DNA of 64,000 nucleotides, from IMG/VR virus record IMGVR_UViG_3300025530_000002. The stretch is one strand, 5' to 3'. The translations under genes and the position numbers were made by a program. The DNA comes from a virus. Shown here in pieces: positions 1 through 64,000 of this stretch. The notes below the pieces were generated by a model. That model ran no database searches and was not told the origin of the DNA. It saw only the letters and a list, made by a program, of their open reading frames with translations. Position 1 is the first letter of the stretch; each line of letters starts with the position of its first letter.

Positions 1-224
1 CGCTCCACCAGCGCCTCTTCCACGATTGCGGACCGCTGTTGCGCGGCGGCGAGGGCTGCTCTTGCGCGCTCGATGACTTTTGGTCTCTCCTCCATCTCAA
101 GACACGTCTCCAGCGCCTCGCACAGCGCCTCGACCTTGGTCTGTAGCGCCTCGGCTGCGGCATAGGCGGCGCGCGCCGCCTGTTCACTCGACTGGAAGCT
201 AATTCGCCAAGATTCGTAGCTCAC
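1..224 (-). CDS. hypothetical coiled-coil protein, partial (3' end runs off the window)
   Basis: GTG at 222-224 overlaps the TGA (221-223) of the upstream gene. Reads VSYESWRISFQSSEQAARAAYAAAEALQTKVEAL... with no stop down to position 1. Absent from the ORF track because it is truncated. Confidence 0.4.
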   Translation of the reverse strand, partial: MSYESWRISFQSSEQAARAAYAAAEALQTKVEALCEALETCLEMEERPKVIERARAALAAAQQRSAIVEEALVE

Positions 225-499
225 TTCCGTTCCTCCTGTTCCAGCGCAGCACGGGCCTTGGCAAACACTTCCTCGTCGTACATGCCGGACTTGCTGAACA
301 CGTCCACCAGCTCCCGCAATGCTTCCGCCAGTCGCTCGGCGCGTTCTTCGGCCCACAGGCGTTCGCGCTCGCTTTGCTCTGCGTATCGCTCCGACCTCTC
401 CACCTCCGCCTTCAGCGCCGCAATCTCGGCGGCCTGTGCGGCGATGAGATGGGCGACGTTCCCCGAAGGCAGCGGCGACAAATCAGTCTTGGTGGTCAT
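221..499 (-). CDS. small coiled-coil protein, MTT..LPLP paralog family (Ea22-like)
   Basis: 92-aa ORF. N-terminus MTTKTDLSPLP resembles three other genes in the window. Heptad-rich A/E/R sequence. ATGA overlap with the upstream small ORF. Confidence 0.7.
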   Translation of the reverse strand: MTTKTDLSPLPSGNVAHLIAAQAAEIAALKAEVERSERYAEQSERERLWAEERAERLAEALRELVDVFSKSGMYDEEVFAKARAALEQEERK

Positions 500-666
500 G
501 TGAGTTCCCTTCGCAAAGTGTTCAGCAGCATCTCATCTGCCTTCAGGCAAATGTCCCTGTATTCGTCGTGAGCCTTCTGTGCGCGCTCGATCCTCTCCGC
601 ATCTCCGCTAAGGCGGGCCTGCCCAAGCTCTGCCGCAAGCTGCATAAGCGTCGCAAAGCTAGCCAC
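496..666 (-). CDS. small hypothetical protein (56 aa)
   Basis: Hand-translated as VASFATLMQLAAELGQARLSGDAERIERAQKAHDEYRDICLKADEMLLNTLRRELT. Its TGA overlaps the ATG of the next gene (ATGA). Below the track size cutoff. Start could be GTG 666 or ATG 645. Confidence 0.35.
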   Translation of the reverse strand: MASFATLMQLAAELGQARLSGDAERIERAQKAHDEYRDICLKADEMLLNTLRRELT

Positions 667-671
667 GACCC

Positions 672-1739
672 TCACGGCTTCGGCTCCTGGTGCTTGGTGG
701 CGAGGGGATCAGCGCCGGCATAAACCGCGCTCGGCGCGTCAGGCCACTCGCGGCGCAGGGTGTCAAAGTCGCCCTCGTTCCATAGGCGCAGGAACGCCCT
801 ACCCTCCGGGTCGTTCAGGGCGAACTGGATCGCTGCCACGGCTGCGGCCTGCTTGCAGTAAGGGCAGCCGATAGGGTTCAAGCCATCGTCGAGCCAGCTG
901 CAGCCGCAGTTGTCGCAGAAGGTGATTGCGGAACGGGTCGTCTGCCGCAGCAGGGCTACTGCGGTGTCGGCGCGCTCAAGCTCTTTGCGCCACCGGGCTT
1001 CCAGGACGTCAATTCCTTTACGGGCGTCCGGCCCGAACAGCTCCTTCAGAACCTCGGACCAGTACGCAGACCCCGGCGCCCACCGGACGGCGCTGGCACC
1101 ATCATCCCGCAGTCGCTCCACCTCCGCCCGCAGCCGCTCGACCTCGGTGCGCAGGTTGTCGGCTTCGGCTTGGGCTGCGCGCGCTTTGGCGCCGTTGCTC
1201 ATCGCTTGCTGAAGATGCTGCTCGGCCTCCGCCCGCAGCGCCTCGATCTTGTCGGTGGAGTCACGAACAGTGTCCTCCAATCGGGTTCGCAAGGCGTCGA
1301 TCTCGGCCTGTAGCGATGCTACGGCGCGGGCGACGTTGGCGCGGGCGTAGTCGTGCATACGGTCAACGAGCATTACGCCCTTGTCGCACTCAAAGTCATC
1401 AGCGGGGATGGTGTAGTTGCTCATCCACTTCGGCAGCGGCAGCAGATCAGTCTCGGTGGTCATGGCTGGCTCCTGGTAATCGGTGGTGGGGGCTGCGGGC
1501 TGCGAAGCGGCGTGTTTCGGATACCGACAACACTCGCGCACCTCGTCCAGCTTGCCCCAGACGCGCAGCACTTCCTCGCTGATGAGCACGTAGCCTTCCG
1601 GCGGCGTGTACCGTGCGATAACAGCCCGAGCGAAGGCGTTGGCCCTTTCGACCACGCCCTCGGCTCCCGTTCCGTACTCATAGATGTGGTCCAGCAGACT
1701 GTCGAACTCGGGCATCCCGACGACGTTGACATCACTCAC
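672..1739 (-). CDS. coiled-coil protein with C-terminal Cys cluster; apparent fusion of two paralog modules
   Basis: 355-aa ORF with a GTG start overlapping the upstream TGA. An internal MTTETDLLPLP...DYARANVARAVASLQAEIDAL module begins at 1463 and is preceded by AGGAG. C-terminus has CDNCGC...CPYC. Confidence 0.75.
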   Translation of the reverse strand: MSDVNVVGMPEFDSLLDHIYEYGTGAEGVVERANAFARAVIARYTPPEGYVLISEEVLRVWGKLDEVRECCRYPKHAASQPAAPTTDYQEPAMTTETDLLPLPKWMSNYTIPADDFECDKGVMLVDRMHDYARANVARAVASLQAEIDALRTRLEDTVRDSTDKIEALRAEAEQHLQQAMSNGAKARAAQAEADNLRTEVERLRAEVERLRDDGASAVRWAPGSAYWSEVLKELFGPDARKGIDVLEARWRKELERADTAVALLRQTTRSAITFCDNCGCSWLDDGLNPIGCPYCKQAAAVAAIQFALNDPEGRAFLRLWNEGDFDTLRREWPDAPSAVYAGADPLATKHQEPKP

Positions 1740-2167
1740 TTCCCTTCCCCCTTCGCCAGCGCGGCTTTGGCCGCCTCATGCGCTCGCATCGGCGTTTCAG
1801 GATCGAAACCCAAGCGCCGATACGTGTCCGCTGATGGAATCCAATTAACCAACACTTTCAGCGCTTCACGCAGCGCATCCCGTTCTTCCACCAGCGTCTG
1901 GACGGTGTCGGGATCGCACGCGGCGATGAGGGCAGCGTTGGCGCGGGCGTTGGGTAGCGCCTGAAGGCGCGCGCCGAATCCAATATAGTCGTCTGGCGTG
2001 ACATCCTCGTACAGCGTGCAGATGATAGGATCGTTCCAGCGGCAGCCCTCGTTTTCCGGCAGGGCGACCGTCACGTAAGGGTAGCTGTCGCCATCGATCA
2101 CGCGCCTTGGGCCGGACGTCGGCCCCATCGCCAACGCCTGGCGGATGTTCGCGTAGGGATCAGTCAT
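1736..2167 (-). CDS. hypothetical protein, C-terminal module paralogous to 63093..63398
   Basis: Internal ATG at 2165-2167 (MTDPYANIRQ...) sits in an ATGACTGA overlap with the upstream stop, with AAGGAG 7 nt upstream. C-terminus LVNWIPSADTYRRLGFDPETPMRAHEAAKAAL matches LVSWIPSADVYRHLGFSPEAPMRAFERARALL. Confidence 0.7.
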   Translation of the reverse strand: MTDPYANIRQALAMGPTSGPRRVIDGDSYPYVTVALPENEGCRWNDPIICTLYEDVTPDDYIGFGARLQALPNARANAALIAACDPDTVQTLVEERDALREALKVLVNWIPSADTYRRLGFDPETPMRAHEAAKAALAKGEGK

Positions 2168-2582
2168 CGCTGCTCTCCTTCGCCAGTGCAGCTTTGATCT
2201 TTCGCCGCATACCCCAGTACGAGCACGTGCACACTCCGACCGAGTGGTCGCACGTGTCAATCTCCTCATCGAGCCAATCCAGCTCGTTGTCGGCGTCCTT
2301 CAGCGCCTCGCGCAGCGTCTCGTTCTCGGCCTTCAGCGATACCAGTGCCTCCCGCAGCGCGTCTCGTTCCAGCACGATGGCCTGCGCAGCCTTGATCGAC
2401 TCGTAGTCGCCATGGACGAACAAGTTCCCGCCACCGGAGCCGACGCCCATCGTCACAGCGGTCATGGGCTGCAACCTCTCCACCTCCGCCGCCAGCCGTT
2501 CGACCTGCCTAACGGCGCACTCGTAGTGCCTCGGGCCCCAGCTCCAGCAGTCGTCGGCGTGGGCGTTTTGGTGGTCAGTCAT
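2160..2582 (-). CDS. hypothetical protein, CWxWGPRHYECA paralog family
   Basis: 140 aa. N-terminus MTDHQNAHADDCWSWGPRHYECAVRQVERLAAEVERL is paralogous to 4232..4546. ATGACTGA junction. Confidence 0.75.
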   Translation of the reverse strand: MTDHQNAHADDCWSWGPRHYECAVRQVERLAAEVERLQPMTAVTMGVGSGGGNLFVHGDYESIKAAQAIVLERDALREALVSLKAENETLREALKDADNELDWLDEEIDTCDHSVGVCTCSYWGMRRKIKAALAKESSDD

Positions 2583-2835
2583 TGCTCAGTCCTCTCAGTT
2601 CCAGCCGTGACTTCACGGCAGCGGCGATCTGGGCTGCAACTGCTTCTCGGCATTCGTTGCAGACTTCTTTGTATTCGATCACTGAACTCTGCCAATTTCT
2701 GTTCGTGCTCACTTCACCCATCGGGTTGCTGCACGGGAGGTAGACTTTCAGGTACAGACCAACAGCTTGAAGATACCATTTCGTCTCCTCTACCCGCGCA
2801 TGACACAAGTCGCAGACAAACACGTTCTCTCTCAT
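2575..2835 (-). CDS. small zinc-ribbon-like protein (CxxC...CxxC)
   Basis: Internal ATG 2833-2835 (MRENVFVCDLCHARVEE...CNECREAV) in an ATGA overlap with the DUF551-like gene. AAGGAGAGCAGC lies upstream. Confidence 0.65.
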   Translation of the reverse strand: MRENVFVCDLCHARVEETKWYLQAVGLYLKVYLPCSNPMGEVSTNRNWQSSVIEYKEVCNECREAVAAQIAAAVKSRLELRGLSND

Positions 2836-3029
2836 TGCTGCTCTCCTTTGGGTGCTGGTGGCGCTGGGCGTTTTCCCTTCGGCATCCAGTGCGTGTAGTA
2901 CGGCGCGTCTGCCCGAGAGAAATGGACGCTGCTTACGTCTGCAAACACTTTGTCGTACACCCACACGGTGCCAGATTCATCCGCATCGTCTACGGTTGGC
3001 CTGCGGTCGGTCATACGAATCCAATTCAT
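2832..3029 (-). CDS. DUF551-like small protein
   Basis: 65 aa. The pattern WIRMTDRRP...VWVYD...YYTHWMPKGKRPAPP is typical of DUF551 phage proteins. Confidence 0.7.
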   Translation of the reverse strand: MNWIRMTDRRPTVDDADESGTVWVYDKVFADVSSVHFSRADAPYYTHWMPKGKRPAPPAPKGEQQ

Positions 3030-3111
3030 ATCGTCGCGGCCTACTCCTCGGTGTGCCCGGCGCGCACTCGTGCCTCTTTGATCTGCTCGGGGATTGGTTG
3101 CTCTGCGGTGC

Positions 3112-3534
3112 TTATCGCTTCTGATCCTTCATCTTTCGCCTCGATTGCTGGGCGAACGCGCTTAACAGCTGGTAGGAAATGCGCTGGATGCTGTACGCCT
3201 CGAATTCGTCGCTGGGTGACTTCTCGCCGATGTCCTCGCAAAACGCTTGCCACACGTGCACGGCCTCGTGGACCAGCAGGGCGGCTACGTCAACGGGAGA
3301 GCGCCGGCTAACGTCTCCTAAGCAAACGACCGCGACCAAGCCGTGATCTTGGTTCTCCAGCAGATGAGTGGTCGCGTCGGCGCGCTTGCCCACCCAAGGA
3401 CGCCGCTGATGGGCCGGAACCTTGAGGTAGTCCAGCACCGCGTGGTAGTCCTTCTCTGTGGTGCACAGGCACAGATACGGGCCGATGATCAGAGAACGGT
3501 CCAGCCAAGGAACTGATCTAGCCTTGCGCTTCAA
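3112..3534 (-). CDS. small HExxH (zincin-like) putative metallopeptidase
   Basis: 140 aa. HEAVH is encoded at 3256-3270 (LLVHEAVHVWQAFCEDIGEKSPSDEFEAYS). No family could be assigned by eye. Confidence 0.7.
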   Translation of the reverse strand: MKRKARSVPWLDRSLIIGPYLCLCTTEKDYHAVLDYLKVPAHQRRPWVGKRADATTHLLENQDHGLVAVVCLGDVSRRSPVDVAALLVHEAVHVWQAFCEDIGEKSPSDEFEAYSIQRISYQLLSAFAQQSRRKMKDQKR

Positions 3535-3550
3535 GTCTGCTCCTCAAAGA

Positions 3551-3886
3551 TCACGGTAAGGCACGCACCTTCGCAAGCGTGCGTTCCGCCAATTCAACCG
3601 CTTCGTCTGTAGGCAATGGGGCTTCATCGTCAAAACCCCGACAGCGCCCATGTGCGTACCACTCCAACGACTGGGCTACTTTTTTCAGCGCCTCTTCCAG
3701 CCGCTCGGCACGGGCCTCGGCTTCGCCGTGTAGTTCCGCCTGTGCGGTGGCAACGCGCTTCCACTCAGCCACCTCCGCCCGCAGCGCTTCGAGTGTGGCG
3801 GCAGCTTCGGAGAGCAGCGAGAAGTCACCGTTCCCGAGTTCATCGGAACCCTCAAAGGCGCGTAGCCGTTCAATCAGGTCAGCCAT
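3551..3886 (-). CDS. coiled-coil protein, M(A/N)DLIERLRA paralog family
   Basis: Internal ATG 3884-3886 (MADLIERLRAFEG...) in an ATGGCTGA overlap with the upstream stop, with a GGAGGGGG RBS. Paralogous N-terminus at 4810..5184. Confidence 0.7.
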   Translation of the reverse strand: MADLIERLRAFEGSDELGNGDFSLLSEAAATLEALRAEVAEWKRVATAQAELHGEAEARAERLEEALKKVAQSLEWYAHGRCRGFDDEAPLPTDEAVELAERTLAKVRALP

Positions 3887-4235
3887 TTCCCCCTCCGTTT
3901 GCCGCTGCGATGGCGGCATCTCCGCACATCGTTGGATCTGACATATCCTCGCGCAGGGCCTCGTCCAGCGGCATGTGAGTAACTCCCAGCCACCCCAGGT
4001 ACTTGATGGCACAGCGCCTCATAGCCTCGTTTTCGCGTGCAAGCGCATCCCTCTCCGCCAGCAGCTCGCACAGGGCGGCGCGATGCTTGTCTATGCTCTC
4101 GTACATGGCTAGCTCGAAGCGGCGGTCCTCGTCCGTATGGCAGCCGAACCCCCTTTTGGCCTGAGTCGCGCCCAGCAGACGTGCCGCCTCCACCAGTTCG
4201 TCCAGCTCCCGCAGCACTTCGATGTTCGTGTTCAT
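3879..4235 (-). CDS. hypothetical protein
   Basis: 118-aa ORF with balanced composition. Start overlaps the stop of 4232..4546. Confidence 0.7.
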   Translation of the reverse strand: MNTNIEVLRELDELVEAARLLGATQAKRGFGCHTDEDRRFELAMYESIDKHRAALCELLAERDALARENEAMRRCAIKYLGWLGVTHMPLDEALREDMSDPTMCGDAAIAAANGGGNG

Positions 4236-4546
4236 GGCTCGGCTCCCTCGCCCAATCGCTCGCGCAGGGCAGGAATGAGTTCCTTGCGCTCATCCGCATT
4301 GGTGCCGCAGCGAAGTTCTAAAGCTTCCAGCGCCTGCCGCAGCAGGGCTTCATCGCGCTGTTCGCGTTCTTCCAGTTCCCGCAGCGCCTCCGCCAGTCGC
4401 GCGGCGCGGGCTTCGGCTTCGGCCTTTGCGGCGGAAACGCGCTCCCACTCGGCCACCAGCAGCCTGATTTCCTCGATCGCGCACTCGTAGTGCCTCGGGC
4501 CCCAGCCCCAGCAGCTGGGGGCATGCGTGATCTGGCGGTCAGTCAC
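4232..4546 (-). CDS. hypothetical protein, CWxWGPRHYECA paralog family
   Basis: 104 aa, GTG start. MTDRQITHAPSCWGWGPRHYECAIEEIRLL. GTGACTGA junction preceded by AAGGAGAGCAGC. Confidence 0.75.
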   Translation of the reverse strand: MTDRQITHAPSCWGWGPRHYECAIEEIRLLVAEWERVSAAKAEAEARAARLAEALRELEEREQRDEALLRQALEALELRCGTNADERKELIPALRERLGEGAEP

Positions 4547-4817
4547 TGCTGCTCTCCTTTTTTCTGTGGCTGTGGTTCACAAAGCCCCAGATTCCGCGCG
4601 GTTTGTTGCTATCCTCATAGCCCTCGCAAGAGGGGCAAAGCGGCGCTCCGCAAACGAACTGACCGGCATAGCTGCATTCATGGTCGGCTTGATTCCCGCA
4701 CACACAGCACTTTTTCTGGAGGTGCGTATCGCAGAAATCTCCTTGACTTGTGGCTGCGTTGCACCGCCCGACCCAAGCGACGACAAATTTGCATTTGTTT
4801 TCGTGTCGGTCAGTCAC
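4539..4817 (-). CDS. Cys-rich (zinc-binding?) small protein
   Basis: Internal GTG 4815-4817 in a GTGACTGA overlap. VTDRHENKCKFVVAWVGRCNAATSQGDFCDTHLQKKCCVCGNQADHECSYAGQFVCGAPLCPSCEG. The track ORF's N-terminal extension overlaps the upstream gene. Confidence 0.65.
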   Translation of the reverse strand: MTDRHENKCKFVVAWVGRCNAATSQGDFCDTHLQKKCCVCGNQADHECSYAGQFVCGAPLCPSCEGYEDSNKPRGIWGFVNHSHRKKESSSD

Positions 4818-5184
4818 CCTTTGCCCTCCAGTCTGGAACCGCCATCCACGCCACGATGTCGTCCCGGTCCACATCACGGAAATCCCGACCCCACTCGGCA
4901 GGCCAAGAATTGGTGGTCTTGGCGTACCACATACCGACCTCGACGTTGTCCTTACTGTCGCGGGCCACGTACAGCCCTTCGGTGACAGGGTCTTCGCCTT
5001 CTTGCCAACCGCAGGCGTCCATAGCGAAGTCAACACCTTCCTTCCACGCTTTGTCGACAGCTTTTCGCAGCGTGGCCATCTCTTCCCGCGCCGCTTCGAG
5101 CGCGTCGGCGGCTTCTTCCGCAACGGAAACGTCGGAGTGTTCGTACCGAGCCAGTGCCCGCAGCCTCTCGATCAAGTCGTTCAT
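4810..5184 (-). CDS. coiled-coil N-terminus plus DUF551-like C-terminus
   Basis: Internal ATG 5182-5184 (MNDLIERLRALARYEH...). C-terminus ...DIVAWMAVPDWRAKGD resembles DUF551. Confidence 0.7.
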   Translation of the reverse strand: MNDLIERLRALARYEHSDVSVAEEAADALEAAREEMATLRKAVDKAWKEGVDFAMDACGWQEGEDPVTEGLYVARDSKDNVEVGMWYAKTTNSWPAEWGRDFRDVDRDDIVAWMAVPDWRAKGD

Positions 5185-5186
5185 GT

Positions 5187-5384
5187 TCAGTCCCGACTCC
5201 TGTTGCTCCAAAAAACAAGCCCCCAGCAGCAACCTCCGACGAAACACGCGGCGAAAACTGCGAACCACACTCCACGATCAAGCCCGGCAACCAGGCTAGC
5301 GAACGTCATGAAGGTGGCTACAGGGACTCCAGGGTGGTCTCTCAGGCGCTGCCAGTAAGTACGGCGAATTTCGCGGTCAGCCAC
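5187..5384 (-). CDS. small membrane protein (2 predicted TM segments)
   Basis: 65 aa, GTG start in a GTGGCTGA overlap. Hydrophobic stretches VATFMTFASLVAGL and VWFAVFAACFVGGCCWGLVFW. Confidence 0.55.
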   Translation of the reverse strand: MADREIRRTYWQRLRDHPGVPVATFMTFASLVAGLDRGVWFAVFAACFVGGCCWGLVFWSNRSRD

Positions 5385-5652
5385 TCTTCGCCGCTCCGTT
5401 GTCGACGCCGATCTGGAAAGGCGTCTTGATCGGCAGGTCTTTGATCGCCTCGTATATGTGCGTCGCGGTCTCCATGTCGCCGCACACCAGAAAGAAAGGG
5501 ATGTCGAAGCAGTGCCATTTGCCGGGCTGAATGTTCGACGCGACAGCCTGCTGCCGCGGCTTCATGTACTCGACAAGCTCAGGCGGAAAAGTCACGCCTG
5601 CGCGGCGCTGGATGTCCTCGACACTCAGGTTTCCAAGATAGATGCAGCTCAC
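5377..5652 (-). CDS. hypothetical protein
   Basis: 91 aa, GTG start with AGGAGG 8 nt upstream. Balanced composition. Confidence 0.7.
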   Translation of the reverse strand: MSCIYLGNLSVEDIQRRAGVTFPPELVEYMKPRQQAVASNIQPGKWHCFDIPFFLVCGDMETATHIYEAIKDLPIKTPFQIGVDNGAAKSG

Positions 5653-5676
5653 CCTTCATCCCTCCTAAACGTGTTT

Positions 5677-5717
5677 AAAAAACCTCCTCGTCCCCAGGGG
5701 AGAAGAGACGAGGAGGA
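5677..5717 (-). terminator. rho-independent terminator
   Basis: On the minus strand: CCTCCTCGTC (loop) GACGAGGAGG followed by TTTTTT. The 10-bp stem is at 5683-5692 / 5708-5717 and the T-run at 5677-5682. Confidence 0.6.
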
Positions 5718-5765
5718 CCCTTTCTCCCGGGCTGGGGGTGCGCCCGGGACCACTGGGCCAGTGGA

Positions 5766-6095
5766 TCAGTTGGCCTGGCGAATGATACGCGCGGGCGCCA
5801 TCGCCTTGGCGACGATGTCGCGCGCTGCGGCCTCGATCTCGACGAGCGACGGCATGTCGTCGTCCCTGCCGAAAGCTCGGCCGATCCAGATGCCCAGCGG
5901 CTCGGCCACCTCATACGCCCAGACGCCCGGCCATTCGCCCTGTATTTCCTCGTACAGGCGGGCCAGCACTCGCGCGGTATCTTCCAACACCAACGCACGT
6001 TCAACAGACAGCGCCGTGGCGCGGCCAGTCTCGGCTGCCCCTTGCGTCCAACCACACACCAGTAGGGCGAAGTCTGCGGGGTCATAATCGGTCAT
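5766..6095 (-). CDS. hypothetical protein
   Basis: 109-aa ORF (MTDYDPADFALL...) with a GGAGA RBS. Confidence 0.7.
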   Translation of the reverse strand: MTDYDPADFALLVCGWTQGAAETGRATALSVERALVLEDTARVLARLYEEIQGEWPGVWAYEVAEPLGIWIGRAFGRDDDMPSLVEIEAAARDIVAKAMAPARIIRQAN

Positions 6096-6116
6096 GTTGG
6101 ATCTCCTCTGGATCGG

Positions 6117-6398
6117 TCAGGCGCCGTGCGCGAGGGCCCCGGCCACCAGCAAGGCTTCTGCGAACCTGTAGTAGCGTCGGGCCTCCGTGAGCGTCCTGAA
6201 GGTCTCCCAGAAGCGCCTGACCTTCTTCTCGTGGTCGTACGCCCGCACGTGGTAGACGCTATGCCGATACAACAGCGTGACTTGGACGGAGCCGTAATAC
6301 TTCTCCTCCATGTACCCGCAGGCCAAGGCGTACGGGGTGAGCCACCCGTCTTTCGTGTAGAACCTCGGGTGCGTCAGATGGCGCGGATCAACCTTCAT
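6117..6398 (-). CDS. hypothetical protein
   Basis: 93-aa ORF, Y/H/R-rich but non-repetitive. Confidence 0.7.
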   Translation of the reverse strand: MKVDPRHLTHPRFYTKDGWLTPYALACGYMEEKYYGSVQVTLLYRHSVYHVRAYDHEKKVRRFWETFRTLTEARRYYRFAEALLVAGALAHGA

Positions 6399-6401
6399 GG
6401 T

Positions 6402-7307
6402 TCAGTAGTGCTCCGCTTCGGCTCGGGTGATGTAAAAGTGGATGCCCGACGCGCACTCCTGGCGCCAGTCGTCCTCGAACCGGTCCGCCACGACGCGCTC
6501 GCCTACGCGGTATGTGGTCTTGCCGTCGTGCAGACTGATGCCGACCTCACCGCCGATGACCTCAAGCACGTCCGCGAACTCGGCCCGGCACTTGCGCCCG
6601 AACGCGTGGGACCGCTTCGCGTCAGCAGGAATGCGCAGCTTGACGAGCACGCCATCCTGGCACTTCTTCCATCCGATCAGATCACCGTCTGGAAGGATTC
6701 GGGTCCTGGCAAAGGCCAGTTCGGTAAGATCGACTTTGGCCAGGTGTGCTTCGGACAGGTCCGCGCCGATGAGGTCCGCATTGTCCAGGCGCGCTCCGGT
6801 CAGGTCCGCATTGCGTAGGACTGCGCCGGACAGCCTCGCGCGAGACAGGTTTGCGCCGCGCAGATCCGCGTGAGGCAGGTCTGCGCCGCGCAGGTTCGCA
6901 TCAAACAGGCGTGCGTCACGCAGGTCTGCGTAGGGCAGACTCGCTCCGACCAAAACTGCGTAAGACAGGTTTGCGCCGTACAAGTTCGCGCGCATCAGAG
7001 ACGCGCGGGGCAGGTACGCGCCGTGCAGGCTTGCGTAAGACAGGTTCGCATTGTCCAGAATTGCGCGAGACAGGTTTGCGCCGCACAGGTCTGCGTCTAC
7101 CAGGTTCGCGCCGTCCAGGTTCGCGTGGGACAGGTTCGCGCTGCACAGGTATGCTTCGGCCAGAGCCTCGCCATTCGGGTCTACGTTGTACGCGCATTGG
7201 ACTGCGTACCCGAGCTGCTCGCCGTAGCTTTTCCTGGCGATCTCTGCAGGCAGTTCACACTCGAACTGGACTTTGCCGTTCCATCGATTCATGATTGCGA
7301 ATTTCAT
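6402..7307 (-). CDS. pentapeptide-repeat protein with a globular C-terminal domain (DUF5758-like)
   Basis: 301 aa. About 30 consecutive A(D/N)LxX pentapeptides (ANLSHANLDGANLVDADLCGANLSRA...). C-terminus ...GWKKC...GIHFYITRAEAEHY resembles the domain often fused to phage pentapeptide proteins. Confidence 0.9.
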   Translation of the reverse strand: MKFAIMNRWNGKVQFECELPAEIARKSYGEQLGYAVQCAYNVDPNGEALAEAYLCSANLSHANLDGANLVDADLCGANLSRAILDNANLSYASLHGAYLPRASLMRANLYGANLSYAVLVGASLPYADLRDARLFDANLRGADLPHADLRGANLSRARLSGAVLRNADLTGARLDNADLIGADLSEAHLAKVDLTELAFARTRILPDGDLIGWKKCQDGVLVKLRIPADAKRSHAFGRKCRAEFADVLEVIGGEVGISLHDGKTTYRVGERVVADRFEDDWRQECASGIHFYITRAEAEHY

Positions 7308-7322
7308 GGCCTGACCTTTTGC

Positions 7323-7661
7323 TTACGGGATGATCTCCAGGCGCCAACCTGTGCAGCACGCCCGCAGCTGCTCATACACCTCGTGCGACACGTTGATGCA
7401 CCCATCGGTGACGGGCGGGCGCTTCGTTCGCTGCAGCAGCTGTTCACGCGCAGGGCTGGGCGGACGATGAATGGCGAACACGCCGCCTCTGCCATCGCGG
7501 GCGAACTCCAGCACATCGCCCCCGTACTGAGGCGCAGACACCTCCAGACGGCGGAGCTGAAACGCGCCGTGCGGTGTATCAGGTCCGACGAGCGCCGGGT
7601 GGCACATGCCGGCAAAGCACAGTAGAGCTTCGCTGAGTAGGACGTGGATCGTCGTGCTCAT
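7323..7661 (-). CDS. small secreted protein with an L,D-transpeptidase (YkuD/Tlde1-like) motif
   Basis: Internal ATG 7659-7661. Signal-like N-terminus MSTTIHVLLSEALLCFAGMC. FAIH...TDGCINVSHEVYEQL resembles the H...(S/T)xGC(I/V) catalytic motif. The start is uncertain. Confidence 0.55.
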   Translation of the reverse strand: MSTTIHVLLSEALLCFAGMCHPALVGPDTPHGAFQLRRLEVSAPQYGGDVLEFARDGRGGVFAIHRPPSPAREQLLQRTKRPPVTDGCINVSHEVYEQLRACCTGWRLEIIP

Positions 7662-7778
7662 GCGGGGCTTCCAGATAGGTGGTGGGCGGCGCCCTGCTGC
7701 TCGGGGCAGGCATCTGGGGAGAGACGCAGCAGGACGCCGCTTTGGCGTCTCACGACGCGACGGAGCCACCCCTCCGCG

Positions 7779-8753
7779 TTAACCTCGAATGTCCAGCTCC
7801 GGAGCGGACTGCAGCGGCAGCTCGCACTCCTGCAGCTGGATGCGCAGGATGGTGCGCTGCACCGAGCTACCCGAGCTGGCGCCGGCCTGGCCCCAGTCGC
7901 CGCCGGTCTTGCCGCCGCCCAGGCCCAGCGCACGGCTGGCAGCCACGCCGTTGACCGAGGCGAAGGTGACCACCTGGTGGCCGAACACGTGGGTCACGCC
8001 CTGCGGGTCGGTCCAGTACCGGTACGGCTCATCGGCCGGCACCAGCTCATCGTCCACGCCCAGGTCGATGGTCGAGCGCTTGACCAGGCCGACATAGGTA
8101 CCAGTGACCCGCTCCTGGCGCTTGGCCTGACGGGGGCCGCACACGCCGCGGTCCACCACGAGGGTCGGACCGGCCACCAGGGCCGGCGCGGCGGTCTGGA
8201 TCGTGGGCAGGTACAGCGCCTGCGCCTCGTAGTGGGTCGAGCTGCGATCGGACGCATCGACCGCCACCTGGCTGTTGCCGGCGTTGCTGGTGCTGGCGTC
8301 CGCGTGCCCGCCGGCGCTCACCGACGAGCTGGTGGTGTCACCGATCGACTGGCCCTGCGTCGCAGCCGCCCCGGAGACGCTGGCCGAGTTGCCGGAGTCG
8401 TTGATGCCCTGCGACTGGCCCTGCTTGGCCGCAGCACCGGAGACACTGGCCGAGTTGCCGGAGTCGTTGATGCCCTGCGACTGGCCCTGCGCCTGGCCCT
8501 GCTTGGCCGAGGCATCGCCGCCGGTGGCGTAGCCGACGCCCAGACCGAGGCCGGCACCGATCGCACCGGCCGAGGCGTTGGCGTTGTTGTCGCCGCCGCT
8601 CGGCGGGGCCGGCTCTTCCTGCGCCGGAGGCGGGTTGCAGTTCGGCCACTTGCCGCCGAACTCGCACTTGTTGGTGTTGCCTGCCACCGCCGGCAGGGCC
8701 ATGCCCACACCGATCAGCAGCGCCATCAGCTGCTTGTTGAAGTTCAGAGTCAT
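7779..8753 (-). CDS. secreted protein with a G/S/A/Q-rich repeat region
   Basis: 324 aa. Signal peptide MTLNFNKQLMALLIGVGMALPAVAG. Duplicated KQGQSQGINDSGNSASVSGAAA. Globular C-terminal half. Confidence 0.75.
   Translation of the reverse strand: MTLNFNKQLMALLIGVGMALPAVAGNTNKCEFGGKWPNCNPPPAQEEPAPPSGGDNNANASAGAIGAGLGLGVGYATGGDASAKQGQAQGQSQGINDSGNSASVSGAAAKQGQSQGINDSGNSASVSGAAATQGQSIGDTTSSSVSAGGHADASTSNAGNSQVAVDASDRSSTHYEAQALYLPTIQTAAPALVAGPTLVVDRGVCGPRQAKRQERVTGTYVGLVKRSTIDLGVDDELVPADEPYRYWTDPQGVTHVFGHQVVTFASVNGVAASRALGLGGGKTGGDWGQAGASSGSSVQRTILRIQLQECELPLQSAPELDIRG
8371..8502. repeat. tandem duplication (66-nt period) inside the secreted-protein gene
   Basis: The 54-nt cores at 8371-8424 and 8437-8490 differ at one position. 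Confidence 0.85.
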
Positions 8754-8776
8754 TGCTGTTTATCTCCCAGGGATGG

Positions 8777-8817
8777 AAAAAACAACGGACCGCGCCCCCC
8801 TGTGAAAGCGCGGTCCG
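8777..8817 (-). terminator. rho-independent terminator
   Basis: Minus strand: CGGACCGCGC (loop) GCGCGGTCCG followed by TTGTTTTTT. Stem at 8786-8795 / 8808-8817. Confidence 0.65.
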
Positions 8818-8840
8818 CCGAGAAAACCTGTGGAACGTGC

Positions 8841-9206
8841 TCAGTTGAGCTTGTCTTTGTCCTGCGTCTTCTGCAGCTGCGCAAGCAGCGCGCTCTGGTC
8901 GACGTAGGCGTAACCGATCAGCATGTTGGCCAGTGCATCGAGGAGGTTGTAGACCGCCTTCGCATCGGCGAACTCGATCGTGAGCTTCACATCGCCAGAA
9001 GGCAGCGGGAGCGTGACCTCAAGGATGGGCGCCAGCTTGTCCGGCTCGTAGGTGTTGATGGTCGCGCCCGACTGGAACTTGCTCGCGCCCGTGATGACCA
9101 GGTAACCGTCGGAGTCGACGTGTCGGGGTTCGCATGTGGCGCCCTTCATCACCTTGTCGATGAGTTCGCGCAGGCGCTCGCGCATGTCGTCAGAATCGTT
9201 GCTCAT
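8841..9206 (-). CDS. hypothetical protein
   Basis: 121-aa ORF. ATGA overlap with the primase-helicase stop. Confidence 0.7.
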   Translation of the reverse strand: MSNDSDDMRERLRELIDKVMKGATCEPRHVDSDGYLVITGASKFQSGATINTYEPDKLAPILEVTLPLPSGDVKLTIEFADAKAVYNLLDALANMLIGYAYVDQSALLAQLQKTQDKDKLN

Positions 9207-11644
9207 TGCTTGGCTCCAAATTTGACCACGTTGTCTCTACGTGCCTCGGACAACTGTTCGACCAGCTCTTTGAACTCATCGTCCGGTGCTGTCCACGGGC
9301 CCATCTTGAACCCGTATACGGTGCGCCCAGCGCGACGGCTGTAGTGCGGCGCCGGATCGGCGAAGTCGTAGCGGCGTAGCATCTTGCGGAAGGCCGCCTG
9401 GCTCTCGACCGCCTTGGGGTCCTGCATGACCACCCGGAACAGCACGTACAGGTCGTTGTACCCAGCCACGGTGAGCGAGTTGTCCAGCATGCCGCGCAGC
9501 AGATCGTCGTACTCGGAGATAGGCAGGATGCCGCCCATGCCGACCTTGATCTGGGCGGCTGTGGGGCGCGCGGCGAGGAAGAAGTTGGTATCGCCCTGGC
9601 GAATGGCCATTGCGATGGCGTCGGGCATGCCGTGAGTTGCCTCGAACAGCTTCTTCTTGGCTTCGTTCTCCAGCGGGTTGTGCAGCCACTCTTCGTTGAC
9701 GATCAGGCTGCCCAGCAGCTTGGCCAGTTCAGGCAGCTCCAGGCCCTGCTGGATCACCGACACTTCGTGCGGCGTGGGCAGGAACCGTTCTTCCTGACGC
9801 GGGGCTACGTTCCAACGACGGTCACCGGGACTGAGCAACAACGGACGACGAACGTTGGACGCCACGATGAAGTTGGCCGTGTTCGGGACCGACTCTTCGA
9901 CCCGGTACTTCTGGTTGATGATGATCTTCGGCTCGGTGATCCAGTTACGCAGCCGCGACATCACTTCGACGGGGTCCATCGTCTTGGACATGTTGGCCTC
10001 GTCGATCATCACCATCAGCTTGCCTTCCAGCAGGCTGTTGAAGTTGCCTGCCAGGTCTTTCATCATGACCTGGACGCAATGGTCACGACCGAACAGCGGC
10101 TGCAGCACGTGCTCGAAGAGCATGCCTTTACCGGTGCCTTCGGTGCCGTGCAGCAGCCAAGCCGTGCCGGGCTTCTTGCGCGTCTGGAAGATGTACGCCA
10201 CCCAGTTCAGAAAGCGCCGGATCGAGTCCTTGTCGCCTGCGAACACGCTCATCATCAGCTTGCCCAGCACCGGGCAGTTCTGTCCCAGCACGTTCAGACA
10301 TTCGGACGGGTCGAGCGTTCGCGCGATGCCGCTGAACTCCTTCATGAACTCGGTCCGTGCGAACAGGTTGATCACGGGGTAACCCTCTTCGTAACGGATG
10401 TCAGACGTGACGTCGTAGATCAGGTCGTAGTGCGGCAGGGTCGGTTTGGCGATGGCGCCCATCTGGGCCAGCCAGGCGTAGGCCGCTTCGGTGGTCGATT
10501 TGTCCACACGCAGCCGGTCGCTGACCCGATCGTAGGTGCCGATGTAGACGTTCGAGCCTCGGTTGGTCGCATAGAACGCCAGCACCTCCGTGCTCTCCGA
10601 CAGCGACGACAGCGCGCGCTGTGCCCGCGGCGCGGCTGCGACCAGCTTCTCGTACAGCTTGGGCGCCACCAGATTGGTGTGCATGAAGGGCTCGCCCTTG
10701 AAGTTGCCGATCACGTTCGGCCGCTTCAGGTCGATGTAGTACGCCATCGAGTCACCGCCGTTCACGTTGAACCGCAGGTGCCCCGACGGCGAGACCCGGA
10801 TGTCCGAGATGACGATCTCACCCGCGCCGCCCAGGTCCGTGTAGAACTCCTGCCCGCCGATCACGCGTGTCTCCAGCTGCAGCGCGGGCAAGCCCAACTC
10901 ATCGCGCAGCTTGTTGACGTGCTCTCGCAGCACCGTGGAGTCCACTTTGGTGAAGTGTGGGATGGTCAGAGCCCGCACGTCCCCCGGGTAGAATCGCACC
11001 GCCTCGCTGAGCGGTGGAGCAAAGCCGACACAACGAGGCGGTGCGATGTAGATCAACTTGGCCGGTGAACTGACCGAAGTATCCAGTGGGTAGGACAACG
11101 CGCGCTGTGAGTCGGTCAGCCGGATCTCGTCACGTAGCGCAGGCTGCGTCCAATTCAGGTACAGCAGCCAGTCACGCAGTACTTCGGTCGAGACCGGCTG
11201 GGTCAGCTTCATGAATATATGTGCCGACAGCTTCGTCGCATGTGGATGGAAGCAGCTGGCCGAGAGCTGGATGACCATGTCCACGTCGTGGGTGATCGGC
11301 GGCAGGTACTTCTCCACCGCCTCCAACGCCCCTTCGAACGTCGGCGGACAGTCGACCTTGTCGAAGTCGAAGCAGATCCACTCGTGATCGGCCGTCATCA
11401 CGGTACGCCCTGCGCGCGACTCATCCACGAGCGGCGCGTCAAGCTCGCCCTTCAACAGACACCAGCCTCGACGACCGTAGTGGTCCACGGCCCGGGCGAA
11501 CGCGCGCATGTCCTGAGCGTCCACCGCCTCCGAGGTCATCTTCGAGACCATCGGATAACTGGTGACGGTGTACTCGCCGGTCCTGGGGGAAAAAGCGATG
11601 GTCTTCGTCAGCGGGATGCTGGCCGACAAGAACGTGAGGAGCAT
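9203..11644 (-). CDS. bifunctional primase-polymerase (AEP) / SF3 helicase (D5/P4-type, DUF5906-like)
   Basis: 813 aa. AEP-like motifs ICFDFDK, SAHIFMK and YPLDTSV. Walker A LLHGTEGTGKGMLF. Walker B LMVMIDEA. Confidence 0.9.
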   Translation of the reverse strand: MLLTFLSASIPLTKTIAFSPRTGEYTVTSYPMVSKMTSEAVDAQDMRAFARAVDHYGRRGWCLLKGELDAPLVDESRAGRTVMTADHEWICFDFDKVDCPPTFEGALEAVEKYLPPITHDVDMVIQLSASCFHPHATKLSAHIFMKLTQPVSTEVLRDWLLYLNWTQPALRDEIRLTDSQRALSYPLDTSVSSPAKLIYIAPPRCVGFAPPLSEAVRFYPGDVRALTIPHFTKVDSTVLREHVNKLRDELGLPALQLETRVIGGQEFYTDLGGAGEIVISDIRVSPSGHLRFNVNGGDSMAYYIDLKRPNVIGNFKGEPFMHTNLVAPKLYEKLVAAAPRAQRALSSLSESTEVLAFYATNRGSNVYIGTYDRVSDRLRVDKSTTEAAYAWLAQMGAIAKPTLPHYDLIYDVTSDIRYEEGYPVINLFARTEFMKEFSGIARTLDPSECLNVLGQNCPVLGKLMMSVFAGDKDSIRRFLNWVAYIFQTRKKPGTAWLLHGTEGTGKGMLFEHVLQPLFGRDHCVQVMMKDLAGNFNSLLEGKLMVMIDEANMSKTMDPVEVMSRLRNWITEPKIIINQKYRVEESVPNTANFIVASNVRRPLLLSPGDRRWNVAPRQEERFLPTPHEVSVIQQGLELPELAKLLGSLIVNEEWLHNPLENEAKKKLFEATHGMPDAIAMAIRQGDTNFFLAARPTAAQIKVGMGGILPISEYDDLLRGMLDNSLTVAGYNDLYVLFRVVMQDPKAVESQAAFRKMLRRYDFADPAPHYSRRAGRTVYGFKMGPWTAPDDEFKELVEQLSEARRDNVVKFGAKQ

Positions 11645-11746
11645 ACTGACCCTGATAACGTGGGTCCGCCATCGGCGGGGATGCGACCGCTGCTGATGCT
11701 ATGCCCAAGCGACGGGAGCGTCAAGACTACGCCAAAAGTCCCCTGG

Positions 11747-11926
11747 TCAGGTGCCGTACCTGCACCAGTATCCGATCAGCAGGAGACTCACACCGGCCAG
11801 ATACAGCCCGGCGATGCCGAGCATCTTCTTCAGCGCGGTGTTGCGTCGTGGCGGTCGTCCTGTGCAGTACGTGATCGAGTCGTAGACCGCACGGGCCAGC
11901 ATCCGTTCTGCGAGCTTCTCGTTCAT
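11747..11926 (-). CDS. small membrane protein (59 aa)
   Basis: Hand-translated as MNEKLAERMLARAVYDSITYCTGRPPRRNTALKKMLGIAGLYLAGVSLLLIGYWCRYGT. ATGA overlap with the upstream stop. One residue below the track cutoff. Confidence 0.45.
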   Translation of the reverse strand: MNEKLAERMLARAVYDSITYCTGRPPRRNTALKKMLGIAGLYLAGVSLLLIGYWCRYGT

Positions 11927-12186
11927 GCTGATCTCCTGCTCTTGAGGTTGTTCCAGGTCAGCGGCTGGTCTGCTTCACGCAGGCTCTTCAGTCGTCCTTG
12001 GATCGTGGACAGGGACAGCCCCAGGCGCTCAGCGATCTGGCGCGAAGTCAGGTACTCTCCTTCGACGTGGTAGGTGTATTTGCGCGCGTACGCGCGTCCA
12101 CCACGGGGGCTGTACCAACCACTGAGGCGAGGATCGCCGGGCTCCAGACGCAGCCCTTGTCCATTGCGACGTGGAGTTTCAGTCAC
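11923..12186 (-). CDS. HTH DNA-binding protein
   Basis: 87 aa, GTG start in a GTGACTGA overlap. LTSRQIAERLGLSLSTIQGRLKSL looks like a helix-turn-helix. Confidence 0.7.
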   Translation of the reverse strand: MTETPRRNGQGLRLEPGDPRLSGWYSPRGGRAYARKYTYHVEGEYLTSRQIAERLGLSLSTIQGRLKSLREADQPLTWNNLKSRRSA

Positions 12187-12304
12187 GACGACGATCCAAC
12201 TTCCTGCACAGGAGCATCACGGACAGCACGAGGATGCCCAGGAGGTAGATCCCCAGCACCACCGCGACGATGCACAACAGGCTATGCGTCAAGGTCTGCC
12301 ACAC
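12179..12304 (-). CDS. possible 41-aa single-TM peptide
   Basis: VWQTLTHSLLCIVAVVLGIYLLGILVLSVMLLCRKLDRRRD. Its stop lies in the GTGACTGA junction with the next gene. The start codon is uncertain. Confidence 0.3.
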   Translation of the reverse strand: MWQTLTHSLLCIVAVVLGIYLLGILVLSVMLLCRKLDRRRD

Positions 12305-12551
12305 GGTAGAACTCCCGCTTGAAGAACCAACGCGGCACGACGAGCAGGGGAATGTTGCTCGTGTTGTGCGCCGCTTGCAGCATGATGTTGCCATCACGCG
12401 CGCCGACCACGCGCCAGGCCAGAGGCGGGTTGTGTATGGACCATCGGTACGCCCAGTAATGCCGCAGAATACGACGCGTGTCGTACCAGGTGTAGACGTG
12501 CCAGGCGCCAAGGGCGACGAGCGTAGCGAAAAGCAGGGTCAGCCACATCAT
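12282..12551 (-). CDS. small membrane protein
   Basis: 89 aa. N-terminal TM segment MMWLTLLFATLVALGAWHVY. ATGA overlap with the upstream stop. Confidence 0.6.
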   Translation of the reverse strand: MMWLTLLFATLVALGAWHVYTWYDTRRILRHYWAYRWSIHNPPLAWRVVGARDGNIMLQAAHNTSNIPLLVVPRWFFKREFYRVADLDA

Positions 12552-13135
12552 TCTTGCTGCTCCATGTAACGACGGCGGATGTAGTTGAAGTACCGGTACA
12601 TCGTGGCCCGGGATATCGGGTTCACGTCACCGTAGAGCTGGTTGTAGGCCGCTTCGAATCGCCGCAGGGTCAATTCCTGCTGCTCCAACAATGGGAGCAG
12701 GCGCTCGTACAACGTGTTGAGCATTTCGTACGTCACCCGACGGGGGCGGCCGGGGCGGCTGGGCGGAGTCATGCTGCGCAAGAGCCTGGCGACAGTGTGA
12801 TCCGCCACAGGGTACCCGAGCAGCTTCTCCACTTCGTAGCGCACCTCGACGGTGTGCAAGGGACGAGCGGCGGTCGAAGGACGTCGACGAAGTGCCTGGA
12901 TCGCCGATTGAAGGGCTTCGGGCGGCACTGGCCCGCCACTGCCGGGGGCGCCTCGACGTCCTCGGTGCAGCTGCAGCTGGTCCTGCAGGCCCAGGGCCTG
13001 TACTGCCTTGCGCGCCAGATAGCGCGTGACACCGGCGTGCCGCGCCAATGCGCCCAGGGTGCGGTGGCCTTGGGCGTAGGCGGCTTCTACGGCTTTGATA
13101 GCTGAATGCAGCTTGACTTTCTTGATGCGAGGCAT
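12548..13135 (-). CDS. DNA-binding protein with two HTH-like segments; first gene after the non-coding hub
   Basis: 195 aa. RTLGALARHAGVTRYLARKAV and ISRATMYRYFNYIRR resemble HTH motifs. Confidence 0.8.
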   Translation of the reverse strand: MPRIKKVKLHSAIKAVEAAYAQGHRTLGALARHAGVTRYLARKAVQALGLQDQLQLHRGRRGAPGSGGPVPPEALQSAIQALRRRPSTAARPLHTVEVRYEVEKLLGYPVADHTVARLLRSMTPPSRPGRPRRVTYEMLNTLYERLLPLLEQQELTLRRFEAAYNQLYGDVNPISRATMYRYFNYIRRRYMEQQE

Positions 13136-13182
13136 TGACGGATTGGGTCAGGTTGTGGCTGGAGGGACGAGCATAGCGCGGC

Positions 13183-13212
13183 GTTATTGAGTGTTTCAAT
13201 ACTTGGTGTCAA
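13183..13212 (-). promoter_or_regulatory. candidate sigma70-type promoter for the 12548..13135 operon
   Basis: Minus strand TTGACA (13207-13212), an 18-nt spacer, then AATAAC (13183-13188). About 45 nt upstream of the ATG. Confidence 0.3.
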
Positions 13213-13315
13213 CGGTGTTGCCATGGGCGGGAATTGGTGACTCTTATGTCGACCGAAACCCTTGGCGCACAAGGCTTTGGGGCTTGTTCAAAACTAAATG
13301 TAAAACTTATGTTAA

Positions 13316-13341
13316 GGGGTACCTGGTGGGGGATGTACCCC
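13316..13341. other. inverted repeat GGGGTAC-N12-GTACCCC
   Basis: 7-bp arms at 13316-13322 and 13335-13341. Confidence 0.6.
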
Positions 13342-13352
13342 GGGGTGCGGAC

Positions 13353-13380
13353 GACGGGCGACGGGCGACGGATGTCGTAA
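13353..13380. repeat. short heptamer tandem array
   Basis: GACGGGC GACGGGC GACGGAT GTCGTAA. Confidence 0.7.
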
Positions 13381-13640
13381 GTAGTTGATAGTTCGTCGTG
13401 CGCAAGGAATTCGAATTTCTTCGTGCAGTCTCAAAAGTAAGGGCCAGAAATTCGTTTGAGGGTGCTCTCTCCCTAACTCCTTATTTCTTATACTCTTTCT
13501 TCTTCAGTTCTTAGACTTAGGAAGAAAAAGTATGGGGAAAGAAGCGTTATTAAATAGTGGCGTAGTAAATAACAGCGCCTGGGAAGAAAGGTTCTGGAAA
13601 ATTACTTTTAACATTTGGCGGGACCTGAACGCCGGCTGAC
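13381..13640. other. AT-rich non-coding island
   Basis: Hand count gives 71 G+C in 180 nt over 13441-13620 (~39%). Flanking coding DNA is clearly above 60%. Confidence 0.8.
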
Positions 13641-13682
13641 TTCTTGGGCGTCCGCCTGGTCCCCTTCCTGGCCTCGCTGCCC

Positions 13683-13850
13683 GTCGCACTTCGCCTTGGT
13701 CACGACGCACGTCGCACTGGTCACGTCGTACGTCGCACTCATCACTGGTCACGACGCACTTCGCACGACGCACGACGCACGCCGCACGACGCACTGGTCA
13801 CGTCGCACTCATCACCACGTACGGCGCACGACGCACGTCGTACGTCGCGC
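13683..13850. repeat. 24-unit degenerate heptanucleotide tandem array, consensus G(A/T)CGCAC
   Basis: Parses without gaps into 24 7-mers: GTCGCAC x4, GACGCAC x6, TGGTCAC x4, TCATCAC x2, GTCGTAC x2, plus six single variants. GCAC occurs 13 times, always at offsets that are multiples of 7. Confidence 0.9.
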
Positions 13851-13883
13851 TTTTCATCGCCTGCCACGTGTCCCGTTGCGACG

Positions 13884-13913
13884 AAAAAAGGGACCGCCCT
13901 CGCGGACGGTCCC
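13884..13913 (-). terminator. rho-independent terminator after the 335-aa gene
   Basis: Minus strand: GGGACCG (10-nt loop) CGGTCCC followed by TTTTTT. Confidence 0.7.
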
Positions 13914-13927
13914 TCGAAGTACATCAA

Positions 13928-14935
13928 TCAGCGCTGGACGCGGTGCACACGCGGCTGCTTGAGCGAAGCCGCGACGATCGCAGCCGCAGCCGCCTGCGCC
14001 TTGGCCAGCGCGCGCAGCCGCTCCTCACGCCGGCGCTGCTGCGACGCACGACGTGCGACTTCCGCAGCATCCAGTGCCGTCATGGCGTCGGTGATCGGCG
14101 TGAACGTGCCGTCCCAGTTCTGCGTGTTTGCGTACGGCATCTGGCGCTCGCTGGGCCAGCCCACCGACTCCAGCTGGTACTGGAACAGCAGCCGCACGTC
14201 CTCCAGCGCGCGCACGACCGCTTCGGTCAGCTCGTCCGAGCCGTACTTCTCGCGCATGTACTGCAGCTCGATCTCACGCCGCAGCTCGTAGCCCTGCTCG
14301 TCGCGCATGAAGTCATCGAACTCCTTCTCGCGCGTGTCCTCGCAGCTGAGCACCTGGTCGTCCACGACCCGGCCCAGCGCCTCTTCGATGTACGTGGAGG
14401 ACACGTAGCGCTCGAAGAACGCATGCACCGTGGCTTCGTCGCTGTACGCGTCCATGCCCTCGGCCGCGCGGTAGTCCAGGTTGGCGAAGAACACGCAGTT
14501 CTTCAGGACGCGGTAGAGGACGCGGTACAGCTGACCGGGCACGTCGAGCGTCGGGGTGGCGCTCACGACCGCCTGCACGAGGGTCGCCAGGTCGTTGTCG
14601 CACGCCCGCACCAGCGCGGCCAGCTGCTGCGCTTCCTCGCGCGCGTCGGGGTCCTGCAGCCCGCGCCCGTCGTTGCGGGAGAGCGAGTCCAGCGCGCGAT
14701 CAATCAGGGACCACGAGCCCGGCGCCAGCTCCAGCGTCTGCAGCGCCTCGCTGGCCCGCCGCATGGTCTCCTCTTCGGTCAGCGGCGTCTCCAGGTCGTC
14801 GAACGAGGTGTCCGCGGCCTGCGCGGTCGGCTCGGGCGTGACCTCGCGGTACTCGTCCGTCAGCTCACGGCCGATGGCGGTGTTGGTGTCGATGCCCAGC
14901 GACTTCTTGATGCGCTGCGTGATCGAGGTGTTCAT
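13928..14935 (-). CDS. hypothetical protein
   Basis: 335-aa acidic ORF with an AAGGAGA RBS. No motif recognised. Confidence 0.8.
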   Translation of the reverse strand: MNTSITQRIKKSLGIDTNTAIGRELTDEYREVTPEPTAQAADTSFDDLETPLTEEETMRRASEALQTLELAPGSWSLIDRALDSLSRNDGRGLQDPDAREEAQQLAALVRACDNDLATLVQAVVSATPTLDVPGQLYRVLYRVLKNCVFFANLDYRAAEGMDAYSDEATVHAFFERYVSSTYIEEALGRVVDDQVLSCEDTREKEFDDFMRDEQGYELRREIELQYMREKYGSDELTEAVVRALEDVRLLFQYQLESVGWPSERQMPYANTQNWDGTFTPITDAMTALDAAEVARRASQQRRREERLRALAKAQAAAAAIVAASLKQPRVHRVQR

Positions 14936-14954
14936 CTCTGTGTCTCCTTGTGTC

Positions 14955-14982
14955 GTTGAACGTTGAACGTTGAACGTTGTAC
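14955..14982. repeat. heptamer tandem repeat (GTTGAAC)x3 plus GTTGTAC in a 5' leader
   Basis: Four units, 20-47 nt upstream of the 14935 start. Produces AACGTT palindromes every 7 nt. Confidence 0.85.
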
Positions 14983-15039
14983 TGCGTCACTTGGCCGGGG
15001 GCACCTCGTCCGGCCTGCCCTTCCTGGTTGTACTACCGC

Positions 15040-15270
15040 TCACGTGAGGCCACGCTTGCGGTTGATCTCGCGGGCGCGGTGCATGATCTCCTGCACGTCC
15101 TGCACCAGCGCGGCGTGCTGCTCCGGCGAGAGGTCATCCATCTCGCGCAGGCGTCGCTGCAGCACCGCCAGCCCGTCTGCGTAGAGCCGGGCGTCGTACT
15201 CCAGCCGCACTTCACGTGCGAACTGCCGCGCGTAATGCCCGAGCTTCTTAATCCGTCGCACGTCGAACAT
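15040..15270 (-). CDS. hypothetical protein
   Basis: 76-aa helical ORF. Confidence 0.7.
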   Translation of the reverse strand: MFDVRRIKKLGHYARQFAREVRLEYDARLYADGLAVLQRRLREMDDLSPEQHAALVQDVQEIMHRAREINRKRGLT

Positions 15271-15445
15271 TGGTCAGAACCTCCATCTGTTCGGGACTGA
15301 ATCCGGCGATCTCGCCCAACATCTGCGGCAACTGGGAGAGGTCACCGGTGAAACTGGCCTGCGGCAAGTGCAGCTCGTACACGCACTGGCCGCGGTCGTC
15401 CGTGATCACCACATCAAGTTGCTTCGTCGCAAAGTGCACACGCAT
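15248..15445 (-). CDS. hypothetical protein (65 aa)
   Basis: Internal ATG 15443-15445 (MRVHFATKQLDVVITDD...) with AGGAG 8 nt upstream. The longer track ORF would run across the upstream membrane gene. Confidence 0.6.
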   Translation of the reverse strand: MRVHFATKQLDVVITDDRGQCVYELHLPQASFTGDLSQLPQMLGEIAGFSPEQMEVLTNVRRATD

Positions 15446-15480
15446 GTTCGTGCTCCTATGGTCAAGGACACCCTCATCGC

Positions 15481-15509
15481 TGCGCCCGAGGAGCGCAGCG
15501 ACGAGGGCC
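15481..15509. repeat. 29-nt intergenic element, copy A
   Basis: TGCGCCCGAGGAGCGCAGCGACGAGGGCC, identical to 17023-17051. In this copy it sits within a 9-bp-stem hairpin, TCGCTGCGC/GCGCAGCGA. Confidence 0.85.
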
Positions 15510-15521
15510 TTCAGCGCGCGC

Positions 15522-15827
15522 TCAACGGGCGACACGCGTGAGCACGCCGGCGTATCGCACCCAGCGCCAGTCGCTGAACGAGAAGCGCTCGTAGCCGAAC
15601 AGCCAGCGGTAGACACGGAACGACAGCGAGAACAGGATGCCGGCAGCCTCTGCCTGCAGCAGGCCGAGGGTCGAGGTGCCGAGGAACACCCACAAGATGG
15701 TGCCGTGGATGAGGAAGTCCAGCACCATGGCGTAGCCCATCAGGCGGCGCACGCTGCGCGGGGAGAAGTGCGAGCACAACAAGGCCATGGAACCGAACGT
15801 GATGATGGCGGCGAGAATCCAGCTCAT
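15522..15827 (-). CDS. membrane protein (about 3 TM segments)
   Basis: 101 aa. MSWILAAIITFGSMALLCSHF..., VLDFLIHGTILWVFLGTSTLGLL. Confidence 0.75.
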   Translation of the reverse strand: MSWILAAIITFGSMALLCSHFSPRSVRRLMGYAMVLDFLIHGTILWVFLGTSTLGLLQAEAAGILFSLSFRVYRWLFGYERFSFSDWRWVRYAGVLTRVAR

Positions 15828-15967
15828 TCCAGATACTCCGGATAGTCAGACAACCACGTCGTCACAACGAACGCGGCAACGAAGGCGAGTGCAGCACCCA
15901 CTGCCCCCCAGCGAGGGAGGGCAGCGAGCGCAGCCAGGGCAGCGATGATCAGCGCAGCGTACGGCAT
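15824..15967 (-). CDS. possible 47-aa two-TM peptide
   Basis: Hand-translated as MPYAALIIAALAALAALPRWGAVGAALAFVAAFVVTTWLSDYPEYLE. ATGA overlap with the next gene. Confidence 0.4.
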   Translation of the reverse strand: MPYAALIIAALAALAALPRWGAVGAALAFVAAFVVTTWLSDYPEYLE

Positions 15968-16218
15968 GTCGAACTCCACTTCGGGTGGAAGATGCGCTTC
16001 CAGAACACGGGGCGGATGAAGCCGGCGAGTTCGATATGCTCGGCGTGCTGAAGCGCGCGGTCATACGACGAGAACACGTGGTCGAGCTGGAGCCCGAGCT
16101 TCGGACTCCAGCGCACACGCAGCACGTAGCCCGTCGCGTCAGCGCGAGGCACGACGTGCGGCGTACGACCATGCAGGAACCACCGCGTGTGGTCATCGAG
16201 GAGAGGCACTTGACGCAT
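15949..16218 (-). CDS. hypothetical protein
   Basis: 89-aa ORF. The RBS AAGGAG spans the upstream TAA. Confidence 0.7.
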   Translation of the reverse strand: MRQVPLLDDHTRWFLHGRTPHVVPRADATGYVLRVRWSPKLGLQLDHVFSSYDRALQHAEHIELAGFIRPVFWKRIFHPKWSSTCRTLR

Positions 16219-16221
16219 GGG

Positions 16222-16413
16222 TTACTCCTTCAGCAGGTCGTCGAGGCGGACAGGGCGGGGCTCGGGGGCCGCGCACAAGGCATCTATCTCGCGCCAGTAC
16301 TCCTTGAGGTACTCGTCGCAGTACGCCCGGCCAGCAGGCGACAGCTCGTGGTACCTGGCCTCGCCATTCATCCACGCGTTGAACTCCACCAGCACGACAT
16401 CGATCTCGGTCAC
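16222..16413 (-). CDS. hypothetical protein
   Basis: 63 aa, GTG start, GGAGA RBS. Confidence 0.65.
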   Translation of the reverse strand: MTEIDVVLVEFNAWMNGEARYHELSPAGRAYCDEYLKEYWREIDALCAAPEPRPVRLDDLLKE

Positions 16414-16433
16414 GACACTAATCTCCAGTCAAC

Positions 16434-16449
16434 GTAGCGACATCGCTAC
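16434..16449. promoter_or_regulatory. 16-bp palindrome GTAGCGA-CA-TCGCTAC (operator-like)
   Basis: Perfect 7-bp arms, 21 nt upstream of the 16413 start. Confidence 0.5.
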
Positions 16450-16463
16450 ACACCTATCGATGA

Positions 16464-16488
16464 GCCCTTCGCGCGAAGCGCGAAGGGC
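16464..16488. other. strong GC hairpin (11-bp stem)
   Basis: GCCCTTCGCGC-GAA-GCGCGAAGGGC. No clear U-run follows on either strand. Confidence 0.6.
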
Positions 16489-16517
16489 CTGGTGTTTGAG
16501 GGACAGGAAGGCGGGGC

Positions 16518-16721
16518 TCACGCCCGCACCTCCGGCTTGACGACGCGCACGTACCAGTAGCGCTTGGACCTGCCGAGCTTGAACTTGGCCACGAGCCCAC
16601 ACTGCGCGCAGCCGTGCGCAAACTTCGCAGCATCGGACTGCGAGCCGACACGCACGATGCGCAGGTTCTTCTCACGACGCACGACGGTGTGCGGGATGAG
16701 GGACAGGAACGCGTAACTCAC
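16518..16721 (-). CDS. small basic protein
   Basis: Internal GTG 16719-16721 (VSYAFLSLIPHTVVRREKN...) with GGAGGTG 5 nt upstream. 67 aa. Confidence 0.6.
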   Translation of the reverse strand: MSYAFLSLIPHTVVRREKNLRIVRVGSQSDAAKFAHGCAQCGLVAKFKLGRSKRYWYVRVVKPEVRA

Positions 16722-16746
16722 GACAGCACCTCCAAGGTCGACGGGC

Positions 16747-16776
16747 AAAAAGAAAAGCCCCGGCAAGCGCCGGGGC
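16747..16776 (-). terminator. rho-independent terminator
   Basis: Minus strand: GCCCCGGC-GCTT-GCCGGGGC followed by TTTTCTTTTT. Confidence 0.75.
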
Positions 16777-16785
16777 GATGGGAGG

Positions 16786-16974
16786 TCAGAACAGGTCGGT
16801 CACAACGCCGATGACAGAGGCGGTGGCAGCGCCGACACCGGCCGCAACGCCCGCAGTGCGCAGGGTCTCCTTGTTGCGCGAGACCGTACGACGCATCTTC
16901 GTGTAGGCCTGCTGAGCCTTCGCAGCCAGCATCTGGGCCGAGGTCTGGACGGGGGCCTTACGCTTCTTGGCCAT
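16786..16974 (-). CDS. small basic protein with a hydrophobic C-terminus
   Basis: Internal ATG 16972-16974 (MAKKRKAPVQTSAQ...AGVAAGVGAATASVIGVVTDLF) with an AGGAG RBS. First leftward gene from the divergent region. Confidence 0.6.
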   Translation of the reverse strand: MAKKRKAPVQTSAQMLAAKAQQAYTKMRRTVSRNKETLRTAGVAAGVGAATASVIGVVTDLF

Positions 16975-17022
16975 GTTCGCAACTCCTGGTTGAGCCAGCG
17001 GAATTACTGGCATACGCATAGA

Positions 17023-17051
17023 TGCGCCCGAGGAGCGCAGCGACGAGGGCC
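17023..17051. repeat. 29-nt intergenic element, copy B
   Basis: Identical to 15481-15509. Lies in the divergent control region. Confidence 0.85.
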
Positions 17052-17140
17052 CGGGGGATATGGAGTTCCTTCGGAGATCGCGGGAACGCAAAAGCGATCG
17101 GCCACGGTGGGCTGAGCGTTACCCGGGGGTAGGGGGACCC

Positions 17141-17488
17141 ATGTCGCAAGGAGCCTTGTTTTCCTGGACGCAGTTGGGGTACTATTCCCCCATGCCCAGT
17201 CCTGCCCAAACCAAGTACCGCGTCCGTCGCCGCATGTCGTCCAAAGGACCACGCTCTGCGCGCGCACTACTGCGCTCGTACCTCCGCGAACGTGGGGTGC
17301 TGATCAAAGAGCTGGCCACCGAAGCCTGGGGTGTGAAGGAGCGCACAGGTTTCGAGATCTTCTCCAAGCCCGACCGGCCGCTGGCCGCTGACTACGTCGA
17401 GGCGGCGATCAAATACCTGAACCTGTCGAACGAGGAAGCCCATGAGCTGCGAATCCGAGCCCTCCGTGAAGCCGGCTGGGGCGTCTGA
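17141..17488 (+). CDS. XRE/Cro-like HTH regulator
   Basis: LRSYLRERGVLIKELATEAWGVKERTGFEIFSKPDRPLAADYVEAAIKYLNL fits an HTH_XRE layout. The start is uncertain (17060, 17141, 17192 or 17234). Confidence 0.6.
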   Translation: MSQGALFSWTQLGYYSPMPSPAQTKYRVRRRMSSKGPRSARALLRSYLRERGVLIKELATEAWGVKERTGFEIFSKPDRPLAADYVEAAIKYLNLSNEEAHELRIRALREAGWGV

Positions 17489-17669
17489 GCCCGCCGTCCA
17501 GCTGATCGTCGATCCAGCGACCGGCACGCACTACTACGTCCCGCGCCCGTTGTTCCAGGACGCCGTCCTGGCCTGGGGCGCCCGGCAGCCGTTCGTAGAC
17601 TTCGTTCTGGCGCTGGCGGACCGTCGCCAGGTGCCCGTCCAGCTGGGTCTTCCACTCGCTGTTGTTTGA
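17442..17669 (+). CDS. hypothetical protein
   Basis: 75-aa ORF with high third-position GC by inspection. Its 5' end overlaps the regulator, so the start is uncertain. Confidence 0.5.
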   Translation: MSCESEPSVKPAGASEPAVQLIVDPATGTHYYVPRPLFQDAVLAWGARQPFVDFVLALADRRQVPVQLGLPLAVV

Positions 17670-17752
17670 CGCTATCTTCCCCTCGTCGGCTCCGTCCGTC
17701 AGTCTATGCAGCCACGCCTTCCTTCTTCGTATCCGGTTCCTAGGAGGGAGAG

Positions 17753-18061
17753 ATGACGAACGAGCGACCGGCCTATGGCCACGGCACTGCTGAGCGCTGG
17801 ATCACCAGTGCCGTGGCTGTCATTTTGGTCTCTCTTGGCGGCTGGTTCGCCCGTGAGCAGTCGCAGGCGATCAAAGAACAGGCCATCAAGTTCGACGAGC
17901 TGAAAGACCGGTTCATCCGGGTCGAGTCCAAGGTGGAGTCCGTCCACCTGGCCCTGGTCGACATCCCGAACATCAAGATGGAGCTGGTCCGCATGGACCT
18001 GCGCCTGCAGCAGCTTGAGGCCAACAAGCGCGCCAACGAGCGCCGGGAGAGCGAGCGATGA
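17753..18061 (+). CDS. membrane-anchored coiled-coil protein (lysis-associated by position)
   Basis: 102 aa. AGGAGGGAG RBS. TM segment WITSAVAVILVSLGGWFA followed by a coiled coil. Confidence 0.7.
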   Translation: MTNERPAYGHGTAERWITSAVAVILVSLGGWFAREQSQAIKEQAIKFDELKDRFIRVESKVESVHLALVDIPNIKMELVRMDLRLQQLEANKRANERRESER

Positions 18062-18300
18062 AGAAGATCAGGCAGTGGCTGGAAGACCGGCTGATTCCGG
18101 ACTGGAAACAGGCGTGGCGGTACCGGTCCACGCAGTTCCTGGCCCTGATTTTCCTCATGCCGGACGTGTTCAACGCCCTGGCGACCTACGGCGTGCTCGA
18201 TCATCTCCCCACGCCCGCCGTGGCCACCATCAAGGTGCTGGCGGCGGCAGGGCTGTTCGGGCGTGTGTACAGGCAGAACCGTGAGCGGAAGGGTGCATAA
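18058..18300 (+). CDS. putative holin (2 TM segments)
   Basis: 80 aa. ATGA overlap. MKKIRQWLEDRLIPDWKQAWRYRSTQFLALIFLMPDVF...ATIKVLAAAGLFGRVYRQ resembles holins of high-GC proteobacterial phages. Confidence 0.65.
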   Translation: MKKIRQWLEDRLIPDWKQAWRYRSTQFLALIFLMPDVFNALATYGVLDHLPTPAVATIKVLAAAGLFGRVYRQNRERKGA

Positions 18301-18339
18301 AGCGGGGATCAAGGTCTTGCAGCGCCTGGAGCGTCAGAG

Positions 18340-18918
18340 ATGGCATCAAAGCCGCGTCTGTCCGAAGCCGATTTCGCCCGAGCCGCGCTACAGCTTGGGG
18401 TTGACGTTGCCGCGGTCAAAGCCGTTACCGAAGTCGAGGCCCCCGGCGGCGGTTTCCTCGCCGACGGACGTCCCACGATCCTCTTCGAGCGGCACATCTT
18501 CGACCGTGAAACCGGTGGTCGGTACCGGTCCCATGTTCCGGATCTGAGTCACCCCACTCCGGGCGGGTACGGGCGCGTCAGTGAGCAGCACGAGCGCCTG
18601 GCCCGGGCTGCGGCGCTCGACCGTACGGCGGCGCTGCGGAGCTGCTCCTGGGGGCGTTTCCAGATCATGGGGTTCAACCACGCGCTGGCCGGCCACCCGA
18701 CCCTGCAGGGGTTCGTCAACGCCATGTACCGGTCCGAAGGCGCCCAGCTGGACGCCTTCGTGGCCCTGCTCAAGAACCAGCCAGCCATTGCCAAGGCCCT
18801 GCGTGCGCGGGACTGGGCAGGCTTCGCACGTTTGTACAACGGCCCTGCCTACGCCAAGAACAAGTACGATACGAAGCTGGCAGCCGCGTACGCGAAACAC
18901 CTACGATCGACGGGGTAA
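18340..18918 (+). CDS. endolysin, N-acetylmuramidase (DUF3380) family
   Basis: 192 aa. Signature CSWGRFQIMGFNH, FLADGRPTILFERH and YNGPAYAKNKYDTKL. Confidence 0.9.
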   Translation: MASKPRLSEADFARAALQLGVDVAAVKAVTEVEAPGGGFLADGRPTILFERHIFDRETGGRYRSHVPDLSHPTPGGYGRVSEQHERLARAAALDRTAALRSCSWGRFQIMGFNHALAGHPTLQGFVNAMYRSEGAQLDAFVALLKNQPAIAKALRARDWAGFARLYNGPAYAKNKYDTKLAAAYAKHLRSTG

Positions 18919-18921
18919 GCC

Positions 18922-19323
18922 ATGCTGACGCGTATCGGGATTGTTTTTGCAGCGCTCCTGGCGCTTCTGGCTGGGGTCCAGACCTTGCGGCTGTACTCGA
19001 CACGGGCGGAGCTGGAGGCGCTGCGCGCCGGACAGGCGCTGTGTGCCGAGGTCAACCAGCAGCAGACCAGGAAGATCGCCGAACTGGCCGCCTTGAACAA
19101 CGCGCTGGTGGCCAGGAACGCAGCCGACCTGGCCAAAGCCCAGGAAGCGGCGTCCGAATACTTGTTGCTGGAGGCCGAGTATGAAGCACTTGCCAAGGAA
19201 AACGAGCGCCTGCGCGAGCAACAGGCCACACACGATCCGGCCATGGCGTCATGGCTGTCTGCTGGCATGGACCACCGTGTGGCTTGCAGCCTGTGGCGCA
19301 ACCCAGCCCATTGTGCGGACTGA
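18922..19323 (+). CDS. i-spanin (Rz-like)
   Basis: 133 aa. N-terminal TM segment IGIVFAALLALLAGV followed by a periplasmic coiled coil. Directly follows the endolysin. Confidence 0.75.
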   Translation: MLTRIGIVFAALLALLAGVQTLRLYSTRAELEALRAGQALCAEVNQQQTRKIAELAALNNALVARNAADLAKAQEAASEYLLLEAEYEALAKENERLREQQATHDPAMASWLSAGMDHRVACSLWRNPAHCAD

Positions 19324-19555
19324 GGTCGTCGAGACCCGTGTCCCGGTCTACGTGCCCCTCGATCCGGCCCTGACGGCCGACCTGCCCGAGCCTGCGCCCC
19401 CGGCCTGGCGCTGTCAGGACGGCGCGGGTCGGCCGTCAGTGTGCAACCGCGACCACGTGAACTACACCGAAGCCCTGCGTACGTGGGGCAGGAAACTGCG
19501 TGCGAAGCTCGAACGTGTCCGAGAACTCCAACCACCCCCTGCAGAACGCCCTTGA
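19181..19555 (+). CDS. o-spanin (Rz1-like lipoprotein), overlapping the i-spanin
   Basis: Lipobox LAAC in ...LLAWTTVWLAACGATQP. Pro-rich mature part. GGAGG 6 nt upstream of ATG 19181. The signal region is unusually long. Confidence 0.65.
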   Translation: MKHLPRKTSACASNRPHTIRPWRHGCLLAWTTVWLAACGATQPIVRTEVVETRVPVYVPLDPALTADLPEPAPPAWRCQDGAGRPSVCNRDHVNYTEALRTWGRKLRAKLERVRELQPPPAERP

Positions 19556-19742
19556 GGCGCAATTCCCGCAACTGAGTGGCAAAATCCAGGTGCAGGACTT
19601 CACCGAGCGGATTTTCGTCACCCTGGACCTGCCCGAGAAAGGCAAGACGACACTGTCTACGCCCCATACCGTGAACGCTGCGGTCGAGCCGTGGCAATAT
19701 TGGCTGGCCCGGTTCAGCGAACAGATTCGTCGGAGGCTCTGA
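19500..19742 (+). CDS. hypothetical protein
   Basis: 80-aa ORF with a GTG start that overlaps the o-spanin end. The start is uncertain. Confidence 0.45.
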   Translation: MRSSNVSENSNHPLQNALEAQFPQLSGKIQVQDFTERIFVTLDLPEKGKTTLSTPHTVNAAVEPWQYWLARFSEQIRRRL

Positions 19743-19744
19743 TC

Positions 19745-20113
19745 ATGGCGTTCCGTCCTGCATACATCACCCTGCACATCTACCAGGGGCAGACCTTCGA
19801 CGATGAAGTCAATTTCAAGGACGCCAACGGCGATCCGCTCGACTTCACCGACCTGGAGGCCCGTATGCAGGTGCGGCGGGCGGTCCAGGACGACGAGGTG
19901 CTGCTGGAGCTGTCCACCGAGGACGGCACCATCGAGCCTCTGGATGAGACCGGAACCGTGAAGTTCGCCGTAGATGCCGACATTACGGCGAATTTGCCGA
20001 CAGATAACGTCCTGCAGACCTGGGTGTACGACCTGGAGCTGTACGGGGCGGGCCGGGTGACCCGGCTGATGGAGGGGTCCGTGGTCGTGTACCCCGAGGT
20101 GACGCGTGACTGA
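19745..20113 (+). CDS. virion-associated beta-rich protein (fibre module by position)
   Basis: Internal ATG 19745 (MAFRPAYITLHIYQGQTFDDEVNFKDANGDPLDFTDLEARMQVRR...). 122 aa. Confidence 0.7.
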   Translation: MAFRPAYITLHIYQGQTFDDEVNFKDANGDPLDFTDLEARMQVRRAVQDDEVLLELSTEDGTIEPLDETGTVKFAVDADITANLPTDNVLQTWVYDLELYGAGRVTRLMEGSVVVYPEVTRD

Positions 20114-20678
20114 GGTCATTCGGGACTCCCGTTGCGCCGTCCAGACCGTCGTCCAGCGCGCGCCGGTCGTCGTGACGGTGCCCGTGACGGCCCGCAAGAC
20201 AGTCTCCAAGCCCACTGAGACGGTCGTCAAGACTGTCCTGCCGGTGGAGACGACCAAAATCCTGCGTGAGCGGGTGTATCACGTGGACCGGGGCCCGCCA
20301 GGACCGCCTGGTCCGCCGGGTCCGCCCGGTCCTGCAGGCGGCACGGCCATTGAACTGCCTGCAGGTGAGGTGATCCATGGGCTGCGGGCGGTGCGAGCCA
20401 CCGCCGGGGCGCTGTACCACCCCCTGTTGGCCGATCCGGACCACGCCGAGCAGGTCATCGGCATCGCGCTGCAGGCCGGCACCGGTGTCCTGCAGGTCCA
20501 GGTCAGCGGGCTGCTGACCGAGTCCAGTTGGGCCTGGCAGCCTGGGTTGGTGTATTGCGGGGACGGCGGAGTGCTGACACAATCCCCACCTGTGACGGGA
20601 TGGTTGCTGGCCGTTGGCCGCGCGATCGCCGCAGATACCATTGAGATCGACATCGACACAGCCGTTTACCGGGGGTAA
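20106..20678 (+). CDS. collagen-like-repeat tail fibre protein
   Basis: 190 aa, GTG start in a GTGACTGA overlap. GPPGPPGPPGPPGPAG is encoded at 20292-20339. Confidence 0.8.
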   Translation: MTEVIRDSRCAVQTVVQRAPVVVTVPVTARKTVSKPTETVVKTVLPVETTKILRERVYHVDRGPPGPPGPPGPPGPAGGTAIELPAGEVIHGLRAVRATAGALYHPLLADPDHAEQVIGIALQAGTGVLQVQVSGLLTESSWAWQPGLVYCGDGGVLTQSPPVTGWLLAVGRAIAADTIEIDIDTAVYRG

Positions 20679-20681
20679 CCC

Positions 20682-21200
20682 ATGGCCGCCAAGCCGCTGC
20701 ACCTGATCAACAACCGCATCACCGAGGTCGAGGCGAACGTTATCTCGCAGGGCGCCACCGACGCCGGGAAGCTGGTGGCGCTGGACGCCTCGGGCAAGCT
20801 CGACGTGTCGCTGCTGCCCACCGGCATCGGCGCCGACGTGGCCGTCATCGAGGCCAGCGAGAGCCTGGCGGCGGGGGACTTCGTCAACATCTACGACGAC
20901 AGCGGCACGGCCAAGGTGCGCAAGGCGGACGCCTCGGACCCGGGCAAGCAGGCCCACGGGTTCGTGCTCAGCGCGGTGTCCGCCAGCGCCAACGCGACGG
21001 TGTACTTCGAAGGGGCGAACACCCAGCTGTCGGCGCTGACCCCGGGCACCACCTACGCGCTGGATCACAACACTCCGGGTGACGTGGTGGCGCTGGCCTC
21101 GGCGACGACCACGCCGGGGCACATCCTGCAGGTGGTCGGGGTGGCGGTGAGCGCCACTACCATCAACGTGGAGCTGGCCAAGCCGATCGTGCGCGGGTGA
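20682..21200 (+). CDS. tail-fibre-like protein
   Basis: 172 aa. The N-terminus ...GKLVALDASGKLDVSLLP is a motif common in phage fibre proteins. Confidence 0.7.
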   Translation: MAAKPLHLINNRITEVEANVISQGATDAGKLVALDASGKLDVSLLPTGIGADVAVIEASESLAAGDFVNIYDDSGTAKVRKADASDPGKQAHGFVLSAVSASANATVYFEGANTQLSALTPGTTYALDHNTPGDVVALASATTTPGHILQVVGVAVSATTINVELAKPIVRG

Positions 21201-21231
21201 CGCCGGCCCCTGCGCGGACAGGAGGGCAGCC

Positions 21232-21360
21232 ATGGCGCAGACAGTGAAGTACCGTTACCGCAGTGCCGTCACCGGGCGGTTCGTGAAGGCATGGTACGCC
21301 GCCCGGTACCCCCGCAAGACGGTCCGCGAGCGAGTCAAACCGCTGCAGAAGAAGACGTGA
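21232..21360 (+). CDS. small basic protein (42 aa)
   Basis: MAQTVKYRYRSAVTGRFVKAWYAARYPRKTVRERVKPLQKKT. GGAGGG 5 nt upstream. The YRSAxTGRFV motif recurs in small phage proteins. Confidence 0.5.
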   Translation: MAQTVKYRYRSAVTGRFVKAWYAARYPRKTVRERVKPLQKKT

Positions 21361-21833
21361 ACCCCGAGATCCGCCAGCAGATGACGGTGTGCGGCCTGGA
21401 CGAGGCCGAACAGGCGCTGCTGTACCACGTCGAGGTCCTGCGCCTGCCGGTCAAGCGCGCGGCCGAGGTGGCCGGCGTGTCCAACGGCTATGAGGTCATG
21501 CAGCGCCCGCACGTGGTGGCTGCGCGCGAGCGCCTGCGCGTAGCCCTGCGCGAGCGGGTCGAGATCACCCGTGAGGACGTGATCGCCGGACTGAAGAAGG
21601 CCATCGACCAGGCGGAGATCCTGGCAGACCCGACCGCCCAGATCGCCGGCTGGCGCGAGATCGCCAAGCTGCTGGGCTACGACAAGACGCCCAACGTCAA
21701 TATCCACATCCAGGGCAGCCTGGAGCAGATCCGGCAGCAGTACCGGCAGATGCCGCTGGACCAGCTGATGGCCGAGGCGGGCATGGACGGGGTGATCGAC
21801 GCGGACTTCGTGAAGGTGCACGATGGCAGTTGA
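21357..21833 (+). CDS. terS: terminase small subunit
   Basis: GTG in a GTGA overlap. HTH-like LPVKRAAEVAGVS, then ...DVIAGLKKAIDQAEILADPTAQIAGWREIAKLLGY. Lies immediately upstream of TerL. The start could be 21381. Confidence 0.65.
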   Translation: MNPEIRQQMTVCGLDEAEQALLYHVEVLRLPVKRAAEVAGVSNGYEVMQRPHVVAARERLRVALRERVEITREDVIAGLKKAIDQAEILADPTAQIAGWREIAKLLGYDKTPNVNIHIQGSLEQIRQQYRQMPLDQLMAEAGMDGVIDADFVKVHDGS

Positions 21834-23664
21834 AGCGCAGTGCCCCGGATGCAAGCGGCTGCTGCCGCTCAAGCAGTTCCCGGTCCTGGACAAGGGGCCG
21901 CCGGTGCGCCTGTATGACTTCTGCACCGAGTGCATCGACCAGTTCGGCCTGGTGCACCTGTACCAGACCTACAGCGAAGGGGTCGATCCGCTCACCCGGC
22001 GCATGATGCTGCAGGATCGCAAGGCCGCCGAGCTGGACCGGCAGCGGGTGGAGCACGCTCGACTGGTCGAGGAGGCCCGCCGCGAGGCCGCCCAGCGTGA
22101 GCTGTGCCGGCGCGCGCTGTTGCCGTTCATCAAGCGGTTTTTCCCCGACTACGAGGCCGGCTGGGTGCACCAGGACATCTGCCGCCGCCTGGAGCGGTTC
22201 GTGCGCGACGTGGAGGCGAAGAAGTCGCCTCGATTGATCCTGACCATGCCGCCCCGGCACGGCAAGTCGACCATCGTCTCGGACATGTTCCCGTCCTGGG
22301 TGTTCGGACTGCACCCGGAGTGGGAGCTGATCGCGGCCAGCTACGCGGTGTCCCTGCCGGTCAGGTTCAGCCGCAACATACGCGACCGTATCCGCGATCC
22401 GAAATACCGGGCCGTGTTCGAGGACACCGAGCTGCGCGCCGACGCCCAGGGCGTGGAAGAGTGGCGGCTGACCCGCGGCGGCGGTTACCGCGCGGCCGGC
22501 GTAGGCGGCGGCATCACCGGTACGGGCGCGCATATCCTGCTGGTCGACGACCCGGTCAAGGACTGGTCCGAGGTCAAGTCCGAGCTGGTCCGCGAGAACG
22601 TGCGCAGCTGGTTCAACACGGCCGCGTACTCCCGTCTGGCCCCTGGCGGCGGGGTGCTGCTGGTCATGACCCGCTGGCACGACGACGACCTGGTCGGCAG
22701 CGTGCTGACGCAGATGCGCGAGCAGATCGACGCCGGCTGCGCCCCCGAGGAGATCGACAACTGGGAGCTGATCAACTACCCGGCCATCGCTACGGGTGAC
22801 GAGTACCTGATGCCGGACGGCTCGATCCAGGTGGACCCGCCAGAGGCCAGCCTGGCCGGCGCGCGGCTGCTGCGCCGACGTGGCGAAGCCCTGCATCCGG
22901 AGCGCTACGACCTGGGCAAGCTGATGCGGATCAAGCACCGCTACAGCCCGCACGAGTGGGCGGCGCTGTACCAGCAGAACCCGGTGCCGGACGACGGGGC
23001 TTTCTTCAGCAAGGACATGTTCCGGCACTACGCCTACCTGCCGGGGATGCGCGAGGAGTACACCTACATCACCGCCTGGGACGTGGCCATCGGCGAGCAG
23101 CGGCGCAACGACTGGACGGTCGGCGTGGTCTGCGCGGTCAACGCCGCCGGCGACATGTACGTGGTGGACATGGTGCGCGGGCGGTACGGCACCTACGACC
23201 TGGTGCAGGCCGTGGTCAACATGATCGAGCAGTACGACTGCGCGGTGTTCGGCATGGAGCACGGCCAGATCAAGATGACCCTGTGGCCGCTGATCCTGGA
23301 CGAGATCCGGCGCCGGCGCCTGGCCTGCTCGATCAACGACGACCTCAAGCCGATCACGGACAAGGAGACCCGTGCCACGCCGCTGCGCGGCCTGATGCAG
23401 CAGGGCCGGGTGTACTTCCCGCTGGCCTCGCACCGGCCGTGGGTGGAACGGGCCATCGAGGAGATGCTCCGGTTCCCCACGGGCAAACATGATGATATCG
23501 TCGATGCGCTTGCCTGGGCGGCTCGGATGTACCGCGCAGCGCCGCGTCCGCAGACGGCAGTGAATGAGGCGGCCCGCCGCGTGGTCAGTTGGCGCGAGCG
23601 GATTCACGAGTTCCCGGGGGTCGACGGTCTCGGCAGCTCGGGCGGTTCGTACATGGCGTACTGA
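21823..23664 (+). CDS. terL: terminase large subunit
   Basis: 613 aa. Walker A PPRHGKST. Walker B ILLVDDPVKD. Nuclease-domain-like C-terminus. About 100-aa N-terminal CxxC...CxxC extension. Confidence 0.92.
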   Translation: MAVEAQCPGCKRLLPLKQFPVLDKGPPVRLYDFCTECIDQFGLVHLYQTYSEGVDPLTRRMMLQDRKAAELDRQRVEHARLVEEARREAAQRELCRRALLPFIKRFFPDYEAGWVHQDICRRLERFVRDVEAKKSPRLILTMPPRHGKSTIVSDMFPSWVFGLHPEWELIAASYAVSLPVRFSRNIRDRIRDPKYRAVFEDTELRADAQGVEEWRLTRGGGYRAAGVGGGITGTGAHILLVDDPVKDWSEVKSELVRENVRSWFNTAAYSRLAPGGGVLLVMTRWHDDDLVGSVLTQMREQIDAGCAPEEIDNWELINYPAIATGDEYLMPDGSIQVDPPEASLAGARLLRRRGEALHPERYDLGKLMRIKHRYSPHEWAALYQQNPVPDDGAFFSKDMFRHYAYLPGMREEYTYITAWDVAIGEQRRNDWTVGVVCAVNAAGDMYVVDMVRGRYGTYDLVQAVVNMIEQYDCAVFGMEHGQIKMTLWPLILDEIRRRRLACSINDDLKPITDKETRATPLRGLMQQGRVYFPLASHRPWVERAIEEMLRFPTGKHDDIVDALAWAARMYRAAPRPQTAVNEAARRVVSWRERIHEFPGVDGLGSSGGSYMAY

Positions 23665-23665
23665 T

Positions 23666-25777
23666 ATGAGCGAGCGCGAAAAGGCAGAAGAAACGTATCG
23701 CATCTACCGGTACGACCGGGAGAACGGCCACGAGCAGTACATACGGCGTGCCGAGGAGGCGCACCGGTACTACGCCTCGCAGCAGTGGTCGGAAGAGGAT
23801 GCGGCAAGGCGGCGGCAGGAAGAGCGGCCGATGGTGACGGTCAACGAGATCTTCGAGACCGTCAACGCCATCTCCGGCGAGCTGTCGCAGCTGTCGACCG
23901 ATGTGGCGTTCCAGGCCGACGTGGGCGGGGACCCCGCTACGGCGGACATCCTCAACAAGATGTCCGAGTATGTCGATCGACAGAACAAGCTGTACATCCA
24001 CGACGACCGGGTGCGCCGTGACGGCCTGCTGACCGGCCGCGGGTTCTACGAGATTCGGGTCGAGTTCGATGACAACCTGCAGGGCAACATCAGGATTCGT
24101 TCGCGCCGCCCGCAGAACGTGATCCTGCCTGCTGACCTCGAAGAGGCCGACCCCTCGACCTGGTCGCGCGTGTGCACGACCGACATCCTGAGCTTGCAGG
24201 ATGTGGAAGAGCTGTTCGGCGACTCGGTGGCCCGCGAACTGCGCGGGATGCCCTTGCCTGACTTCTACGACGCCGAGGACAAGAACCTGGCTTCGGTGCT
24301 CGGGTACAACTCGATGTACCGCGAGATGGGGCACTTCGACGAGGAAACGAATCCATTCATCCGCAAGTACCGCATGATCTCCATGCAGTACCAGGAGCTG
24401 AAGTGGAAGGACTTCTTCGTCGACGTGGACACCGGCGACATGGCCGAAATCCCGGAGAACTGGCCGCGCGAGAAGGTCGAGTACGCCATCCAGACGCTGG
24501 GGCTGGCCACCACGCGCAAGAAGGCCAAGACGGTCCGCTGGCGGGTGGTGCTCAACGACCTGGTCGTCCACGACGAGGACAGCCCCTACAAGTTCTACAC
24601 GATCGTGCCGTACTTCCCGTTCCTGTTGGACGGGGCGACGCTGTCGCTGTTTGACGTGCTCAAGGGGCCGCAGGACCTGCTGAACAAGTCCCTGTCCGAG
24701 GAGATCCACATTCTGACTTCCGTGGCCGCCAGCGGCTGGAAGGTCAAGGAAGGTTCGCTGCGCAACATGACGCCGCGCGAGCTGGAGACCCGCGGCGCCC
24801 GCAACGGCCTGGTGATGGTCCTGGAGGACATCGGCGACGCCGAGAAAATCCAGGGCAACAGCGCGCCGTCCGGCTTCCAGGACTTGTCGGCGCGCGCCCA
24901 GCAGTGGACCAAGCAGCTGGCCGGCCTGACCCCGTCAATGCAGGGCGCCCAGCGCGCGGATGCGTCCGGCAAGGGCATCCAGCTGCAGCTCAACCGTGCG
25001 CCGGTGAACCTGTCTACGGCCCTGACCGCGTTCCATTTCACCAAGCACCTGCTGGCCGAGCGCAAGCTGAACCTGTTCCAGACGTACTACACCGAGACCC
25101 GGTTCATGCGGGTCCAGCATGGTCGTTACGGGCACACCGAGGAGATCGGGATCAACATTCCGACCGTCGACGGGTACCTGCACGACATCACCTCGGGCAA
25201 CTACTACGTCGACACCGTGCCGGTGACCAGCCGGCTGCAGGCCGAGGAGTACGCGTTCGACGAGCTGGTCAGGCTCAAGGAGCTGGGCCTGCAGGTGCCG
25301 AACCGGCTGTTCATCGAGGCCAGCTCGATCAACGCCAAGCCCGACGCGGCGGCGGCCCTGCGCGAGGCCAACAGTGGCGAACTCAGCCCCGAGGAGCAGA
25401 TGGCCCGGCAGCTGGAGCTGCAGAAGATGCAGCTGGAGGTCGAGGCCGAGGCGGCCGACGTGGAGAACAAGCGCGCCCAGACCGTCCTGGCGCTGGGTCG
25501 CGCCCGTCGCGCTGCAGCCGACGCGCAGACTCCCGCCGCCCGGCTGGCTGTGGACGCCAATCGGCAGCGTCTGGAGGCCGAGCGCGACGCTCGCGCCGCC
25601 GACCTGGCGCGGCGCAAGCACGAGGCCGACGTGGCGCTGCAGCTCACTGAAATGGAGCACAGGATGGAACTGGAGCGGGAACGCATCCAGGCCAGCAAGG
25701 AAGCCGCACGCGCGGCGGCGAAAGCCGAGCCGCCGGCAGACAACACCCCCAGTAAGCAGCCACGCCAGAGGAAGTAA
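23666..25777 (+). CDS. portal protein
   Basis: Internal ATG 23666 lies 2 nt after the TerL stop. 703 aa. Long C-terminal coiled coil. Position is TerL-portal-scaffold-capsid. Confidence 0.88.
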   Translation: MSEREKAEETYRIYRYDRENGHEQYIRRAEEAHRYYASQQWSEEDAARRRQEERPMVTVNEIFETVNAISGELSQLSTDVAFQADVGGDPATADILNKMSEYVDRQNKLYIHDDRVRRDGLLTGRGFYEIRVEFDDNLQGNIRIRSRRPQNVILPADLEEADPSTWSRVCTTDILSLQDVEELFGDSVARELRGMPLPDFYDAEDKNLASVLGYNSMYREMGHFDEETNPFIRKYRMISMQYQELKWKDFFVDVDTGDMAEIPENWPREKVEYAIQTLGLATTRKKAKTVRWRVVLNDLVVHDEDSPYKFYTIVPYFPFLLDGATLSLFDVLKGPQDLLNKSLSEEIHILTSVAASGWKVKEGSLRNMTPRELETRGARNGLVMVLEDIGDAEKIQGNSAPSGFQDLSARAQQWTKQLAGLTPSMQGAQRADASGKGIQLQLNRAPVNLSTALTAFHFTKHLLAERKLNLFQTYYTETRFMRVQHGRYGHTEEIGINIPTVDGYLHDITSGNYYVDTVPVTSRLQAEEYAFDELVRLKELGLQVPNRLFIEASSINAKPDAAAALREANSGELSPEEQMARQLELQKMQLEVEAEAADVENKRAQTVLALGRARRAAADAQTPAARLAVDANRQRLEAERDARAADLARRKHEADVALQLTEMEHRMELERERIQASKEAARAAAKAEPPADNTPSKQPRQRK

Positions 25778-25780
25778 ACC

Positions 25781-26896
25781 ATGAACCGAGACCTTGATCC
25801 GCAGGCGTATCCGAACGAGCGGAGTGCCGAAGACCTGACCGACCGCGGGGACGATTTCACCCCCGAGGAGGACCAGGACACGGAAGACACCCAGGACGCG
25901 GGCGAGGCCAAGAAGGCGCCGCTCAAGAAGGACGATGCGCCGTCCAGGAAGAAGTCTTCGCGGGCGTCCGATGATGAGGACGAAGACGAGGACGACGAGG
26001 ACGAAGACGAGGACGAAGACGAGGACGAAGACGAGGACGACGAGGACGACGAGGACGACGAGGACGACGAGGACGAAGACGAGGACGACGAGGACGACGA
26101 GGACGACAAGCCCAAGAAGGGCGCCAAGAAGGCGCACAAGGGCGGCGCCACGGTCCCGTTGTCGGTCCTCAAGCGCGCGCAGCAGCGCCGGCGCGAGGCA
26201 GAGGCCCGTGCCAAGGAGCTGGAGTCGCGGCTGCGCAGCATCGAGGAGTCCAAGTCCGAGCGCCAGAAGGAGCAGCTGGACCGCCTCAACAAACAGATCG
26301 ACGAGCTGTACGACAAGATCGAGGAGGCGCGCGCCGAGGGCGACACCAAGGCCGCGGCCAAGCTGCAGCGCGAGCTGGACAACCTGCGCGACAAGCTGAC
26401 CTCCTCGCAGGCGGCGGCTTTGGCGGCCCGGCGCGCGCTGGAGACCCAGCAGACCCTGGCCTACAACGCCCTGGTCGCTGAGCTGGAGGCGATCGACCCG
26501 CGTTTTGATGAGGAGTCGGAGGAGTACGACGAGGACCTGGTCGAGCGCGTGGACGACCTGACCCAGGGCTTCGAAGCCCGGGGCATGCCGCCGGCGGACG
26601 CCCTGCGCAAGGCCCTGCGCTACATCCTGGGCAAGGACCCGTTCAAGGAAAGCCGGCGCCTGGCCCGGGACCTGCGGCGCCGCGCCGAGGAGGAAGAGGA
26701 AGCGCGGAAGAAGCGCCTGCCGCCGCGCAAGACCGACGTCAAGCGGAACCTGGACGCCAAGCGCAAGCAGCCGCCTGATGAGCCGGACGCCCGCAAGGAG
26801 CAGCCCAGCCGGATCGACCCGCGGCGGCTGTCGGATGAGGACTTTGACAAGCTGCCGAAGTCCAAGCTGCGGGAACTGCGCGGGGACTTCTTCTAA
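25781..26896 (+). CDS. scaffolding protein with a 46-residue D/E tract
   Basis: 371 aa, highly charged and helical, lying between the portal and capsid genes. Confidence 0.8.
   Translation: MNRDLDPQAYPNERSAEDLTDRGDDFTPEEDQDTEDTQDAGEAKKAPLKKDDAPSRKKSSRASDDEDEDEDDEDEDEDEDEDEDEDDEDDEDDEDDEDEDEDDEDDEDDKPKKGAKKAHKGGATVPLSVLKRAQQRRREAEARAKELESRLRSIEESKSERQKEQLDRLNKQIDELYDKIEEARAEGDTKAAAKLQRELDNLRDKLTSSQAAALAARRALETQQTLAYNALVAELEAIDPRFDEESEEYDEDLVERVDDLTQGFEARGMPPADALRKALRYILGKDPFKESRRLARDLRRRAEEEEEARKKRLPPRKTDVKRNLDAKRKQPPDEPDARKEQPSRIDPRRLSDEDFDKLPKSKLRELRGDFF
25970..26107 (+). repeat. GAC/GAG/GAA trinucleotide tract encoding 46 consecutive D/E residues
   Basis: DDEDEDEDDEDEDEDEDEDEDEDDEDDEDDEDDEDEDEDDEDDEDD. 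Confidence 0.9.
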
Positions 26897-26945
26897 CAGG
26901 CTTGCATCTGCAATGAACTTCGTGTAAGTTCGCCCTCAAGGTGGT

Positions 26946-26968
26946 CGGGCGTCACCCCCCGACGCCCG
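26946..26968 (+). other. hairpin in the scaffold-capsid intergenic leader
   Basis: CGGGCGTC-ACCCCCC-GACGCCCG, followed by a weakly T-rich stretch. A second stem GCGAGG/CCTCGC lies about 20 nt downstream. Confidence 0.4.
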
Positions 26969-27101
26969 GCCGCCTTCTCCTTCGTTTGCGAGGCACGAAA
27001 GCCCTCGCCGCCCACGAGCAGCGTCATCCGCTCGCCTCGATGGCCCTTGCGATAACGGGCGCGGACAAGCAGATCAGCAGACCACTTCGAGGTAAGCCAC
27101 C

Positions 27102-28229
27102 ATGGCAATGACTAACTTCGGCCGCCTCACTGAGGAGCAGGCCACTGTTTGGGCGCGCGACGTGTGGCGCGAGGCCCGCCAGACGTCCTTCTATCTGTCC
27201 AACTTCGCTGGCGACAGCAAGGACGCGATGCTGCATCGCATCACCGAGCTGCGCGCGGTGAAGGGTCAGGCGCGTGCTGTGATCACCCTCGTGCCGGATC
27301 TGGAAGGCGACGGCGTTGTCGGCGACAACCAGCTGGAGGGCAACGAGGAGGCCATCCGGGCGTTCGATCAGGTCATCGAGTTCGACCAGATCCGTCACGC
27401 CAACCGCCACGAGGGCGTCATGGCCGACATGCGCACGGTCGTGCGGTTCCGCGAGACCTCCCGCGACGTTCTGGCCTACTGGCTGGCGCAGCGCATCGAC
27501 GAGCAGATCGCCCTGGCGCTGTCGGGCGTCAGCTTCGCCTACCGCATCAACGGCGCCCCGCGTGTGGGTTCGCAGTGGACCCAGCTGGCCTATGCCGGCT
27601 ACATCACGCCGCCGTCGGCCAACAGGCACTTCCGCTGGGACAGCGCGAGCCACACCCTGGCGTCGGGCTCGACCTCCTCGGTCACGGCCAGCGACACCCC
27701 GTCCTGGGAGATGCTGGTCGAGATCAAGGCCAAGATGTCGGAGCTGGGCATCCGCCCGGTGCGCGCCGAAGGCGGCTACGAGATGTACAACGTGTTCATG
27801 CACTCTCGTGGCATCGCCAAGCTGAAGAAGGACCCGGACTTCCTGAACGCGTGGACCCACGCCCAGAAGCAGGGCGACGGCAACCCGCTGTTCCGTGGCA
27901 CCCGCAAGGGCGGTCGTCAGGGCTTCTTCATCGACGGCCTGAACATCATGGAGTACGAGAACGTCTTCAACACCACCGGTCTGGCCCCGGGCAGCAAGTG
28001 GGGTGCGGCCGGCGACGTTGAGGGCCAGCGCGTCCTGGTGTGCGGCGCCCAGGCCCTGGGCATCGCCGACATCGGCCTGCCGCGCTGGGTGGAGAAGGAG
28101 TTCGACTACGACGCCAGCCCGGGCATCGCCATCGCCAAGCTGTTCGGCCTGCTCAAGCCGGTTTGGCCGTCCAGCCGCACCGGTACGAAGGAAGACTTCG
28201 GCGTGGTCGTGGTCGATACCGCGATCTGA
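27102..28229 (+). CDS. major capsid protein (N4 gp56 / DUF4043-like)
   Basis: 375 aa. N-terminus NFGRLTEEQATVWARDVWREARQTSFYLSNFAGDSKDAMLHRITEL...LEGDGVVGDNQLEGNEEA matches my memory of the N4-type coat family. Confidence 0.88.
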   Translation: MAMTNFGRLTEEQATVWARDVWREARQTSFYLSNFAGDSKDAMLHRITELRAVKGQARAVITLVPDLEGDGVVGDNQLEGNEEAIRAFDQVIEFDQIRHANRHEGVMADMRTVVRFRETSRDVLAYWLAQRIDEQIALALSGVSFAYRINGAPRVGSQWTQLAYAGYITPPSANRHFRWDSASHTLASGSTSSVTASDTPSWEMLVEIKAKMSELGIRPVRAEGGYEMYNVFMHSRGIAKLKKDPDFLNAWTHAQKQGDGNPLFRGTRKGGRQGFFIDGLNIMEYENVFNTTGLAPGSKWGAAGDVEGQRVLVCGAQALGIADIGLPRWVEKEFDYDASPGIAIAKLFGLLKPVWPSSRTGTKEDFGVVVVDTAI

Positions 28230-28247
28230 CCCGGGGAGGAGACCATC

Positions 28248-28643
28248 ATGGCAAACTACTACATCAATTCCCGCCAGTATGAGCGGTCGGCCGTGGCCGT
28301 CATCGATGGCAGCCTCTCGCAGGGCACCAGGATGCTGCTGCCGCCGGGCGCGGTGGTCACGGGCGGCGGCTACACCGTCGCGGCCGCCGTCGGCGGCACC
28401 ACGCCCACGCTGACGCTGGTCGACAACGCAAGCTCGCCGCACACGTACCTGAACGCGGTGTCGGTGGCTTCGCCGGCGTCCGGCGCCCTGGCCAACAACA
28501 CCGTCGGCCGCTACTACGCGGCCGGTGCGGAGCTGACCTTCAGCCTGGGCGGCACGCCGACCGCGGGCTCCGGCAAGGTGCTGGTGTGGGTCAACTACAT
28601 CGTCGAGCAGACCTCCGACGAACTGTACGGTCGGTCCGGTTGA
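28248..28643 (+). CDS. possible head decoration/accessory protein
   Basis: 131-aa G/A/T-rich ORF directly after the capsid gene. GGAGGAG RBS. Confidence 0.65.
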   Translation: MANYYINSRQYERSAVAVIDGSLSQGTRMLLPPGAVVTGGGYTVAAAVGGTTPTLTLVDNASSPHTYLNAVSVASPASGALANNTVGRYYAAGAELTFSLGGTPTAGSGKVLVWVNYIVEQTSDELYGRSG

Positions 28644-28673
28644 GGTAACCTGGCGTGGCTGCTAGGCTTGGGG

Positions 28674-28702
28674 GCGGGGGAGAACTCCCCCGCTCCTTCT
28701 TG
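28674..28702 (+). terminator. candidate terminator/attenuator after the capsid module
   Basis: GCGGGGGAG-AA-CTCCCCCGC followed by TCCTTCTTG. Confidence 0.5.
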
Positions 28703-28734
28703 CCGAACAAACTCCCTGCCAAGGACCTCAAACC

Positions 28735-29352
28735 ATGCCTGTGATGATGGTGTCTCCGCGCGATTACACGCTCCGCACGACTTCGGGGCACGTGATCGCG
28801 TTCAAGGCCAACGTGCCGCAGCTCGTGCCTGACGTCGTCGTGTCCGACGCCATGGCCGTGAACATCCTGCCCTGCGAGGGCAAAGCGGTTGACAACGATC
28901 GCCCGGCTGACGGCGTGGTCAAGATGCCGGCGCTCCCGTCCACGCTGCGTGATGCGCTGGTGCTGACGGTGATCGATCAGCTGGTGCGCGAGAACGACAC
29001 GGCCAACTTCAACGCCGGCGGTCAGCCGAAGCTGGCTGTGGTCAACGAGCTGACGGGCGTGCGTCTGAGCAGCGGCGAGCTGTCCAAGTACTGGGACCGC
29101 TACCGCGAGATCAAGTACAACAACGAATCGCTGCCCACCCACAAGCACCTGTCGCTGGTGATGGAGCTGCAGTCGCTGACCACCCGCAAGCAGCTGATCG
29201 AGTTCGCCCGCGATATCCGGTTCCCGACGCGTGAAGTGGAGCGGCAGCCGTCGGTGAAGGATGCCAAGGCGCTCCTGCTCAACGCCGTCCTGAACTATCA
29301 CGAGCCGCTGGCGTCCGTCGAGGAAGCCAAGGCTGACGGCAAGGAGTCGTGA
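28735..29352 (+). CDS. virion structural protein
   Basis: 205-aa ORF within the morphogenesis block. Confidence 0.75.
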   Translation: MPVMMVSPRDYTLRTTSGHVIAFKANVPQLVPDVVVSDAMAVNILPCEGKAVDNDRPADGVVKMPALPSTLRDALVLTVIDQLVRENDTANFNAGGQPKLAVVNELTGVRLSSGELSKYWDRYREIKYNNESLPTHKHLSLVMELQSLTTRKQLIEFARDIRFPTREVERQPSVKDAKALLLNAVLNYHEPLASVEEAKADGKES

Positions 29353-30059
29353 TGCCGTACACCGTCGACGATCTGATCAGGCAGTTCCGTAGCGACGTTT
29401 ACGACCGCCCGGACGTCGACGGTGAAGGCAACCCTCGTGACACCCTGTGGTCGCACGAGGACGTCATGCACTACCTGCGCACGGCCTTGTCGCAGTGGGC
29501 GAAGGACACCCTGGCCGTGCGCTACAACGTGACGCTCGATGTGGCCCCCGGAAAAGCCCGGTACTACGCCGGCCGCGAGATCATCGAGATCGCCCGGGCC
29601 GCCCTGGTGCTCGGGTCCGACCCCGCCGCCCGTCCGCGCCCGCTGGCACAGTTCAACCTGGGGGATGCCTGCTACGCAGACGACTACGGCATGGTCTACC
29701 TGACCACCTACGACATCGAGAACCGACAAGGGGTGCCCCGGGCGATCACGCGCGACTACGACCCGACGTACCTGCGGCTGTTTCCGATCCCCACCGAGGC
29801 GGGGTTTCTGCACCTGAACCTGGTGGTGTACCCGCCCCTGGCCGAGTGCGGGATGCCGCTGCCGTCGGACAACATGCAGGACATCCACCTGCTCCTGCTG
29901 TACATGAAGCATCTGGCCTACGCCAAGCAGGACGCCGACGTGCAAGATCTGTCCCGCTCGGCGGAGTATCTGCAGCAGTACCGCGCTCTGGTGCGCGAGC
30001 GCATGTACACGCTGGACCGTGAGCGGCGCGGCGGAGGCATCATTCGACCCCGGTGGTGA
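29349..30059 (+). CDS. virion structural protein (possible head-tail adaptor by position)
   Basis: 236-aa ORF. Start GTG 29349 or ATG 29352, overlapping the upstream TGA. Confidence 0.78.
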   Translation: MMPYTVDDLIRQFRSDVYDRPDVDGEGNPRDTLWSHEDVMHYLRTALSQWAKDTLAVRYNVTLDVAPGKARYYAGREIIEIARAALVLGSDPAARPRPLAQFNLGDACYADDYGMVYLTTYDIENRQGVPRAITRDYDPTYLRLFPIPTEAGFLHLNLVVYPPLAECGMPLPSDNMQDIHLLLLYMKHLAYAKQDADVQDLSRSAEYLQQYRALVRERMYTLDRERRGGGIIRPRW

Positions 30060-30062
30060 GTC

Positions 30063-31346
30063 ATGGCCATCCCAACCGACCGCGACCTGATACAGCTGGG
30101 ACCGTGGCCCCGCGGAGCAAACAACCTCGCGCCGGAAACCGGCGTGCCCCTCGGGTCGTTCCGGCGCGGTGTGAACGTCGATGTGAGCGACGGTGGCACG
30201 GTGAGTCGCCGCCAGGGGTACACGCGGGTCATCGCGGTGGACGAGCCTCATGATCTGTTCGGCTACGGCGACCGAGGCTTCTTCGTCTCCGGGAGCACCC
30301 TGTACGGGTTCGAGGTGGTGAACGGGCAGCTTACGGCGCCGATCCCGCTGTACGATCAGATCCGCCCCGATGCCCGCATCGCCCACTGTCTGGTCGATCC
30401 GGACATCTTCGTGTCGGACGGCGAGGTGACCTTGCGCATTTCGCCCAGCAACACGGTCGCCCCCTGGACGGTGGCCGCCGGCCCGATGCCTGTCCTGACG
30501 ACGGGCAACGCCGGCTCCCTGACGGCGGGGGTCTATCACGTGGCGGTGGCGCTGAAGGCGCCGACCGGCGAGGAGGGGCCGCTCGGCCCGCTGGCCAAGG
30601 CCGAGGTGCCCGACAACGGCAGCCTGACGGTCAACTTGCCGGCGCTGGCGCCTGGGATGCGTTACGCGGTCTACATGACCAAGCCCAACGGCACCGAGCT
30701 GCTGCACCTGGTCACGGCCCCGAGCGCCACGATCAACGTGTACAAACAGCACCAGGGCCGGCGTCCGCCGACCGAAGACACCGACCCCCTGCCGGCAGGG
30801 CACTTCGCCCTGCTGTGGAAGGGCCGACTGCTGGTGGCCAAGGACAACTACGTCTTCTGGTCCGAACCGATGCAGTACGGCCTGACCCGGCTGGCCTACA
30901 ACTACCTGGTGTTGGCCGAGCCGGTGACCATGTTGGCGGCAGTCGAGACGGCCGACGGGTTCTTCATCGGGCAGGGCTCGCGGACGTACCTGGCCCAGGG
31001 CGCCGACCCGGCCGACGCCACCTTGCGCGAGGTCTACCCGGCCGGCGTAGTGGCCGGTACGCTGCAGTATGTGCCTGGGGCACGCTTGCCGATGGAGGTC
31101 CCGCCGACCGAGCGGTGCCCGATGTGGACCTCCACGTCGGGGGTGTTCTGTGTCGGTCTGCCGGACGGCTCGGTGCTGCCCCTGACCGAGACCCGCTATG
31201 CGGCGGCCATCGCCAGCGAAGGCGCCGCGTTGTTCGTGCAAAACGCCGGCAAGAACCGGTATATTGCAACCCTGCGAGATCCGTCCGAAAATGGGTTCGT
31301 CCTGTCCGACTCGTTCTCGGCAGAGGTGATCCGAAACGGCAACTGA
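30063..31346 (+). CDS. virion structural protein
   Basis: 427-aa beta-rich ORF. Confidence 0.8.
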   Translation: MAIPTDRDLIQLGPWPRGANNLAPETGVPLGSFRRGVNVDVSDGGTVSRRQGYTRVIAVDEPHDLFGYGDRGFFVSGSTLYGFEVVNGQLTAPIPLYDQIRPDARIAHCLVDPDIFVSDGEVTLRISPSNTVAPWTVAAGPMPVLTTGNAGSLTAGVYHVAVALKAPTGEEGPLGPLAKAEVPDNGSLTVNLPALAPGMRYAVYMTKPNGTELLHLVTAPSATINVYKQHQGRRPPTEDTDPLPAGHFALLWKGRLLVAKDNYVFWSEPMQYGLTRLAYNYLVLAEPVTMLAAVETADGFFIGQGSRTYLAQGADPADATLREVYPAGVVAGTLQYVPGARLPMEVPPTERCPMWTSTSGVFCVGLPDGSVLPLTETRYAAAIASEGAALFVQNAGKNRYIATLRDPSENGFVLSDSFSAEVIRNGN

Positions 31347-31356
31347 GGGCCCGCCC

Positions 31357-31932
31357 ATGTTCCTGAAGCTACTGAGCCACCTCCGCAGCCGCCTGAGCAA
31401 CCTGCTCTTCCACGAGTCGTATGGCTTCTGCGTGGTCGATCCGGCAGGTCGTGTGGTGACCCCGCGGGGGTACGATCGAGACGGCTATCTTTGGACGCCC
31501 AACCGAGTGGTCGACCAGGGGCTGAACTACGCGCTCAACGCGGCGCTGCGCGCGGACGGCGTGATCAGCGCCTGGTACCTGGCGCCGTTTGCCGGCAATG
31601 TCACGCCGAACGCGTCAGTCACGGCGAGCAATTTCGCTTCGACCCTGACCGAGTTCACCAACTACGATGAGCCCAACCGCGTGGCGTGGGTGCCGGACGG
31701 CGCCGCAACTGCCGGCGTGATCGTGAACAACACCACCCCGGCGGTGTTCACGATCGGCAGCGGTCCGCAGGACAGCATCTACGGCGCGGGGCTGCTGTCG
31801 GCCCAGGCCAAGGGCGCCACTACGGGCGTGTGCTTCTCGGCCGGTCGCCTGCAGGGCGGCTCGGGCCTGCTGAATCTGCAGGAAGGCTACGAAGTCCGCC
31901 TGAAGTACCGCATCACCGCATCGTCGTCGTGA
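31357..31932 (+). CDS. virion structural protein
   Basis: 191-aa ORF. Confidence 0.75.
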   Translation: MFLKLLSHLRSRLSNLLFHESYGFCVVDPAGRVVTPRGYDRDGYLWTPNRVVDQGLNYALNAALRADGVISAWYLAPFAGNVTPNASVTASNFASTLTEFTNYDEPNRVAWVPDGAATAGVIVNNTTPAVFTIGSGPQDSIYGAGLLSAQAKGATTGVCFSAGRLQGGSGLLNLQEGYEVRLKYRITASSS

Positions 31933-31933
31933 C

Positions 31934-33883
31934 GTGAGCTACACCGATCCGCTGCGGATCTACCTGCACGGAGACAAGGAGAAGGCCAAGCAGTTCGTCC
32001 GTGAGGCGCGCCGCTTGGCCTTCTTGCTGCTCCGGCAGACCACCGAGTCCGGGGCGACGACGGCGCGCCGCCGGTGGCAGTCTGCGGACGGCACTACGGT
32101 GGAGGTCATCATCATCCCCGGCCAGGTGACGGCCATCATCACGGCTCCGTCGGTCGGCAAGAAGGCCGAGCGCAAGTTCGAGGACTTCGTTGTCTGGGCG
32201 CGCACCCAGGCCCTGCCGGACGGTATCGACCCGGACCATCCGCAGCAGATCCTGCGTCCGGCCTGGAAGACGTTCTTCTACGACGACCAGATCCCGCTGT
32301 ACGCGGATTTCGGCCGGCCCAAGGGCACATATCGGCTCAACCCGGACGGCACCGCGCTGTTCCCGGACGGCATCACCCACGCTGGCAACATCGACTGGCG
32401 TGGGCCGAACAAAGAGCGGCTGAGCTGGTACGGGCCGATTTCCCGTTACTGGTACGACGCCTGGCGTCAACCTTCGGCCCAATACGGCAAGTTCGTCTTC
32501 CACCTGGGGCAGGTGCTGTTGGACGTGGCGCAGTTCCAGATCGACAACGAGGAGGTCTGGGACGAGCAGCTGGTGCTCGGGGCATGTGTGCGCGAGCACG
32601 AGGACGGCCGGTGGCTGTACGTGGTCCTGGCGGACATCCCCGACCAGGTGACCCCGGTGGTCTCGCTGGAGCCCAGAGAAATATACTTTTCCCAGAACTA
32701 CCCCTTGGGCGACATCATCCACGCGGTGCGGCGCATTCGACTGACCCGCGACACGGACACCCAGGAGGCGCAGAAGTGGCGGCTGTTTGGCGGTTCGCAG
32801 CTGCTCTGGCGGGCGAGCATCCCCCGCGCCTGTTCGCCCTGGATGTTCAGTCCGGACGGGCGCACGGCCTACACCGTGGCCCAGGATGCCACGCCGTTTT
32901 GTGTGTTCACCGACCTGCTGTCCGAGGAGCTTTTTTCCGCCCCGCCAGCCAGTTCGGAGCTGTACCGCATCCAGATCGCGGAGGACGGTACGGTCTCGGG
33001 CGAGGGCTGGTCAACCAGCATCCCGGCCGGCGCCGGCGAGGCCGTCGTGGCCATGGACTTCGCCGCCGACGGGGCCGAGCTGCCGGTCTATCTGGGGCGC
33101 GGGCCGGTGGAGCAGTCGCCCCACGGGATCTACTTGCGGGTAGGGGGCACCCGATTCCCGCTGTACTTCAAGACCAACCCACCCTCCGGCGACTTCACCG
33201 ACAGCAGCGCACAATGCGCCATCGTACTGTTCGACGCGCGCGAGCGCTTTCTGGTGACCCGGCGCCTGCAGCGCTCGTGGAACCGCCAGGTCCAGCCCAG
33301 CACGGTGCACGCGGGAACGTTCGTGGAGATCTACTGCAACGGGCAGTACCAGCGTGAGCTGGTCGGCGAGGAGCAAGGCCCCGGAACCGGGGCTGCGCGC
33401 TTTGATCGGGCAGTCGGGGCACTGGAGTCGACGGCGACGGAGCCGGTCGGGCCGCTGTGCTGGCTATGGATGATGATCGTCCAAAGTACGCCCGTGCAAA
33501 ACTGGCTGCATCGGACCGGGCTGACCGCGAGCAACCAGGACGTGCCGTTCGCCAAGGCGGACGTGTTCGGACAGTGGGGATTTGGAGGGCCGGCTGGCGC
33601 CGACTCCATCCCGATCGCCGACGATGCCGTGGACGGGTTCTTCAACACCCGGACCGACGCCCATGGCCACCGTTCACCCGCCGCCGGGGCCGCCGTGGAC
33701 GGGGTCTACGTGCTGTCGATCTACCACCCGCTGGCCATATACGGGGACCAGTACGGGCGCGCGGACGAAAGCTACCACGCAGTATCCGGCAGCGATCTTC
33801 GGGCATTGACGGGTGTACAGGGCGCCAAAGAGCGCTATCATCCCATCTGGGTTTTGGGCCAGCCTATCGGTGGAGAAGCCTGA
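31934..33883 (+). CDS. large virion structural protein (tail/nozzle candidate)
   Basis: 649 aa. GTG start 1 nt after the upstream stop. Confidence 0.8.
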   Translation: MSYTDPLRIYLHGDKEKAKQFVREARRLAFLLLRQTTESGATTARRRWQSADGTTVEVIIIPGQVTAIITAPSVGKKAERKFEDFVVWARTQALPDGIDPDHPQQILRPAWKTFFYDDQIPLYADFGRPKGTYRLNPDGTALFPDGITHAGNIDWRGPNKERLSWYGPISRYWYDAWRQPSAQYGKFVFHLGQVLLDVAQFQIDNEEVWDEQLVLGACVREHEDGRWLYVVLADIPDQVTPVVSLEPREIYFSQNYPLGDIIHAVRRIRLTRDTDTQEAQKWRLFGGSQLLWRASIPRACSPWMFSPDGRTAYTVAQDATPFCVFTDLLSEELFSAPPASSELYRIQIAEDGTVSGEGWSTSIPAGAGEAVVAMDFAADGAELPVYLGRGPVEQSPHGIYLRVGGTRFPLYFKTNPPSGDFTDSSAQCAIVLFDARERFLVTRRLQRSWNRQVQPSTVHAGTFVEIYCNGQYQRELVGEEQGPGTGAARFDRAVGALESTATEPVGPLCWLWMMIVQSTPVQNWLHRTGLTASNQDVPFAKADVFGQWGFGGPAGADSIPIADDAVDGFFNTRTDAHGHRSPAAGAAVDGVYVLSIYHPLAIYGDQYGRADESYHAVSGSDLRALTGVQGAKERYHPIWVLGQPIGGEA

Positions 33884-34353
33884 TGGCGACGCTGACCTCT
33901 ACGGGCTACCGAACGGCGATTCTGGGCGGTACCGCGTTTGTCGACATCTTCAAGTACGGGTGCATCGAGGTGCGCACCGGGCCGCAGCCGGCCACGGCAG
34001 ACGACGCCGCCACCGGCACCCTGATCGCGCGCATCACCGCCAACGGGGGCGCCTGGACGGCCGGCTCGCCCACCAACGGCCTGCGCTTCCTCCAGGACGG
34101 GCCGCGCATCGTCAACGATCCGGTCGAGCCGTGGGTGCTCAAAGGTGAGGCTACCGGCGAGGCCGGCTGGTTCCGCCTGGTGGGCAACACGCCCGACGAT
34201 GGGCAGTTCTCGCTGACTGCCCCGCGCATCGACGGTACGATCGGACTGCTGTCCGACACGACCGACATCCAGCTGTTCCTGCCGACGGTCTCGATCACCC
34301 CTGCCACTTCCATCGTCGTACCGTACTGGTGGTACGGCCTCCCGCCACTGTGA
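33883..34353 (+). CDS. virion protein, 156-aa tandem paralog A
   Basis: Internal ATG 33883 overlaps the upstream TGA (TGATG). Motifs GEAGWFRLVG and RIDGTIG. Confidence 0.75.
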   Translation: MATLTSTGYRTAILGGTAFVDIFKYGCIEVRTGPQPATADDAATGTLIARITANGGAWTAGSPTNGLRFLQDGPRIVNDPVEPWVLKGEATGEAGWFRLVGNTPDDGQFSLTAPRIDGTIGLLSDTTDIQLFLPTVSITPATSIVVPYWWYGLPPL

Positions 34354-34362
34354 GGTACTGCT

Positions 34363-34833
34363 ATGTCCATCACTGCCACTCTTGCCACCGCTGCGCTGCT
34401 GGAAATCAAGAACGCGCTGGACGGCGGCTTCCTGTACATCTATGCCGGGCCGGTGCCTGCTGACGCGACCGAGGCGCTGGACATGGTGTCGAGTCACACC
34501 GAGCTGGTGGTGCTCTCGGTGGACGGCGACGGCGTGACCGGTTTGACGTTCGACTCGCCGGTCGGTAGCACGCTGCCCAAGAGTTCGGGCGAGGTCTGGA
34601 AGGGCACCATTGCTTTCGACGGCGCCGAGGCCGCCGAGACCGATCTGACGCCGACCTTCTTCCGCTTCTGTGCCGCCGGCGACGATGGCCGCGGTGACGG
34701 CACCGGACTGGTGCGTATCCAAGGCTCGGTCGGCGGCCCGACCTCGGGCGCGCAGATGGTGCTGGGAACGGCCACGCTGACGTCCGGCAACGAGCAGGTC
34801 GTTTCGATCTTCAACGTGACCCTGACTGGCTGA
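34363..34833 (+). CDS. virion protein, 156-aa tandem paralog B
   Basis: Same length and same motif order as A (FFRFCAAGDDG, RIQGSVGG). Confidence 0.75.
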   Translation: MSITATLATAALLEIKNALDGGFLYIYAGPVPADATEALDMVSSHTELVVLSVDGDGVTGLTFDSPVGSTLPKSSGEVWKGTIAFDGAEAAETDLTPTFFRFCAAGDDGRGDGTGLVRIQGSVGGPTSGAQMVLGTATLTSGNEQVVSIFNVTLTG

Positions 34834-34834
34834 G

Positions 34835-35614
34835 ATGCTGCTCAAGCCGCCCGAGAGCATTTACCACCCCGGCACTCCGGGCACCGCCGGCACCCCGGAG
34901 CAGCCGGCGATCCCCGAGCGCACGGTGTGTGGCTACGTGGGCGGGGTGACCGAGACGGTGCGCATCTGCAGCACTGTGCGCCTGTGGGCGCCGGCCTCCG
35001 GCATCTGGAGTGTAGCGTTGCCGCCAGGCACAGAGTGGTACACGTACGGCGAGGAGAACGGCCGCGCTTACGTGGACTGCTACGTGTGCCGCACCGAGAC
35101 CCGATACACGGTGCCGCCCACGTACTCCTGCGTGACGTATCCGGCGGTGCCGTACAGGCCGGCCACTCCGCCGACGCCGCCGACGCCGCCCTGGGTCGAG
35201 AGCCGTCCGCGCTTCGGTTGGGACGCCGGTGCCAACAGCCGGCAGGAGCTGGATGGGGACGTGTTCGTGCGGTTCACGCAGCCGGTCGTCGTGGGGGTGG
35301 TGACCGGGTTCACCCACAACCCCGATGCGGTACCCGACCCGACCCGCATCTCGCACGGGTTCTACTTCTACACCGACGCCGAACGCGGGCAGTCGTACGT
35401 GCAGGTGTATGAAGCGGGTATCACCCGCGGCGGGCGGATGGTGCACTACCCGGAGGACGAGTTCCGCATCCAGCGGGTCAAAGGCGAAGTGTCGTATTGG
35501 TGTGGCGGCGAGCGCGTGTACACATCCGCGACCCCCAGCACGGGGCCGGTGCGGGTGGGTACCAGCCTGTTCGCCACGGGCGACCAGGTCCCGACTGCGA
35601 AGGTCAGAGTATGA
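34835..35614 (+). CDS. virion structural protein
   Basis: 259-aa ORF with a PTPPTPP linker. Confidence 0.75.
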   Translation: MLLKPPESIYHPGTPGTAGTPEQPAIPERTVCGYVGGVTETVRICSTVRLWAPASGIWSVALPPGTEWYTYGEENGRAYVDCYVCRTETRYTVPPTYSCVTYPAVPYRPATPPTPPTPPWVESRPRFGWDAGANSRQELDGDVFVRFTQPVVVGVVTGFTHNPDAVPDPTRISHGFYFYTDAERGQSYVQVYEAGITRGGRMVHYPEDEFRIQRVKGEVSYWCGGERVYTSATPSTGPVRVGTSLFATGDQVPTAKVRV

Positions 35615-37077
35615 GCATCGAGTTCGCCCCGCTCGACACAGCGCAGTACGACGGGTCGGCGTGGCTCACGTTCCGGCTGAAGGTCCAGGCCCTGTACGAT
35701 GTGCCGGCGGGCTCTGGCGTCTGTACGGTGCCCCTGACCCTGGGTCTGTTGGCGCAGGGTGATTCGCAGGGACAGGCGGAAGATCCGAACATCCCCGGCG
35801 CCGCCCTGGTGACGCTTTCGCTGGGGGTGCAGGCCCAGGGGCATACGGTGGCAGACGGCGCGGCCGACGTGACGCTGTCCGTGGGGACGTTCAGCACCGA
35901 CGGGGTCTTCGCCAACGTGCCGCTGCGGCTGGGCGTCAACGCCTGGGCGCCGCCTCCGGACGGGTACCCGTACTTCTTCTTGAGCGAGGCGCCGCCCTGG
36001 ATGTACGGCACGGGCGGGGCCTGGTACACCGACATGGAAGAAGGGCTGCGGCTGGGCGCCGACGTCGACACTGTGGTGGTCGCGCTGGTCCAGTCGATCT
36101 TGCAGCTGGAAGCGGCGCCGTTGCCGCTGATGATCTTCGCCGAGACGGTCCAGGACAACCTGGTCATGCGCGAGGCGGTGTCGTTGATCTTCGCCCGGGA
36201 GGTGCTGTCCGACATCACCCTGGCGTCCGACACCGAAACGCTGTTGACCCAGGTTGTGGCGGTGGTCGACCAGCTGTTGCTGCAGGACGAGTACCTGCCC
36301 GTGCAAAGTGCGCTGGTGACGGTGCTGGCGGCGCTGGCCCTGCGCGACACCGCCGTGCCGGTGCTGCAGCAGGAGGTCCAAGCCGCCCTGGCCCTGGACG
36401 AGGAGGTGACTCGCGCCCTGCTGGCGGCGGTCGAGGTCATCTCGGATCTGGCGCTGGCTGACGAGGCCCCGCACTCGGCGGTGATGTTCGCCCTGGCGGC
36501 GTCTGACATGGAGCTGCTGTCCCAGGTCGAGCGCAACCTGGTCGCGCTGGTCGAGCTGCTGGACAACCTGGAGCTGGGTGTTCGGCTGCGGGTCGGCAAA
36601 GAAGTTTACGCCGGCTACGTGGTCAATCTGGCGCGCGGGGCCGTGACCGAGTACGAGAACTACAACTTCAACTCGCTGGCCATGATCGGCGGCAAGCCGT
36701 TCGGTGCCGGCGAGGAAGGCGTGTACCTGCTGCAAGGCGACGATGATGACGGTGCGCCCATCGACGCCTATGTGCGCACCGGCGCCCTGAACTTCGGTTC
36801 GCTGACCAAGGTCCTGAATGGCTACATCGGCGTGAAAGCGGACGGCACGGTGCTGATGAAGGTCATCACCCGTGACGGCGGCGTGAAGAAGGAAAACTGG
36901 TACCGCATGAAACGGCGTCCGACTGGCGAAACTGTCGAGACCCGCTTCGACATCGCCAAGGGCCTGACCAGCACCTACTGGCAGTGGGAGCTGGCCAACG
37001 AGGACGGCGCATACTTTGAGCTAGACTTCGTCAAGGTCTGGCCGTTGCGCCTGACCCGTCGGTATTCCGGGAGGTAA
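35611..37077 (+). CDS. virion structural protein
   Basis: Internal ATG 35611 in an ATGA overlap. 488 aa. Confidence 0.8.
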   Translation: MSIEFAPLDTAQYDGSAWLTFRLKVQALYDVPAGSGVCTVPLTLGLLAQGDSQGQAEDPNIPGAALVTLSLGVQAQGHTVADGAADVTLSVGTFSTDGVFANVPLRLGVNAWAPPPDGYPYFFLSEAPPWMYGTGGAWYTDMEEGLRLGADVDTVVVALVQSILQLEAAPLPLMIFAETVQDNLVMREAVSLIFAREVLSDITLASDTETLLTQVVAVVDQLLLQDEYLPVQSALVTVLAALALRDTAVPVLQQEVQAALALDEEVTRALLAAVEVISDLALADEAPHSAVMFALAASDMELLSQVERNLVALVELLDNLELGVRLRVGKEVYAGYVVNLARGAVTEYENYNFNSLAMIGGKPFGAGEEGVYLLQGDDDDGAPIDAYVRTGALNFGSLTKVLNGYIGVKADGTVLMKVITRDGGVKKENWYRMKRRPTGETVETRFDIAKGLTSTYWQWELANEDGAYFELDFVKVWPLRLTRRYSGR

Positions 37078-37080
37078 TTC

Positions 37081-39027
37081 ATGGCTGTTCTTGCCCCAGG
37101 CGCGTACGTCACCCCGGCCTCGCCGCTGGTGGTCGAGCAGATGTCGCGGCTGAACAACCACGCCGACCACCTGCTGAACCGGACGGAAAACGTCGTCAAC
37201 AACATCCTGAACCTGCGGTTCAGCAACGTAGACCTGGACCCCCGGTTCCAGTTCTCGCAGGATGATCTCAACGCCCTGCTGAACCAGCTCGGCCCGCTTC
37301 CGGACGTGGAGATGGCCGACTGGACGGCCGGTCTGGACCTGTCGGCGGGCAACGAGAATTTCGTGTTCAACCCGCTGCTCCTGCAGCGCCTGCAGGAGCG
37401 CTTCGGCGACCTGCTGGAGCTGCCGCAGCCGCCGGAAGCCCCGCCGCAGCCGCCTGCGCCGCCCGACCCGGTCGACTTGCCGGACATCCTGCCGCCGCAG
37501 AAGCCGGTGCTGGAGAACTACCAGGCGCCGCAGATCGACACCAACATCCCGGTGCCGCAGTACGAGGACGCCACCGCCGAGGTGCCGTTCCCGACGCTGC
37601 GCCCGATCGAGCTGCCGCCGGTCCCCCAGATCAACCTGGATGACATCACGTTCCAGGGAGTTCCGCCTGTTTTCGAGGGAGTTCCCCCCGATATCGCGGA
37701 CTTCAGCTTCACTCCGGACACCTACACGGCGAAGTTCATCCCGCAGGTCGAGCAGGCGCTCAATCGCATGTTCGCCGGCGGCACGGGGCTGCCGCCCGAG
37801 GTCGAGGACGCGCTGTTTGAGCGCGCCCGCGAGCGCGAGGTCGAACTGGGCGAGCGCGAGGTCGACCAGATTCAGAACGAGTGGGCGGCGCGCGGGCACC
37901 GTTACCCGGCCGGGCCGATGCACCGTCGGGTGGACCTGGTGCGCAAGGAGGTCAGCTACAAGGTCAGCCAGCTCAACCGTGAACAGTTCATCGAGCACTG
38001 GCGAATCCATATCGAGCAGCTGCGTCAGGCCCTGACCACGGCCCTGGCCGCTGAGGACGTGCTGCTGCGCGTGTTCAGCCAGGCCGAGGAGCTGCGCTTC
38101 CAGGCGGCGCAGTTCCGCCTGCAGATGGCCATCCAGATTTTCAACGCGTTTGTCGCCAAGTACCAGGCGGATGCGTCGCTGTTCCAGGTCCAGGCCCAGG
38201 TGTACCGCGACCGTATCCAGGCCGAGATGGCCAAGCTGGAGGCGTTCAACGCCCAACTGCGCGGCCAGCAGCTGATCGGCGAGCTGAACATGCAGGACGT
38301 GCAGATCTTCGCCGAGCGGCTGCGCGCCCTGCAGGTCAACGTCGAGGTGTACAAGGCCCGGGTCGAGGCGTTTGCGGCCCAGCATGAGGCCCTGCGCACC
38401 CAGGTCAGCCTGTACCGGAGCCAGTTGGAGAACAATCTGCAGCTGGTCAACGTCTACGAGGCCGAAACCCGGGCCTTTGCCGAGATGGTCCGGGCCCAGA
38501 CCGCCAAGGAGGAGCGGTTCCAGACCAAGGCGGCCATCTACGGGCGGCAGATCGAGGCGTGGCGGACCCTGTACCAGGGGCTGATGGAGCAGTACAACGC
38601 CCAGCTGGAGCTGCAGCGCCTGAAGCGGGACATCTACGCGGCTGACTCCGAGCGCTTGGGCCAGTGGGCCAGCGCCGAGTCCGCGCGCATCCGGGCCCTG
38701 ACCGACAAGTACCAGGCCATTGCGACGGAGATCGGCGCACGTTCGGAGGCAGAACGCACCAAATACCAGCTGTATCTGGCGGTTGCCCAGGCCGCCCTGG
38801 AGCGGTATCGTGCGGCTGCGGACATCCTGTTGAAGAATGCCGAGGTCAACATCCAGTCCGGCCTGACGGCGCAGAGCCTGTACCTGCGGGCGCAGGAGAC
38901 TGGCGCGACCACCCTGGCCCAGCTGGCCGCCGGCATGACCAGCGCTGCGGGCATCCAGGCGTCGATCAGCGACAGCTCCGACTCCAGCATCAGCTACAAC
39001 TTCAGCGGCGAGCTTGACGTCGTATGA
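37081..39027 (+). CDS. internal virion / ejection protein candidate (long coiled coil)
   Basis: 648 aa. Pro-rich linker followed by about 350 aa of Q/A/E/R-rich helix. Confidence 0.8.
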   Translation: MAVLAPGAYVTPASPLVVEQMSRLNNHADHLLNRTENVVNNILNLRFSNVDLDPRFQFSQDDLNALLNQLGPLPDVEMADWTAGLDLSAGNENFVFNPLLLQRLQERFGDLLELPQPPEAPPQPPAPPDPVDLPDILPPQKPVLENYQAPQIDTNIPVPQYEDATAEVPFPTLRPIELPPVPQINLDDITFQGVPPVFEGVPPDIADFSFTPDTYTAKFIPQVEQALNRMFAGGTGLPPEVEDALFERAREREVELGEREVDQIQNEWAARGHRYPAGPMHRRVDLVRKEVSYKVSQLNREQFIEHWRIHIEQLRQALTTALAAEDVLLRVFSQAEELRFQAAQFRLQMAIQIFNAFVAKYQADASLFQVQAQVYRDRIQAEMAKLEAFNAQLRGQQLIGELNMQDVQIFAERLRALQVNVEVYKARVEAFAAQHEALRTQVSLYRSQLENNLQLVNVYEAETRAFAEMVRAQTAKEERFQTKAAIYGRQIEAWRTLYQGLMEQYNAQLELQRLKRDIYAADSERLGQWASAESARIRALTDKYQAIATEIGARSEAERTKYQLYLAVAQAALERYRAAADILLKNAEVNIQSGLTAQSLYLRAQETGATTLAQLAAGMTSAAGIQASISDSSDSSISYNFSGELDVV

Positions 39028-39170
39028 CCCGCCCAAACGACCGCGTCGTCTATACTCCGCTGCGCCTGCAGAACCAGGCGCGGCAGCAGAGCCGGCAGGC
39101 CCAGCTGGAGGCCCGCCGCCTGGCCCATTCCGTCCGCCCGGAGAAGAAACATGGCCGTCGACTTCCGTAG
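39024..39170 (+). CDS. small basic protein (48 aa)
   Basis: Hand-translated as MTRPNDRVVYTPLRLQNQARQQSRQAQLEARRLAHSVRPEKKHGRRLP. ATGA overlap. High third-position GC. Confidence 0.4.
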   Translation: MTRPNDRVVYTPLRLQNQARQQSRQAQLEARRLAHSVRPEKKHGRRLP

Positions 39171-39423
39171 TGCGTTCGCGGGGCGTCCGTCTTTGCGGAG
39201 GGCGCTGCAGGCTTTGGATGACTCTGGACAAGCGGCGTTCGCCGCGTCTGTGGCGGACGTGGACCCGCTCCGGTTCAAGAGCCTGTACCGCGACCGGGCG
39301 CGCCAGTTCTTGGACAGGCGGCGCGCGCTGAACCGTACGCTATTCCGAGACCAGCTGGAGCAGCAGCGGCAGCTGGAGCGCGAGGACTACCTGCGCCGTA
39401 ACTTCAATATCATGGGCGGATGA
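39151..39423 (+). CDS. hypothetical virion-module protein
   Basis: 90-aa ORF. Confidence 0.7.
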   Translation: MAVDFRSAFAGRPSLRRALQALDDSGQAAFAASVADVDPLRFKSLYRDRARQFLDRRRALNRTLFRDQLEQQRQLEREDYLRRNFNIMGG

Positions 39424-39436
39424 GATAGGGGCACGT

Positions 39437-40660
39437 ATGGCGACCGATCCGTTCAACGACAACGAGACCAAAGGCCGGCTCCGGCGCCCGGTGGACGCCA
39501 CTGCGGCGCCGCAGGGCTTCTATCCCATGACGCCGGGCGCCTTCAACACGCCCCCGCAGGCCGCGCCGACGGTGCAGCTGCGCAGCCAGCGGGATGCGGA
39601 GGCGTCGCGCCCGCAGCTCCGGCGTCCAGAGGTGCGCCTGGTCGAACCGACGCCGCCGAACTTCGAGAACGCGGGGGAGCGGCGGCGGGCCGGGGTGACC
39701 CGCATCGTACGTACTGCTCCGGGCGTGTACACGGACGACCCGTACGCCGAGGGCGAAGTCCGCTACTACGGCGCTTTGGGCGATCGCGTGGACGTGCCCC
39801 AGATGCCGTCCGGAGTGACGACCAACACCACCCCGGAGCAGTTCTACCAGGCCCAGCGCGCCTCGGCGTTCGACGTGACGACCCCCGAAGGGGCGTGGCG
39901 CGCGGCTGGCAACGCCGAACGTCAACGCCGGACTCTGGGGCGTATGCTGGCCGACCAGGCGGCTATCGCGGCCGGCCAGGACCCGAGCAACCCGCGCGGG
40001 CTTGAGTGGGTGCCGGACCCGACCAACCCGGACCGCTACACGGTCTTGTCGCGGGAGCAGCGCGAGGCGGCCGACCCTGCCTTGGCGGCCGCCCGGGCGA
40101 GGGGCCAGAGCGGTCCGGACCTGGGCGACCTGATCGCGTTTTTGCGCCTGCAGATGGACGCACAGAACAACGCGGCCAACCAGCAGCTGCGCGAGCGCGC
40201 GCTTCAGCGAATGGAGGCTGAGAGCCTGTCGCGGCGGTTCCGCGACAACCCCTCGGCGTTCGTGCGCGAGGAGCTGGGTGCGCTGCGCACGGCCGCGCCG
40301 GAAGAGCGTGCCGCGTATTTCTCGTCCCCGCGTGGGCAGTTCGTCCGTTCGCTGATCGACGACCAGGCCCGACGCGCCTACACCCGCAACGCACGCGGCG
40401 TGGCCGGCCTTTTCGCCACGCCGCCCGAGTCGGTCGCCGAGCTGCGGCGCGCCAGCCGTCTGGAACGAGCGCTCCCGTTGATGTCCCCGGCCATCGGCCT
40501 GCTGGGCGGTGCTACGCCGCTGGACTTCTTCCGGTCGCGGTACGTGACCGCCCGAGACCCGCTGCAGCGTGGCGTCTCGCTGGAGGACATGGGCCTGACT
40601 CCGGGCGATGCGTGGGTGCTGGACCTCCTGGCGGACCTGGATATCAACAGCGGACGGTGA
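39437..40660 (+). CDS. internal virion protein candidate
   Basis: 407-aa ORF with a disordered N-terminal half. Confidence 0.8.
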   Translation: MATDPFNDNETKGRLRRPVDATAAPQGFYPMTPGAFNTPPQAAPTVQLRSQRDAEASRPQLRRPEVRLVEPTPPNFENAGERRRAGVTRIVRTAPGVYTDDPYAEGEVRYYGALGDRVDVPQMPSGVTTNTTPEQFYQAQRASAFDVTTPEGAWRAAGNAERQRRTLGRMLADQAAIAAGQDPSNPRGLEWVPDPTNPDRYTVLSREQREAADPALAAARARGQSGPDLGDLIAFLRLQMDAQNNAANQQLRERALQRMEAESLSRRFRDNPSAFVREELGALRTAAPEERAAYFSSPRGQFVRSLIDDQARRAYTRNARGVAGLFATPPESVAELRRASRLERALPLMSPAIGLLGGATPLDFFRSRYVTARDPLQRGVSLEDMGLTPGDAWVLDLLADLDINSGR

Positions 40661-40664
40661 ATCG

Positions 40665-43600
40665 ATGGCCCTTCGGCGCTACGAGCCTGATTACTTGGGT
40701 ATCGCAGACCGGTATCTGCAGCGCGGCCAGCCGGAAGACGAGCTTACCGCACCCCGTCCGACCCGGCAGCCCGTCGAAGAACCGGCTGGTTTGCGCAAGG
40801 TGACGCCGGCAGAGCGCGCGGAGTGGCGCTTCCGGCGCGCCAACCGCCGCACTGGCGACACTGAGAAGGCGTTCGACCAGGGCGCGGCCAACGTCGGCGC
40901 CAGCGTCATCGCCACACGCGGTCTGGTGCGGAACCTTGTGTCGCCCGGCTCGGGTGACGAGGATCTGATTCGTTCGGTCCGCATAAACGAAAGAGCCGCC
41001 GAGTACGGCCCGCGTGTCCAGCAAATCGAGGACATCGAAAACCCGCTCGACGCGCTGGAGTACGCCCGCAACGTCGCGGTCCAGCAGGTGCCCAACGTGG
41101 CCACCATCATTGCTGGCGGCGGTATCGGCGGCGGTCTGGCGCGCGGTGCGACGGCCGTGGCGGCGCGCCAGGCGGCCAGCCGCGTCGCCCAGCGCGCTGC
41201 TGCGCGTCTAGGCGAGGAGGTCGTTTCGCGCCAGACCCGGAAGCGCGCCGCCGACGTGGCCGCCCGCGCGCTGGCCGGCCGCCGGCGTTACAACGCCGTG
41301 GCCGAAGGTGTGGGGCAGGCAGCGGCCGGTGCGGTCCTGCAGTCCGGACAGATGGCCGAGGCAGCCCTGGACGACACCCAGATCCAGGACCCGCGCCAGC
41401 GTGCGGCCATGGCGCTGACCGGCGCGGCCGTCACCGGCGCCATCGACGCGCTGCCGGTCAGCCGCCTGATGAAGCGCCTAGGCCTGTCGAGCGCCGATGA
41501 TGCGGCCAAGTTCGTGGCGCAAGGCCCGCTTGTCCAGCGCGTCACCAAGCAGGCGGCGCGGCAGGGTCTGGAAGAGGCCACCACTGAGGTCGTGCAGACC
41601 GTGGGCGAGCTGGCCACGCACAAGTGGATCAACAACAACGTCGAGCTGCTGGACGACGACGCGCTGAGCCAGTACGCCAACGCGTTCGTCGGCGGCTTCG
41701 TCGGCGGCGCCGCCTTCGGTGCGCCAGCCGGCCTGCGCGGCAGCACGTCGGATGACCGGCTGTTCGCCCGCGTGCGTGATGGACTGCGCGAGGGCTTCAA
41801 CAGCCTGCGCGAGAAGCTGCCGGGGCTGTTTGGCCAGGTTGGCGAGCCTGTGGAAGATATACAGGCGCCTCCGAATCGCGGCTCCGGTACGCGCGCCGAG
41901 GCGGAGCCCCCGCGCGGCTCCGGCACGCGAGCCGGGACGGAGACCCCGCGTGCCGAGACGGCGGCCCCGCGCGGCGAGGCGGAGACCCCGCGCGGCGAGG
42001 CGGAGACCTCGCGCGTGCGCGACACGTTCGACCGGTTCCTGAACGCCGAGCGCGCGTCGATGGAGTTCGACGAGCTGCTGGCGTCCTTGGAGGAAAAGCC
42101 CTACGACTTCCAGGAGATCGGCAACGAGGCGGTTCTGGCCGGTGCGCCGGCTGGCAAGTTCGTCAACCCGGCGCGCCTGGCGGAAGTGCGCACGAACTTC
42201 GGCCTGACCAAGTCGCAGGCGCTGATGGCCGCTGCCCTGCCGACCGAGCCGGCGATCCAGCGCATGGCTTCCGACGGCACTCTGGACGTGGCGTACCGGG
42301 CTTTCACGGGCGCGGACGTGAAGCGCTTCACGCCGGAGCAGAAGCGCCAGCTGGTCGATTACGTCAACGCGCTGCCGAAGGAACAGGCCACGATGTTCAA
42401 GCGCACCCTGGCCTTCGTCGAGGCCTTGGCGCGCCGGGGGCTGCTGGAGCGCGATGCGGACGGCAACCTGTCCGAGGCGTACATCTACGACCCGGCGACG
42501 GCCGGGCAGTTCGCGGAGGCCAGCGCAGCGGCGCAGGCCGACCCGAGCGAGCTGCAGCAGCTGGGCGAGACGGAGATCTCGCCTCAATCCGATCCGAGGA
42601 CGATCGCCCGTACGGTGCTGCGCGCAGCGCGCGGCACCAAGATCACGCAGGGGATGCCGCCGCGTGACCTGGTGATGACCGACGGGCAGGAGCGCCGTGT
42701 GCTGCAGTTCGGCGCGGCCCTGCGCGCGGCGCGCGAGGCTGATCCGGACGCCGCTCAATCAGTCGATGCCATCCAGGACGCGAACGAGAAGCTCCGCGCT
42801 CAGGTGGCCCTGGTCGACAGCTACTTGCGCGAGCAGGGGTGGCGCATCGACCTGGCTTCGGTGCGCCCTTCCGTGCGGTTCGGCGAGGGCTGGGGACTGA
42901 CCCCCGCCCTGGCCCGGCAGCTGCGCACGGACTTGGGCGAGGAGCAGGGGCGCCCGCGCTGGGAGCAGACTCCGCTGGCGCGCGCGGCGCGCGGCGAGGA
43001 AGCGATCTCGCCGGCCGAGCTGGAGCTGGCCCGGGAGCGTATCGAGCGCGAGCGCCCGCGTGCGATCGACGACGACTACGGTCAGGCCGACCGCATGGAG
43101 ATCGAACAGCTGACCGGCGATGCGGACGGCATCGAGCCCCCGCCGCGCGTGGCCCTGCCTGGCACCGGTCCGCAGTCGGGTACCTACACCATGCGCCGGG
43201 AGCCGCGTACGCCGCCGGCCGGGCCGTCTTTCACCGAGCTGTGGGAGCGTGAGCTGCGTCGCAGCGGCTTGCGCGAAGAGGACGGGCGGATCGTGCGCCG
43301 CAACGGCCGTCCGATCACGCCGGAGATGGAGGCGACGATTCGGCGCAAGGTCGAGCGCCAGCTGACCCAGCAGGGCGTGGAGCGCCTGCCGCCGAACCCG
43401 CAGGCCCAGCCGTTCGACAATGCGCGTGTCCGGGAGGCCGAGCGCCGAGGTATGCGCGACGCCTCGCTGGACACCCGAGGCGAGGATGCGGGCTTCGCGG
43501 ATAGGGCGGCGCTCGATGAAGAGCGCAAGGTCGAGCGTATCCAGACGAGCATTCTGGAGGGGCAAGAGCGCCGCCGCAACGAAGCTGCAGCCGAGCGCAA

Positions 43601-46600
43601 AGAGCGGCTGGCCGCGCGCAAATTCAAAGCGACGCCGGCCAAGCGCAAAGCGCAACCGACCGAGCGCGAAGCGCAGCTGAGCGATCGTGATGTTTCGCAG
43701 CGCGAGTTCCTCGAAAGCATCCGCAGCATGCTCCACAGCAGGGAAGAGATCGAGCGCTTCGAGGCGCGCCTGCAGCGCGTGCGCTCGCCCGCCACGCTGG
43801 TGGCGCTGCGCGACGCAATTATGGCCAATCGGGACGCGCCGTTCGCTGACACTGCGCTCGCGGCCGTCGTGGAGCGCTCGATCGCGTTGCGTGAGGCCAC
43901 TCTTGCGGCGTCTGCGCGCTCCGCGGAGGCCATCAGGGCCGGGAAAAGCCGCTTCACGATGGTCAACAGCAATGAGTACATCCGTCGGGTCGAAGCGCTG
44001 CGCAACGGCTTGAAGCAACTGGCGTCGCAGACGGACGTATACGACTTGCAGGACGTGCTCAAGATCATCGCGCGCATCACTACGTCTGAACGGCAGCGTG
44101 CGGTGGTCGACGCGCTGCTGCAGTCGCGCGCCGCCCGCGGCGTCAAAATCCGCTTCACGTACAGCTCCAAAGCGCCCAACGGCGCGTACCACCTCGGTAG
44201 CGACACGATCGAACTGGACCTCACCGACCCGCAGCCCCTGCGCATCAGCGGGCGCTCTGCGTGGTATGACGCGCTGTCAGCCATCCTGCATGAGGCGGTG
44301 CACGCGGCGACGTACAAGGGGGAGATGGCCCGCCCGCTGATGCGCAAGGAGCTGAACGACCTGCTGCTCCACGTGCGCACGGAGCTGGCGAAGCAGGGCG
44401 TGGACGTGGACTCCTGGTACGGCCTGTCCGACACCCAGGAGTTCCTGGCGGAAGCGTTCACCAACCCGCACCTGCAGGCCCTGCTGGAGTCGGTCCCGGC
44501 GGCTAACACCAACACGTTCCGCAACGCTTGGGAGCAGTTCAAGAACTGGCTTGCCCGTCTGCTGGGCTTGGCGACGGACAAGCGCGCGCAGACTGCGCTG
44601 GACGAAGTGCTCACCTTCGGACGGGTGCTCATGCAGGAAACCGCGCAGGCGCGCTTGGACACCCAGACGGACATCTACGCCGGCGCCGGGCCCAGCGTGC
44701 TCAACAGCGCCACCCTCCCAGAGGAGCCGACCGACTGGGTGGTGACCCTCAAGCCGGAGGACAAGGCTCGGCTGCTGGCGGCGTTCGAAGCCCCGAAGAT
44801 CCGCAACCAGATCGCCAGGGCGCTGCCGAAGGACATGCGCCACCTGGTGTACTCGGCCGACGCTGGCCCGTACATCCTGATCAACACCGGCGTGGCCATG
44901 TACCTGGACGGCAAGCTGGACCTGAGCAGCAAGGACCGCGGCGCGGTGCGGCGGCTGTGGGACACCATCAGCGAGGCGCTGCGCATCCCCAACGCGAACG
45001 TCTACGCCAAACAGATCCTGGCAGACATCAAATCGGGCTACCTGCAGCAGCGAGGGAAGTACTACGATGCCCGCAAGCGCGTCCTGATCCGCAACCCGGA
45101 GGACCGGATCGGCCGGATGGCGTACCGGGCGCACCGCTGGATGCAGCGTCATGTGCAGCCGGTCTACGAAGGGCTGCTGAAGAACATGCACAGCCGCCTG
45201 CGCGCCGAGGGCATCCCGGCCATGCGCGAACTGGCCACGCTGATCTCCGAACGTACGGGTGAGTTCCGCGCCGACGACCAGCAGAGCTATCGACGCCGCT
45301 GGAACCGACAGGAGACCCGGCTCCTTAACCGGCTCGCCCCCATCCTGAGCGATCTGACGCCGCGCGAGGAGCGCATCCTGGTGCGCGCGCTGCAGCGCGG
45401 CAAGCTGCCGGCGAAGTACGCCAACGACAAGCGCTACAAGGCCAAGTACAACGCCATCCGCAAGTACCTCGACGACATGTACGATTACATGACGGAGGCC
45501 GGCGTGGAGCTTGGCCGGGTGGACAACTTCTTCCCGGTCGTCATGGACGCGGACAAGGTGCAGCGCCAGCGCGATCTGTTCTTCGAGCTGCACCGGGCGC
45601 CGAACCTGGAGCGCCCGATCCGGCAGCGCTTCGCCAAGTACGCCACCGAGTACGTGCGCCGGCTGGAGGCCAAGCCGAAGCTGTCCAAGGCCGAGCGTGA
45701 CAAGCTCGACGCCATGACCCGGTACATGAACGACGTGCTCGACCCTGAGAAGGTCCCGATCGACGAGCTGATCGAAGACCTGTACCAGATGGCTATCTTT
45801 GGTGGCCGTGAGCACTACGTTGCCGGCGTCAACTTCGCCGACTCGGCCCACGTGCCGTCGTTCAGCTCGATCCAGCCGCGGACCAGCTCGTTCATCTTCA
45901 CCCACGGTACGCCTGAGCAGCGCCGGCTGTTCGCCAAGTTCCAGAAGACCAACCTGACCGGCATCCTGGTCAAGTACACCCGCCGGGCCGTGCGTCGGGC
46001 GGAGTGGGAGCGCATGGGACTGACCGACCAGATCCAGAACCTGTTCGAGCAAGCCCGTGTGCAGGGTGCGGATGACCGCCAGCTCCAGATGATGCAGGAC
46101 TACCTGAACATGGAGATGGGGGTCTACAACGACGACTGGAACCCGGTCATCAAGCGCATCCTGACCGGTATCGACACCGTCTTCGGCTCGAAGCTGGCCC
46201 AGACCGACTTCCAGAAATGGAAGGGCGCCCAGGCGGCGCTGATGACCTACAACAACCTGCGCCTGCTGCCGCTGGCGGTGGCTTCGGCGTTCGTCGATCC
46301 GCTGGCGGTGATGGTGCGTGCCGGTGGCGTGCGCGACGCGTTCGGCGCGTACCGCGACGCCCTGCGTGCGTTGCGCAACGTGGGCGGCAACGACGAGCTG
46401 CGTAAATTCGCCGAGCTGTACGGCTACATCGAGCGCGAGGGCATGGGCGACGTCCTGGCCCCGCTGTACGGCGGCACCTACGACCCGGACTCGCGTCTGG
46501 GCAAGATCAACTCGGCCTTGTTCCGGTACAACGGCCTGGAGGCGATGACCCGGTTTACCCGTCTGGCGGCGCTGGCCGCCGGCCACCGGTTCCTGATCCG

Positions 46601-47225
46601 CCACGCGTTCAACCCGGATGCGAACAGCGCTCGGTACCTGCGCGAGCTGGGCCTGACCGCCGAGGACATCCGGCTGACCAAGAACGGCAAGTTCGTGGTC
46701 CAGACGCCGAAGGTCCAGGCGGCCCTGCGGCGGTTCGTGGATGAAGCCACGGTGCGTCCGGAGCCGGGCGACCGGCCGAGCTGGCACAACGACCCGAACT
46801 TCAACCTGGCCAGCCAGTACAAAGGCTACCTGTACGCCTTCTACGAGAAGGTCATGGTCCGGGCGCTGCACGAGCTGCGGTTCGGCAACCCGGCCGTGCT
46901 CGTGCCGCTGATGATGTACCTGCCGGTCACCATGATGGGCGAGATCGCGCGCGACCTGCTGCAGGGCGACGCCGACGACAAGGACCCGGAGGACTACCTG
47001 TGGCTGGCGGTGGACCGCTCTGGTCTGCTGGGGCCGCGCGCCGGTACGATCAACGACACCGCGACCAACTTCAAGTACGGCGACGGCGTCCTCGGCACCC
47101 TGGCAGGCCCCACTGGACGTCAGCTCGCGGACGCGTACGATACCCTGACGGGCGACGAGGAGCTGTCCGACCTGCTGCTTGAGGCGCTGCCCGGGCAGGC
47201 GCTGTACAAGAAGTGGGGAGACTGA
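40665..47225 (+). CDS. giant (2186-aa) virion/ejection protein with an HExxH motif
   Basis: Internal ATG 40665 lies 4 nt after the upstream stop. Gly-rich hydrophobic segments VATIIAGGGIGGGLARGA and AFVGGFVGGAAFGAPAGL. PRGSGTRA/PRGEAET repeats. HEAVH at 44289-44303. Confidence 0.9.
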   Translation: MALRRYEPDYLGIADRYLQRGQPEDELTAPRPTRQPVEEPAGLRKVTPAERAEWRFRRANRRTGDTEKAFDQGAANVGASVIATRGLVRNLVSPGSGDEDLIRSVRINERAAEYGPRVQQIEDIENPLDALEYARNVAVQQVPNVATIIAGGGIGGGLARGATAVAARQAASRVAQRAAARLGEEVVSRQTRKRAADVAARALAGRRRYNAVAEGVGQAAAGAVLQSGQMAEAALDDTQIQDPRQRAAMALTGAAVTGAIDALPVSRLMKRLGLSSADDAAKFVAQGPLVQRVTKQAARQGLEEATTEVVQTVGELATHKWINNNVELLDDDALSQYANAFVGGFVGGAAFGAPAGLRGSTSDDRLFARVRDGLREGFNSLREKLPGLFGQVGEPVEDIQAPPNRGSGTRAEAEPPRGSGTRAGTETPRAETAAPRGEAETPRGEAETSRVRDTFDRFLNAERASMEFDELLASLEEKPYDFQEIGNEAVLAGAPAGKFVNPARLAEVRTNFGLTKSQALMAAALPTEPAIQRMASDGTLDVAYRAFTGADVKRFTPEQKRQLVDYVNALPKEQATMFKRTLAFVEALARRGLLERDADGNLSEAYIYDPATAGQFAEASAAAQADPSELQQLGETEISPQSDPRTIARTVLRAARGTKITQGMPPRDLVMTDGQERRVLQFGAALRAAREADPDAAQSVDAIQDANEKLRAQVALVDSYLREQGWRIDLASVRPSVRFGEGWGLTPALARQLRTDLGEEQGRPRWEQTPLARAARGEEAISPAELELARERIERERPRAIDDDYGQADRMEIEQLTGDADGIEPPPRVALPGTGPQSGTYTMRREPRTPPAGPSFTELWERELRRSGLREEDGRIVRRNGRPITPEMEATIRRKVERQLTQQGVERLPPNPQAQPFDNARVREAERRGMRDASLDTRGEDAGFADRAALDEERKVERIQTSILEGQERRRNEAAAERKERLAARKFKATPAKRKAQPTEREAQLSDRDVSQREFLESIRSMLHSREEIERFEARLQRVRSPATLVALRDAIMANRDAPFADTALAAVVERSIALREATLAASARSAEAIRAGKSRFTMVNSNEYIRRVEALRNGLKQLASQTDVYDLQDVLKIIARITTSERQRAVVDALLQSRAARGVKIRFTYSSKAPNGAYHLGSDTIELDLTDPQPLRISGRSAWYDALSAILHEAVHAATYKGEMARPLMRKELNDLLLHVRTELAKQGVDVDSWYGLSDTQEFLAEAFTNPHLQALLESVPAANTNTFRNAWEQFKNWLARLLGLATDKRAQTALDEVLTFGRVLMQETAQARLDTQTDIYAGAGPSVLNSATLPEEPTDWVVTLKPEDKARLLAAFEAPKIRNQIARALPKDMRHLVYSADAGPYILINTGVAMYLDGKLDLSSKDRGAVRRLWDTISEALRIPNANVYAKQILADIKSGYLQQRGKYYDARKRVLIRNPEDRIGRMAYRAHRWMQRHVQPVYEGLLKNMHSRLRAEGIPAMRELATLISERTGEFRADDQQSYRRRWNRQETRLLNRLAPILSDLTPREERILVRALQRGKLPAKYANDKRYKAKYNAIRKYLDDMYDYMTEAGVELGRVDNFFPVVMDADKVQRQRDLFFELHRAPNLERPIRQRFAKYATEYVRRLEAKPKLSKAERDKLDAMTRYMNDVLDPEKVPIDELIEDLYQMAIFGGREHYVAGVNFADSAHVPSFSSIQPRTSSFIFTHGTPEQRRLFAKFQKTNLTGILVKYTRRAVRRAEWERMGLTDQIQNLFEQARVQGADDRQLQMMQDYLNMEMGVYNDDWNPVIKRILTGIDTVFGSKLAQTDFQKWKGAQAALMTYNNLRLLPLAVASAFVDPLAVMVRAGGVRDAFGAYRDALRALRNVGGNDELRKFAELYGYIEREGMGDVLAPLYGGTYDPDSRLGKINSALFRYNGLEAMTRFTRLAALAAGHRFLIRHAFNPDANSARYLRELGLTAEDIRLTKNGKFVVQTPKVQAALRRFVDEATVRPEPGDRPSWHNDPNFNLASQYKGYLYAFYEKVMVRALHELRFGNPAVLVPLMMYLPVTMMGEIARDLLQGDADDKDPEDYLWLAVDRSGLLGPRAGTINDTATNFKYGDGVLGTLAGPTGRQLADAYDTLTGDEELSDLLLEALPGQALYKKWGD

Positions 47226-47238
47226 CGGAGACAGGGCC

Positions 47239-47427
47239 ATGAGCACGACAGAAGAGTTCCTCCACACGTACGGTATCTGCCAAGGCGAGGCCGAGTACGC
47301 CGTGACTCCGGGCGTCGCGTCCCAGATCGCCGCGACGTTCGGTCAGGAGCTGCACGAGGGTGAGCGCCTGATCCTGACCCTGCGCAACGGGCAGCAGATC
47401 GAAGTGGTTCAGTGGAAGGTGCACTGA
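47239..47427 (+). CDS. small hypothetical protein
   Basis: Internal ATG 47239 with a GGAGA RBS. 62 aa. Confidence 0.65.
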   Translation: MSTTEEFLHTYGICQGEAEYAVTPGVASQIAATFGQELHEGERLILTLRNGQQIEVVQWKVH

Positions 47428-47428
47428 C

Positions 47429-49162
47429 ATGCGTGTCCGTACACTGCGCGCGATGGTGCTCAATAGCGACTACGCCGCCGAAGGGGGCTACTGGTTCATG
47501 CGGCGGTGGAACTTCCTCGCCGACATGACGGGCAACAGCGCCGGGCTGCCAGGTGGTGAATACGGCGACTACACGCCGACGCGCATCCGATTCGACCGCT
47601 TCGAACTGACCGCACCGCCCGGCGTCGAAGTCTACGCGGATCTGGCGGTCGCCGATGTGTCGGACATTGGCGCGGCGTACAAATATAACTACTACGAGCC
47701 CCACGGCGGGGCCGTCCTCTACGCGGGGGAGTCGTGGCCGGTCAATCCGGTACCTGTCGCCTACGACAACACCGGCTGGTATGGCGCGTCGCCGTACCTG
47801 GCCGTCACTCTGGAGCTGAGCGTGTACTCCGACGACGTCGGCGCGTTGCCGTCGTGGGCGATCGCCCTTGAGTTCGACCTGACCATCGAGGTGCTTGCGT
47901 ACGGCGAATGGGTGCCGTTGGCCGACGTTCTCAGTACGCCGGGCGAAATGTATGCCTACGACACCACCGGGGTGTCTCGTCCGTTTGAGTGGCAGCTTGG
48001 CGAAGACCTGGTTGCGTCAGGCGACGTGGCGATCGACTCCAACGAGCAGGTGTGTTTCTGGACCGACCTGGTCTTCGTCCAGCAGTACTGCGAAGACTCC
48101 GGCGGCGAGACGCTCTTCGGCACCTTGACGGTAGACACTTCGGAGTCGGTGGGCGCGGCCAGGGCGTACCTGTCCGACGGCAACTGGGCCGACCCAGACT
48201 TCCTCGGCAGTCTGCCTGACCCGGGCGACTTCCCGCCGGTCGACCTGCGCTACACCTCGGTCAATCTGGCCGACCTGGACTACTACACCATCTACGGTAT
48301 CTACGGCACTGAGCTGCAAGTAGGCAACGTTACCTACGGCGGCGGGGCGTTCTATTCGAGTACGACGCTGTCGGGCATCTCGGAAAACAACAACCCTGGC
48401 AGGTTCGTGTACAGCTTTAGGGGCGACGCCCCCTGGAATCAGCACGACGCGCTGCTCCAACAGCTGTTCGTGCAGACGGACAGCCTGTATGTCCTGCTCG
48501 ACGCTCGTCCAATCGAGCGCGACTTTACAGTCACGTACTACGGCGCCGACCTGCTCAGCAATGAACCGGCGGGCGCTCAGCATTACTCCGCTGGCGTGAC
48601 GTTTAGAGGCTATACGTCGGTCGGCGATGAGCTGGTGTACAACAATTCCACCGTGGTTGTGCGAACGCCGGACGCGTATCGTTACACCACTATGGGGGCC
48701 ATATACTACAATTATCTAGACATCGAGGTCCGTATCACCGGCGCCGCTAGTACAGCGACACAGTACTCGTTCACGGCGAACATGTGGCTGCGCTATCCGT
48801 CCCCGACGCCGGTTATCGGCACGGTGGAAAACCTGTTTTTCTACGACGCGGACATCTTCGGCGACCCGGGTACGACAGTCCCGCCCGAAGAGACGCGGAT
48901 GTACGAACCCGGGGAGCTGGAGGTGGTCTACATCCCAGACCCCGGCGTCGTACTCGACGACAACGACTACCCGCCGCGTGTCGGGTACTGCGTCCGGGTG
49001 GCGTCGCAGACGTTCCTCGATAGGCTGGCGGACGGCGACGCTAGCTATGCGGATCTGCTCTTCAACACGAGCAGCGAGCGCTGGCTGTACGGGACCTTGA
49101 AGATCAACGGACAGCCCCGTGGCATCATCCGGATCGTCAGGTACGGCGGCGGCGACGGCTGA
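47429..49162 (+). CDS. Y/D/G-rich large protein (receptor-binding/tailspike candidate)
   Basis: 577-aa ORF. GC is locally lower: 61 of 120 by hand count in 48601-48720. Confidence 0.8.
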   Translation: MRVRTLRAMVLNSDYAAEGGYWFMRRWNFLADMTGNSAGLPGGEYGDYTPTRIRFDRFELTAPPGVEVYADLAVADVSDIGAAYKYNYYEPHGGAVLYAGESWPVNPVPVAYDNTGWYGASPYLAVTLELSVYSDDVGALPSWAIALEFDLTIEVLAYGEWVPLADVLSTPGEMYAYDTTGVSRPFEWQLGEDLVASGDVAIDSNEQVCFWTDLVFVQQYCEDSGGETLFGTLTVDTSESVGAARAYLSDGNWADPDFLGSLPDPGDFPPVDLRYTSVNLADLDYYTIYGIYGTELQVGNVTYGGGAFYSSTTLSGISENNNPGRFVYSFRGDAPWNQHDALLQQLFVQTDSLYVLLDARPIERDFTVTYYGADLLSNEPAGAQHYSAGVTFRGYTSVGDELVYNNSTVVVRTPDAYRYTTMGAIYYNYLDIEVRITGAASTATQYSFTANMWLRYPSPTPVIGTVENLFFYDADIFGDPGTTVPPEETRMYEPGELEVVYIPDPGVVLDDNDYPPRVGYCVRVASQTFLDRLADGDASYADLLFNTSSERWLYGTLKINGQPRGIIRIVRYGGGDG

Positions 49163-49223
49163 TACTATACCCCCGTCGCCGGGGCCAGGCGACACACCAC
49201 AACGTCAACTAGAGAGGTGCGAT

Positions 49224-49451
49224 ATGGCCAAGCTGAAGTCCATCAACAAGTATGCCTCGGCTCCGCTGGCGCCGAACCCCCTGCCGGCCGGCGCCCTGAT
49301 GCTGGTCGAGATCGACGGCAACGTGTACCGCATCGATCCGTCCGCGGTCGGCGGCGCCGCGCTGCCGGACTGGGTGGCCAACATGCCGACCGAGGCGGGC
49401 GACTCGGGCACCGTCTACAACGACAACGGTGTGCTGAAGGTCAGCCCCTGA
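49224..49451 (+). CDS. small hypothetical protein
   Basis: Internal ATG 49224 with a GAGAGGTG RBS. 75 aa. Confidence 0.65.
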   Translation: MAKLKSINKYASAPLAPNPLPAGALMLVEIDGNVYRIDPSAVGGAALPDWVANMPTEAGDSGTVYNDNGVLKVSP

Positions 49452-49482
49452 GTTCTACCCGACCGTTCGCGTTGCGAGCCTT

Positions 49483-49509
49483 GCCCCCGCAAAACGCGGG
49501 GGCTTTTTT
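49483..49509 (+). terminator. rho-independent terminator ending the rightward block
   Basis: GCCCCCGC-AAAAC-GCGGGGGC followed by TTTTTT. Lies between convergent genes. Confidence 0.85.
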
Positions 49510-49534
49510 CAGAGCACGTCAGGTGGAACCGGTA

Positions 49535-49975
49535 TTAGACCCCAGTACCGAAGTAGAACACGTAGTCGCCGGTCAGGGTGATCTGCGTGACGCCGTCGGT
49601 GACGACGACGGTGAACGAACCCGAGATGACGGTGTTGCGCCCGGTGGCGCTCACGGTGACCGTCAGTCCACTGTGGGAGATCGTGGCACCTCCGGTGACG
49701 GTGCGCGACACGATGCTGTAGCTGCCAGTGCCGCCAGAACAATTCACGGTGGCGCTACGGCTGACGCCCCCCGTCGTGGTATGCGGCCAGCTACCAACCA
49801 GCGTACTCGGCACCAGCGATGCTTGGAACGGGGCGTTGGTCGGCCATACCTTAACCCACGCGCCGCCTTGGCGGGTGTAGATGCTCTGCGGTGAGATCCA
49901 TCCGCCGCCTTGGCGGACGCGAATAGCGGATGGGGAGACTGGCTGACCTCCCCACTTAACCTTGAAATCTGCCAT
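49535..49975 (-). CDS. tail fibre-associated protein
   Basis: 146-aa T/S/G-rich beta-type ORF, downstream of the fibre gene. Confidence 0.75.
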   Translation of the reverse strand: MADFKVKWGGQPVSPSAIRVRQGGGWISPQSIYTRQGGAWVKVWPTNAPFQASLVPSTLVGSWPHTTTGGVSRSATVNCSGGTGSYSIVSRTVTGGATISHSGLTVTVSATGRNTVISGSFTVVVTDGVTQITLTGDYVFYFGTGV

Positions 49976-49978
49976 AGC

Positions 49979-51064
49979 TTACGGTTGAATCCAGATGTCG
50001 CCGTCCACGGCCGCCGCGCCTGGGTCGCCCGCCTGGACGAAGATGCGGGGCTGCCGGCGGCGGTTGAGGCGGTTGTTCGCGTCGCCCAGCCAGATTTCGC
50101 CGTTCGCGCGGAGCTGCACGCCACCTATATTGCCGTCGGTGCCGATGTACAGGGACTCGTTGCCGTCGTGGATCAGGTTGACGTGCGAGTATCCGTGGCG
50201 GTGCAGCGTGATGACAGCCCATCCGCCGTCGTTACAGAACGACTCCACGCCGGCGCTGTTCCAGTTCGACTGGCCGTCGCGCCCGCCGCATACCGGGTTG
50301 CTCGTGTTGGTGGACACATCGCCGCCCAGTATGCGCGTGCCCTGCACAGCGCCGTTGAAGCTCGCGCCGCCCGAGTCCGCGATGAAGCGGCCGTCACTGG
50401 CGAACGTGAAGTTGTTGACGTGGCCGCTCGATGCGTTACGCACCTTGACGATGAACGAGGTGCCGTCGAAGCCCGCGATGCCCGCGCCGGAGTTGCCGTA
50501 GCTGATGTAGCCGTGGACGGGATCTTGCGCGCCGACTAAGCCGAGGGTATTGGCGATGCCTACGTCGTTGAGGGTCACGTCGTCGCCGACGTAGTACTTG
50601 GCACCCGACGCGCCCGAGTTGTTGCGGAAGGATTGAGCGTAGACAGCGCCGTCGTTTAGCACGCGGAAATTCCCGTCCGCGCCAAAGCCAAACCAGCCAT
50701 ACGGCCCACCAGCGGGACCAGTACGAATGGTAAAGCTGCCGTCGCTGTTACTCTCGTACAGATAGATTGCCTGCGAGCCAAGGGCAAGACCTCCATTGAT
50801 CGCGCAGCTGCTGGTGAACGTCTTGCCCCCCATCGTGCTCGGGAGACGCTCATCCGAAAGCGTGCCGCTGGTGATATCCGAAGCCGAATGCGTGTGTGCA
50901 GCCGGTGTGAACGTCGTCGGTTTGCCCGACACCTCGTCCCAAGTTGGCCAGCGTGTGGCGTACACCGGCACACCGGACAGCAGGCTCCAGGCGAGGGAGT
51001 CGCCGGCAGGCAGCTCGGCCAAGTTGTTGTTGGGTAGCAGAACTACGGGTTTGCGGTCGGCCAT
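49979..51064 (-). CDS. tail fibre protein
   Basis: 361 aa. The N-terminus LAELPAGDSL...KPTTFTPAAHTHSASDITSGTL is a typical fibre motif. AGGAGGG RBS. Confidence 0.85.
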   Translation of the reverse strand: MADRKPVVLLPNNNLAELPAGDSLAWSLLSGVPVYATRWPTWDEVSGKPTTFTPAAHTHSASDITSGTLSDERLPSTMGGKTFTSSCAINGGLALGSQAIYLYESNSDGSFTIRTGPAGGPYGWFGFGADGNFRVLNDGAVYAQSFRNNSGASGAKYYVGDDVTLNDVGIANTLGLVGAQDPVHGYISYGNSGAGIAGFDGTSFIVKVRNASSGHVNNFTFASDGRFIADSGGASFNGAVQGTRILGGDVSTNTSNPVCGGRDGQSNWNSAGVESFCNDGGWAVITLHRHGYSHVNLIHDGNESLYIGTDGNIGGVQLRANGEIWLGDANNRLNRRRQPRIFVQAGDPGAAAVDGDIWIQP

Positions 51065-51475
51065 GGCACCCTCCTGACTGCGGCCATAATACCTAAATTC
51101 GTCGCCGGGCGGAAAAGAGCCTAAGCCCTGAGTTACACAGTTCGGCGTTCCCGAAACCGGGCTAAAAAGACGGCGGGACCAACCGTGGAATTCAAGAGAG
51201 CCCGTGTCGTGGGCCAGCCGGCTGGGGACTGTTACCCTGTGCCCAGCATGAGGGGCAGCGGTTCTCGCAGAGCTGCGCTGCGGCCACCTCTACCTCCCGT
51301 GGCAAGGAGGGTGCGGCATTGCTCGCGCACCACGAGCGCCAGGGCTCGCGCCGCCTGGCTGGCGAATGGCGAAATCCAGTAGCCCCGTCTCGTGGGGCGG
51401 CCGCCGCATTCGCAGACCACAAGCGGGTGTGGTGAAGCCGGCGCCCACGCCGCCGGTCTGCAGGGACGAGCGCGG

Positions 51476-51712
51476 TCACAACGCTCGTCTTTTCTTGGCA
51501 ATGTCGTCGAAGATGTCACCGAACAGGTCCGCGGACTCCTCGTCTTGCAGGAGGAAGTCCGCGGCTTCGGCAATGGCGTGGAACGTGGCCACGTCACCGC
51601 CTTTGTCCGGATGATGTTCAGCCAGCAACGTCCGGCGTCGGGCCCGGATCACGGCCGGCGTGACCTCCGCCTCCGACAGATTCAGCAGCTTCAGCGCCGT
51701 CACTCGGTTCAT
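51476..51712 (-). CDS. J-domain-only protein (DnaJ-like co-chaperone domain)
   Basis: 78 aa. RRRTLLAEHHPDKGGD contains the HPD motif in a J-domain helix II/III context. Confidence 0.8.
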   Translation of the reverse strand: MNRVTALKLLNLSEAEVTPAVIRARRRTLLAEHHPDKGGDVATFHAIAEAADFLLQDEESADLFGDIFDDIAKKRRAL

Positions 51713-51720
51713 CGCCGTTC

Positions 51721-52356
51721 TCAGTGCAAAACTCTCTGGTGGTGGGCAGTCTGCGCCGCGCGCGGCGGATGTCCGTACAAGTTCTGCATCGCGCCCGCAA
51801 GCGCGTAGTCGTAGTCGTGGGCGATCATCGGGTCGACCTTGGCCGTCAGCTGCAGCTTGCCGTCGACCGTCTCGACCACCCAGAAGTACGACGCCACGTT
51901 GCGGTCCCCGTCCTCGATGTGGAGGACCAGGACTTCATCGTAGGACTCGCCCGCCATCTCGTACATCTTCTCGCGCGAAACATCGCCCCGGGTCACCTTG
52001 TGGGCGATAGCCTCCAGTTCATCCGGGTCGTCGTGCGTCAACGAACGCGCAGTGCCCAACGAAAGGACCACGACGGCCGACTGTGCATAGACGTCCGGCG
52101 CGAACTCCTTGCACCTCTGCATCGTGGCGCGAATAGATTCGGCGATGTGCTGCGGCGGAACGACGCCGGCAAGCGTCGCCAACAGCTGCGGGTCAAGCAG
52201 CGGCGCGACCGTATTGGATTCGGCGTCGTACTTGAGCACGTTGAAACGCGGGTCGGTGACGCCGATGTGACCGTGCTTGGCGTGCTGTTCATGGATAAGT
52301 TCCAGCAGGGTGTCCTTCAGGCGCTGGCAGAATGCGTCGAAATGCTCAGGGCGCAT
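51721..52356 (-). CDS. hypothetical protein
   Basis: 211-aa ORF. Confidence 0.75.
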   Translation of the reverse strand: MRPEHFDAFCQRLKDTLLELIHEQHAKHGHIGVTDPRFNVLKYDAESNTVAPLLDPQLLATLAGVVPPQHIAESIRATMQRCKEFAPDVYAQSAVVVLSLGTARSLTHDDPDELEAIAHKVTRGDVSREKMYEMAGESYDEVLVLHIEDGDRNVASYFWVVETVDGKLQLTAKVDPMIAHDYDYALAGAMQNLYGHPPRAAQTAHHQRVLH

Positions 52357-52387
52357 GGGTGTTTTCCTTCATTTGAAACGACGACGG

Positions 52388-52441
52388 CCGGCCCGGGAAG
52401 GGCCGGATGTTGAGCGAAGCAGCGTAATCAGCTGGATTACG
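52388..52441 (-). other. two intergenic hairpins
   Basis: CCGGCCC-N5-GGGCCGG (52388-52406) and CGTAATC-N5-GATTACG (52423-52441). No strong U-run follows either. Confidence 0.45.
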
Positions 52442-52484
52442 TTGAGAGCAAGCACGGCCACGGTGCGCGCCACTTTCAGACTGA

Positions 52485-52826
52485 TCAAGGGGTGCGTCCT
52501 CCGAACGGAAACGGTTTTTCGTCCGGCGCTCGTAGCGCTTCGATCCGCGCGATCAGCTCCTCGTCCGTGTAGGTCGCAGCGCAAACCGGGCACGGGATGT
52601 ATCCGCTACCGCGCAGCGGCCAGCCGGCGGGTAGCGGCACGCGCTCACGCATGTAGGACTGGGCGTAGAGGCGATCGAGGAAGAACTCGATGCAGCACTC
52701 CGGATATCCGAAACGCTGCCCCTTCCGTGTCAGGCGTTCAAGAGCCTCTTGAACAGCCGCGCGGCAATCTCGCTGACGGGCATGATGCGCGGTCGATAGA
52801 ATGCTTCGGGGTGTCGGGTCGACCAT
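52485..52826 (-). CDS. Cys-rich small protein (GYPECCIEFF...CPVC)
   Basis: The C-terminal ~85 aa are convincing. The only ATG (52824-52826) gives a 97-nt overlap with the VRR-NUC-like gene, so the start is uncertain. Confidence 0.5.
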   Translation of the reverse strand: MVDPTPRSILSTAHHARQRDCRAAVQEALERLTRKGQRFGYPECCIEFFLDRLYAQSYMRERVPLPAGWPLRGSGYIPCPVCAATYTDEELIARIEALRAPDEKPFPFGGRTP

Positions 52827-53152
52827 TCCTGCGGGCCTTCTAGGATGAATCCGTGGGCGCGGCCGTTCAATTTGAGTCCTACCACGACCACAGCGTTCCC
52901 GCCTGCGGCGTACCGCCGATCCAACCACTGGCGCTGCAGGGCGGTCGGCAAACAACGCTCCGGGAGGGTCGAGTAGAAATGGTCGTCCCGATCGAACGCC
53001 TTGTATTCGACCCACAGGTCGCGCTGGTAGTCGTAGTAGTAATCCGGCGTGCCAGCGTATGACTGCGCACCCAGCGTCATGGACTGACGATGGACCTCCT
53101 GGGGGAGGTGCCGGTGGACCGCGTCGATGAAAGCCCGTTCTTTCACGGGCAC
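52730..53152 (-). CDS. VRR-NUC-like PD-(D/E)xK nuclease
   Basis: 140 aa. GTPDYYYD...LWVEYK...LQRQWLDRRYAAGGNAVVVV fits the VRR-NUC motif order. Confidence 0.7.
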   Translation of the reverse strand: MPVKERAFIDAVHRHLPQEVHRQSMTLGAQSYAGTPDYYYDYQRDLWVEYKAFDRDDHFYSTLPERCLPTALQRQWLDRRYAAGGNAVVVVGLKLNGRAHGFILEGPQEWSTRHPEAFYRPRIMPVSEIAARLFKRLLNA

Positions 53153-53174
53153 TCATCTTACGCCGGCGCGCGGC

Positions 53175-53214
53175 AAAGAAAAACCCGAAGGGCGCTGCAC
53201 ACGCCCTTCGGGTT
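53175..53214 (-). terminator. rho-independent terminator
   Basis: Minus strand: AACCCGAAGGGCG-N7-CGCCCTTCGGGTT (13-bp stem) followed by TTTCTTTG. Confidence 0.8.
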
Positions 53215-53227
53215 GGCGTCGTCGGCT

Positions 53228-53731
53228 TCAGTGCCCCGCGAGGGCCAGCAGCTCGACCAGGCGCCCCGCCGCGGCCTTGTACTTGTCCGTCAGCGGCTGC
53301 GTCGCCTGCAGGTACTCCTTGTGCTTGGCCTTGATCTCGTCTTCCAGGCTGCGCATCAGCGCGCGCAGCCCGTCCACGTCGGTCGCAGTGGCGATGTCGT
53401 CCGGGATCGAGGCCTTGCGGCGGCCGCGGCGCGGCTTGGGCGCCTCGGCCTCGCTCTCGGCGGGGGCTGCCTCGGTACGCGGGGCTTCGTCCGCCACCAC
53501 GTAGCCGTCATCCTCGTCCGACGCCACAGCGTCGCCCAGCGCCTGGGCGGCCTGGTCGATCGGGTCGGGCTCGGGCTCCACCGGCGGCGTGGCCAGGACC
53601 GGCGAGGGCGGGCGCTGCAGCCGGCGACGCGGGCTCACGTTGGGGTCGAACGCCGCCTCGGTGGACGGCGAAGAGGCATCATCGTTCAGCGGCGCCGCAG
53701 TACGCGACGTCAGTCGGGACTTCAGAGGCAT
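53228..53731 (-). CDS. hypothetical protein, disordered acidic/Pro-rich N-terminus and helical C-terminus
   Basis: 167-aa ORF. Confidence 0.65.
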   Translation of the reverse strand: MPLKSRLTSRTAAPLNDDASSPSTEAAFDPNVSPRRRLQRPPSPVLATPPVEPEPDPIDQAAQALGDAVASDEDDGYVVADEAPRTEAAPAESEAEAPKPRRGRRKASIPDDIATATDVDGLRALMRSLEDEIKAKHKEYLQATQPLTDKYKAAAGRLVELLALAGH

Positions 53732-53745
53732 GGGTTACTCCAGGT

Positions 53746-54486
53746 TTATCGACGGGGAACAGGACGCGCGACCCGCTGCTGCGACTGGCGGGTCGGGACG
53801 TAGTTGGTCAGGTCCGGCAGCCGGCCGAGCAGCTCTTCAGCCATGTCGGCCAGCTCGAAGACCTCCGTGTAGTACGGATTGGCCTCCGGTGCGGAGAACT
53901 GCAGCGTGGTGTAGTTGCCCTTCGGCACGGCGCGGACAGTGACCAGGGTCTTGATCGGCGGCCCGTTGAACAGGCGCGCCGCCTGCAGCGCGTAGGCGTC
54001 GAACGAGCGCAACGCAGTCGGCGGGACCGACATCAGGTGCATCTCCGGCTTCTCGCCTTCGGCCAGGTGCGCCAGCTCGTCGGCCAGCACCACCGCCAGC
54101 AGCCGGGTGTTCTTGCACGCCTTGGCCTTCTCGCCGCGGGAGCCGAACTGGTTGTGCGGGCAGATGGCGCAGTTCTCGGCCTGCGGCTCGGGCGCCTCGG
54201 GCTCCGGCGCCAGGTCGGCGAGCTTGCGGGCACGCGCGAAGCACACCGGCGGGCGCGGGTTGTTGGGGTCGTAGGGGGCCGTGTAGTAGTCGTTGGCCGA
54301 ACAGAAGTCAACGACGCAGATGGTGATCTCGCTGCCCAGGTTCACGCCGCCTGCAGCGACGAAGTTGCCGGAACGATCCAGGGAGATCTTGCGCGCCTCG
54401 GGCTGGCCGACCTGCTCGCGGATCTGGGCCGCGCGGGCGGCCAGCTCCTGCTCGATGGCCATCAGGTCACGACGTTGCTGGTTCAT
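53746..54486 (-). CDS. hypothetical protein with a Cys cluster (replication/recombination module by position)
   Basis: 246 aa. CAICPHNQFGSRGEKAKACKNTRLL motif. Function not assigned. Confidence 0.75.
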   Translation of the reverse strand: MNQQRRDLMAIEQELAARAAQIREQVGQPEARKISLDRSGNFVAAGGVNLGSEITICVVDFCSANDYYTAPYDPNNPRPPVCFARARKLADLAPEPEAPEPQAENCAICPHNQFGSRGEKAKACKNTRLLAVVLADELAHLAEGEKPEMHLMSVPPTALRSFDAYALQAARLFNGPPIKTLVTVRAVPKGNYTTLQFSAPEANPYYTEVFELADMAEELLGRLPDLTNYVPTRQSQQRVARPVPRR

Positions 54487-54525
54487 AGACGTTTTCCTTT
54501 GTAACTGTGGGACGGAGTGACAGGG

Positions 54526-54915
54526 CTACTTGGAACGTTGACGGACAGAGAGCGAGCGTTTCACGAAGGCCGCGGTGCCCGGAGGCGGTTCGCCGCCGCG
54601 GTCTTCCACCAGCTCACGCCAGACTGACGTCATCAAGCGGCGCTGAAACAGGTCCAGGCGCTTGTGGCGCAGGACGAACTGCTCCAACGCCGCCCAGTCC
54701 TGAATACGGGGGACTTGTTCGAACTTCGCCTCGCAAACAAGTCCACCCGCCGCCAGCATAGTGGTTCCCTGTTCGTCCATCAACTGCTCGATCGCTTCTA
54801 CGATCGAGTCTCGCTCGCGCTTGAGATCACGGAGAACGCCGTTCGCGTGATCAATCTTGTTCTCGATGGCCTCCAGCGCTTGCAGCAACTGGGCGGCATT
54901 GGGGCGGTCGCTCAT
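54526..54915 (-). CDS. coiled-coil protein, Gp157-like architecture (tentative)
   Basis: 129 aa. N-terminal coiled coil. The C-terminus ...PGTAAFVKRSLSVRQ resembles siphovirus Gp157-type proteins as I recall them. Confidence 0.65.
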   Translation of the reverse strand: MSDRPNAAQLLQALEAIENKIDHANGVLRDLKRERDSIVEAIEQLMDEQGTTMLAAGGLVCEAKFEQVPRIQDWAALEQFVLRHKRLDLFQRRLMTSVWRELVEDRGGEPPPGTAAFVKRSLSVRQRSK

Positions 54916-55082
54916 TGCACGGTCACCTTGAAGACTTCGTCCAGCGCCGGGTTGACCTCGTCGGGCGAGTACCCCAGCTTGAGCAATTCGGCTTCCAGGA
55001 CCGGGCGCAGCAGCGGCTTGCCCGGCAGGTCCCTCACACTGGCGGTCAGGTAGTCGATGGTTTCTCGGATCGGACTCATCAT
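54912..55082 (-). CDS. small hypothetical protein (56 aa)
   Basis: Hand-translated as MMSPIRETIDYLTASVRDLPGKPLLRPVLEAELLKLGYSPDEVNPALDEVFKVTVQ. ATGA overlaps at both ends. Confidence 0.45.
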   Translation of the reverse strand: MMSPIRETIDYLTASVRDLPGKPLLRPVLEAELLKLGYSPDEVNPALDEVFKVTVQ

Positions 55083-55261
55083 AGAAGTTTCCTCAGGTGG
55101 TCAGGGTGGATGCGCACCCGCTCTTGTGGAACTGCGTCCTTGTATCCCTTCAACGCGTCTTCGCGTCCGCGCTCGTACGCGCGAACCGCTACTCGTTGCA
55201 GCAGCTCGTGGAGCAGGTCACTTCGCAACAGGATGTTGTACTTCGTGTTCCGGATGACCAT
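55079..55261 (-). CDS. small hypothetical protein (60 aa)
   Basis: ORF with reasonable third-position GC. Lies directly after the polymerase gene. Confidence 0.5.
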   Translation of the reverse strand: MVIRNTKYNILLRSDLLHELLQRVAVRAYERGREDALKGYKDAVPQERVRIHPDHLRKLL

Positions 55262-55264
55262 CGC

Positions 55265-57127
55265 TCACACCTTGTCGTAGACCGCGCTGACGTCAACGCT
55301 CGCGTTCAAGGGCAGGCCCTGGGACCATTCCTCCGGCGTCGACATGATGCGCTTCACCGCGGCGGCCACCTCCTCGGCGGTCTCCTCGTAGGTCACCAGC
55401 ACCATCTCGTCATGCGTGGTCGAAGCTACAACCACGTCATGCGGGATGGTGTCGATGCAGCGCAACATCTGTTGCTTCAGCAGCACACAAGAAAGCGCTT
55501 GCGCGATGTTTTCCAGCAGGTATCCGCCCCATACTTTGACGGGGCCGTTCTTGCTCACATAGTGCAGCTCTCCATTGTCAGCATCGACGTACACGCGCGG
55601 GTACTTCATGTACGTCCCGTTCGGCAGGTGGATGTACCCGTTGCCGTTGAGGTAGTCGAAGCCGACCGGGCCCAGCTCGATCTGCTGCCCGCTGAGCCAG
55701 GACAGCTTCGCCGCCTCGCCCAGCCGGGTCCACAGCCGCGTGATCGGCCAGCGCGCCTGGCGCCACTTGGCCACCAGTTCTTTGGCCTCTGCCACTGACA
55801 TGTCGATCGCCGGGCCGAGGTTGCCCAGACGGAACACGTTGGACACCTTCACGCCGCCCGCGCCGTACTGACACGACAGCGACAGGACCTTGCCTACGAA
55901 ACGCTCGTCCGGGTGGTCGTCTTTGTTGACGGGGAACCCGTACACGCCCGAGGCGTTCACGGAGTACACGTCCTCGCCCTCGGCGAACGCCGTCAGCAGC
56001 TCCTGGTCATCGGCCAGCCAGGCCACCAGCCGGGCCTCGATCTGGCTGGCGTCGGCGATGACCAGGTTGCAGCCTTCCGGTGCGGCGAGCGCCGTGCGCA
56101 GTGCGGCGCCCTCGCCACGACGGGCCATGTTCTGCCAGTTCACCGAGTCGCCACCGGACCAGCGTCCGGTGCGGGCGCCCCAGTAGTTGTAGTACATGGG
56201 CGTGGGTAGGCCGACGCGCCGCAGCAGACGTTGGCTGCGGGTCTCGATCAGCGTGCTTTTTGCCGTCAGGCGGGCTTCGACCGCAGCGACCACCCTCGGG
56301 TCGGGATGCCGCAGCAGCGCTTTGAATTCCAGATCGGTCTTCGCAAACGCGTACGTCGGCTGCCCGGTGCGCGGGCTGATCTTCACTGGCGGTTCGACAC
56401 CCAGGGAGCGGAGATAGTCAGCGAACTTTTGGGCACTCCCCAGGACCGTCAGATCTACTCCCGCCGCCTGCACTGCAGCGGCGCGTCGGCCTACCTCACG
56501 CCCATGAACCTCGCGCAAGCGGGCCTCGTCCAGGTGCAGGACCGGCTCGCAATACATCCGCATGGTCAGGTCGATGATCCGCAGCTCGTCCTCCGGGACG
56601 TGCTTGACCATCTTCTCGAAGATGCCTCGCGTGAGTCGAGCGTCGTCTTCGTTGTATTCCAGCAGCAACTGGAGCAGGTCCTTGGGGATATCCTTGTACC
56701 GCAGCCCCTTCACCTGCTCCAGGGCCTGCGCCTTGACCTTGCCTGCGAACCCGTAGCGCTGACTGACAGCGTCCAGGCTGTGCGACACGTCCACACCGAA
56801 CAGCATCCGCGACATGGACTGGGTGTCCAGCCAGAACACCGGGTGCAGGTCGTAGTGGTGGGTCAGGATCAGGCCGTCGAACTGCGCATGATGCGCGCAG
56901 AACGCCGTCTCATTCCAGTTGATACTGCGCAGCAAGGGACCCACGTCCGGGCCGGCGGCGACCTTGGGGACATCCCAGGTGCTGTGCCACACCGCGACCG
57001 AGATCGCTTCGAACAGCTCATGACGGATGTAGTCCGTCATCGACAGGCTCTTGTTGCGCAGGGAGTACTCCGAGTCGTAGTACGTCTCGAAGTCGACGAC
57101 ACAGTAGTGACTGAAGGGCAGTGGCAT
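55265..57127 (-). CDS. family A DNA polymerase with 3'-5' exonuclease domain
   Basis: Internal ATG 57125-57127 (MPLPFSHYCVVDFETYY = Exo I). Motif A VIADASQIEARLVAW. Motif B RFVGKVLSLSCQYGAG. Motif C STTHDEMV. Confidence 0.92.
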   Translation of the reverse strand: MPLPFSHYCVVDFETYYDSEYSLRNKSLSMTDYIRHELFEAISVAVWHSTWDVPKVAAGPDVGPLLRSINWNETAFCAHHAQFDGLILTHHYDLHPVFWLDTQSMSRMLFGVDVSHSLDAVSQRYGFAGKVKAQALEQVKGLRYKDIPKDLLQLLLEYNEDDARLTRGIFEKMVKHVPEDELRIIDLTMRMYCEPVLHLDEARLREVHGREVGRRAAAVQAAGVDLTVLGSAQKFADYLRSLGVEPPVKISPRTGQPTYAFAKTDLEFKALLRHPDPRVVAAVEARLTAKSTLIETRSQRLLRRVGLPTPMYYNYWGARTGRWSGGDSVNWQNMARRGEGAALRTALAAPEGCNLVIADASQIEARLVAWLADDQELLTAFAEGEDVYSVNASGVYGFPVNKDDHPDERFVGKVLSLSCQYGAGGVKVSNVFRLGNLGPAIDMSVAEAKELVAKWRQARWPITRLWTRLGEAAKLSWLSGQQIELGPVGFDYLNGNGYIHLPNGTYMKYPRVYVDADNGELHYVSKNGPVKVWGGYLLENIAQALSCVLLKQQMLRCIDTIPHDVVVASTTHDEMVLVTYEETAEEVAAAVKRIMSTPEEWSQGLPLNASVDVSAVYDKV

Positions 57128-57183
57128 GTTGTACGTGCAGTGGGGTAGAAGTCCATACACCCTACTGGCGGACGCCTGCGCTG

Positions 57184-57948
57184 TCAACTGCCGTACGGCC
57201 CGCCTTCCACGAGGATGACGAAGTAGGCCATGACGCAATCGGCGCCATCTTCGTGCGGCTCGATGTCACGGAACACGAGCCTGTCACCTTTCTTCGCAGG
57301 CCGAATGTCACGGCGGATTGCCGCGTAGACCTTCCGCGTCAGCTCATCCGCGAGCTTTTCTTCCTCCGGTCGCACCATGTCGCCTTGCAGCAGCCGCGCG
57401 TAGTCATCGTGGCCACCAATGGCGCCTTGCCGCACTTCATCTTCCAGCGCGCGTCGAACGCTGGCGAAAGACTGGCGGTAGGCCGGGATGCAGAGCCAGG
57501 GGCGCGAATCGCCGCGGAAATAGTCCGGCAGACACGTGTCAACGTGAACGATAGAAACGCGCAAACCGCGCGGCTCACTTTCAACGATCATGCAATGTTG
57601 CTCGTAGCAGTCCAGGGCGTCAGAATCGAACGTGCCGGCCTCGCGCCACTGCGCCACCTTGCGGCGCCAGTCGAACGGAGATCGGAGCGATGGCGCGGGA
57701 ATGTTTAGCAGGAACGCGGCCTCTTCGCGCGACGGTGCGCGGATCGTTTGGATGTCACCGTCGCGGTCGCGCGCGCAGTACAGGGGCGCGCCGATCCCCC
57801 AATACGCGCCGCCGTCGTCATACCCGCCCGAATCGAGCTTCACCTTGAACAAATGAACCGTGCCCCGTGTCGTGTCCAGGTCCGGCGCGTTACGCCGACC
57901 CATCGGGGCGCCGTAGGTGCAGCTTACGTCTTCGAATTGCTTGCCCAT
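57184..57948 (-). CDS. conserved-looking hypothetical protein (YGAPMGR / GGYDDGGAYWG motifs)
   Basis: Internal ATG 57946-57948. 254 aa. Confidence 0.75.
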   Translation of the reverse strand: MGKQFEDVSCTYGAPMGRRNAPDLDTTRGTVHLFKVKLDSGGYDDGGAYWGIGAPLYCARDRDGDIQTIRAPSREEAAFLLNIPAPSLRSPFDWRRKVAQWREAGTFDSDALDCYEQHCMIVESEPRGLRVSIVHVDTCLPDYFRGDSRPWLCIPAYRQSFASVRRALEDEVRQGAIGGHDDYARLLQGDMVRPEEEKLADELTRKVYAAIRRDIRPAKKGDRLVFRDIEPHEDGADCVMAYFVILVEGGPYGS

Positions 57949-57950
57949 GG

Positions 57951-58502
57951 TCAACCCTTCCTGACTTGTACGCGTTTGGCGCCGTGCTCGATGTACGTGG
58001 CATCGCCCACCTGCTCCGCGATGTGCCTGGCCAGCTCCTGCGCCAATTCGGCGATGTAGTCGTCGGCGTTCGATTCGACCCCGCCGATGGCCTCGCGCAA
58101 CCAGGTCTCGTCGCCGTCCGTGTCCAACAGCGTGACGACAACGAGCACGTACGACCATTCGTCATTGCACCATGCGCGCAAATACTGGAAATCGGATTCG
58201 ACGGCGGCCGCGGCGATCTCTCCGGCGGTCGGCTCACGCCCCAGCCGGGCTACCAACGCCGCGCGGGCATCGGGGCTAATCCCCCAGCCGTCGCGCTTGG
58301 CGATGCGCGTGGCCTCGGCCACGTCGTAGTAGCGATAGCAGCCGCGATCAGACCACAGCACGCGCTCGCCGGGTAGCTTGCTGCGTGTGGTCCAGTCGCT
58401 GACGGGGCCGTGCCCGCAGTCCACTTCCCAAGGCGCGCCGTGCAAATCGTCGGGTTCCACGCTGACAGAAAACGTGAGGCCGCTGATCGTGATGTTGTCC
58501 AT
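57951..58502 (-). CDS. hypothetical protein
   Basis: Internal ATG 58500-58502 (MDNITISGLTFSVSVEPDDLHGAPWEVDCGHGPV...). 183 aa. Confidence 0.75.
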   Translation of the reverse strand: MDNITISGLTFSVSVEPDDLHGAPWEVDCGHGPVSDWTTRSKLPGERVLWSDRGCYRYYDVAEATRIAKRDGWGISPDARAALVARLGREPTAGEIAAAAVESDFQYLRAWCNDEWSYVLVVVTLLDTDGDETWLREAIGGVESNADDYIAELAQELARHIAEQVGDATYIEHGAKRVQVRKG

Positions 58503-58522
58503 GATCAAGTCCTGGCAGCGTA

Positions 58523-58723
58523 TCACTTCAGCCAATAATTGGGGTCGAGCTTGGCCGCTCGCTGGTCCGCGAGGCGGTTGAGTTTGGCGGCGTGCTGGCG
58601 CGCGTTGTGCGCGTTCTTGTGGCTGCTGATGACTTCTTTCACGTCGTTGGTGTGCCAGCTGCACAAAACGACGTCTGTGTAGCCCGGCCAGCCGCGGCGC
58701 GTGGTGTAGTAATAGTCACGCAT
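58523..58723 (-). CDS. small hypothetical protein
   Basis: Internal ATG 58721-58723 (MRDYYYTTRRGWPGY...) in an ATGCGTGA overlap. 66 aa. Confidence 0.55.
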   Translation of the reverse strand: MRDYYYTTRRGWPGYTDVVLCSWHTNDVKEVISSHKNAHNARQHAAKLNRLADQRAAKLDPNYWLK

Positions 58724-59018
58724 TGGCAACACTCTTGGGTCGGAGGGGAACAACGTCGAGGGCGATGAATGCCACTGGGCCGCCATCACCAATGGGGGTG
58801 ACGTTGAACTGACCCTCGAAGTGGATCACGTCGCCCAGATCGGTGTCGACTTCCTGGTCTACGAACTCCTGACAGTAGCGGTCGAGCGTGCCGCTGTCAG
58901 TCCATGTGATGACGATGATCTCGCCATGTTCCGGGTGGTCCTCCGTCCAGAAGTCGACGAGTTCCGACTGGTTCAAGGGGAGGACGAAATAGCGGTTGAG
59001 AATCTCGGAGAGCTTCAT
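58716..59018 (-). CDS. hypothetical protein
   Basis: Internal ATG 59016-59018 (MKLSEILNRYFVLPLNQ...). ATGA overlap. 100 aa. Confidence 0.7.
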   Translation of the reverse strand: MKLSEILNRYFVLPLNQSELVDFWTEDHPEHGEIIVITWTDSGTLDRYCQEFVDQEVDTDLGDVIHFEGQFNVTPIGDGGPVAFIALDVVPLRPKSVANA

Positions 59019-59332
59019 GGGTTGGTTTCCTCTGGTCTGACTTTCTCCCCGGTCGGCTCGATGGTGAAGTCGTGCCAACAGATGCGACCGGCACGGGTGT
59101 AGATGCGGTCACGCGGCACCGCGTCAGCGGCCTGGACGTACACAACCTCACCGGTCCGGAATCCGTGCGGCCCGATCCGGCCCGCCTTCCAGCCCGGCCC
59201 CCGGCCGGTGATGCGGCAGGCGGCCCAAAGGACGCCGTTGTCGCGGTAGACGACTCGAACAACGGCGGGGGCGTACCCGTGCAGGCGAACAGCGGCTCCC
59301 TTGCGGCAAACGGTATGGCGGGTTTTGGTCAT
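59015..59332 (-). CDS. hypothetical protein
   Basis: Internal ATG 59330-59332 (MTKTRHTVCRKG...) with a GAGGAGA RBS. 105 aa. Confidence 0.7.
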   Translation of the reverse strand: MTKTRHTVCRKGAAVRLHGYAPAVVRVVYRDNGVLWAACRITGRGPGWKAGRIGPHGFRTGEVVYVQAADAVPRDRIYTRAGRICWHDFTIEPTGEKVRPEETNP

Positions 59333-59349
59333 GGTCTCCTCTTGATTGG

Positions 59350-59631
59350 TCAGGCACCATGCGCGATGGCCTTGGCAAGCGAGCGGGCGGTGGCCTCGGT
59401 GTCGCAGTCGGCCCGCCAGTCCCACCAGCCGTCCTCCGGCGCGTACTTCGAGGTCCGCCACTCGTAAACGGACCAGAACTCGGCAGACGCGGCGCTCCAT
59501 GCAGGCTCGACGATGCCGTCGTCGCGCTCCACTCGTGGACCGTAGGAGGCCGCTGCGGCAGGGCCTTGCACGAGCACGTCGGGGGCGGGAGGCTGGCGCG
59601 GTGCTACGGAGGTTGCGGCGTTTTTGGTCAT
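59350..59631 (-). CDS. hypothetical protein (W-rich)
   Basis: 93-aa ORF. Confidence 0.65.
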   Translation of the reverse strand: MTKNAATSVAPRQPPAPDVLVQGPAAAASYGPRVERDDGIVEPAWSAASAEFWSVYEWRTSKYAPEDGWWDWRADCDTEATARSLAKAIAHGA

Positions 59632-59643
59632 GGTCCGGTCTTC

Positions 59644-60237
59644 TCACGCGCTGAAAAAGTGCATCTGGCCGTCGGCGCCGTACTCGGCCCACCAGCCGTC
59701 GGTCTTCAGGTCGCGGGCGTAGGCGGCGTAGTCAAAGTAGTACTGCAGGTGCTCGGGCACCTCGGCCAGCGCGCCGGTTTCCTCCAGCAGCCGCGCGGCG
59801 AAGTCCTCCCAACTCTCGGCGGTTCCGTAGTAGGCGTCCTCAAAACCCTCGACCGAGCCGGTGCTGTCCAGCCAAACGCGCATGGCCTCGCCGTGCTTTG
59901 AGATGGCTTCGGCCACCTCGATCAGCCGCTCGATGCTGGGGTATTCGCCGAGGTTCGGGAAATCATCGTAGTCGTGAACCGCCCACTCCTCGGCGCTCGG
60001 CACCTTGCCGGTGCTCCCGCAACGAAGACAGCCATCGGCCTTGTGGGGATCACGATTCGCGTTGCCGGTGCCGTCGCACTCGGGGCAGTCCACTTCGACG
60101 TTCGGACACGGCGACCGTCGCAGCATGTCCGCGATCTTCTCGCGGAGGTCGTCAGCATCCAGGCCGTCCAGGTCGATCCACTCGCCATGCAGGATGCCGG
60201 CGTTGTATGAAGCAAGACACGCGATGTACACGCGCAT
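59644..60237 (-). CDS. ardA: antirestriction protein ArdA with an inserted CxxCxGxG zinc finger
   Basis: MRVYIACLASYNAGILHGEWIDL, EEWAVHDYDDF and LLEETGALAEVPEHLQYYFDYAAYARDL align by eye with Tn916 ArdA. Insertion CPECDGTGNANRDPHKADGCLRCGSTG at 60007-60087. Confidence 0.9.
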   Translation of the reverse strand: MRVYIACLASYNAGILHGEWIDLDGLDADDLREKIADMLRRSPCPNVEVDCPECDGTGNANRDPHKADGCLRCGSTGKVPSAEEWAVHDYDDFPNLGEYPSIERLIEVAEAISKHGEAMRVWLDSTGSVEGFEDAYYGTAESWEDFAARLLEETGALAEVPEHLQYYFDYAAYARDLKTDGWWAEYGADGQMHFFSA

Positions 60238-60272
60238 GGGATAGTCTCCGTTGGTCTTTCACTTGCGCCGCT

Positions 60273-61643
60273 TCACTTCTTGTACTCCTTGATCAATTCA
60301 AGGAAGTCACCCATCTTCTGGGAGCGGCTGTTGAGCTTGTCGTAGACCGGCTCTTCCACCGTGCCGCGCGCGCACACCAGCAGCAGGTTCGTGGCCTGGG
60401 TCTGACCGCCGCGGTACACCCGGTGCTTGATCTGCTTGAGCACGTCAGCCTCGTAGATCGGTGAACTGACGATCGCTGTCGTGCCGCGGGTCAGGGTCAG
60501 GCCATGGGCGCCCGTACGCGGGTGCATGAGCAGCGTGCGGTACTTGCCGTCCTGGTAGGCCTTGACGATGTCCGCGCGTTCCCGGTCCTTGGTGTCGCCA
60601 TCCAGGACGGCGAAAGAGATCCCTGCGCGGTCGAAGTACTCCGACAACAGGTCGCGCTGGTGCTTCCAGTTGAAGAACGTCAGGCTGTGCTCACGCTCCA
60701 GCACCAGCTCGGTGATCAGCTCGTACCGGAACGGGTCGACCACCTCGTACTCGTTCGGCCCGTAGTACACCGCGCCAGAGCACAGCTGCAGGAGCTTGTT
60801 GCGCACTTGCGCAGCGTGCACGGCGGTGATGTCGTGCTGCTCCAGCTGCAAGATCGACGTGCGCTCCAGCTCGTCGTACATCTTGCGCAGCTTGTTGGAC
60901 AGCGGGAAGTACTTCATGTCGACGTGGTTCTCGGGCACGTCGCGCATCACTTCCTCGAACGTGTGCCGCACCGTGACGTCACGGAGCAGGTGCATGGCCA
61001 CGTCGTGAGCGTCCGGGCGGTCCTCCCAACGCACGTGGTTGGCCATGGGGCCGACCTGGCGAGCGACCTGGACGGCGTTGCGCCACCGCGTCCAGGACCG
61101 CCCCAGCCGCTCGCCCCGGTCGATGATCATCATCGGCGTGTGCAGTTCGGTCACACTGATCGGGCACGGCGTGCCTGACAGCCCGAAACGCCAGTCGAAG
61201 TGCGGCGACAGCTTGACCGCCATCTTCGAGCGCTGGCTGACCGGGTGCTTGTACCCGGTCACCTCGTCGATGATCAGGTGGTCGAACTCCGACAGCAGCT
61301 GGGCCAGCTCGCGGGGCTTGAGCTTGGCCAGATCCCGAACGCCGTCCAGGTTCATGATCACGATGTCGGTATCGACGGCGAAGGCCGCGAGCCGGTTCCG
61401 GGCGTCCGCAATGGAGTAGGTCAGATGCGGGAAGAACCGCTCAATGTCGCTGCCCCAGGCACTTTGCATCAGCGTCTTGGGACACAGCACCAGACAACGA
61501 CCGGCAGAGGGGCGCTGGTTGTAGATGTACAGGTGTGTCAGCGTCTTGCCGGTGCCGGGGTCGGACATGTCGTACCCGATCCGGGTCCGGGAGAACTTCT
61601 CGTACGTGTACTCTTGATGCTTCCAGAGCTTGGGCTGAGACAT
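60273..61643 (-). CDS. SNF2-family (SF2) helicase
   Basis: 456 aa. Motif I DPGTGKT. Motif II LIIDEVTGYKH. C-terminal helicase lobe ...LLMHPRTGAHGLTLTRG. Confidence 0.9.
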   Translation of the reverse strand: MSQPKLWKHQEYTYEKFSRTRIGYDMSDPGTGKTLTHLYIYNQRPSAGRCLVLCPKTLMQSAWGSDIERFFPHLTYSIADARNRLAAFAVDTDIVIMNLDGVRDLAKLKPRELAQLLSEFDHLIIDEVTGYKHPVSQRSKMAVKLSPHFDWRFGLSGTPCPISVTELHTPMMIIDRGERLGRSWTRWRNAVQVARQVGPMANHVRWEDRPDAHDVAMHLLRDVTVRHTFEEVMRDVPENHVDMKYFPLSNKLRKMYDELERTSILQLEQHDITAVHAAQVRNKLLQLCSGAVYYGPNEYEVVDPFRYELITELVLEREHSLTFFNWKHQRDLLSEYFDRAGISFAVLDGDTKDRERADIVKAYQDGKYRTLLMHPRTGAHGLTLTRGTTAIVSSPIYEADVLKQIKHRVYRGGQTQATNLLLVCARGTVEEPVYDKLNSRSQKMGDFLELIKEYKK

Positions 61644-61666
61644 AGGGCGTCCGTACTGCGGTCAAG

Positions 61667-61909
61667 TTACGATGGGCACCGCAACCGCGAAAGGATGAAG
61701 TCTTTGTTGTTGAGGAACAGCAGCAGCGCCTGAGTCAGCGGATCGCCGGACTCGAAGTACATCTCGTACTCTTCGCCTTTGATCACTGCGATCAGCTTGC
61801 CGTCCTTCACGAACCAGCCGGCGTTCGGCACCTTGGACAGGTACTGCTCCATTTGCTTCGCAAGATCGTCGACGATGTTGTTCACGATCGTTTGGTAACG
61901 ATTGGCCAT
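61667..61909 (-). CDS. hypothetical protein
   Basis: Internal ATG 61907-61909 (MANRYQTIVNNIVDDLAKQ...). TGATG overlap. 80 aa. Confidence 0.6.
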   Translation of the reverse strand: MANRYQTIVNNIVDDLAKQMEQYLSKVPNAGWFVKDGKLIAVIKGEEYEMYFESGDPLTQALLLFLNNKDFILSRLRCPS

Positions 61910-62331
61910 CAGAACCTCGGCAACATACCCTCGTAGCTGTGGTCGAACTCCGCCGGCAGATGCAACAGCCGCGCGCGCAGCCGGGCTTTGATCCAGTCCT
62001 CCAGCACCAGCTGCTTGTAGCGCTGGCAGTGGGTAAGGAACTCGGACAGCTCGATCACGGCGTTCTGTAGCGACTGCGCTATGTACATCTCGTACAGCCC
62101 CAGGTTGTCCGCGTCCTTGCCGGTCAGCGTCTCCTGCGCGGCCTGCTCGGCGGCCAGCAGCCGCTCGGTCAGGTACTCGCCCGCCCACTCCATGATGTCC
62201 TTGGGCGGCAGCTGCCCGGCACGCAGGCTGGATGCGCTCATGGCGAGCAGGGCGTCGGCCGCTGCGCGCGTCAGCCGCTGCAGCGTCTGCGCGTTGCGCG
62301 GCTGGAAGTCGTGTACGGAAGATTCGGTCAT
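61909..62331 (-). CDS. hypothetical protein
   Basis: Internal ATG 62329-62331 (MTESSVHDFQPRN...). 140 aa. The longer track start would overlap the nuclease gene. Confidence 0.65.
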   Translation of the reverse strand: MTESSVHDFQPRNAQTLQRLTRAAADALLAMSASSLRAGQLPPKDIMEWAGEYLTERLLAAEQAAQETLTGKDADNLGLYEMYIAQSLQNAVIELSEFLTHCQRYKQLVLEDWIKARLRARLLHLPAEFDHSYEGMLPRF

Positions 62332-62339
62332 GGTGTCTC

Positions 62340-63023
62340 CTAGCAGGCCGCTACAGGGCACGCGCCGCTACCCCTGCTGCTGAAGGGGCAGAAGCGGCAG
62401 TTGTCAACGCTCGGGCGAGGGCGGAAGGTCTTGTCGTTGAACATGACATCGACCTCCGCGTCCCAATTGGCGAGCGCTTTCTCCAACTGGGCCTCGGTGA
62501 ACGTGATGGTCCACACGTCCTTCTTGTCCAGGTAGTACAGCTCGTTGATGTACTCCGGCATGCCGGGATACACCCGCCAGGCCGCCACGCTGTACAGCTC
62601 CATCTGCTTGAAGTGGAAATATTCGTTGCCGTACCGGCGACCGGTCTTCCAGTCACCGGTAAGCACGAATCCGTCCTGCTCGGCCACCACCAGCACGTCC
62701 TGGGTCAGCTGCAGCCAATGGCCCTCGTACGTCGGGTGCTGCAGCCACCGGTTGTTCAGGTACATAGGGACTTCGGCCTGCGCGCCACGTTCGACGAGCG
62801 CCGCGACGATGTCACTGAAGTCCTTGGCGAACGCCGGCACTTCCGTCTCCTGGAGCACTGCCGCGCGCATCTGGTCGTGTACGCGGATGCCGCGCTGTCG
62901 GGCCTCTTCGGACTTCGGGTCCGGCGGCGGCTCGGGACAACGCTCGATGTACTTCAGCTTCACCGCCATCGGGCACTGCTTGTACATCTTCCACTTCTTG
63001 AAGCTCCAATGAGGGGCGAGCAT
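62340..63023 (-). CDS. PD-(D/E)xK nuclease, Cas4/RecB-like with a Cys cluster
   Basis: 227 aa. One N-terminal Cys (YKQCP) plus a C-terminal CRFCPFSSRGSGAC, the arrangement of Cas4-type Fe-S nucleases. DWKTGRRY...FKQMELY core. Confidence 0.8.
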   Translation of the reverse strand: MLAPHWSFKKWKMYKQCPMAVKLKYIERCPEPPPDPKSEEARQRGIRVHDQMRAAVLQETEVPAFAKDFSDIVAALVERGAQAEVPMYLNNRWLQHPTYEGHWLQLTQDVLVVAEQDGFVLTGDWKTGRRYGNEYFHFKQMELYSVAAWRVYPGMPEYINELYYLDKKDVWTITFTEAQLEKALANWDAEVDVMFNDKTFRPRPSVDNCRFCPFSSRGSGACPVAAC

Positions 63024-63092
63024 CAGAACACGGTCTCCATGTAGGTTCTGGTGGAATTGTACCCCAGCAGCGACGGCTGTGTCACTTGTCGT

Positions 63093-63398
63093 TCATGGCT
63101 TGCCCTCCTTCCTTCGCAGTAGGGCGCGGGCACGCTCAAACGCTCGCATCGGTGCTTCAGGACTGAAGCCTAGGTGCCGATACACGTCTGCCGATGGAAT
63201 CCAACTGACCAGTTCTGCCAGCGCTTCCCGCAATGCCTTGACCTCGGCCTGCAGCGGGGCGACAGCGTGGGCGATGTTGGCGCGGGCGTAGTCCTTCATC
63301 TGATCGGGGCTGTAAGGACCATAGCGCTTTTCCCAAAGCCCTTCATCGTCAACGTAGTCCTCCGCGGGAAGCGGCAGCAGCTCAACCTCGGTGGTCAT
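63093..63398 (-). CDS. coiled-coil protein, MTT..LPLP / YARANIAHA paralog family
   Basis: Internal ATG 63396-63398 (MTTEVELLPLPAEDY...MKDYARANIAHAVAPLQAEVKAL). ATGA overlap. AGGAG RBS. Confidence 0.7.
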   Translation of the reverse strand: MTTEVELLPLPAEDYVDDEGLWEKRYGPYSPDQMKDYARANIAHAVAPLQAEVKALREALAELVSWIPSADVYRHLGFSPEAPMRAFERARALLRRKEGKP

Positions 63399-63973
63399 GT
63401 CGTTGGCTCCTGGTGCTGGGTGGCGTGGGCGGCGGCCAGCAGGTCGTACATCATCTCCGCCCACATCATTTTGGTCGCCCGATCCGCTTTGTCCCATTGG
63501 ACGTACCAGTGCCGACAGGCGCGCTCCACCATCGCCTCATCCACGACTGCGGGCCGCTGATTATGCTGTTCCTCGAAGTAGGTGCTCAGTGCGACGTGCA
63601 TGTCCACGTCATCTTCGAGGTATTCGATCACCTGGGCGGGTGTGGCGCGCTTCAGTGCGTAGCCAAGCTCGGTAGCGGTGATGCCGGTGGTCTGTCCTGC
63701 GCTTGGCACTGCGGACTCCTGGTCGCGCAGCAGGTACTCCCTGGCCGCAGCAAACGCATCTGCGCCCGTGCGAATCGTCACGGTCGTGTCACCGTCTCCT
63801 TCAACGATGCGGTCAAGGATTCGGTTCAGCCTCTCGATCTCGGCTTGTAGCGTGGCGGTGGCGTGGGCGATGTTAGCGCGGGCGTAGTCCTCCATCTGAT
63901 CGTAGCTCCACGCTTGATACATCCCAATGGCCTCGGGCTTCGGCATCGGCAGCAACTCAACCTCGGTGGTCAT
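63395..63973 (-). CDS. coiled-coil protein, MTT..LPMP / YARANIAHA paralog family
   Basis: Internal ATG 63971-63973 (MTTEVELLPMPKPEA...MEDYARANIAHATATLQAEIERL) with a GGAGG RBS. The upstream gene's TGA overlaps it (ATGA). Confidence 0.7.
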   Translation of the reverse strand: MTTEVELLPMPKPEAIGMYQAWSYDQMEDYARANIAHATATLQAEIERLNRILDRIVEGDGDTTVTIRTGADAFAAAREYLLRDQESAVPSAGQTTGITATELGYALKRATPAQVIEYLEDDVDMHVALSTYFEEQHNQRPAVVDEAMVERACRHWYVQWDKADRATKMMWAEMMYDLLAAAHATQHQEPTT

Positions 63974-64000
63974 TTCCCGTCCCTCCACGCGATCAGCGCC

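What the first reader, a model, noticed from the sequence alone, without database searches (positions are those of the whole stretch)
59644..60237. ArdA antirestriction protein carrying a DnaJ-type CxxCxGxG zinc-finger insertion
The ORF matches ArdA along its whole length. VYIACLASYNAGILHGEW, WAVHDYDDF and LLEETGALAEVPEHLQYYFDYAAYARDL each align with the Tn916 protein as I remember it. Between the first domain and the HDY motif it contains CPECDGTGNANRDPHKADGCLRCGSTG (nt 60007-60087). That is two CxxCxGxG units, the signature of one zinc centre of the DnaJ cysteine-rich domain, and the canonical ArdA I recall lacks it. A J-domain-only gene lies 8 kb away (51476..51712). The phage therefore encodes two separate DnaJ-derived modules on different proteins. 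This hints that the DNA-mimic ArdA might be coupled to the DnaK system or to substrate holding.
Basis: partly seen in the sequence, partly recalled or inferred. Interest (0 to 1): 0.62.

Follow-up and report, generated by a model that had tools for sequence, protein, structure and literature searches.

The report
Zinc-ribbon ArdA with swappable loop
This phage gene is an ordinary ArdA anti-restriction DNA mimic of a large, undescribed subfamily that has a small four-cysteine zinc ribbon in its tip domain; the ribbon's loop is swapped between genes like a cassette, and nothing links it to the DnaK/DnaJ chaperones.

Summary
ORF 59644..60237 (-) is a 197-aa ArdA: Pfam E 1.3e-38, and PDB 2w82 is the only significant fold match to a model with pLDDT 95.7. 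About 38 residues sit where Tn916 ArdA has four. The insert reads CPECDGTG-(11 aa)-CLRCGSTG. The first unit is an exact CxxCxGxG; the second is CxxCGxxG.

The insert is not rare. 117 of the 120 nearest protein clusters carry it, as do 47 of 80 viral loci, 20 of 80 bacterial loci and the cultured Pseudomonas phage vB_PsyP_3MF5. It is still a minority of all ArdA: 0 of 12 and 1 of 8 in even genome samples.

The DnaK/J idea is not supported. No J domain was found in any of 45 other ArdA-bearing viral records.

The new result is that the loop between the two knuckles is a recombining cassette. Loop identity does not track backbone identity (rho 0.01). A 96-97% identical sister contig has 229 nt where this window has 52. 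A gene about 45% identical in backbone shares this loop at 80-93% nt identity. The loop is flanked by the two best-conserved stretches of the gene.

Best reading: a type I R-M inhibitor whose dispensable tip domain displays a variable loop on a zinc-stapled hairpin.

The parts
59644..60237 (-). ardA coding sequence (197 aa plus stop), a DNA-mimic anti-restriction protein with net charge -25
   Evidence: ORF. Pfam ArdA E 1.3e-38. PDB 2w82 E 1.6e-14. AF2 pLDDT 95.7. Foldseek to 2w82 probability 1.00, TM 0.56-0.65. Charge.
60246..60249 (-). GGAG ribosome-binding site, 8 nt before the ATG at 60235-60237
   Evidence: Read directly from the sequence. The start matches the N-termini of relatives (MRIYVACLASYN...).
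59995..60108 (-). Insertion in domain 1 (residues 44-81): beta-strand 47-50, zinc knuckle 1, loop, zinc knuckle 2, beta-strand 78-81. It lies between helix 28-40 and strand 85-91.
   Evidence: Gap against 2w82 and against the Pfam HMM. DSSP of the AF2 model. Conserved flanks P45 N46 V47 ... V79 P80 S81.
60064..60087 (-). Zinc knuckle 1, CPECDGTG (residues 51-58), an exact CxxCxGxG
   Evidence: Sequence. C51 and C54 conserved in at least 90% of relatives.
60031..60063 (-). Hypervariable loop NANRDPHKADG (residues 59-69), the core of the swappable cassette
   Evidence: pLDDT falls to 73 here. Mean nt identity among 60 genes is 0.27-0.38, against 0.53 for the whole gene. Loop identity does not correlate with backbone identity.
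60007..60030 (-). Zinc knuckle 2, CLRCGSTG (residues 70-77), CxxCGxxG: a degenerate copy of the family consensus CxxCxGxG
   Evidence: Sequence. C70, C73 and G77 conserved in at least 90% of relatives.
60023..60074 (-). The segment (residues about 56-72) that a different 229-nt segment replaces in a sister contig that is 96-97% identical on both sides
   Evidence: blastn of L163 against the window: L163 1-452 matches 60526-60075 at 97.1%, and L163 682-1382 matches 60022-59322 at 95.7%. Codon-wise profile.

Best explanation
The gene encodes a working ArdA, an acidic dimeric DNA mimic. It blocks type I restriction-modification enzymes by occupying the DNA groove of the M2S1 core with its domains 2 and 3. 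It belongs to a large subfamily of ArdA that the papers searched here do not describe. In this subfamily the helix-to-strand loop of domain 1, the distal tip of the rod, has become a two-stranded beta-hairpin. Two CxxC(xGxG) knuckles cap the hairpin and most likely bind one zinc through four cysteines. The knuckles and hairpin strands are a rigid, conserved scaffold. The 4-74-residue loop between the knuckles is a cassette exchanged between ardA genes by recombination across the two best-conserved stretches of the gene. The loop therefore sits at the end of the mimic that in canonical ArdA is modelled to face HsdR. The most likely purpose of the exchange is to retune or disguise that tip surface in host-specific arms races. 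It is not needed for core anti-restriction and is not linked to DnaK/DnaJ. Shown here: ArdA identity and fold, position and conservation of the Cys4 insert, its spread, and the cassette behaviour. Inferred: zinc binding, tip exposure, and adaptive value of the loop.
For: ArdA identity: plus net charge -25. Insert anatomy: strands 47-50 and 78-81 flank the knuckles, and pLDDT is 92, 73 and 95 across residues 51-80. The four Cys and the PNV / VPS flanks are conserved in at least 90% of 115 relatives.

Spread: 117 of 120 nearest 90%-identity clusters, 47 of 80 IMG/VR loci, 20 of 80 species-genome loci, at least 68 of the top 150 50%-identity clusters, and the cultured phage vB_PsyP_3MF5 ORF04 in its early region.

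Cassette behaviour: Spearman rho between backbone and loop identity is 0.013 over 7750 pairs. 24 of 36 pairs with at least 90% backbone identity have loops under 35% identical. 11 pairs with at most 60% backbone identity have loops at least 70% identical. Query against the P0002 gene is about 100% nt identical outside residues 46-80 and 11-60% inside, with 59 extra residues. Query against the P0012 gene is 80-93% nt identical over residues 43-92 and 33-67% elsewhere. The sister contig is 96-97% identical on both sides of a 52-nt to 229-nt replacement. The loop has the lowest nt identity in the gene (0.27-0.38) and is bracketed by the highest (0.69 and 0.74-0.77).

Dispensability: clean deletions (P0009, P0010) nest inside the query's own clade at 100% support, and Cys-less hairpins occur (P0071, L069, L070). 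McMahon et al. 2009 report that domain 1 projects beyond the methyltransferase core, is modelled to mimic DNA near HsdR, and can be deleted without loss of anti-restriction (PMC2731889). The insert is far less acidic than the rest (-0.06 against -0.16 charge per residue), so it is probably not part of the phosphate-mimic surface.

Selective pressure: hosts have systems that sense ArdA or Ocr and discriminate between them (bioRxiv 10.1101/2023.04.06.535777).
Against: No experiment exists on any zinc-bearing ArdA. Zinc is not modelled by AF2. I could not read model coordinates, so Cys geometry and the orientation of the ribbon relative to the dimer are inferred from secondary structure and from the 2w82 description.

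Loop variability alone also fits relaxed constraint. Mosaicism is common in phage genes generally. Ronin-type sensing works through HsdMS binding, which a tip change would not evade. Repeated loss of the insert shows it is not essential.

The prevalence figures come from top-N lists biased towards relatives of the query. In even samples of genomes the insert is rare among ArdA genes (0 of 12 and 1 of 8).
Confidence: 0.55

Rival explanations
1. Neutral structural staple. The zinc ribbon only stabilises an indel-tolerant surface loop of a dispensable domain. The loop between the knuckles varies because nothing constrains it, and the apparent cassette exchange is ordinary phage mosaicism without adaptive meaning.
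For: Domain 1 is dispensable in Tn916 ArdA (PMC2731889). The insert has been lost cleanly several times. Other ArdA lineages carry unrelated short insertions at the same site, such as PYTKQYGEV in Bacteroidota and a 12-aa Cys-less one in mycobacteriophages. pLDDT is lower in the loop.
Against: Loops fall into recurring, well-conserved types shared by backbones that are 39-56% identical. LGSW.ASAVSDERRP is 95% identical across backbones 39-45% identical, which argues for purifying selection on each type. The variable segment lies between the two most conserved nt stretches of the gene. Some loops have grown into nested Cys-rich or roughly 70-aa modules.
Confidence: 0.33
2. The CxxCxGxG module is a DnaJ-derived client-holding or DnaK-coupling element that works with the phage's 78-aa J protein (51476..51712).
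For: The motif type is that of the DnaJ CR domain. The same genome encodes a stand-alone J-like protein with HPD.
Against: PF00226 was found in 0 of 45 other ArdA-bearing viral records, including 32 with the zinc insert, with a working control. phmmer with the J protein found no credible match (one at E 0.0098) within 10 kb of ArdA in 80 viral loci. There is only one zinc centre, not the two of DnaJ. All profile scores are below Pfam cut-offs. The centre of the module is hypervariable, whereas DnaK is highly conserved. The two genes are 8 kb apart with DNA polymerase and other replication genes between them.
Confidence: 0.03
3. The ribbon confers a second biochemical activity, such as binding nucleic acid, binding another defence protein (as Ocr also inhibits BREX), or acting as a thiol/zinc redox switch that controls ArdA activity.
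For: Zinc ribbons often mediate protein or nucleic-acid contacts (general knowledge). The insert is much less acidic than the mimic body. DNA mimics can have several targets (one search shows Ocr and ArdA are recognised by several systems).
Against: There is no conserved basic or aromatic patch. Apart from the ligands and glycines nothing in the loop is conserved. No fold or profile match points to a specific activity.
Confidence: 0.07

Closest known systems
ArdA (Orf18) of Tn916, PDB 2w82; also in EcoR124I complexes 7bto/7btr
   Same: Same family and fold. It is the only significant PDB match by sequence (E 1.6e-14) and by structure (probability 1.00, TM 0.56-0.65). It has the same three-domain order, strong acidity and the C-terminal YFDY..Y.RDL block.
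   Different: Tn916 ArdA has a 4-residue linker (chain residues 39-42) where this protein has about 45 residues forming a Cys4 ribbon hairpin. Identity is 26-28%.
ORF04 'ArdA-like antirestriction protein' of Pseudomonas phage vB_PsyP_3MF5 (MT597419.1, 1828-2442; Autographiviridae)
   Same: Same subfamily, with the zinc ribbon at the same site (FPNVTVACPHC...CSHCDGYGNHTSAEEWAIHDY). It is a phage-borne gene and about 40% identical. It is a cultured isolate in which the variant could be tested.
   Different: Its loop type is different and longer (21 aa, the ETARRGMGVAEGHSFTGFY type). It lies in the T7-like early region next to the terminal repeat, whereas the window's gene sits inside a replication operon between the SNF2 helicase and the DNA polymerase.
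DnaJ cysteine-rich (CR) domain, Pfam PF00684, and Anti-TRAP, PF15777
   Same: The CxxCxGxG knuckle motif, with two knuckles presumably sharing one zinc. There are weak profile hits and local fold resemblance (33-42 columns, rmsd 1.9-3.8 A, probability 0.92-0.99).
   Different: It has one zinc centre, not two. All scores are below curated cut-offs and the Foldseek E-values are 0.1-1. There is no J domain or G/F region in the polypeptide. The inter-knuckle segment is hypervariable. The second unit here is not an exact CxxCxGxG.
Ocr (gene 0.3) of phage T7
   Same: It works alike: a phage-encoded acidic dimeric DNA mimic that blocks type I R-M (established knowledge; PMC2731889; PMC9613975).
   Different: The fold and family are unrelated, and it has no metal site.
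Target-recognition-domain shuffling in type I HsdS subunits (analogy only)
   Same: Variable modules are exchanged by recombination across conserved flanking segments of one gene (established knowledge of type I R-M). Here the variable loop lies between the gene's two most conserved stretches.
   Different: It is a different protein on the opposite side of the conflict. The module here is a 4-74-residue loop, not a DNA-reading domain, and its target is unknown.

Membership tests
ArdA antirestriction protein (Pfam PF07275) | Profile match above the curated gathering score over most of the model | tested here: met
   133.4 bits against a cut-off of 27, E 1.3e-38, HMM positions 1-144 of 155. The genome search gave 132.5 bits.
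ArdA antirestriction protein (Pfam PF07275) | Elongated three-domain fold of Tn916 ArdA (2w82) | tested here: met
   AF2 model with pLDDT 95.7 and pTM 0.84. 2w82 chains are the only PDB hits with E <= 0.001, at probability 1.00 and TM 0.52-0.65. Top BFVD hits are antirestriction proteins.
ArdA antirestriction protein (Pfam PF07275) | Strongly acidic surface consistent with DNA mimicry | tested here: met
   Net charge -25 over 197 residues. Subfamily mean is -29.5, or -0.16 per residue outside the insert. The spatial pattern of carboxylates was not checked because no coordinates were available.
ArdA antirestriction protein (Pfam PF07275) | Dimerises and inhibits type I R-M by binding the M2S1 core | not testable with these tools
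   Needs biochemistry or a multimer model. The domain 3 block YFDYAAYARDL aligns with YIDYQAYGRDL of 2w82.
DnaJ cysteine-rich domain (Pfam PF00684 DnaJ_CXXCXGXG) | Four CxxCxGxG repeats forming two zinc centres | tested here: not met
   There are only two units, enough for one centre, and one of them is CxxCGxxG.
DnaJ cysteine-rich domain (Pfam PF00684 DnaJ_CXXCXGXG) | Profile match above the gathering score | tested here: not met
   14.6 bits against 32.7, E 0.042. The best relative tested reached 27.3 bits.
DnaJ cysteine-rich domain (Pfam PF00684 DnaJ_CXXCXGXG) | Local fold of a CR-type zinc knuckle pair | tested here: inconclusive
   Foldseek BFVD local matches to a 'DnaJ-like protein', a 'CR-type domain-containing protein' and a mimivirus DnaJ: 38-42 columns, rmsd 3.1-3.8 A, probability 0.92-0.99, but E 0.11-0.67.
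Anti-TRAP (Pfam PF15777) | Profile match above the gathering score | tested here: not met
   17.4 bits against 32, E 0.0045. Relatives reach up to 29.6 bits. A local fold match covers 33 columns at rmsd 1.9 A with E 0.95.
   PF00226 was found in 0 of 45 other ArdA-bearing viral records at E <= 0.01, while the control rang in 12 of 14 genomes. phmmer of the J protein against 80 loci of +/-10 kb found only the window itself plus one marginal hit at E 0.0098.
Cys4 zinc ribbon (generic) | Two CxxC knuckles at the tips of a beta-hairpin, with the four Cys conserved | tested here: met
   C51, C54, C70 and C73 are each conserved in at least 90% of 115 relatives. 110 of 120 relatives have at least two CxxC. 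Strands 47-50 and 78-81 flank the knuckles in the model. Metal binding itself is not testable here.

The most novel reading that the evidence does not exclude
The zinc ribbon is a display scaffold for an adaptive, recombination-shuffled specificity loop at the two tips of the ArdA dimer. Different cassettes might let the mimic escape host sensors that detect anti-restriction proteins (PARIS-, EcoR22I- or Ronin-like abortive-infection triggers). Alternatively they might engage different HsdR variants or additional defence proteins. ArdA would then carry a variable, arms-race-driven module analogous to the swappable TRDs of its HsdS target.
Probability: 0.3. Interest if true: 0.7.

Novelty: new variant of a known kind. 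Interest (0 to 1): 0.42.

Why it matters
ArdA is the textbook DNA mimic that lets plasmids, transposons and phages cross restriction barriers, and it is treated as one uniform fold. This work shows a large branch of the family with a conserved zinc-stapled hairpin whose loop is exchanged like a cassette. That branch is found in phages and proviruses of Xanthomonadales, alpha-proteobacteria, Pseudomonas, Planctomycetota and others. If the loop is adaptive, it marks a second interaction surface on ArdA. It also gives a handle on how anti-restriction proteins co-evolve with host systems that sense them. If the loop is neutral, the result is still useful for annotation: the insert is normal for this subfamily, and its DnaJ-like motif should not be read as a chaperone link.

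Tried and rejected
1. DnaK/J coupling was rejected on co-occurrence.

2. I tried to show membership in DnaJ CR or Anti-TRAP by profile. All hits are below cut-offs, both here and in six relatives.

3. Four literature searches looked for a zinc finger or zinc ribbon in ArdA (and ArdA passages in PMC5512222 and PMC10746416). Nothing relevant was found, so absence from the searchable open literature is all I can claim.

4. I tried to decide gain versus loss from a backbone tree. The deep branches are weak. 11 state changes are needed, of which 6 are forced by well-supported branches. Because cassettes recombine, the backbone tree cannot give the history of the insert.

5. The 72-aa nested loop of P0002 found no PDB sequence match and no Pfam family.

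6. I looked for close relatives of the phage among GenBank phages by megablast of 14 kb. There was no match.

7. Model coordinates are not exposed, so Cys-Cys distances and ribbon orientation could not be measured.

8. PMC9613975 was read for domain 1 contacts. It only shows that ArdA also inhibits PacII.

Full report
**What is there.** The window is almost all of a complete 64,411-bp virus record with direct terminal repeats, at 65% G+C. It is a tailed phage. A portal protein and a 2,205-aa virion protein lie on the + strand. A replication block lies on the - strand: primase, family-A DNA polymerase at 55268-57238, SNF2 helicase at 60273-61643, and an exonuclease at 62343-63023.

The ORF 59644..60237 (-) encodes 197 aa. 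It starts 35 nt after the helicase stop, has a GGAG 8 nt before its ATG, and is followed 12 nt later by a 93-aa ORF. It therefore sits inside the replication operon. A sigma-70-like site at 63085-63056 (-) is the nearest promoter-like match upstream, and no terminator-like site lies between them on that strand.

**It is an ArdA.**
- Pfam ArdA scores 133 bits against a cut-off of 27, E 1.3e-38.
- PHROG 2059 'anti-restriction protein' scores E 4e-32.
- The only solved relative is Tn916 Orf18 ArdA, 2w82, at E 1.6e-14.
- An AlphaFold2 model built on 115 aligned relatives has mean pLDDT 95.7 and pTM 0.84.
- The only significant PDB fold matches to that model are the 2w82 chains, at probability 1.00 and TM 0.52-0.65.
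- Its best BFVD matches are viral antirestriction proteins.
- Net charge is -25, as expected for a DNA mimic.

**The insertion.**
- *Position.* The 2w82 alignment breaks between query residues 36 and 82, which correspond to chain residues 38 and 43. The Pfam model has no states for about 35 residues.
- *Structure.* In the model the order is strand 2-7, strand 18-22, helix 28-40, then strand 47-50, CPECDGTG (51-58), an 11-residue loop, CLRCGSTG (70-77), strand 78-81, and then the canonical third strand 85-91. The insertion is thus a beta-hairpin capped by two Cys knuckles, which is a Cys4 zinc ribbon. It lies in the helix-to-strand loop of domain 1. pLDDT is 92 and 95 in the ten-residue blocks that hold the knuckles and 73 in the block that holds the loop.
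Only the first unit is a strict CxxCxGxG. The second is CxxCGxxG, although CxxCxGxG is the family consensus at both sites.

**Is it DnaJ-type?** It is at the level of the motif, but not as a family member.
- DnaJ_CXXCXGXG scores 14.6 bits against a cut-off of 32.7. Anti-TRAP scores 17.4 bits against 32.
- Relatives reach 27.3 and 29.6 bits, still below the cut-offs.
- Foldseek finds local resemblance of 33-42 columns to viral 'DnaJ-like', 'CR-type' and Anti-TRAP proteins. Probabilities are 0.92-0.99 but E-values are 0.1-1.
- A DnaJ CR domain has four repeats and two zinc centres. This module has two repeats and room for one centre.

**How common is it?** Among close relatives it is the rule.
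- *Nearest protein clusters.* 117 of the 120 nearest 90%-identity clusters have a Cys-rich insert at this site. 110 have at least two CxxC, and 49 have two exact CxxCxGxG. Where sources give a name, it is simply 'antirestriction protein ArdA'. The organisms include Xanthomonas citri (one cluster seen on 557 contigs), Stenotrophomonas, Lysobacter, Rhodanobacter, Pseudomonas, Paraburkholderia, Pseudosulfitobacter and Bremerella.
- *Viral loci.* 47 of the best 80 IMG/VR loci have it. Many are proviruses of 40-46 kb.
- *Bacterial genomes.* 20 of the best 80 species-genome loci have it. They come from Xanthomonadales, Rhizobiales, Rhodobacterales, Sphingomonas, Planctomycetota, Myxococcota and a Paceibacterota MAG.
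- *Cultured phage.* The Autographiviridae phage vB_PsyP_3MF5 carries it in its early region.
- *50%-identity clusters.* 3,167 ArdA-like clusters exist at E <= 0.001. At least 68 of the top 150 have two CxxC at the site.
- *The family as a whole.* Here it is a minority. In an even sample of 400 Pseudomonadota genomes, all 12 full-length ArdA matches were 465-474 nt, so none had an insert. In 300 genomes of the Lysobacter order, one of eight had it.
- *Previous description.* Four searches of the open literature found no description of it.

**Losses and relatives of the insert.** Two proteins inside the query's own clade (100% support) have clean deletions: P0009 and P0010, reading ...RRSPCP-(T)AEE... 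Several others keep the hairpin strands without cysteines, for example FPNVTVEHPETGEEVPS in P0071, L069, L070 and six viral loci. On a backbone tree the state needs 11 changes, of which 6 are forced by well-supported branches. Because of the recombination described next, that tree cannot separate gains from losses.

**The loop is a cassette.** This is the main new result.
1. Across 125 zinc-bearing proteins, loop identity is unrelated to backbone identity (Spearman 0.013, p 0.25, 7,750 pairs). 24 of 36 pairs with at least 90% identical backbones have loops under 35% identical. Eleven pairs with at most 60% identical backbones share loops at least 70% identical. For example, LGSW.ASAVSDERRP is 95% identical across backbones that are 39-45% identical.
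2. The DNA shows the same pattern. The gene of P0002 is about 100% identical to the window's gene outside residues 46-80 but 11-60% identical inside, with 59 extra residues. The gene of P0012, about 45% identical in backbone protein sequence, is 80-93% nt identical to the window over residues 43-92 and 33-67% identical elsewhere.
3. The contig of P0002 matches window 60526-60075 at 97.1% and 60022-59322 at 95.7%. In between, 229 nt replace the window's 52 nt. A sister phage therefore differs by a clean replacement between the two knuckles.
4. Over 60 distinct zinc-bearing genes, the loop has the lowest nucleotide identity of the gene (0.27-0.38). It is bracketed by the highest values: 0.69 at PNVEVDC and 0.74-0.77 at SAEEWAVHDY, against a gene mean of 0.53. 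This is the layout expected if the flanks serve as recombination arms.
5. Loop length ranges from 4 to 74 residues. Some loops hold a second Cys-rich module or a roughly 70-aa segment with no known relatives.

**What it probably does.** From McMahon et al. 2009 (PMC2731889):
- domains 2 and 3 bind the methyltransferase core;
- domain 1 projects beyond the core and is modelled to mimic the DNA contacted by HsdR;
- domain 1 can be deleted without losing anti-restriction.

The insert sits in that dispensable tip domain. It is much less acidic than the rest of the protein (-0.06 against -0.16 charge per residue), and it has been lost repeatedly. I infer that the core function is ordinary ArdA anti-restriction. 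The ribbon would then be a zinc-stapled scaffold that presents a variable loop at each end of the dimer.

Recurrent, conserved loop types shared across divergent backbones argue that the loops are selected rather than merely tolerated. Hosts are known to sense ArdA and Ocr and to discriminate between them (Ronin, EcoR22I, PARIS; bioRxiv 10.1101/2023.04.06.535777). That gives a plausible pressure, but the partner of the loop is unknown. The neutral alternative is not excluded, and I give it about one third.

**The chaperone idea.** The 78-aa gene at 51476..51712 (-) does have HPD and a sub-threshold DnaJ match. However, a J domain was found in none of 45 other ArdA-bearing viral records. 32 of those have the zinc insert and most are at least 90% complete, and the control worked. 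No credible relative of the J protein lies within 10 kb of ArdA in 80 viral loci. The J gene is therefore a peculiarity of this phage, not a partner of the insert.

**Limits.**
- There is no wet-lab evidence for any zinc-bearing ArdA.
- Zinc and the dimer were not modelled, and no coordinates were available.
- Prevalence counts come from ranked top-N lists.
- The tree used a quick search without a mixture model.

**Verdict.** The gene is a member of a widespread ArdA variant that I could not find described in the open literature searched here. The feature most worth following up is the cassette-like loop.

Noticed in passing
window 51476-51712 (-): Stand-alone 78-aa J-like protein with HHPDKGG. 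Its Pfam DnaJ match is only 21.6 bits against a cut-off of 27.8. It is unique to this phage among 46 ArdA-bearing viral records searched with PF00226.
   Followed up: partly
L163:290-1060 (P0002); also P0005 and P0007: Sister ArdA alleles of 256-257 aa carry a 74-residue loop between the two zinc knuckles (NPWAAGDGHGTTHHSTRDDAVRATLAALDRAQDEERLGSDFFIEKGLAKRAIASGADVAYVGRARFGVWLVG). It has no Pfam or PDB sequence match and may be a small nested domain of unknown function.
   Followed up: partly
P0039, P0066 and L121 (Stenotrophomonas-type ArdA, 237-241 aa): These carry an 80-residue insert with 10-11 cysteines, with additional CxxC pairs nested inside the ribbon. Probably a second zinc site has been built into the loop.
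   Followed up: no
L109, L124, L128, L131, L133, L151; P0071, L069, L070: Cys-less versions keep the hairpin strands (FPNVTVEHPETGEEVPS / ...HDGQMVPS). They are either remnants or precursors of the zinc ribbon. Three of them (L131, L133, L151) lie in viral records of 67-73 kb, two of which have direct terminal repeats, a size similar to this phage.
   Followed up: no
L006 (Streptomyces sp. NPDC048002, 1,251-bp contig): This ArdA is identical in sequence to those of Stenotrophomonas maltophilia but sits on a tiny contig of a Streptomyces assembly. It is probably contamination of that assembly.
   Followed up: no
window 63056-63085 (-): Sigma-70-like site GTGACA-18-TACAAT (10 of 12 matches) upstream of the exonuclease / SNF2 helicase / ArdA gene run. 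It is a candidate operon promoter, based on a consensus match only.
   Followed up: no
L082-L123 (IMG/VR records of 40-46 kb): In many records of 40-46 kb, classed as proviruses or linear, the zinc-bearing ardA lies within a few kb of one end of the record. In phage vB_PsyP_3MF5 it likewise sits about 1.8 kb from the left terminal repeat, a position like T7 gene 0.3.
   Followed up: partly
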